The notes beneath the pieces were generated by a model. It was not told the DNA's origin, searched no databases, and saw nothing but the letters and a program-made list of their open reading frames with translations. Positions 1 to 30,017 of a stretch of DNA of 30,017 nt are shown here, one piece after another. Position 1 is the stretch's first letter; the number at the start of each line of letters is the position of its first letter. A program made the position numbers and the translations under genes. The DNA is from Bdellovibrionota bacterium (GTDB lineage Bacteria; Bdellovibrionota_C; UBA2361; OMII01): positions 1 through 30,017 of the forward strand of contig JBIJBE010000041.1 of assembly GCA_044345405.1 (NCBI GenBank), given 5' to 3'.

Positions 1-66
1 ACGTATACAACTATACGACCGGCACAATACCAGAAACAGAGACAACTGCAGGAGGAAAGTAAAGAA

Positions 67-140
67 TGCGCCCTGAGGGATTCGAACCCCCGACCCTCTG
101 GTTCGAAGCCAGATGCTCTATCCAGCTGAGCTAAAGGCGC
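67..140 (-). tRNA. tRNA-Arg, anticodon UCG
   Basis: Reverse complement reads GCGCCTTTAGCTCAGCTGGATAGAGCATCTGGCTTCGAACCAGAGGGTCGGGGGTTCGAATCCCTCAGGGCGCA. Acceptor stem GCGCCTT/AGGGCGC, anticodon arm TCTGG-CT TCG AA-CCAGA (anticodon at 104-106), T-loop GTTCGAATC. CCA is not encoded. Confidence 0.96.
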
Positions 141-409
141 GCACTGGGATTAGGGGGGAGAGGCTACACCATTAGCCGTCTTTTCGTAAAGTCGTTCAGT
201 TCGCAATTCCCGCTGATTATTTCTCGTCAAAACCGCCACGGCCGGCAGCACAACCCTCCCTCCTAACCCCTCCGTTACATTAAGGATTGAACCCTCCTCC
301 GGGAACGAGTAGCGTAACCTTCCGAGGTACGTGGTGCGCGTGGGTACGCTGATCAAGCTTCCCGCTCCCTCGTGCCCAACAGGGTGTCGGTAATCATTTT
401 CATTCCGCT

Positions 410-3028
410 ATGTTATCAACGTTCGTCAAAGCCCTCCTCTCACTCCGCTACGATGTCACCGTGACGGGCTTGGAAAACATCACTCAACGCAAAGGGGTAC
501 TCATCATCCCCAACCACCCGGCGGAGATCGATCCCATTATTCTCTCAACCTACCTCTGGGATCTCCTCAAACCGCAACCGGTCGTTCTTGAGACGATGTA
601 CGAACTCCCCTTCCTGAAACCCCTCATGAGGTGGGTTCGCGCTATCCCGATGCCGGACATGGAGTTCGACTCAGGTCCTTACAAGCGCCGGCGAATCGAG
701 CGGGCCCTCAATGACGTGAGCGAGCGCCTTCGACAGGGAGAGAACATCCTTATCTATCCATCCGGAAGACTCTCGGTAACGGGAGAGGAGCGACTTGGAG
801 CGGCGTCGGGAGTTCAGACTATTATTCGAAACTACCCCGATGTGTTTGTAGCGATGGTTCGGATCAAAGGACTCTACGGCAGCATCTTTTCAAAAGCTAT
901 CACCGGTGGCGAAACCCCAGACGTGGCGCTCACCCTCAAAGAGGGCATCACGATCCTCGTTAAGAACCTCTTCTTCCTCGCGCCCAAGCGAAAGGTCACA
1001 ATCGAGATCGTCGCGAACCCCTCAGAGCTTCCCCGATACAGCGATCCATTGACCCTCAACCGATTCCTTGAAGGCTACTACAACTATCCAGCACCGGAAT
1101 CACCCAAGCTCATTCCACACCTCTTCTGGAACAAGGAGGTGCCGCGATTACCGGAGAAACCTGAGGAGAACCACTCCTACGAGGAGATATCTCACGAGGT
1201 CCGACAGAAGGTCTTTAACCACATCGCCCACATCGGAGCGACAGATGCATCACGACTAACCACCGAGACCCAACTTGGGGATGACCTCGGACTCGACTCA
1301 CTCACCGTGGCGGAGCTCCTCCTCTGGCTCGATAGGGAGTTCGAAGCGCACGATATCGAACTGAGCGAGATCGTCACCGTTGGTTCCGTTCTCCGCGCCG
1401 CCGCTGGACAGCTCGGCTCAAAAACACCGAAGAAGGAGTACCGAGTTCCCGGCGTGTGGTTCACCTCGGCTGAACAACGCCCCTCGCCCACCCTTCAAGC
1501 GGCTCCAACTATCGCCGAGTCATTCCTCCTTGCGGCGAACGTCATGGGAGATCTTCCAGCGATCGGCGACGCCCGTTCCGGCGTGGTCTCGTGGAGCGAG
1601 ATGAAGCTGCGCGTCATCACCCTCGCCAGACATCTCGCGCCCCTCCCAAACACCCATGTCGGACTTCTCTTTCCCGCTTCCGTTGGAGGAACGCTCGCCG
1701 CGATGGCGACGATCCTCGCCGGAAAGGTCCCTGTATTTCTTAACTGGACCTCGGGCAAGCGAGCGCTCCTCCACGCCTGCGAGACGACGGGGCTTCAAAC
1801 GATCCTCTCCTCTCAAGCGTTCCTCGACATCGTTCAGACCGATCTTGAGTTCCTTGAGGACAAGTTCGTGTTCCTTGAGACCATCCGCGAAAACCTCACG
1901 CTCAAGGACAAGCTGGCAAGCAAGCGATTGGCGAGTGATTCCCTTCCACAAATTTACGAGGCGTTTAACGTCAAAGGGCGCTCCACAAAAGATCCCGCGG
2001 TTGTGCTGTTCACGAGCGGATCCGAGGCGCTCCCGAAAGGTGTGGTCCTCACCCATGAGAACATCCTTTCCAATATTCGTGGCATCCTGGAAGCGTTCCC
2101 CTTACGCAACGACGATGTGCTCCTTGGGTTCTTACCAACATTCCACTCATTCGGATTAACGGTGTGCACCCTCCTCCCTCTCGTGACCGGACTCCGAGTC
2201 GCGTACCATCCGAATCCGAACGAGAGCAGAAAGATCGCGAAGATCATCAGCCATTGGGGAGCCTCCATTATGGCCGGCACTCCAACCTTCCTCCGCTCCA
2301 TTCTGCAAGCGGGACAACCAGATCAGTTCGCGAGCCTCCGGACCCTCATCTCCGGTGCTGAGCGCGCGCCACAGGACCTGTTTGAGAAGGCGAAGAACCT
2401 CCCCAACCCCGTTGAGATCGTAGAGGGCTACGGTATTACTGAGTGTTCACCGGTCGTCAGCATGAATCGCCTTGGAGAACCCCGCGTCGGTGTGGGACGC
2501 CCCCTTGAGGGAACGACCCTCAAGATCGTCAACCCCGCTACCCATGAGGAGATTCCACCCGGGACAGACGGGTTGATCCTGATCCAGAGCCCAAGTGTAT
2601 TTCCGGGATACCTTGATCCGAAGCTCAACCCATTCCTAGATCTCCACGGCGTCCGCTACTACAACTCGGGAGACATCGGTCGGCTGGAGAACGGTTCGCT
2701 CGTCATCACAGGTCGCCTCAAGCGCTTCATCAAGATAGCGGGAGAGATGATAAGCCTTACCGCTGTGGAGGAGGCGCTCCAGAAACAGATCCCATCCTAC
2801 GACGACGCGCCCTCGATTGCGGTCCTCGCGCGAGGAGCTGAAGGGGATGGACGCCCTACCCTGACCCTCTTCACGAGTACGAAGACGACCGCGGAGGCAG
2901 CGAACAAGATCCTCAGGGAATCCGGATTCCCGCACCTCGTCGCCATCTCGGATGTCATCACACTGAAAGATTTACCGCTGCTGGGAAGTGGGAAGACCGA
3001 TTATCAAGCGTTGAAGGGGATGATGTAA
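410..3028 (+). CDS. Aas-like fusion: PlsC-type acyltransferase + acyl-carrier (ACP) domain + AMP-dependent acyl-ACP/CoA synthetase
   Basis: 872 aa. HX4D motif NHPAEID and IYPSG in the N-terminus; DLGLDSL phosphopantetheine site; adenylation motifs FTSGSEALPKG, EGYGITE, YNSGDIG, GRLKRF, SGKTD. Confidence 0.9.
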   Translation: MLSTFVKALLSLRYDVTVTGLENITQRKGVLIIPNHPAEIDPIILSTYLWDLLKPQPVVLETMYELPFLKPLMRWVRAIPMPDMEFDSGPYKRRRIERALNDVSERLRQGENILIYPSGRLSVTGEERLGAASGVQTIIRNYPDVFVAMVRIKGLYGSIFSKAITGGETPDVALTLKEGITILVKNLFFLAPKRKVTIEIVANPSELPRYSDPLTLNRFLEGYYNYPAPESPKLIPHLFWNKEVPRLPEKPEENHSYEEISHEVRQKVFNHIAHIGATDASRLTTETQLGDDLGLDSLTVAELLLWLDREFEAHDIELSEIVTVGSVLRAAAGQLGSKTPKKEYRVPGVWFTSAEQRPSPTLQAAPTIAESFLLAANVMGDLPAIGDARSGVVSWSEMKLRVITLARHLAPLPNTHVGLLFPASVGGTLAAMATILAGKVPVFLNWTSGKRALLHACETTGLQTILSSQAFLDIVQTDLEFLEDKFVFLETIRENLTLKDKLASKRLASDSLPQIYEAFNVKGRSTKDPAVVLFTSGSEALPKGVVLTHENILSNIRGILEAFPLRNDDVLLGFLPTFHSFGLTVCTLLPLVTGLRVAYHPNPNESRKIAKIISHWGASIMAGTPTFLRSILQAGQPDQFASLRTLISGAERAPQDLFEKAKNLPNPVEIVEGYGITECSPVVSMNRLGEPRVGVGRPLEGTTLKIVNPATHEEIPPGTDGLILIQSPSVFPGYLDPKLNPFLDLHGVRYYNSGDIGRLENGSLVITGRLKRFIKIAGEMISLTAVEEALQKQIPSYDDAPSIAVLARGAEGDGRPTLTLFTSTKTTAEAANKILRESGFPHLVAISDVITLKDLPLLGSGKTDYQALKGMM

Positions 3029-3118
3029 CGCAGCTTCTTCCGCTCTCTCTGTAACAAAGAGAACGCCCAGAACAATGAGGGAACTTTCCGTACCACGCTC
3101 GCTCCGCGGCAATTCGGG

Positions 3119-4441
3119 TCACGCCTCATCCTCTACCATCGCCAGGAATCGCGGCAGGTACTGCCCTTGTAACGCGATACTTGAGGGGCGCGCAGTCCCC
3201 TCTTTCATATCGACGATCCATAGCGCGTTGTGCGTAATCATGGAGATGCCGAACTGCTGAAACGCGAGCATCCAATCGCGCTCAGGATGCTTCAGTAACG
3301 TGTAGCGCACTCCATCCGGATCAGGAATGTACTGAGCGCGGCCGAGGATCGTCTCAAGTGTATCCTTTGGATCTCTGTCGCGCAGCTCAGCCATCGCGAG
3401 ATCCACCGCGCACGAACGATCGTTTCTCTCTTCAAAGATCGCCTCAACCTCTCGAAGGATATCGTCGGGAGGCTCTCCCGCTCCAAGTTTACGCTCGAAC
3501 GCGATGGCCTCAGCGTAGGAAAGAGAGGTAGCGGGACGATCGGCTCCCCTCTCGACAACATATCGGGCGCGCGCATCCTTTGTGTAGAGGTCTCGTAGCC
3601 GCTCCCGCACAACCTCATCGGTCTCGTCGTACGGAAACTCAATTAATTGAAAAATTCCCGGCGCTATCTCCTCCGCGCCCGCCCATATCGACGCGGCGAT
3701 AGCCTCCGCCTCATCGTGCTGCTCACCAAGAGCGAGGCAGAGAGAGGGAATAACAGCGCCATCACTCCACTCAGTGATGAGGGTCTGAACCGATGGGATA
3801 ATCTCAGGCCGCTCCCCATCGCTCTTTCGATACCACGGAAAGCTCGTGGTCTGTAGAGTAACGAGCGCCGCTCGGGCTTTACCGACGACCGGGTCTTCAC
3901 TCCCCTCACGCTCGCTCTCGGCGGCGAGTCGCAAGAGCTCCCGCACACCGGGTTCAGAAACCGTGCGTGTCACGGTTTCAACGAAGGTTCGGATCGAGGC
4001 GCGAGGATCGTCACGACGCCCCAAGGGTACATCATCGTCAACGAGGTGTGGATACCCATCAAAGGTCGCGCCGGAGAGCGCGAAGGTTCCGATGAGCTGC
4101 GCCATCTGGCGTCGATAGAGGCTCGCGGCGGTTACAAGCACGGCGTGATCCCCGGGCTGAATATCTTTCGTGAAGGGATTCTCTCCGAAGCCCTGCATGG
4201 AGTTCCATAACTGGTTCTCTCCCACAACCCGAACGATGGGTGCGATTCCTCGCTCGATAGCGATCGCGCGACAGAGCGCCGCGGTTGCCAAGATATTCGG
4301 CAAGGTCTTTTCCAGGGAGCCATGCTCAAGGAGAAGGAGCACGGTTGAGATCTCACGGAGCTCAAACTGGGATACCGGGAGCCTCACCCCCTCAAACCGA
4401 GTAGGGTGTTCGGGATGATGGTCAGGAGTTCCAAGCCCCAT
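3119..4441 (-). CDS. hypothetical protein
   Basis: 440-aa ORF with protein-like composition, 5 nt downstream of the 71-aa ORF that follows guaA. No recognised motif. Confidence 0.7.
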   Translation of the reverse strand: MGLGTPDHHPEHPTRFEGVRLPVSQFELREISTVLLLLEHGSLEKTLPNILATAALCRAIAIERGIAPIVRVVGENQLWNSMQGFGENPFTKDIQPGDHAVLVTAASLYRRQMAQLIGTFALSGATFDGYPHLVDDDVPLGRRDDPRASIRTFVETVTRTVSEPGVRELLRLAAESEREGSEDPVVGKARAALVTLQTTSFPWYRKSDGERPEIIPSVQTLITEWSDGAVIPSLCLALGEQHDEAEAIAASIWAGAEEIAPGIFQLIEFPYDETDEVVRERLRDLYTKDARARYVVERGADRPATSLSYAEAIAFERKLGAGEPPDDILREVEAIFEERNDRSCAVDLAMAELRDRDPKDTLETILGRAQYIPDPDGVRYTLLKHPERDWMLAFQQFGISMITHNALWIVDMKEGTARPSSIALQGQYLPRFLAMVEDEA

Positions 4442-4446
4442 GTTCG

Positions 4447-4662
4447 CTACCGCTCGCCTCTCTTCTCTTTGAGGTACCGCTCGACCATCGCGCGGGCTTT
4501 CTCAAGGAGCGCGGAATCACCAAATCCTAACTCGGCGAAGGTAAGGACCTCTCCATCCACATCGATATGAACCTCAAATCCCTCACGGAAGGGTCGTCGC
4601 ATACACACAGCCTCAAAGGTACGTCCCTCGACCTCGAAGCTCTTCGACCAGACCTCTTCCAT
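4447..4662 (-). CDS. small hypothetical protein
   Basis: 71-aa ORF starting 6 nt after the guaA stop, same strand, tight operon spacing on both sides. Confidence 0.65.
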   Translation of the reverse strand: MEEVWSKSFEVEGRTFEAVCMRRPFREGFEVHIDVDGEVLTFAELGFGDSALLEKARAMVERYLKEKRGER

Positions 4663-4668
4663 GAAGAC

Positions 4669-6201
4669 CTATTCCCACTCGATCGTAGCAGGCGGCTTAC
4701 TGGAGATATCCAGAACTACGCGATTAACGCCCTTCACCTCGTTAACGATCCGGTTACTCACCCGACGCAGGAGATCCTCGGGAAGGTACGCCCAATCAGC
4801 GGTCATTCCATCCTCGGAGTAGACAGCGCGAAGCGCGATGGTCTCGTCATAGGTCCGACCATCTCCCATCACACCGACACTGCGAACGGGCAACAACACG
4901 GCGAAGCTCTGCCATATACCAGCGTACAAGCCAGCGGAGCGAATCTCCTCAAGGAAGATATAATCAGCGTCCTGTAACGTTTTGACACGCTCAGGGGTAA
5001 TCTCACCCAAGATACGCACCGCAAGTCCTGGCCCCGGGAACGGCTGCCGCTGAAGTATCTCCTGCGGCATATCGAGCTCCTTCCCGAGGAGTCGAACCTC
5101 ATCCTTGAAAAGCTCTCGGAACGGCTCGATGAGTTTGAACTTAAGACGCTCAGGAAGACCACCTACGTTGTGGTGCGTCTTAATCGTAGCCGATGGACCG
5201 CGAACGGAAACGCTCTCGATAACATCAGGGTACAACGTGCCCTGAACAAGATGCGTGACACCGTCGAGCGATTTAGCGTGCTCCTCAAAGACCTCGATGA
5301 ACACACGTCCGATAATCTTTCGCTTGAGCTCCGGATCCGAAACACCTTTCAGCTCCCCCAAGAATCGAGCGCTCGCGTCTACCAAGGTAACGTTGAGGTC
5401 GAGCGCTTTGAGACGCTCCATAACCGACTGCGCCTCGTTCTTGCGCATCAATCCGGTATCCACGAAGAAGCAGTGGAGGCGCTCCTTGAGAGCTCGTGCC
5501 ACGAGCACCGCCGCGACGGTCGAGTCAACACCACCGCTCAACGCGCAGATAGCTTGCGCCGGCGCCGGCACCTGCTCGCCGATCTTTCGCACCTGCTGTT
5601 CGATGAAGTTCTCTGGAGTCCAATCAGCGACACACTTCGCCTCGTTGAACACAAAGTTCTTAATCAGGGTCCTTCCTTCCGGTGTGTGCACCACCTCTGG
5701 ATGGAATTGAAGCGCCGAGATCGGCTTGGACACGTGTCGCATCCCGACGATTGGAGCTCCCTTACTTGAGGCGCATGTAACGAAGTCCTTCGGGAGCTTC
5801 TCAACGTGATCACCGTGACTCATCCATACTGAGAGCTGCGATCCCTTCTTCCATGATTCAAAGATCCCGGAGCTTTCCTCGATCGTAATGGTGGATGGTC
5901 CATACTCCCGAGCGACGCCGCGCCCGAGCGTTCCACCGAAGTGGTGCGCCATAAGCTGCATACCATAGCAGATACCGAGTGTTGGAAGGTTCACGGAGAG
6001 CCAAGCCGGATCAAACTTCGGAGCATCCTCGTCTGTCACGCTTGAGGGGCCACCGGAGAGGATTAATCCCTTCACGTTGGAGAGATCCACGGAGCCAGGC
6101 TCGATGGTACAGGGACGGACCTCACTGTAGACGTTACATTCTCGAACCCGCCGGGCGATAAGTTGGGTGTACTGGGAACCGAAATCGAGGATGAGAATCA
6201 C
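4669..6201 (-). CDS. guaA: GMP synthase (glutamine-hydrolysing)
   Basis: ILDFGSQYTQLIARR, GICYGMQ, QFHPEV, ALSGGVDS, IKTHHNVGGLP, PFPGPGLAVR and C-terminal SKPPATIEWE. GTG start with GGAG RBS. Confidence 0.98.
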   Translation of the reverse strand: MILILDFGSQYTQLIARRVRECNVYSEVRPCTIEPGSVDLSNVKGLILSGGPSSVTDEDAPKFDPAWLSVNLPTLGICYGMQLMAHHFGGTLGRGVAREYGPSTITIEESSGIFESWKKGSQLSVWMSHGDHVEKLPKDFVTCASSKGAPIVGMRHVSKPISALQFHPEVVHTPEGRTLIKNFVFNEAKCVADWTPENFIEQQVRKIGEQVPAPAQAICALSGGVDSTVAAVLVARALKERLHCFFVDTGLMRKNEAQSVMERLKALDLNVTLVDASARFLGELKGVSDPELKRKIIGRVFIEVFEEHAKSLDGVTHLVQGTLYPDVIESVSVRGPSATIKTHHNVGGLPERLKFKLIEPFRELFKDEVRLLGKELDMPQEILQRQPFPGPGLAVRILGEITPERVKTLQDADYIFLEEIRSAGLYAGIWQSFAVLLPVRSVGVMGDGRTYDETIALRAVYSEDGMTADWAYLPEDLLRRVSNRIVNEVKGVNRVVLDISSKPPATIEWE

Positions 6202-6521
6202 GGCAACTCCAAGGATATAAAACTATGTTTATGCGGGAACGGGCCTCCCGATGGGGCCCTATCATGGTTTATTACTTTCGCAGGGCGCAAGAACAAAGTA
6301 CAGCTAATGTCCGTAGGTATTTCGTGCCGACTACCCCTTTACGCGAGATGTTTCTGGGGGACTCAGGCCGAGCAACGCCGTGCTGTGATTGCATCGCCTC
6401 GAGACACGCTAAAATCCTTAACGTATCTCAGCGGATACCGGAGGGAGGGAAGCAATGCAGTCCTAGTGGTTGCTGTGACGACTCCTACCTCACAGGAACA
6501 AACGCCGCACGAGGATAGAGA

Positions 6522-7436
6522 ATGATAAAGGCCCGAGAATTCAGAGCTCACATGATCAGACGCGCGATTATGGCGTTAGCCCTTATTGCGTGTGGCGCAA
6601 GGGAAAGCGCGGCGGAGTTCATTTTAACGAGAGCATCCGGGGTCTATCAACACTCGAACGGAAGTGCCAAGGTTATTCTTGGGACGAAGAACGACGCACA
6701 AGGTATCTTCGTGATGATCGGGTCCCCTATTCCACCGCAGGAATTCAATCTCGAGACCACTCCTGGAGAAAACGTCAAACACATCTTCGTGCGTTTCGAT
6801 GGGCAGGCTCAACCCCCAACCTATTCCGAGATCGTCATTAACGATAAGGTCTACAAGATCTCCGGGAACCTCACCGTTAATCTGGGGAAAACATTTGTGG
6901 GTATCGACAACAACAACCCATACCTCACTGTTGTCACGGAGGGCGCGACGAATGGAGAGCCCGCCTCAATCATCGGATTCTCCGGCTTGAACGAGATCGT
7001 CAAAGGCGCCGGACCTGTCGCCACCATCCTCGCGGCGAACCAACTCAACCCCGAAGTCGCGAAAGTCATTCTTCCCTACAGTGTCGAGAACAATCAGCTC
7101 CTTCTCAACGGCAAACCGGTAACCACTCCGATGATCGGCACCTTCGTCCGTCCCGAGAGTGAGTGTCTTAAACCATCGAGCGTTGTCCTCTACGGCAGCG
7201 ATCTGAACAAGATAACGTCAGCAAAAGGTGAGGAAGAACGCATTAAACTCCTTGAAAAGTTCATGACCGACGCGAAGAGATCGAACCCGCTGCACCAGCA
7301 TCTGGTGCTCAAGGCGGATCCTAAATCGGTCATCCTTCTCGATATCAGCGACAAGAATATTCACGAGATGCACGAGGTGAAGCTCAAGTCAGCACGGCAG
7401 CGTATCTGTGTGATTAGCGATATCGTGCCGAAGTAG
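6522..7436 (+). CDS. hypothetical exported protein
   Basis: 304 aa with a signal-peptide-like N-terminus (RRAIMALALIACGARESAA) and GAGGA upstream. Beta-rich first half. Confidence 0.7.
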   Translation: MIKAREFRAHMIRRAIMALALIACGARESAAEFILTRASGVYQHSNGSAKVILGTKNDAQGIFVMIGSPIPPQEFNLETTPGENVKHIFVRFDGQAQPPTYSEIVINDKVYKISGNLTVNLGKTFVGIDNNNPYLTVVTEGATNGEPASIIGFSGLNEIVKGAGPVATILAANQLNPEVAKVILPYSVENNQLLLNGKPVTTPMIGTFVRPESECLKPSSVVLYGSDLNKITSAKGEEERIKLLEKFMTDAKRSNPLHQHLVLKADPKSVILLDISDKNIHEMHEVKLKSARQRICVISDIVPK

Positions 7437-7473
7437 TGAGCGGCTCACCTTTCCGACCTCCGTTGCACGCGAA

Positions 7474-7758
7474 TTATCGCGAAAAAAAGAAGTACATTAG
7501 TACCCAGCACCCGGATAGGCCGACCGCCAGAGCCACAAAGAAATACAGCAACGGCGTAGCGATATAATCATTAAAAAAATCATCCCGAGCAGCGGCAAGA
7601 GCTTTCCGGGAAATCGTGAACATCTTGCGACACGACGGGCACGCCAGCAGGAGTTCCTTTGGGATCCAATTATGGTGGTGCGGAAAATTCGCGTCGATAA
7701 CGTGACCACAATGCGGGCACGGTAGCGTGCGTTTTGGGAGTGCGGCTTTTGCCTTCAT
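7474..7758 (-). CDS. small zinc-ribbon protein with C-terminal membrane helix
   Basis: CPHCG...CPSCR pair followed by a hydrophobic C-terminal segment. Starts 19 nt after der. Confidence 0.65.
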   Translation of the reverse strand: MKAKAALPKRTLPCPHCGHVIDANFPHHHNWIPKELLLACPSCRKMFTISRKALAAARDDFFNDYIATPLLYFFVALAVGLSGCWVLMYFFFSR

Positions 7759-7777
7759 CTGCCCTCAGGAAATGAGC

Positions 7778-9286
7778 CTACGCCACCCTTCGTCGCTGAT
7801 TCGTAATGCGACTTCGTCGACGGAAGAGGATACGCACATCGCTTCCCGGGAACGGATAGTGGCGACGCACCGTGTTCTTTAGATATCGCTCGTAGTTAAA
7901 CTTCAGCCTCTCCGGATGGTTTACGAATACCGCGAAGGTCGGTGGATTTGCCGCTACCTGGGTAGCGTAGAGGAGCTTAATCGGAATGCCGCGATACACG
8001 GGAGGTGGCTTCGAGTTAAAGGCATCGGTGAAGAGCTTATTAACCTGTCCTGTTGTTAAGCGAACTCGAGCGGCCGCGTGAACCATCTTCACCTCATCGA
8101 ATACCGAAAGGCATCGAAGTCCGGTCAGCGCTGACACGAAGATAACCGGCGCGTACGCCGCGAACTTGAAGGTCATCCGGATCGCGTGACGGTACTCCTC
8201 AGCGATACGGGGGTCCTTCTCGATAAGATCCCACTTATTCACCACGATAACGAGGCTCTTCCCCTTCTCGTGCGCGAGACCCACAATTCGAGCGTCCTGC
8301 TCCGTTGGAATTCCCTCAGAGGCGTCGAGGAGGAACACTGCGACATCGCTCTGCGCGAGCGATCGGAGCGTTCGGATATTGCTGAAGCGCTCAACGGTGT
8401 TTTCCTTCACGCCCGCTTTCTTGCGTAGGCCGGCGGTATCTACGATCTGGAACTTCTGTCCATTTCGGATCAAATCACAGGTAATGCTGTCACGGGTCGT
8501 GCCCGCGATTGGGGAGGTTATCAGTCGTTCCTCTCCAAGCAAACGGTTCACGAAGGTACTCTTTCCTACGTTAGGCTTTCCGATGATAGCGATATTAATC
8601 GGCTTATCGGGATCCTCCTCCAAACCGGGAAGGGCTGGCTCGTCACTATCGATATCTGGAATAGCGCTCTCCTCGAGATCCTCGTCCTCGAAACGCCCCG
8701 GCGTCTCAACGCCATCCTCATCATGCTCCTGATAGGCTTCGTCCATTCCATCGGCGAGCTCACTTCGCAATCCAGAGGAACCAACGAGCTCCTCCATCTT
8801 GGCGAGAAGATCGCGAAGTCCACGACGGTGCGCGGCGCTTAGAGGGATGATCTCCTCAAGCCCCAATCCGTAGAGCTCGGTCGCTGTCATCGCGGCCGAT
8901 GGCTTCTCACACTTATTCGCCACGTAGATCGTTGGCTTCTCCATCTGTCGAACGAGATCGACGACCTCACTGTCGAGGGGATGCAATCCGTGAAGACCAT
9001 CAAAAACGACGATGATGAGATCGCTCTGCTGCATCGCAAGCGCGGTTTGTTGACGGACCGCCTCATGCAACACAAGGTTTTCCTCACCCACTAACGCACC
9101 CGTATCGATCAGGGTGAATGGGAAGTCGTGGCGAGTGACGAGCTCGTAGTATCGATCCCGCGTTACACCGGCTTGGTCTTTTACAACCGCCGTGCGTCTC
9201 CCGACGAGAGCGTTGAAGAGAGTTGATTTACCTACGTTCGTTCGACCGACGATACATACCGTCGGGAGTGAGTTCTGCTGTGACAT
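7778..9286 (-). CDS. der: ribosome biogenesis GTPase Der (EngA)
   Basis: Two G-domains (GRTNVGKS/DTGA/NKCE and GKPNVGKS/DTAG/NKWD), an acidic linker and a KH-like C-terminus (YATQVAANPPTF...YERYLKN). Confidence 0.97.
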   Translation of the reverse strand: MSQQNSLPTVCIVGRTNVGKSTLFNALVGRRTAVVKDQAGVTRDRYYELVTRHDFPFTLIDTGALVGEENLVLHEAVRQQTALAMQQSDLIIVVFDGLHGLHPLDSEVVDLVRQMEKPTIYVANKCEKPSAAMTATELYGLGLEEIIPLSAAHRRGLRDLLAKMEELVGSSGLRSELADGMDEAYQEHDEDGVETPGRFEDEDLEESAIPDIDSDEPALPGLEEDPDKPINIAIIGKPNVGKSTFVNRLLGEERLITSPIAGTTRDSITCDLIRNGQKFQIVDTAGLRKKAGVKENTVERFSNIRTLRSLAQSDVAVFLLDASEGIPTEQDARIVGLAHEKGKSLVIVVNKWDLIEKDPRIAEEYRHAIRMTFKFAAYAPVIFVSALTGLRCLSVFDEVKMVHAAARVRLTTGQVNKLFTDAFNSKPPPVYRGIPIKLLYATQVAANPPTFAVFVNHPERLKFNYERYLKNTVRRHYPFPGSDVRILFRRRSRITNQRRRVA

Positions 9287-9290
9287 ACGA

Positions 9291-10148
9291 TTACTCCGAC
9301 GACTCCGTTGTTATTTCCTTCACACTCTCTGGCGCTTGCGCCGTATCTTGATTCTCACTAGTAGGCTTGGCTAAGAAGCGAGCGTCCAGGTCGTCGCCCC
9401 CTTTAAGGTGAGCGAGCGCTTCCTCCGCCGCGTTCTGCTGAGAAGCTTTCTTGGTCGCTCCCCTGCCCCGCCCCACTACCTGACCATCGACCTCAACGAT
9501 AGAGACGAAGATCGGCTGATGCTCTGGGCCCTCAACGCACTCAAGGCGATAGACAGGAGCCTCACTACCGGCGGCGTGCAACGCCTCTTGAAGCTCGGTC
9601 TTCGGATCCCGAGGCGTCACATTGACGAGTCTCGTTCCAAGAAGCCGCTCAACACACGCGCGAGCGATCTCGTATCCACCCTCGCGATAGATAGCGCCGA
9701 CTACGGCCTCAAGAACGTCAGCGAGGATAGAAGCCCGATCAGAACCTCCACTCGCGAGCTCTCCGCGACTTAACCGAATAAACTTTCCAAGCTCAAGCTC
9801 ACGAGCGATCTCAGCGAGCGAAGCGGTATTCACGAGCGCGGCTCGCATCTTCGAAAGCTCACCTTCGCGAGCCTCAGGATGGTGATCGAGTAAGAGGTGC
9901 GCGACCGCGAGATCGAACACAGCGTCGCCGAGGAACTCCAACCGCTCATAGTCGGTCTTCTCCCCTCGCGCGTGAACCGAGCGGTGCGTGAGCGCGCGCT
10001 CAAGCCACGACTTCTCAGTAAACGTGTACTGAAGACGGGTCTCTACCTCACTGTAGTGTTCTTGTCCGAGCGGCTCAGCGACTGGACGGCGATTCTTGTT
10101 CGAATCGTCTCCGCTCTCGGAGGCGACCTTGAGGATTCCAAATCTCAT
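9291..10148 (-). CDS. rnc: ribonuclease III
   Basis: ALTHRS, signature YERLEFLGDAV, dsRBD DPKTELQE...GPEH...KKASQQNAA. The start codon is uncertain because of an N-terminal extension. Confidence 0.97.
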   Translation of the reverse strand: MRFGILKVASESGDDSNKNRRPVAEPLGQEHYSEVETRLQYTFTEKSWLERALTHRSVHARGEKTDYERLEFLGDAVFDLAVAHLLLDHHPEAREGELSKMRAALVNTASLAEIARELELGKFIRLSRGELASGGSDRASILADVLEAVVGAIYREGGYEIARACVERLLGTRLVNVTPRDPKTELQEALHAAGSEAPVYRLECVEGPEHQPIFVSIVEVDGQVVGRGRGATKKASQQNAAEEALAHLKGGDDLDARFLAKPTSENQDTAQAPESVKEITTESSE

Positions 10149-10324
10149 CTGTAAAGCTCCCGTGCTGGAAGCCTCACAATCACAAAAGTAGCCATCCGGA
10201 GTAGGGTAATGGCTCTCTTTGGTGATTGAGAGGGGGTTAACTGTTGCTAAGGGAGTGTACCTGGTCGAGGGGGGCTATTCAACCGAACGCAACTGGTTGA
10301 ACATATTGGAATTAAGGCGACTAC

Positions 10325-10478
10325 TGAGACGTAAGACGTAAGACGTGGGACGTAAGACGTAAAACGTGAGACGTGAGACGTGAGACGTGAGACGTGAGAC
10401 GTGAGACGTGAGACGTGAGACGTGAGACGTGAGACGTGAGACGTGAGACGTGAGACGTGAGACGTGAGACGTGAGACG
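10325..10478. repeat. heptamer tandem array, 22 units, including 16 perfect TGAGACG (10367-10478)
   Basis: Read directly: TGAGACG, TAAGACG x2, TGGGACG, TAAGACG, TAAAACG, then (TGAGACG)16. Confidence 0.97.
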
Positions 10479-10590
10479 ATTATCGTCAACGATCAACGCC
10501 TTACGTCAATACCTAACCGTCAATCGTCGTCGTCAACGAAACTTTGCGGAACAAGACTCCATGGGTTCTTTGCTCTCCGTACGTTCGAAG

Positions 10591-10718
10591 TCGTTCACGA
10601 TGACGTCGACGTAGAACGTAGGACGTAGAACGTAGGACGTAGGACGTAGGACGTAGAACGGTACCCGTCAACCGGGGGGGGACGTCTATACGTCATCCTG
10701 AACCGTCATCGTCAACGA
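10591..10718. repeat. ACGT-core element: 15-bp inverted repeat enclosing a 7-unit TAG(G/A)ACG array
   Basis: TCGTTCACGATGACG (10591-10605) pairs with CGTCATCGTCAACGA (10704-10718) at 14/15 positions. Heptamer array at 10612-10660. Leader CGATGACGTCGACGT at 10598-10612. Confidence 0.88.
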
Positions 10719-11065
10719 GGTTTGGCTGAGAGCTTTGAGAGCATTTGAACGATTCGAAGAACAAGGGACCGATGAGCTTCAAGTAGCGAGGGATCTGCTA
10801 GGTTGAGTGCTTTTGCGCAGTCGATAATGGCACTACATTCAAGAGCAGAGCCGCGGGCGATCTCGAAAAATCGTCTCCGCTCCAACAGTGAGCACTTGCC
10901 GGATCCTTCGGCGATATTCAGTGGCACAGAGAGGCTAGCTCTCCTCAGCTGATCTCCGAGATGAGCAAATCCCTTCGGTAGGCTGTCGTTGAGCTGACTA
11001 GCTGCGGCAAGAAATTCCATGGAGCACTGATAGACATCAAGCTTTTGGTATCCAAAGTCATTCAT
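10712..11065 (-). CDS. four-helix-bundle protein (23S rRNA intervening-sequence protein-like)
   Basis: FGYQKLDVYQ, DQLRRASLSVPLNIAEGSG and FFEIARGSALEC are typical family motifs. Likely start is ATG 11065 (117 aa) rather than 11146, which lies inside the upstream repeat. Confidence 0.92.
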   Translation of the reverse strand: MNDFGYQKLDVYQCSMEFLAAASQLNDSLPKGFAHLGDQLRRASLSVPLNIAEGSGKCSLLERRRFFEIARGSALECSAIIDCAKALNLADPSLLEAHRSLVLRIVQMLSKLSAKPR

Positions 11066-11127
11066 GCCGTTGATAATCGGAGACAGCGAATGAAAGTTGC
11101 TTGCAGTGAAGTGAAAAAGGGGAAGCT

Positions 11128-11214
11128 CGCTGACGTTGACGTCCACGCAGGACGCACAACGAAACTCGTCTACGGTAACCGGTCTACGTCAGGCGTTTTA
11201 CGTCAACGTCAGCG
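11128..11214. repeat. ACGT-core hairpin with a 15-bp perfect inverted repeat
   Basis: CGCTGACGTTGACGT (11128-11142) and ACGTCAACGTCAGCG (11200-11214). Lies between the mnmA stop and the four-helix-bundle start. Confidence 0.88.
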
Positions 11215-11227
11215 TTCCCACCGCCCC

Positions 11228-12370
11228 CTACTTCGCAATCCGTCCCCCAGCCAACAGTTCCTCATTCTGAAGATCGTACACCACCGCGGCCTGTCCTGGT
11301 GAAATCGCGGCCCACTCATCGTGCCAAGTAAACGAGCACGTATCTTTGTCGATCACCTTCATCCGGGCCCGCACGCCATGGTGTCGAGAACGCACCTGCA
11401 CGATGACATCGAGTTCAAAGCCTGACTCCCCTGCCCCAATCCGTTTGATGAGCTGAGGATTTACCCAGTGCATCTCCCGCACCGTAAAGTTTTCGCGCTT
11501 CAGATCTTCTCGCGAACCGAGGATAACGCGATGAGTAGCGGGATCAAGATCGACAACATACAGGGGTTCCGAAAGCCCTCCGATGTTAAGTCCTTTGCGC
11601 TGACCGACGGTGAAGCGATGAATTCCCTCATGCTCGCCGATCTTGGTGCCGTCCTTGAGAACGAAATCACCCTTCTGTCGACGGCCGCCAATTTTAGCGA
11701 CGAAGTCCTGAACACTTCCCGCAACGAAACAGATATCTTGGCTCTCGGGCTTATCAGCGGTTACGAGCCCTACCTCGCGCGCGATCTCTCTAATCTGAGG
11801 CTTTGTGTAATCTCCAATCGGGAAGATCGTTTTTCCGAGTTCATCCTGACGACAGGTATACAAGAAATAGCTTTGGTCCTTATCGCGATCGACACCACGC
11901 AAGAGATGGAATCCATCAGCGGATTCTCTGATACGAGCGTAGTGACCTGTTGCGACGTGTGAGCACCCGAAACTGAGTGCTCGCTCACGCAGCTCTCGAA
12001 ACTTCACCCGACTGTTACAATCGATACATGGGTTCGGCGTCATTCCGAGCTGGTAGGTTTCAACGAAGCGGTTGATAACCTCTTTCTCGAAGTACGCCTC
12101 AAAATCCACAACGTAGTACGGCATGTCGAGCTTCGCCGCCACGCGCCGCGCGTCGTTGAAATCAGCGGGAGAGCAACACGTTGCTTTACTATTGTCTGAG
12201 CAGCTTTTCTTGTAGTCCCATACTTGCATCGATACACCGACGAGCTGTGCGCCCGTTTTCGCGAGAAGATACGCGGCAACGGAGGAATCAACTCCTCCGG
12301 ACATGGCGACCACGATAGACCTATCGGTCATCGACATTGACGTTAGCTTTTCAGCGGCTTCAGTGGACAT
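11228..12370 (-). CDS. mnmA: tRNA 2-thiouridylase MnmA
   Basis: AMSGGVDSS, TPNPCIDCN, ATGHYA, KDQSYFL, ESQDICF, FTVGQRKGL, ISPGQAAV. Confidence 0.97.
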   Translation of the reverse strand: MSTEAAEKLTSMSMTDRSIVVAMSGGVDSSVAAYLLAKTGAQLVGVSMQVWDYKKSCSDNSKATCCSPADFNDARRVAAKLDMPYYVVDFEAYFEKEVINRFVETYQLGMTPNPCIDCNSRVKFRELRERALSFGCSHVATGHYARIRESADGFHLLRGVDRDKDQSYFLYTCRQDELGKTIFPIGDYTKPQIREIAREVGLVTADKPESQDICFVAGSVQDFVAKIGGRRQKGDFVLKDGTKIGEHEGIHRFTVGQRKGLNIGGLSEPLYVVDLDPATHRVILGSREDLKRENFTVREMHWVNPQLIKRIGAGESGFELDVIVQVRSRHHGVRARMKVIDKDTCSFTWHDEWAAISPGQAAVVYDLQNEELLAGGRIAK

Positions 12371-12380
12371 ACAGAACTCA

Positions 12381-13526
12381 CTATCCTTTTTGAACGACCG
12401 TACGCATCCGTGTCACCGCGTTGGTCAGCGCGCTCACAATATGTGGCACCGTAGCAAGCGGAAGGTCCGCTCGAAAACTCACTCGGATTGTAGAGCGCGT
12501 TCGCTCCTCATCCTGCCCCATCGCCATCAGGACGTGTGACGGCTCAGGCTTTCCAGAGGTACACGCGGCGCCGGAAGAGATAAGCACACGCTCAAGATCC
12601 ATCGCGACGATCAGGTCGTCAGCGCGAACACCTGGAATGTAGACGCTTGAGGTATTCGGAAGTCGCGATGCTCGAGCGCCGTTGATGATGCAGTCAGGAA
12701 GTTCACGAGACACGAGCGACTCAAATTCGTCCCTCAGCTCCTTCATCACCTCAGATCGAGAGGGAAGCTCCGCCGCGATCATATCGCACACCGCCCCAAA
12801 CACAGCGATCCCGAGAACGTTCTCTGTTCCTCCACGAAGTTTACTCTCCTGCGAGCCACCGAGGAGGAGCGGCTCAACGTGAACGCCTTCGCGGATACAC
12901 AACGCTCCTGTCCCAGAGAGCGCTCCTACCTTGTGAGCGGAGATCGTCATCAGATCAACCCCAAGCTCCCTCATCGAAACGCCCCCCTTACCGAGAAGTT
13001 GCGCGGCGTCGGTATGGACCAGCGCCCGAGGAGCGATCTGACGAACCCGCTCCACTATTTCAGCGATAGGATTGATCACACCCGTCTCGTTGTTGGCGGT
13101 CATGATGGAGACCAGCGCGGTATCTGAGGTTACCACCGCGGCGACAGATTCAGCCGTGATAACACCTTCGGCGTTAGGAGACACAAAGGTGACCGCTCGT
13201 CCCCGTGCCGCAAGGCGTCGTAGCGGCTGAAGGATGCAGGGATGCTCTGTGGACGCGGAAACTATCGGACCGCTATGGTTAGCGACGGCTGCGATAACGG
13301 CATTGTTAGCTTCGGTCGCGCCGGAGGTGAACACGAGGGTGTCCTTATCCCCTGCCCCAATCAATCGCTTCACGGAGGCTCGAGCCTCCTCTACCGCCGC
13401 CCTCGCCCGCTGACCTCCCCGATGAAGGGAGCTTGGATTACCTACGGACCCAAGGCACGAGGAGATAACCCCGCGAATTCTCTCATCAGGCGCGTACGTG
13501 GCGTTGGCGTCGCAATCGATAATCAC
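12381..13526 (-). CDS. cysteine desulfurase (IscS/NifS-like, group I)
   Basis: GNPSSLH, FTSGATEANN, ANNETGVI, HTDAAQ, PLP-lysine SAHK, GGTEN and catalytic SSGAACTS. Directly upstream of mnmA. Confidence 0.93.
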   Translation of the reverse strand: MIIDCDANATYAPDERIRGVISSCLGSVGNPSSLHRGGQRARAAVEEARASVKRLIGAGDKDTLVFTSGATEANNAVIAAVANHSGPIVSASTEHPCILQPLRRLAARGRAVTFVSPNAEGVITAESVAAVVTSDTALVSIMTANNETGVINPIAEIVERVRQIAPRALVHTDAAQLLGKGGVSMRELGVDLMTISAHKVGALSGTGALCIREGVHVEPLLLGGSQESKLRGGTENVLGIAVFGAVCDMIAAELPSRSEVMKELRDEFESLVSRELPDCIINGARASRLPNTSSVYIPGVRADDLIVAMDLERVLISSGAACTSGKPEPSHVLMAMGQDEERTRSTIRVSFRADLPLATVPHIVSALTNAVTRMRTVVQKG

Positions 13527-13593
13527 GGCTAAAAAGCCTCATTTTATTTAGGGATTTGGGCGTCTACCGACCTTCCAGATAGGGTAACTTACA

Positions 13594-13881
13594 ATGGATG
13601 CTCGCATTACGCAAAGCATCGGAGTAGTAGGCGCCCAGGTGTTGAACAGCCAATTTGCGGCAAATCAGGTCCGAGCGACCCAGGTAGCGCAGCAAGCGGG
13701 AGTTCAAGCGAGGGACAACAAAGCCCGAGCGAGCCAAAGCGCCACTAAAGTAAGCACCAACGATAAGGAACGTTCTATAGACCAGGATGGTCGCGTTGAA
13801 GGAGCCTTCGCCGACCAAGAGATCAACGATGGATCTCACGACGGCAAAGCCCCCGTTCAACGGTTGAACCGTGTAGCTTAA
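13594..13881 (+). CDS. small Gln/Ala-rich hypothetical protein
   Basis: 95-aa ORF divergent from the desulfurase. Fills the gap before the ComEA-like gene. Confidence 0.6.
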   Translation: MDARITQSIGVVGAQVLNSQFAANQVRATQVAQQAGVQARDNKARASQSATKVSTNDKERSIDQDGRVEGAFADQEINDGSHDGKAPVQRLNRVA

Positions 13882-13929
13882 TCCGGTCGCAGACGAAACA
13901 TTTTGGAGAGATAGCCGATTGGTCACCGC

Positions 13930-14337
13930 ATGTCGTGGCGCACTACCGGTCTATCTATCCTTATCCTTCTCGCATTCCTCGCGATGAGGATCCCTCCGCT
14001 CCTGTCCCCACCTCCTGAGGTTCAACCATCGTGGCTTCTCCCTCCTTCGTACGACGATCCTGAAGGACGCTTAGCGATGGGATACAAACTGCCGCTTCGG
14101 TGCGCCGACGTGTGGAGCCTCGAGCTCCTCAAAGGGATCTCCGATACCCTCGCGTTTGAGATCGTGGCGAAACGATCTGAGATTGCGCGAAGCGTTCGGA
14201 GCGAGGGCGAGCTCAACGCGCTCCAGCACGCGCACGGAATCGGGAAAAAAACCGCGAGCAAGCTTCTCCCCTATTTAGACCTTACGGAGAGGTGCGAGGT
14301 ATCTGAAAAATTCGAGGTGTGGGACGATCGGCCGTGA
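13930..14337 (+). CDS. ComEA-like membrane-anchored helix-hairpin-helix DNA-binding protein
   Basis: N-terminal hydrophobic anchor. Two HhH-like motifs, LELLKGISDTLAFEIV and LQHAHGIGKKTASKL. Confidence 0.7.
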   Translation: MSWRTTGLSILILLAFLAMRIPPLLSPPPEVQPSWLLPPSYDDPEGRLAMGYKLPLRCADVWSLELLKGISDTLAFEIVAKRSEIARSVRSEGELNALQHAHGIGKKTASKLLPYLDLTERCEVSEKFEVWDDRP

Positions 14338-14356
14338 CACATCGCGCCAGGTGAAT

Positions 14357-14495
14357 ATCGTCCCCTCCTCTGGTGCACCGTACTCTATGCACGCAGCCTG
14401 AGCGCCGCACCGTAAATCAGAAATAGTTTCAGCTACCCTTCGATATCAACGGCTTCGTCTATTTTTGAAAAGTAGGGTGCACCAGAAGGAAGGGG
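14357..14495. mobile_element. 139-bp MITE-like element, copy 1
   Basis: 137/139 identical to 16123-16261. Internal terminal inverted repeat TCTGGTGCACCGTACT (14369-14384) / AGTAGGGTGCACCAGA (14471-14486). The right end is followed by a partial tandem duplication (GGGCACCAGAAGGAAGGGGG). Confidence 0.75.
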
Positions 14496-14512
14496 GGCAC
14501 CAGAAGGAAGGG

Positions 14513-14737
14513 GGCCCCAAATGAAGAGCACAGATGCGTATCATCACCTTCATCCAAGACACCCACTGCCACCTCGCCAAAGCGAAGCGACGGCGGGCAA
14601 TCAAAGACATCATGAAGGCACAAGGTATCCCCAACTTTCAGGCACCTCCACCTATTCCTAAGTTCATCGATACTGTGGAGGCTGTCGATGAACTCCCCTG
14701 CTACGACTCCTTTGAGCCGCCTACTGATGACTTCTAA
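14513..14737 (+). pseudogene. C-terminal remnant of an IS91/ISCR-like (Y2) transposase
   Basis: In frame G-P-K-stop-R-A-Q-MRIITFIQD...AIKDIMKAQGIP...APPP resembles the CPxC-xx-MRIIAFIxD..I..IL..LG..PPP tail of IS91-family transposases. The upstream part is missing. Confidence 0.6.
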
Positions 14738-14892
14738 AACCCGCTTCCTCTGATCCATCTCGGCGGAACAAGTATCGGTCCACTACTACAGTTCAATTAC
14801 TTACAAAAAAGCGATTGGTCGTCCTTATTTACTCACAGGTTCTGTAACTATGGTGTTCCTTCTAGTAAGCACACGAAATCGCGCTATCCTTA

Positions 14893-15306
14893 ATGTTCGA
14901 AAAATCGTACACTATACGCATGGAGCATCTTCTCGTCTCGTACTTAGCACAAGATCTGACCTTCAAGATCATACGCGGCCTCTTCTCTGGCGGAGCGCCC
15001 CGTCACCTACGAGACCTTGCGCGAGACTATGCGGCCTCCCCTGCCGGCGTCGCCGACGTGATCAAACGACTAAAGGACGCTGGCGTTGTGGTCGAGACAA
15101 GACAGGGAAATCGACGGCTCATTAGCCTAAAGATAAGCGAACGAGAACACGAATCACTTGCGAGCCTCTTTGCCGTGTACGAGGCTCATCTCGTAAGAAC
15201 GAGGGCTAAGCGCATCAACCGTCACCCAGATCGCGTTGCAAACAAACTTGCAGATATGAACGAGATGTACGAATTCTACCGAACAGCCAAACAGAGGCTC
15301 CGATGA
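14893..15306 (+). CDS. winged-HTH DNA-binding protein (putative antitoxin/regulator)
   Basis: HLRDLARDYAASPAGVADVIKRLKDAGVVVETRQGNRRLI is a wHTH pattern. Alternative start ATG 14920. ATGA overlap with the next gene. Confidence 0.8.
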   Translation: MFEKSYTIRMEHLLVSYLAQDLTFKIIRGLFSGGAPRHLRDLARDYAASPAGVADVIKRLKDAGVVVETRQGNRRLISLKISEREHESLASLFAVYEAHLVRTRAKRINRHPDRVANKLADMNEMYEFYRTAKQRLR

Positions 15307-15908
15307 GACTTACACCACTCAAAGCGTTACAGAGAACGGTCGCGGCTCTGTCGGAGTTGCCCTGTCGTTTTTGTCTCGTTGGAGGGCATGCAGCGAGTCT
15401 CTATCGCTCTCAGGAGCGCTTCACTAAGGATGTCGATTTCGCACTTGTCGCTGATGCTAAGGGCAAGTCTCGCGCAATTGCGTCGCAAGCGATCAAAAAA
15501 ATAGGCATGAAGCCGGTTGCGGGGTTTATGGTGTTAGGCGATACCGCACGATCGCAACGCGCTCTATGCATGGTCACCTCGGAGCCACCGGCTTCTGAGC
15601 TCACGGGGATGGTAGATATACTGCTACCAGAAGTGCCCTGGGTTTTAGAGGCCGTTGGACGGGCACAAGACAACCTTATCGATCTTGGATTCGCAAAGGT
15701 TCCTGTAATCACCGCCGAGGATCTGATCCTTGCCAAGTGCTATGCAGTGCGAAACTCCCCCGACCGATTTCAAGATCTCGATGACTTGAAGCAGCTCTTT
15801 CAGGATGTAAGAGACCTCGACACCGACTACCTTCGGCGCAGGTTCGTTGAGCTAAAGCTCACGATACCAGAGCAGATCAGGCAGTTTGCGCCGGATGTGC
15901 TCGGGTAA
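15303..15908 (+). CDS. nucleotidyltransferase (AbiEii/DUF6036-like), putative type IV toxin
   Basis: LVGGHAASLY...RFTKDVDF (GG..RxTxDxD Pol-beta-like motif) and EDLILAK...RFQDLDDL. Confidence 0.82.
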   Translation: MRLTPLKALQRTVAALSELPCRFCLVGGHAASLYRSQERFTKDVDFALVADAKGKSRAIASQAIKKIGMKPVAGFMVLGDTARSQRALCMVTSEPPASELTGMVDILLPEVPWVLEAVGRAQDNLIDLGFAKVPVITAEDLILAKCYAVRNSPDRFQDLDDLKQLFQDVRDLDTDYLRRRFVELKLTIPEQIRQFAPDVLG

Positions 15909-16003
15909 TGGATAGCGGCTCTTCGTGGAATCGAGTGGGTAACACTCGGTAGTACGTTTCAGCTGTAGCCGGGCTACTTTTATGAAGCGGGAGAAAGCGA
16001 CCA

Positions 16004-16110
16004 CGATGACGTCGACGTCTGACGTACCACGGCAACCGTCGACGTCGTACGTTCTACGTCAACGTCAACGTAGGACGTCAAACGGTTTACGTCATTCGCA
16101 AACGTCATCG
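16004..16110. repeat. ACGT-core element without a long array
   Basis: Starts with the leader CGATGACGTCGACGT and ends ACGTCATCG (inverted copy of the start). Internal ACGTCA/TAGGACG units. Confidence 0.8.
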
Positions 16111-16122
16111 TCTGCGAAGCGC

Positions 16123-16261
16123 ATCGTCCCCTCCTCTGGTGCACCGTACTTTATGCACGCAGCCTGAGCGCCGCACCGTAAATCAGAAATAGTTTCAGCT
16201 ACCCTTCGATATCAACGGCTTCGTCTATTTTTGAAAAGTAGGGTGCACCAGAATGAAGGGG
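16123..16261. mobile_element. 139-bp MITE-like element, copy 2 (direct orientation)
   Basis: Differs from copy 1 only at 16151 and 16254. Offset 1766 bp. Confidence 0.75.
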
Positions 16262-16328
16262 CTTCGTAAATGAGCACACGATACAGCCCCGCAGGGAACG
16301 CCCCCAAAGTACCAAGTACTAACCCCGA

Positions 16329-17894
16329 CTAGGGCGCAACTCGGACGCCACGACCACCAAAATCAATCAAGCGTTGTGCCCATGTCCGCGTTGCATTGTA
16401 ACGATCCGAGAGTCGTGCATGACCACTACCTAAGCTGAACACACCTCCACGAGAACCCGAGCCCGTAGCTCCAGTTCCAGGCCATGTGCTAACATTAGGA
16501 TTCCCACTGCTATCAAGTACCCCATTGCCGTGATTGCGGCCTGCGAAGAGACGTCCGGTGCTATTTCCTACCGTGACGGGTCGCTCATAAAGATTCCCTG
16601 ACAGGTCCATCGCTCCATAGTAGCCAGCGCCAGCCGCTATCCGCGTCGCTACACCATACGCAAAGCTCCCCACCCTTACGGGGCCTGGAACAGATGTGTG
16701 ATTATTAAACGCCATATTTGCTCCACTCTGGGCCCGCTCAGAGACAAGACCGGGATTCGAGATGCTCGTGGCTTGCGTAAGGCTCGTGCTACCCCACGCA
16801 TACTCTCCCGAAACAGCGCGGTACGGCCCTCGACCACCTCGCTCGAACTCTAACTCACTCATCGGGCGCAACCCGCTCCAATCGAGGTACGCTGTAAGAT
16901 CTGCCCATGAAATGTAGTTCACCGCGACACCCTCATACGTTGCCCCACCTCCATTGTCAGGCAGCGTCGCATCACCGGAAGACCAACTTACGTTGTTGCG
17001 AGCGGTTAAATTATCGCTATTCTTTCCAGTTGCTGAAGTAATATCTCGAGTGCTTTTTTGCGTTGTTGTGAGGGTATTAAAAAACGCTACCCACTGTCCT
17101 TGAGAGAGCTCACCCTTCATCATGTAGAACGCCTGATAGCCCTTGGGGAACTCTGTCGGTATAGTAAACTGAGCTCCGGCTGCATCTCCATTGAGTACAC
17201 TGCCGGGATAGTAATACTCAGCCGCTTTTTCAGCTTGTCCCGTCCCTGTGCCTTGAGCATTTGCAGGGCTCGACATAACTATCTCACCCTCACTACCGAT
17301 CCACCACGGGTCGTTGTCAGTGCTCCCCTGCTTAAAGCTATAGGCTGACGTTGCGTTGTCTCCGGCGAAAAATCCACCCTGCGGCACGTACACCATCTCT
17401 ATCCCAAAGACCCGGATATCAACCGTATCGCTTCCAGTCACACCGTCCTGCGAGTAGTTCCAACTTAAACTCGTTCCAGTCGTGGAGAAAGTTCCTACTC
17501 CATCACCACTCCGATACAAGAACACTCCCACGCCAGGATTCGTAGCGATATTGAACGCTGAACTCGTATCAGGATACCCAACTGAGATGGTTGCAGCGGT
17601 TCCTGAACCGGCTGAGTGTCCGGTATCGTTTAAGCTTGCGTGTGCCCAGTTGCCGCCGTTCTTTCTAAACTTTATAAAGATCCACGCCGCGTCCCAATTG
17701 TTTGGCGCAGGGGCACCCGGTGCTGCAGTGCGCCAGGAGTTCGTCCACGTAGCATCGAAGGTAACTGTCGTGCTACCGCCGCTTAACGTACCACGTTGTA
17801 TGTTGGTGACATTGATACCGCTGCACGAGCCCTCGAGCACGACCAAGAGTTCGAGGGCAACCGCTATCAAGAGTGCCACGCAGGGAAATCTCAT
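16329..17894 (-). CDS. exported FGE-sulfatase/SUMF1-like (C-type lectin fold) protein
   Basis: Signal-like N-terminus. WDAAWIFIKFR, EMVYVPQGGF, WSGLRPMSELEFE, YAWG, MDLSGNLYE and terminal RGG...R.SDR...FGGRGVR. Confidence 0.88.
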   Translation of the reverse strand: MRFPCVALLIAVALELLVVLEGSCSGINVTNIQRGTLSGGSTTVTFDATWTNSWRTAAPGAPAPNNWDAAWIFIKFRKNGGNWAHASLNDTGHSAGSGTAATISVGYPDTSSAFNIATNPGVGVFLYRSGDGVGTFSTTGTSLSWNYSQDGVTGSDTVDIRVFGIEMVYVPQGGFFAGDNATSAYSFKQGSTDNDPWWIGSEGEIVMSSPANAQGTGTGQAEKAAEYYYPGSVLNGDAAGAQFTIPTEFPKGYQAFYMMKGELSQGQWVAFFNTLTTTQKSTRDITSATGKNSDNLTARNNVSWSSGDATLPDNGGGATYEGVAVNYISWADLTAYLDWSGLRPMSELEFERGGRGPYRAVSGEYAWGSTSLTQATSISNPGLVSERAQSGANMAFNNHTSVPGPVRVGSFAYGVATRIAAGAGYYGAMDLSGNLYERPVTVGNSTGRLFAGRNHGNGVLDSSGNPNVSTWPGTGATGSGSRGGVFSLGSGHARLSDRYNATRTWAQRLIDFGGRGVRVAP

Positions 17895-18140
17895 GTGTCT
17901 GATATCGGTAAGATTGGTGAGGGCTCTTAAGGGGGAATATAAGAAAGGGAGGGCGCGGGGGCAAGTAATTGAAATTATTCCCCCAACCCTAACCTGGAGG
18001 CTCGCTACTCGAAAGTCCTCAGGGCATCGACTCGTTGAATCTAGCTCCGGATCAAGCCGAGCCTTGAGCAGCTGTCGTTATTGAGAAATGAGGGTAGCGC
18101 GGATACGGGGGGAAAAATATTCGCGAGCCGGCGCACGTTC

Positions 18141-18238
18141 CGGCGACCAGCCTGTCCCGAGCACAGTCGAGGGAGGAATGGTCGCCCTCCCTATACCGCA
18201 ACCTCGCACCACGGGAGGGCGGTCATTCCTGACCGCCG
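18141..18238. repeat. REP/BIME-like structured repeat, copy 1
   Basis: Two inverted palindromic units. GGGAGGGCGGTCATTCCTGACCGCCG (18213-18238) is identical to 26705-26730. A partial third unit lies at about 18254-18295. Confidence 0.85.
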
Positions 18239-18331
18239 CGTTGCGAAACGCGGAAAATATTCGCGAGTGGCGCACATTCCGGCGACCAGGAATGGAATAA
18301 AACCGGTGTCAGTAATGACTGACAGGCATTT

Positions 18332-19693
18332 CTAAGCTTGCGACTCGCGACCAGTGAGGAAATAACCGGCCGATATTGTCGCTAGAAGCACAAGCCCAAT
18401 CCACACCGTCACCCGTGTAGCCTCAGCGTAGACGAGTATTGCCACAATACCGGTGAGAAAGAGAGCGGCGAAGACCCCTGAAAAGGGCCATGCCGGCATC
18501 CTCCATTTCGGTAGCGGCTGGCCCGCGGCGTTTTGAGCCTGACGGAAGCGCCAATGGGTGTACAGGATCGCCATCCACACAAGGATGCCGATGAAGGTAA
18601 CAGCGGAGGTGAGATACTCGAATGCCTCGGAGGGAGTAACGAAATTGATGAGAACCCCGATGAACAAAAAGAGGATCGTGATGTACATAGCCCGGGCTGG
18701 CACACCGGACTGAGAGAGGTGTCCAAATACAGCGGGGGCGTGCCTGTTGTTGGCGAGCGTATGGAGGATACGTCCACTACTGAAGATCCCACCGTTGCAG
18801 GATGAGAGCGCCGCGGTGATCACAACGAAGTTTATGAGACCCGCCGCTGTCTTCAATCCCATCCCCTCAAATACCTGCACGAACGGGCTGCCATTCACCC
18901 CGATCTCGTTCCACGGAAATATCGACAGAATAACGAGCAGCGCTCCTACATAAAAAATGATGATGCGCCAAACGAAGGAATCGATCGCCATGGGGATAGT
19001 TGTCTCGGGTGACTTTGCCTCACCAGCCGCGATACCAATCATCTCTACGCCAACATACGCGTAGATAACCATCTGCATCGCGAGCACCAGACCTAACGAC
19101 CCGTTTGGCATAAAGCCTCCATGAGCGGTAAGATTAGAGAGCCCGGCAGGTTGCCACACGCCAGGAAAACCAAAGATAATAACGAAAGCTCCCACCGCGA
19201 TCATCAGCAAGATCGTGGCGACCTTGATCAGGGCGAACCAGAATTCGAACTCACCAAAGACCTTAGCGGCGGTGAGGTTAATGCCGCCCATCACGAGAAT
19301 GGAGAGAAAGGCCCACAACCACTGTGGCGAACCGGGGAACCAGAACTCCATGTAGATTCCAACAGCGGTGACCTCGGCGATGGCGATAATACTCCAGTAG
19401 AGCCAGTACCCCCAGCCAACAAGATAGCCGAGAAAGGGGCTCACATACGTCGTGGCGTATTGCGCGAAGGACCCCGTAACAGGCGCGTGTGCCGCCATCT
19501 CACCCAGCGCGCGCAGCACCAAGAACGCTACGATCCCCGCTAGGGTATAGCCGATAAGGATGGAAGGTCCGGCGAGCTTGATCGCCGAGGCTGAACCAAG
19601 AAAGAGCCCTACCCCAATCGTGGAGCCAAGCGCTAAAAGACGCATCTGGCGCACGCCGATTGCGCGTTGAAACCCAGTATTTTCAGGTGTCAT
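18332..19693 (-). CDS. APC-superfamily amino acid permease (AAT family, ProY/YifK-like)
   Basis: ALGSTIGVGLFLGS, ALGEM, FGEFEFWFALIKV, GVEMIGIAAGEAK and SPFV. About 12 hydrophobic segments. Confidence 0.93.
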   Translation of the reverse strand: MTPENTGFQRAIGVRQMRLLALGSTIGVGLFLGSASAIKLAGPSILIGYTLAGIVAFLVLRALGEMAAHAPVTGSFAQYATTYVSPFLGYLVGWGYWLYWSIIAIAEVTAVGIYMEFWFPGSPQWLWAFLSILVMGGINLTAAKVFGEFEFWFALIKVATILLMIAVGAFVIIFGFPGVWQPAGLSNLTAHGGFMPNGSLGLVLAMQMVIYAYVGVEMIGIAAGEAKSPETTIPMAIDSFVWRIIIFYVGALLVILSIFPWNEIGVNGSPFVQVFEGMGLKTAAGLINFVVITAALSSCNGGIFSSGRILHTLANNRHAPAVFGHLSQSGVPARAMYITILFLFIGVLINFVTPSEAFEYLTSAVTFIGILVWMAILYTHWRFRQAQNAAGQPLPKWRMPAWPFSGVFAALFLTGIVAILVYAEATRVTVWIGLVLLATISAGYFLTGRESQA

Positions 19694-19966
19694 GTTGTCC
19701 CCTTACCCACTACCGTTAAAGTCTCCGTGGAGAGGGTACGTGGTTTGAGCGGCCGTTGCCAGGCTATTTTCTCCATTCCGCCGGCAAAGGGGGCACGCTT
19801 CCATTTCTTTAAAAAATTACAGCCCCCTTGTAACTTATGGCCGGGGTATTCAAAAATTCTCCGTCACTGATGAAAGGAAGTTGAGAAAACACTCACCAGA
19901 GACACCGTTGACTCACGTCACCTATCGCAAGTAGCGTCGGTCTATAGAAATAGAGGGAACCCTGGT

Positions 19967-21454
19967 ATGTCTGACTCAATCCATCTCGGTAACGCAGGTT
20001 CGGACCGTAAGGATCTTATCCTCGCCATGGCGAATCGCCACGGGCTTATCGCTGGAGCGACGGGCACGGGTAAAACCGTTACCCTGCGGGTGGTCGCCGA
20101 GGGCCTCAGCAGGAATGGCGTTCCGGTCTTCATGGCGGACGTGAAGGGTGACCTCGCCGGACTCTCGCAACCTGGCACCCTCTCCGAGAAGCTCTCGGAA
20201 CGACTCGCCTCCCTCGGCATTGAGAATTGGACCCCCGAGGCGTTCCCGGTCGTATTTTGGGACGTCTTCGGTGAGCAGGGTCACCCTATCCGAACAACCG
20301 TATCAGAGATCGGCCCCGCCCTCCTGAGCCGTCTCCTCAACCTTAACGATACCCAAGCTGGCGTCCTCACACTCGTCTTTAAGGTCGCCGATGATTCAGG
20401 GCTCCTCTTGCTCGATATCAAAGACCTCCAAGCGATGCTCGTGCACGTTGGAGATAACGCCAAGGACTACACCCTGAAATACGGCAATGTTTCCTCCGCG
20501 AGTATCGGAGCTATCCAACGCGCCGTGCTCGCCCTTCAGGAAGCCGGTGGAGACAAGTTCTTCGGCGAACCCGCTCTCAACATCGACGACCTCCTTCAGA
20601 CCGATTCGAAGGGGCGTGGCGTAATCAACATCTTGAGCGCCGATAAGCTCATGATGTCTCCCCTCATCTACTCAACGTTCTTGTTATGGCTCCTCTCTGA
20701 GCTCTTTGAGCGTCTCCCTGAGGAGGGAGACCTCACGAAGCCAAAGCTTGTCTTCTTCTTTGATGAGGCGCACCTCCTCTTTAACGACGCGCCGAAAGCG
20801 CTCGTTGAGAAGATCGAACAGGTGGTGCGATTGATCCGATCCAAAGGGGTCGGGGTCTACTTTGTTTCGCAAAGCTCAACGGATATCGCCGATTCGGTAC
20901 TTGCGCAGCTCGGGAACCGGGTACAACACGCCCTTCGAGCATTCACCGCGAAGGATCAGAAGCAGCTCAAAGCGACCGCCGAGACCTTTCGATCCGATGG
21001 CTCATTTGATCTTCAAGCGGCGATCGGAGAGCTCGCGATCGGCGAAGCGCTCGTCTCCCTCCTTGATGAGAAAGGAACTCCAACGATCGCGCAACGCGTC
21101 ATGATAGCCCCACCCTCGAGTAGATTGGGCCCTATCACCCCAGCGGAGAGAAACGCGACGATCTCGTCCTCGGTAGTCAGTGGCGTCTATGAAAAGAGCG
21201 TCGATCGGGAATCCGCCTACGAGATCCTTACCAAAAAGATCGAGGAGGAATCACCAAAAGAAACCAATGAGCGGAACGAAGGCTCAATGCTCGATTCCCT
21301 CTTCGGCGGCGGCTCATCATCGGGAGGCCGACGCCGGCAAAATCCCCTTGAAGCGATGATCTCAAGTGCTGCCCGCTCTATCGGAAGCCAGATCGGACGG
21401 AGCATCACTCGGGGAATATTCGGTTCCGTTTCGGGACGACCGCGGCGAAGATAA
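19967..21454 (+). CDS. DUF853 / HerA-like P-loop ATPase (YjgR-like)
   Basis: ANRHGLIAGATGTGKT, ADVKGDL, FFDEAHLLF, RLIRSKGVG, QLGNRVQHALRAFT. Confidence 0.93.
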   Translation: MSDSIHLGNAGSDRKDLILAMANRHGLIAGATGTGKTVTLRVVAEGLSRNGVPVFMADVKGDLAGLSQPGTLSEKLSERLASLGIENWTPEAFPVVFWDVFGEQGHPIRTTVSEIGPALLSRLLNLNDTQAGVLTLVFKVADDSGLLLLDIKDLQAMLVHVGDNAKDYTLKYGNVSSASIGAIQRAVLALQEAGGDKFFGEPALNIDDLLQTDSKGRGVINILSADKLMMSPLIYSTFLLWLLSELFERLPEEGDLTKPKLVFFFDEAHLLFNDAPKALVEKIEQVVRLIRSKGVGVYFVSQSSTDIADSVLAQLGNRVQHALRAFTAKDQKQLKATAETFRSDGSFDLQAAIGELAIGEALVSLLDEKGTPTIAQRVMIAPPSSRLGPITPAERNATISSSVVSGVYEKSVDRESAYEILTKKIEEESPKETNERNEGSMLDSLFGGGSSSGGRRRQNPLEAMISSAARSIGSQIGRSITRGIFGSVSGRPRRR

Positions 21455-21475
21455 AAGTCGTGCCAGTCACGACGT

Positions 21476-21805
21476 TTACTCGCCGTAGATGATGACCTCA
21501 TCTCGACGCCAAAGGCCCAAGAGAATGGATTCTCTCCTGCTATCACACCCATAGACGGTGGTAATACCGTGCTCCTTGGCGATATCACCGATAGCGCGAG
21601 AATCCCACTCGGCACCGATGTCTACACGGGTGGTTGGGATCTCTACCCGCTTGGAGCTTCCAGAGGCGGCCTTGCTCCCAAGGGTCGTGCTACGAAGATC
21701 TTTGCAGAGTGGCTGGGTGGTATCGGTGTAGATGAGTCCACGGGATATCACTCCACAACCGGAGAGAGTTAGCGCGAACACAAGCGTCACAAGCTTCACC
21801 ACCAC
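21476..21805 (-). CDS. TRL-like lipoprotein
   Basis: Lipobox LSGC; GSK..S, IGDIAKEHGIT.V and C-terminal IYGE. GTG start at 21805 with GGAG 6 nt upstream. Confidence 0.75.
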   Translation of the reverse strand: MVVKLVTLVFALTLSGCGVISRGLIYTDTTQPLCKDLRSTTLGSKAASGSSKRVEIPTTRVDIGAEWDSRAIGDIAKEHGITTVYGCDSRRESILLGLWRRDEVIIYGE

Positions 21806-21824
21806 GCCACGCTCCGTATGAACG

Positions 21825-22112
21825 TTAATCACCGTACACGATCGTATCGCGTCGAATGTAGGCTCCGAAGAAGTAGCTCTCAATCCCCATATCCATGTGA
21901 TTGATCGTCGTAATTCCGCCATTTTCCGCCGCGTGTTTCACGCCGGCATCTCCCCACGCCACGAGCCACAAGATGGAGTAATTGGAGGCGACTCCGACCT
22001 TCGTTCCGAGCTCGGTCTTCCAGAGATCTTCATCGAGAGGCACTCGAATATTGCTGTACACACATCCTGACAAGACGCTCATGACAACGGCGAAGCAGAG
22101 GAGCTTTTTCAT
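21825..22112 (-). CDS. TRL-like lipoprotein
   Basis: MKKLLCFAVVMSVLSGC lipobox; GTKVG.AS..SILWLVAWGDAG..AA.NGGI..I.H.D...TIVYGD. Start at ATG 22112. Confidence 0.85.
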   Translation of the reverse strand: MKKLLCFAVVMSVLSGCVYSNIRVPLDEDLWKTELGTKVGVASNYSILWLVAWGDAGVKHAAENGGITTINHMDMGIESYFFGAYIRRDTIVYGD

Positions 22113-22313
22113 AGGAGATACCTTACGATTCAAGACATGGCGATTGTGGCCTCTTGTCAGCCAGCCGACAAGGTCCTGAGTCACATACAGAACCAAATCT
22201 TCAGGGTCTTCCCCCAAAGCGTAAGACTGAATATTTACAGACACTTAGGCGCCCGTAAATCGAAGACTCATAGAAACTCGCGTTTATACCGATAGCCAAC
22301 CTGAGGGAGCGAG

Positions 22314-23345
22314 ATGAACAAGGGCGAAACATACAACAACCTTTCTACGGCGGGTGATACGCGGGACCTATCCATCCCTTCGACAACGCCACGCGCGCCC
22401 TCGACACCAGATGCCGCGATCTGCGAGGCAACCAAACGAGAACACTCACGCGAGGCGGACTTCTTTTCAACGCTCCTCTCACAACATCGAGAGCACGCTC
22501 GCTCGTTCATTGAGGTCTACGAGGCGGCGACCGACCTCGTGACCGCTATCGACACCCTCCTTGTCAGACACGCCGAAAAGTTCGGATTTAATCGAGACGA
22601 GGAGTTCAACCGGTTCGGAGACTCACTCTTTAAGGACGTCACATCAGAGGTTTCGAACGCGGCGGAGCGTCTTGCCGCTCGTTACTTTTTAGAGAACGAG
22701 AGAACAAAACATGAGGCGAAACACGCGGCCGTCCTCGCGAGCGCGCGTGAGTTCGTATCGCTCATGAGGGCCGCGCAACAAGAGGGTAAGATTCCACACG
22801 AACTCCTCGCGAGGGACGCCTTCAAGCTTATCGCTCAAAACATCACCGCCATCTCCCTACAGGACCGAGGAAGCGATGTGACCACTATCGTTGAACTGGA
22901 CGCGCAACATCTCATGGAGCAAGAACTCCAAGGGTGCATGCAGCTCGCTGATGCCCTCATTGAGCAAGGGGGCGACCTTTCAGCGATGGATAAGATCCTG
23001 CTGCACCAGAGCGCGGTGTACCATCGCGTGGGACTCATGATTCCACCTGTGCTTGAGGCGATAGCTCGGAAAGGGATGAACGGAACCGAGCTCGGTATCC
23101 CGATGTTGGCCGCGCACTACGTTCGAAGTCAGTACGACGATCCCTCCTCTGTTTGGCAGGTTATCTTCGCCGCGGAAGAGTTCGATCTGATGCATCGAGC
23201 GGTACTGTACCAGGACAAAACTCCACAAAGCGCCTCCGATATGGCGCTCCAGGTCGCTCCTACATCAACGAGCGGCACTCGCGAGCACAACATCGAAGCG
23301 ATAGTCCGCATCGCGCACCGGACAGACGAGGAGCTCGGTTCATAG
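22314..23345 (+). CDS. hypothetical protein (predicted helical)
   Basis: 343-aa ORF with GGGAG RBS. No recognised motif. Confidence 0.7.
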   Translation: MNKGETYNNLSTAGDTRDLSIPSTTPRAPSTPDAAICEATKREHSREADFFSTLLSQHREHARSFIEVYEAATDLVTAIDTLLVRHAEKFGFNRDEEFNRFGDSLFKDVTSEVSNAAERLAARYFLENERTKHEAKHAAVLASAREFVSLMRAAQQEGKIPHELLARDAFKLIAQNITAISLQDRGSDVTTIVELDAQHLMEQELQGCMQLADALIEQGGDLSAMDKILLHQSAVYHRVGLMIPPVLEAIARKGMNGTELGIPMLAAHYVRSQYDDPSSVWQVIFAAEEFDLMHRAVLYQDKTPQSASDMALQVAPTSTSGTREHNIEAIVRIAHRTDEELGS

Positions 23346-23579
23346 CCACGTCGCCTTACGGACGCGACAACGCTCCCAACCTGAAGGCCTCATCTTTTAG
23401 GTCTCCCACCCTGAAACAGTTGCAGCGTAGCGTATCATCACCTATTTCAATCACGCTCGAGGGATGTCTCGGCGCGCTCCTCCGTCGCGCTTGAACACCT
23501 CCCCTGCTCGGCGACATATCGAGCTTCCCTCTCCCCGTTATTAGTAAATGAAACGATAAACGCTCACAGGGAGACCTCT

Positions 23580-24173
23580 ATGCCACTCATTCATTCCATC
23601 CTCGCGCTCGCCTTCGGGCTCGTTATCGCTACAACTCAACCACTTCAGGCTCAGTCGAACACAGCTATCGGTTCGGGGGTTACAACACTACGGTTCGATC
23701 AATCCTTTGAATCAACGATGACAACAGCGGGACTTACCCTTGGAGCTGTCCAAGAATCAACCGTTCTTCAGGGGCTATTCATCTTCCCAGTCGTGGAGGG
23801 CACGGTCGATCTTGATAACGCTCGCGGTGACGTGATCCACGCGGGGGGATTTCATCTTGTGGGACAAAGCTTAGACGTCACGTTTCTAAACTTATTGCTG
23901 GATACGACGGGTGCGACGTCGTACGTGACGGCGAACCTGGTCGTCAACAACGCGATGATCCTACGAACTCCACTCTTTAACCTCCAGCTTCCTCCGCTTA
24001 CCCTACCACTCGATGTGCGGAATGGTCGGATAGATATCTCCTCAACCTCAGTGACCCTTCGGCCTGAGGCGGCGGAGATCTTGAACCGACTCCTCTCCTC
24101 AACAACGTTCACGGACGGACAACCGGTGGGAAGGTCGGAGATGACGTGGATACTCGGACAGAGCGGTGTGTAA
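23580..24173 (+). CDS. hypothetical secreted beta-rich protein (possibly HtaA-like fold)
   Basis: Signal peptide ending LQA-Q and GGAG RBS. The FPVVEG.V...GDVIHAGG pattern loosely recalls HtaA-like proteins. Confidence 0.7.
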   Translation: MPLIHSILALAFGLVIATTQPLQAQSNTAIGSGVTTLRFDQSFESTMTTAGLTLGAVQESTVLQGLFIFPVVEGTVDLDNARGDVIHAGGFHLVGQSLDVTFLNLLLDTTGATSYVTANLVVNNAMILRTPLFNLQLPPLTLPLDVRNGRIDISSTSVTLRPEAAEILNRLLSSTTFTDGQPVGRSEMTWILGQSGV

Positions 24174-24177
24174 TCAC

Positions 24178-24525
24178 ATGACACAAATTCTCACACCATG
24201 GCGGCTCGTCGTGGTCAGCGTTACGCTGGTGACATGCACGAAGAGCGCCATCGCTGAATGCCGAATGGTCGAGGACCGGGGCAACGGGGAGATAGTGCGT
24301 GAGTGCGACGGGCCAAGCGAGCATCTCCCGGTATGCGGAAGTGAGTACGACACGGGCGATCGCTGCATTGCATCGAGAAACCGGCGACGTCCTATTCGGA
24401 TACCGACCCTTCCACCGCCACGCCCTCGCATCCATGAATCGGAGACACCAAGAAATCCCGCGGGTCCGCCACCGCGCGCCCCCGGCGCCCCTTGGCCTAA
24501 TCCGGCGGAGAGATACAAGAATTAG
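24178..24525 (+). CDS. small secreted Cys-containing protein with Pro-rich tail
   Basis: Signal-like N-terminus, 4 Cys in the mature part, Pro/Arg-rich C-terminus. ATG 4 nt after the preceding stop. Confidence 0.5.
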   Translation: MTQILTPWRLVVVSVTLVTCTKSAIAECRMVEDRGNGEIVRECDGPSEHLPVCGSEYDTGDRCIASRNRRRPIRIPTLPPPRPRIHESETPRNPAGPPPRAPGAPWPNPAERYKN

Positions 24526-24579
24526 AGCACTCCGCTATTCAGGAACGCCCCAAACTTTCAGATTAAGACTAGGAGTGGG

Positions 24580-25167
24580 ATGGTGAGGTTGGTTAACGCC
24601 CCGAGTTCCGGTAGCCTGATCCGCATGGAACACTCATTCGATAACGCCCACTTCTGGAACGCCCTCACCCAGGGAGGCGAACAGGCGCGCTCCGCTATTC
24701 AAAACTTCCATAAACTTTCTGAGCTGGCGCGGGACGCCGCTATCGCCAAGGTCTTCCAACAAGCGTCTCAGACCATCGACGACCTCCGTACACTAGAGAA
24801 GGCAAACAACAGAGCCGAGTTCAAAGCAAAGAAAGACGGCCTCTGCACCCTTTTGGAGTCGATTCCAGCTCTGGTGACGACACCGGAAGGACGCACGACC
24901 GCCATCACGCAGATTCAGGGCATCGATGTGAAATCTCGAGCTCTCATGGACATGGACATCCTCATCAAATGTGATGATGTGGAAACCGCGCTCAAACGTT
25001 CTCAGCGTGAGACCCCCTTGCGGGCTCCTAAGGTTATCGACGTCAGTAGCATCGAGGAGCTTGAGAAGCAGCTTGGCACCAAACTTCCTCCCGAGGTCAT
25101 CGATCAGATTAAAAAAGAGGGTGGCGCCGTTATCCTTGGGCTAGTCGTCAAGAAAAAGGATGCCTAG
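24580..25167 (+). CDS. hypothetical protein
   Basis: 195-aa ORF with AGGAG upstream. The start could be 24580, 24583 or 24625. Confidence 0.68.
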   Translation: MVRLVNAPSSGSLIRMEHSFDNAHFWNALTQGGEQARSAIQNFHKLSELARDAAIAKVFQQASQTIDDLRTLEKANNRAEFKAKKDGLCTLLESIPALVTTPEGRTTAITQIQGIDVKSRALMDMDILIKCDDVETALKRSQRETPLRAPKVIDVSSIEELEKQLGTKLPPEVIDQIKKEGGAVILGLVVKKKDA

Positions 25168-25263
25168 CCTGCAAGGCTCCTCCCCCCTTGCTCATTCATA
25201 GGTCCCTCGGAAAAGTCTCCCCCTTTATCTTTCCACCTTTTCCGACTAGATCTGAGTACAGCC

Positions 25264-26337
25264 ATGCGAGTGCTCGTCATAGGAACCACCGTCGACAAAC
25301 CAGAGGCCCATATCCTTCAGGGACTTATGGCCCGTGGTGTGCATGTTCACTTTATGGGCACACCGATTCCCGAACATGAGGCGATCCTCAAAGCCAGTGG
25401 CGCATCGATAACGCGCCACAACTTCGCGCACCGGTTTGACCTCAAAGGGATCTCGCTTATCCGGAAGATCGTTCGAGAGGACAAGATCGATCTGGTCTAC
25501 GCGCTCTCCAATCGAGGACTCTCCTGCACCGTGCTTGGACTCATGAATCAGAGGATCCCGATCGCAACCTACCGAGGAACGGTCGGTCACTTGAGTTGGT
25601 TCGATCCCTCATCGTGGCTCACCTTCCTCAATCCCAAGATTCAGAAGATCCTCTGCGTTTCTGATGCGGTCGCCCAGTATCTACGGGAGATAAAGCTCCC
25701 AGAAGAGCGGATCGTGACGATCTACAAGGGACACGATATCGAGTGGTACCGGGGCACCCCTCCCCCTCGCGCCTCCCTTGGATTACCTGACGACGCCTTC
25801 GTTGTCGGATGCACCGCGATGATGCGTCCTGTAAAAGGGGTCGACGTTCTCATCCAGGCCGTCGCCTCGCTCCTCAGTGAGCTTCCACACCTGCACCTCA
25901 TCCTCATCGGTGGGATTAAGGATCCAGTTATCGAGAAGCTCGTGGATACCTTCCCCGAGCCCTCTCGTTTGCACCTCACCGGATACCGAAACGACGCGAC
26001 CCAACTCGCCACCCTCTGTGATGTCACCGTCATGGCCTCTAAAACGCGAGAGGGATTCCCCAAATCAGTTATTGAGGCGATGTCGCAGGGAGTACCCGCT
26101 ATCGTAACCAACGTTGGAGGGATGCCCGAGCTCGTCGGCCACGGAAGCGCGGGAATAGTCGTTCCACCCTCAGACGTGCCAGCGCTCGCTAACGCGATAC
26201 GAACGCTCTACAACGACAGAGAACGAGCGCGGGAGCTCGGTCGGCTTGGGCAACGACGGATTGTGGAGGTATTCAATGTCTCCACTACTGTTGAGAGGAT
26301 GTACGGGGTGTTTGAGGAGCTTGTGCGTAAGTCGTAA
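25264..26337 (+). CDS. glycosyltransferase family 4 (GT-B)
   Basis: PVKGVDVLIQA, EGFPKSVIEAMSQGVPAIVTNVGGMPE (EX7E motif). Confidence 0.93.
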   Translation: MRVLVIGTTVDKPEAHILQGLMARGVHVHFMGTPIPEHEAILKASGASITRHNFAHRFDLKGISLIRKIVREDKIDLVYALSNRGLSCTVLGLMNQRIPIATYRGTVGHLSWFDPSSWLTFLNPKIQKILCVSDAVAQYLREIKLPEERIVTIYKGHDIEWYRGTPPPRASLGLPDDAFVVGCTAMMRPVKGVDVLIQAVASLLSELPHLHLILIGGIKDPVIEKLVDTFPEPSRLHLTGYRNDATQLATLCDVTVMASKTREGFPKSVIEAMSQGVPAIVTNVGGMPELVGHGSAGIVVPPSDVPALANAIRTLYNDRERARELGRLGQRRIVEVFNVSTTVERMYGVFEELVRKS

Positions 26338-26340
26338 AAG

Positions 26341-26560
26341 ATCGTTGACGATGACGTCGACGTAGGACGTGAATCGTTTAACGTTGACGTGGGACGTTGG
26401 ACGTTGGACGTGAGACGTGAGACGTGAGACGTGAGACGTGAGACGTGAGACGTGAGACGTGAGACGTGAGACGTGAGACGTGAGACGTGAGACGTGAGAC
26501 GTGAGACGTGAGACGTTAAACGGTGTGCGTCTTATGTCAACATCAAACGTCAACGTAGGA
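26341..26560. repeat. ACGT-core element with (TGAGACG)15
   Basis: Leader at 26349-26363, degenerate heptamers, then 15 perfect TGAGACG (26411-26515), then a CGTCAA-type tail. Confidence 0.95.
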
Positions 26561-26633
26561 TGTCCAACATGAACCGGCTACGGACAACGGTTTACGTGTT
26601 TGAAGCAAAGGTCCTAAGAAGCACGCGACCTTT

Positions 26634-26730
26634 CGGCGAGCGACCTGTCCCGAGCAACGTCGAGGGAGGAATGCTCGCCCTCCCGCCGTGCGAGCCCGTG
26701 ATCTGGGAGGGCGGTCATTCCTGACCGCCG
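26634..26730. repeat. REP/BIME-like structured repeat, copy 2
   Basis: Homologous to 18141-18238, with the same nested CCTGTCCCGAGC...GTCGAGGGA insert. Confidence 0.85.
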
Positions 26731-26734
26731 GGTT

Positions 26735-26858
26735 CGATGACGTCGACGTAGGACGTCAAACGTGAGACGTGAGACGTGAGACGTGAGACGGTGTACGTCT
26801 TACGTCAACGTCTTACGTCAACGTCAACGTCAAACGTCACACGTCAAACGTCAACGAT
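26735..26858. repeat. ACGT-core element with (TGAGACG)4
   Basis: Leader at 26735-26749, 4 units at 26763-26790, ACGTCA(A) tail ending CGTCAACGAT. Confidence 0.92.
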
Positions 26859-26864
26859 ACCCCC

Positions 26865-28136
26865 TTACCGCTCCTCCCCCGTCGTCACCTGAAAATCCGT
26901 AAACTCATCATGAAGCACCCGTACCGCGACCTCGCAGTACTTACGGGGGACGAGGACCGACATCTTAATCTCAGAGGTATTGATCATCGTCACGCCGATG
27001 CGCTCACGAGCGAGCGCCTCGAAGACACGGGCGGCGACACCGGTATGGTACCGCATCCCGATACCAACGACCGATACCTTGGCGATATCCCGGTCGATCT
27101 TTACACCCGACGCGCCAAGCTCGGTTACCATCGCTTGCATCGTTTCCAAAGCGACCAGACTATTCTCATCAGGTACCGTCAAACTCAAGTTAATCGCGCC
27201 TGAGTCAACGCTCTCCTGCGAGATCATATCGATGAAGATATTCTTGCGACTTAGCTCAGAGAAGAGCCGAGACATCTTACCGATATCGGCGGACATCCCC
27301 TCTACAACGATCCGGGCTTCATCTGTTCGATAGGTTACCCCTGTTACGATTGGCTTCTCCATAAGCTCTTCCTCAGCGACGATCCATGTTCCGTTTTTGC
27401 CCGGAATAAACGGGCCTTCAAATGTTGAGAGAACCACGAGTGGTACCTCGTACCGCATCGCGAAATACACGGAGCGGGTGTGTAACACCTTCGCCCCGAG
27501 GCTCGCCATCTCAAGCATCTCTTCGTGACACACACGCTCAATAAGCTTGGCGTTCTTGCACGTACGAGGATCGGTCGAGAACACCCCTGGCACGTCCGTG
27601 TAAATGAAGCACGTTTGCGCTTTAACAGCCGCGGCTATCGCGACCGCGGTGATATCAGAACCGCCGCGGCCAAGCGTGGTGATATCGCCTTGCTCATCCA
27701 CCCCCTGAAACCCAGCGACAACAGGCACAATCCCTTGCGATACGAGCTTGCTGAGCTCCCCAGCATCTATCGACTCGATCAACGCGTTAGTGTGCTCAGA
27801 GTTTGTCGCAATCTGCGCCTGTTGCGCGAGAAGACTCTTAGCGGGTACACCCGCCTCGATCAGTCGCATCGCCAGAAGCGCGATCGTGATCTGCTCCCCG
27901 CTCGCGAGAAGCACATCCATCTCGCGCGGATTCGGTCGCTCAACACAACTTTTAGCGAGAGCCACAAGTTTATTCGTCTCACCCGCCATCGCGGAGAGCA
28001 CCACGATCACTCCCACATCAGGGAGCCTCTTTCGATGCTCAGCGACGATGTCTGCGACGTGTTGAATTCGGGAGACATCTCCAACCGAGGTTCCACCGAA
28101 CTTCATCACCACTATCGGTGCTCGTTCACCACTCAT
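26865..28136 (-). CDS. lysC: aspartate kinase
   Basis: VMKFGGTSV, SAMAGET, VAGFQG, TTLGRGGSD, YTDVPGVFSTDP, EMASLGAKVL and two ACT domains. Confidence 0.97.
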   Translation of the reverse strand: MSGERAPIVVMKFGGTSVGDVSRIQHVADIVAEHRKRLPDVGVIVVLSAMAGETNKLVALAKSCVERPNPREMDVLLASGEQITIALLAMRLIEAGVPAKSLLAQQAQIATNSEHTNALIESIDAGELSKLVSQGIVPVVAGFQGVDEQGDITTLGRGGSDITAVAIAAAVKAQTCFIYTDVPGVFSTDPRTCKNAKLIERVCHEEMLEMASLGAKVLHTRSVYFAMRYEVPLVVLSTFEGPFIPGKNGTWIVAEEELMEKPIVTGVTYRTDEARIVVEGMSADIGKMSRLFSELSRKNIFIDMISQESVDSGAINLSLTVPDENSLVALETMQAMVTELGASGVKIDRDIAKVSVVGIGMRYHTGVAARVFEALARERIGVTMINTSEIKMSVLVPRKYCEVAVRVLHDEFTDFQVTTGEER

Positions 28137-28606
28137 GCTGTACCCTTATACGCTTCCAATCGAGAGGTTAACTCCCGATCGGTATCTCCACGTAATTCAA
28201 GAACGCGTCCCGCTCCCTCGCCCTCTTCTCCAACATGGGAGAAGCGCATATGACAGGTAAGGTATGGTAGTATCTCAGGACACTTTTCAGGCCATTCAAT
28301 CAGCCGAACAGTAGTCCGTGAGGGAGACTCCTCAAGCTCCATCGGCAAAACCGTGAGCCTATACAGATCCCAGTGCTCAACCGTAAGACCGTTCGGAAGA
28401 GGATATTCGTGTTGCAGTGTGTACGTTGGAGATGAAACAGCGCGCGTATCACCCCCCGCCGCGGCGATAAGGTATCTCACGAAGGTCGTCTTTCCGGCGC
28501 CGAGGTCCCCACTCAAGCCCACCACAAGACCACCCCGAAGCGCTGGGGCGAGCGCATCCGCGATGCGGGCTGTGTCCCTCTCACATGTGATAGCGTAGCT
28601 CGTCAC
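28133..28606 (-). CDS. tsaE: tRNA t6A biosynthesis ATPase TsaE
   Basis: LSGDLGAGKTTF, VSSPTYTL, HWDLYRL, LIEWPE. GTG start overlaps the nnr stop (GTGA); its own stop overlaps the lysC start. Confidence 0.95.
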   Translation of the reverse strand: MTSYAITCERDTARIADALAPALRGGLVVGLSGDLGAGKTTFVRYLIAAAGGDTRAVSSPTYTLQHEYPLPNGLTVEHWDLYRLTVLPMELEESPSRTTVRLIEWPEKCPEILPYLTCHMRFSHVGEEGEGAGRVLELRGDTDRELTSRLEAYKGTA

Positions 28607-30017
28607 CTCTCCAACTCTCCGATAACTGAAGCCGCGGACCACGCGATATCGCTCGCGATAATAGGCCCTCCGGAAGCCGCTGACGCGCGTTCTCCCGCTA
28701 CCGCGTGAATGTACGCGCCACGGACAACCGCGTCAAAAATACGCTCGCATCCCTTCAATGAAGCCGCAAGTATCCCTGAGAGTACGTCTCCACTTCCCGC
28801 GGTCGCGAGGTATGGAGTCCCTCGAGCGATGATACCACCAACCGACCCATCCCAGACCAACGTTCCCGCTCCCTTTAAGAGCGCGACGATGTGATATCGA
28901 TCACCTAATGCCTTCACGGCGGAGAATCGATCCCGTTGAATATCAGCAGTGGAAATACCCAACAACGTCGCGGCCTCTCCCGGGTGCGGTGTTATCACAC
29001 CATCTATTCCGGTGAGATCTATCCGCTGAGTCGCTATCAACGTGAGTGCGTCAGCATCGATAACAACACGTTTTTTATGCGCCCGGAGAGAATCCAGAAG
29101 CGCCTCAAGGAATCGGCCCGTCTCAGGCGCCCGTCCAAGGCCAGGCCCGACAACGATAGCGTCCGCGATGGCGAGCGGCTCTTGAAGAGCCGAGAGATCC
29201 TCCTCCACATAGTACGGACGAGGGTCGTCAATACTAACATGCATGCACTCAGGGGCTACCGAAACACCACTCCATGAGGGCTTCGTCACACGAGATACCA
29301 GACCGGCGCCAGCGCGAAGGGCCCCCAATACGGCGAGCGCGCTCGCCCCCGGCATCGCGGCGGAGCCACCGATAACAAGCACTCGACCTTGCATCCCTTT
29401 GTGCGCGTCAGCGGGTCTAGCCGCGAGTGAAGGAATTCGGGAGCCCTCGATGATCGAGAATTCGATACCACTTCGACCGGAGATCTCTATCGGCGCGACC
29501 CGAATAGACCCGCACGCCTCTCGCGCCGGAAACTGCATCATCCCTCGCTTCACGAGCTCAATGCACACGGTGTGATCGGCCACGATATGAGGGGAATACA
29601 CAGCGCCGGTATCGGCGTCGATGCCAGTTGGAAGATCGACAGCGAGTACGATAAGGCCCGATCGTCGAGCCTTCTCCGCCATCACCTGCTCAATGAAAGA
29701 AGCGATAGAGCCGCGGGGCGCGTCTCGCTGGCCGGTCCCAAGAAGGGCGTCGACAACGATAGTCGCGTCGCGAACCGAACGAGCAAAATCATCCGGAGAG
29801 ATAGTTCTTCCACCGCACGCTTGTAGCGCCACCTCTCCACTTCCAGCAAGGACGACAGCGCTCTGAAAAGCACGAATTTGGAAGAGACAATCGGGGGAAT
29901 ACCGAGTCGCGTCCGCGACAACGGCCGTAACACGAACACCCTCATCAGCGAGCCGACGAGCTATCACCAATCCATCACCCCCGTTATTGCCGGGGCCACA
30001 GAGGATGAGAACAGAGG
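28603..30017 (-). CDS. nnr: bifunctional NAD(P)H-hydrate epimerase/dehydratase (5' end beyond the window)
   Basis: LCGPGNNGGDG at the window edge, VDALLGTG, AVDLPTG, HKGMQG, VGPGLG, VIDADAL, TPHPGE, LATAGSGDVL. Confidence 0.95.
   Translation of the reverse strand, partial: SVLILCGPGNNGGDGLVIARRLADEGVRVTAVVADATRYSPDCLFQIRAFQSAVVLAGSGEVALQACGGRTISPDDFARSVRDATIVVDALLGTGQRDAPRGSIASFIEQVMAEKARRSGLIVLAVDLPTGIDADTGAVYSPHIVADHTVCIELVKRGMMQFPAREACGSIRVAPIEISGRSGIEFSIIEGSRIPSLAARPADAHKGMQGRVLVIGGSAAMPGASALAVLGALRAGAGLVSRVTKPSWSGVSVAPECMHVSIDDPRPYYVEEDLSALQEPLAIADAIVVGPGLGRAPETGRFLEALLDSLRAHKKRVVIDADALTLIATQRIDLTGIDGVITPHPGEAATLLGISTADIQRDRFSAVKALGDRYHIVALLKGAGTLVWDGSVGGIIARGTPYLATAGSGDVLSGILAASLKGCERIFDAVVRGAYIHAVAGERASAASGGPIIASDIAWSAASVIGELER

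Follow-up and report, generated by a model that had tools for sequence, protein, structure and literature searches.

An IVP gene packaged between hairpin-forming heptamer repeats in a Bdellovibrionota genome: probable resident copy of a widespread cassette class

Introduction

Why does a gene of the 23S_rRNA_IVP family sit in a run of housekeeping genes, closely surrounded by hairpins and heptamer arrays, and do this gene and these repeats belong together? The question is raised by the window, i.e. the whole stretch of 30,017 nucleotides from a Bdellovibrionota bacterium that was analysed here, in which a small IVP gene lies between mnmA and rnc. Its four-helix-bundle family (PF05635/TIGR02436) is very large, but to our knowledge no function has been established for it; it is chiefly familiar from rRNA intervening sequences (IVSs) and from its likeness to Avd. 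In the main texts of openly available papers, no report was found that connects the family with tandem arrays at its flanks, with MITEs or with passengers of ISs. A first, sequence-only reading of the window regarded gene and repeats as a cassette that was dropped into the housekeeping run, and proposed that the protein may bind or help spread its cognate repeat, with gene-less copies acting as empty or non-autonomous sites. Here, we compare the locus with public relatives and argue that it is probably the resident copy of a widespread, IVS-like and MITE/MIC-like class of IVP cassettes.

Materials and methods

The comparison set comprised 78 public loci with IVP relatives (1,145,390 bases in total), all from genomes other than that of the window. 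A hidden Markov model (HMM) built from 120 homologues yielded 97 IVP-like ORFs in these loci and the window. For the flank test, the 350 nt upstream of each full-length gene were aligned to the reverse complement of the 350 nt downstream, with shifted pseudo-genes from the same loci and the flanks of other predicted genes as controls. In the loci, arrays of period 6 or 7 were counted if they had at least 3.5 copies; the tandem arrays of the window were located with Tandem Repeats Finder. The sharing of array units within a locus was evaluated by 1000 permutations against other genomes.

Results

On the minus strand, the genes are arranged in the order cysteine-desulfurase-like gene, mnmA (11228–12370), IVP gene (10712–11065), rnc (RNase III; 9291–10148) and der, with the upstream neighbour mnmA and the downstream neighbour rnc identified in a domain scan. 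The assignment of the gene between them as a 117-aa IVP-like gene, made before from the sequence alone, is confirmed by two profiles, both of which match the ORF at 10712–11146(−) above their cut-offs: PF05635 (Pfam; E 8.4e-22, 77.9 bits vs 33.8) and TIGR02436 (NCBIfam; 72.3 bits vs 24). Likewise, a profile of 33 IVP relatives matches a solved protein, PDB 2GSC, at E 1.5e-16, and the available part of PMC4990558, citing this structure, states that the family forms pentameric rings. The start codon is the ATG at 11065. Between the window and the nearest public locus (L001), the 117-codon core differs at 14, 7 and 34 sites in codon positions 1, 2 and 3, with 17 of 117 residues changed, and this third-position bias shows that the ORF is under purifying selection. 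In the 27 codons upstream of this ATG, the differences are spread evenly over the codon positions (10, 8 and 7, with 16 of 27 residues changed), for which reason a 144-aa ORF with a GTG start (10712–11146) was rejected as the gene. The residues R42, S46, N50 and E53 vary little or not at all among 33 sequences. The conserved motif of the family is given as GxxRxxxSxxxNxxE in the accessible portion of PMC3936711; its first position is Q39 in the window protein, not G. Pfam, NCBIfam, PADLOC and PHROGs revealed no nuclease or recombinase domain in the protein, PADLOC and PHROGs giving no match, and a tblastn search against plasmids (E 1e-8) likewise gave no match and therefore no independent annotated replicate.

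The gene is bordered by repeats with an ACGT core, all of which are described here on the plus strand. On its upstream side, 62 nt before the ATG, lies the hairpin E6 (11128–11214), a diverged member of the ACGT-core family with arms at 11128–11142 and 11200–11214 that are complementary at 15 of 15 positions, and with a fold z-score against shuffles of −6.1 as RNA and −6.3 as DNA. On its downstream side, E4 (10591–10718) is a complete element with terminal 15-nt arms (10591–10605 and 10704–10718; 14/15 complementary), of which the right one covers the IVP stop codon (10712–10714). Its interior consists of a leader (10599–10612), 7.6 heptamers (10608–10660) and a centre motif (10658–10669), and its fold is less convincing (z −1.9 RNA, −3.1 DNA). 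Further downstream, E5 (10325–10539) comprises an array of 22.0 TGAGACG copies with 94% matches (10325–10478) and a short complementary tail ending CGTCGTCAACGA; a canonical leader is absent. The other three elements are gene-less: E3 (16004–16115), a hairpin between two convergent genes (z −5.0 RNA, −5.2 DNA), and E2 (26735–26856), a hairpin ending 9 nt from the stop of an aspartate kinase gene (z −5.6 RNA, −4.0 DNA), were both recognized by leader, centre motif and fold, while E1 (26343–26560) starts 6 nt past the stop of a glycosyltransferase gene and is composed of a leader, an array of 18.7 GACGTGA copies (26386–26516), the centre motif and a decayed tail.

The elements share a plan consisting of a leader, (GACGTNN)n, the centre ACGGTNNNCGTC, (NNACGTC)n and a terminal stretch that is the complement of the beginning of the leader, and the termini of the family begin TCGTTGACGATGACG. 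The 14-nt leader GATGACGTCGACGT occurs exactly four times in the window (10599, 16005, 26350 and 26736; 0.06 in shuffles), always on the plus strand, and the centre motif occurs four times at places matching the leaders, compared with 0.33 expected. With four exact leaders in four places, the hairpin family has several copies at unrelated sites; ACGT itself is found 178 times versus 113 expected and is concentrated in the four repeat-bearing intergenic regions. The sequence-only reading had thus rightly described a perfect 15-bp inverted repeat upstream of the gene, a 22-unit array downstream and gene-less family copies, which we find at 16004, 26343 and 26735. Its second 15-bp inverted repeat, at 10591–10718, encloses heptamers and overlaps the stop codon as described, but is imperfect in its arms; similarly, its single ACGT-core family holds for the shared leader and centre of E1–E4, whereas E5 is leaderless and E6 diverged.

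At the gene-less sites E1, E2 and E3, no IVP remnants were found, and neither were sigma-70 promoters or T-tract terminators at 10100–11300. The window contains no transposase or matching IS end, and Rfam at its gathering threshold recognizes only a tRNA-Arg in it. An 80-aa ORF at 10247–10489(−) owes its open frame solely to its passage through the heptamer array and is probably not a gene. The leader-bearing elements all lie on the plus strand, whatever the orientation of the surrounding genes, and throughout the window the GC skew is negative; the uniform orientation may be tied to the direction of replication.

Across the comparison set, the flanks of IVP genes are often complementary to each other. 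The 79 testable IVP genes have a median flank score of 35, with 34 of them above 40, as opposed to a median of 20 and no score above 40 for 561 shifted pseudo-genes (99th percentile 33.4, maximum 40), and a median of 20 with four scores above 40 for the flanks of 678 other predicted genes. The 99th percentile of the shifted controls is exceeded by 41 of the 79. Copies in one genome are not independent, and we therefore also give the count per assembly: an IVP gene that scores above every shifted control is present, at least once, in 26 of 58 assemblies. The strong loci belong to eight named phyla (Myxococcota, Bdellovibrionota, Acidobacteriota, Planctomycetota, Bacteroidota, Gemmatimonadota, Omnitrophota and WOR-3), as labelled by record titles or by the tree, and the taxonomy of metagenome-assembled genomes (MAGs) may be wrong. 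The window scores 37, between the 99th percentile and the maximum of the shifted controls. Its outer ends (10597–10632 and 11180–11215) match inversely at 29 of 36 positions, and each flank also folds on itself; the flanks are two separate hairpins and not one split stem. Two layouts can be distinguished: in Sorangium, Anaeromyxobacter and a Myxococcota MAG, the ORF is located in the loop of one split hairpin, and in Rubripirellula, Neorhodopirellula and the window, it is located between two complete hairpins in direct orientation. The strongest of the 678 control genes, a 199-aa ORF without a Pfam match (L078, 6727–7326; inverted repeat score 115), may represent another kind of hairpin-bracketed small gene.

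The arms of these flanks consist of tandem arrays. Of 193 arrays with a period of 6 or 7, 118 are found at most 300 nt from an IVP match, an 8-fold enrichment (p 2e-80) given that IVP genes and their flanks make up 7.6% of the bases. At least one side carries an array in 55/84 IVP genes versus 46/787 control genes, and both sides do in 23/84 versus 2/787. A period of 6 (93 arrays) or 7 (25 arrays) is found in 118 of the 124 arrays near IVP genes, compared with 75 of 140 distant ones; periods 3, 8 and 9 are absent near IVP genes and present elsewhere. With gene boundaries taken from the HMM and a crude ORF picker, the 3′ arm starts at most 25 nt from the stop codon in 25 of the 34 strong loci, and in the window it overlaps the stop. 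No array is present within 200 nt of 27 of the 84 IVP relatives, and one clade of head-to-head IVP gene pairs lacks arrays altogether. Such diverged pairs without flanking arrays (L034, 9579–10333 and 11355–12124; also L043, L046, L053, L062 and L074) cluster in separate clades of the tree and stand for another architecture within the family.

The array units vary by lineage (for instance CGTGGT, ACCTGG, AAACTT, ATTCTC and AATCGTG; ACGTAGG in the window and L001) and follow the IVP tree, in which a well-supported clade of the ACCTGG type spans Myxococcota and Acidobacteriota. This agreement fits joint inheritance of gene and arrays, but is no proof of co-evolution, because relatives share labels on any tree. 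Of 67 distant arrays (more than 300 nt away), 25 have the same unit as the arrays beside the IVP gene of their own locus, as compared with 3.4 on average and 9 at most in the permutations. ORF-less hairpins with a left array, a short loop and a right array occur in L022 (6590–6800), L031 (6420–6590) and L020 (1750–1910), and parallel E1–E3 of the window. A second repeat family is seen in L005 beside an ACGT-type one (1194–1325): its long (GCTTGCT)n heptamer arrays are found at 6288–6436, 11179–11285 and 13025–13120, one of them gene-less and the others 172 nt from two weak IVP-like ORFs (11457–11765 and 13292–13600).

At which level the arm complementarity is kept can be asked of the mismatches in the stems. 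Those compatible with G-U pairing show no excess on the sense strand in 34 loci (65 vs 65), and selection at the RNA level is therefore not specifically supported; maintenance at the DNA level is equally possible. Furthermore, the upstream arm has no conserved polarity in base composition, and the co-orientation of IVP genes with their neighbours is not significant (40/64 upstream, 34/65 downstream).

Mobility is most directly traceable in one Myxococcota MAG, which holds nine cassette copies of 96–99.9% identity in different places, with sharp ends of similarity and, in two of the nine, a frameshifted IVP ORF. The short form, of about 520 nt, has a 29-nt terminal inverted repeat outside its hexamer arrays, and in eight of eight aligned ends the outer 22 nt of this repeat equal the left end of an IS5-family element (DUF4096 + DDE_Tnp_1), an identity with an IS that concerns this one genome only. 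At three places in the same MAG, a 1387-nt unit contains transposase, arrays and IVP gene between shared ends. The cassette of this MAG is thus both an IS passenger and a transposase-less IS derivative, and shows that the IVP-array unit can sit within transposon ends; since its ends are those of the IS5 family in the one traceable genome, a DDE transposase is the likelier mover. Cassette-limited paralogues are found in four other assemblies (L004/L010, with 95.9% identity over 558 nt; L014/L019; L035/L037; L036/L040/L051), and in several genomes the similarity of multi-copy cassettes stops at the repeat ends. Together with the inverted arrays that bracket relatives in 26 of 58 assemblies and with the recurrent ORF-less hairpins of shared unit, these multi-copy cassettes substantiate the earlier view of gene and repeats as a unit: the gene and its inverted 6–7-nt arrays constitute one unit of inheritance and duplication.

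The nearest neighbours of the cassettes are unrelated housekeeping genes, such as those for tRNA synthetases, aconitase, transketolase, FtsK and TruB, and among 126 proteins scanned, a transposase adjoins an IVP gene in only two assemblies. A general link between rnc and IVP genes was rejected, as only L049 has an rnc match, about 7 kb from its IVP gene. Several other neighbours are worth recording. An IS701-like element (DDE_5, 442 aa; 99.9% identical copies at L009 10393–11816 and L008 2427–3850) adjoins, in both places, either the IVP cassette or its IS5-family relative at the CTAG end, and may target this terminus. A Cas1-like gene (L029, 8843–9814) adjoins the Rubripirellula cassette, and a group II intron reverse transcriptase (L048, 10531–11766) adjoins a tandem IVP pair in a Chitinophagales MAG.

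How long has the cassette resided at mnmA? L001, from a MAG labelled Proteobacteria bacterium, is syntenic with the window, with identities of 79% for the desulfurase-like gene, 95% for MnmA and 85% for the IVP protein. It retains E6 in decayed form and also E4, whose heptamers are perfect and whose arm overlapping the stop codon is conserved, up to the point within E4 at which the contig ends, and the single ACGT-dense stretch flagged in its 7.9 kb adjoins the IVP gene. As L001 keeps the IVP gene together with E6 and E4, the cassette predates the split of both lineages. The notion of a cassette dropped into a housekeeping run therefore needs to be divided: the cassette is a unit, but it is old in this lineage and not a recent drop-in, the relative that carries the IVP gene after mnmA having kept the flanking repeats as well. 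The second nearest locus (L002; 73%) is located elsewhere in its genome, truncated and beside an IS5-family transposase, next to which no IS ends resembling the leader of the window were found. Syntenic pairs (L020/L022, L050/L052 and L068/L075) indicate that cassettes can stay put for long periods.

The contigs of L001 (7823–7872) and L002 end in or just past the cassette, and most of the 120 closest IVP homologues are found on contigs of 1–3 kb. The arrays probably break short-read assemblies, and such cassettes would therefore be under-represented in MAGs. Near the locus, 5.7 kb of the window (14194–19904) have no counterpart in L001, where the orthologues of 13583–14193 and 19905–21453 are only 159 nt apart; this segment, which contains a GntR-like/AbiEii pair (14893–15908), E3, a protein with an FGE-sulfatase domain and an amino-acid permease, looks like a variable island.

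Discussion

Taken together, we consider it probable, though far from certain, that a widespread class of cassettes is represented at this locus by a resident copy. In such cassettes, an IVP/S23p ORF is tightly packaged between hairpin-forming inverted 6- or 7-nt arrays, and they would be chromosomal counterparts of the ORF-bearing rRNA IVSs. The gene-less ACGT-core hairpins of the window would then be ORF-less members of the same genome-specific repeat family. Several observations weigh against this reading: in the window, the flanks are two self-folding hairpins with a score below the maximum of the shifted controls, three of the six elements lack both gene and IVP remnant, and neither a transposase nor a matching IS end is present; among the relatives, 27 of 84 have no array within 200 nt, stem mismatches, arm polarity and gene orientation give no specific backing to selection on RNA, and terminal identity with an IS was shown in one genome only. 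Such cassettes may move, or may once have moved, as non-autonomous units with a DDE transposase acting in trans. Their arms are expected to fold into long stems, either in the transcript or in single-stranded DNA, which would make an insertion inside operons tolerable, and by analogy with the rRNA IVSs, as described in the available text of PMC4990558, RNase III would cut the stem in the transcript. The IVP protein itself would be carried along as a passenger and act on the repeats around its gene, not as a recombinase but most likely by binding them. Such binding would be the simplest conjecture, and it is no more than a conjecture.

Could the arrangement instead be fortuitous? Three of the six elements of the window lack a gene; these adjoin unrelated genes at their 3′ ends and contain no IVP remnant. 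All elements moreover point the same way on a strand where GC skew is negative throughout, as might be seen in a repeat family linked to replication. The ACGT-core hairpins might accordingly be a genome-wide REP/MITE-like intergenic family, with the IVP gene merely caught between two occupied spacers. We find this quite improbable, considering that relatives are packaged in the same way in 26 of 58 assemblies, versus four of 678 control genes, that the stop-overlapping arm is conserved in L001, and that the single flagged ACGT-dense stretch there again adjoins the IVP gene. A role in host regulation, with the elements as 3′-end stabilizers or terminators, the repeat-rich 563-nt leader of rnc as an autoregulatory target of RNase III and the IVP gene as incidental, has in its favour that E1, E2 and E4 begin or end at most 10 nt from stop codons, that the stems are long enough for RNase III, and that rnc of Escherichia coli is autoregulated through a leader hairpin. 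With no T-tract terminators or sigma-70 promoters found at 10100–11300, with rnc not generally linked to IVP genes, and with the cross-phylum association with IVP genes left unexplained, we judge it very unlikely.

The proposal made from the sequence alone assigns a more active part to the protein, which would itself recognize and spread its cognate repeat, with the gene-less copies as its non-autonomous sites. It would account for array units that follow the IVP clades, including the one that spans Myxococcota and Acidobacteriota, for ORF-less copies that share the unit of the local cassette, and for the purifying selection on the ORF; moreover, Avd, a reported relative, is described in the accessible part of PMC6182149 as a positively charged pentamer needed by a retroelement. 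Yet relatives share labels on a tree even without co-evolution, no nuclease or recombinase domain was found in the protein, and the cassettes of the one genome with traceable mobility end in the termini of an IS5-family transposon; we hold this proposal to be unlikely.

Returning to the reading that we favour, a more specific version of the resident cassette can be formulated, given that other ring-shaped RNA-binding proteins read spaced short repeats. Tentatively, and with rather modest expectations, we suggest that a ring-shaped IVP pentamer may read the flanking 6–7-nt units, one per protomer, so that protein and repeats would form a self-contained module. This module might control its own hairpin folding and processing, ride different transposons, leave ORF-less hairpins behind and represent the free-living ancestor of the ORF-bearing rRNA IVSs. 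Independent of this version, the packaging rule found across eight named phyla provides the IVP family with a concrete candidate for a nucleic-acid partner. It would link ORF-bearing IVSs, stray IVP genes in operons or cas loci and some intergenic microsatellite-like hairpins to each other, and it may explain the contig breaks beside IVP genes.

How does this cassette compare with known systems? CRISPR arrays are different in that the units of the window are arranged head to tail, without spacers; IVP genes have been reported inside cas operons in PMC3936711, the available part of which does not mention repeats. REP/BIME sequences and their RAYT proteins are similar as far as intergenic hairpin repeats with many copies and uniform orientation are concerned, whereas the window has no Y1 or RAYT gene, and its elements are larger and built from expandable 7-nt arrays. 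Closer parallels are offered by MICs, MITEs and transporter ISs, IS-derived elements that carry passenger genes: the short cassette of the Myxococcota MAG, with its IS5-family terminal inverted repeats, nine near-identical copies and no transposase, is of this kind. In contrast to these, the inner layer of inverted 6–7-nt arrays is conserved and accompanies the ORF from phylum to phylum, independent of the outer ends.

Avd of the diversity-generating retroelements is likewise a small four-helix-bundle protein, and PF05635 is said to resemble it in the accessible portion of PMC10053308, on which the structural relationship asserted by the sequence-only reading rests; when PDB sequences were searched with a profile, with E values up to 1 accepted, 2GSC was recovered and Avd was not, and the relationship was thus not reproduced. 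These retroelements moreover have an adjacent reverse transcriptase, whereas none of the 28 ORFs of the window contains an RVT domain. Lastly, the rRNA IVSs of Leptospira, Coxiella and Xanthomonas harbour an ORF of the same family inside complementary ends, and IVP ORFs have also been reported in rRNA insertions of CPR bacteria (PMC11270868, available part). In Coxiella, according to the portion of PMC4990558 available, the 23S IVS consists of an S23p ORF after two to three tandem heptamers, variable in number, and RNase III cuts it at the first repeat. The cassette of the window, by comparison, lies between mnmA and rnc in a stretch in which Rfam detects no rRNA, and it is flanked by two self-contained hairpins and a 22-unit array. 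A mobile origin of the ORF-bearing IVSs was, as the discussion in the same part of PMC4990558 recalls, proposed long ago, and the cassettes described here would be their chromosomal counterparts.
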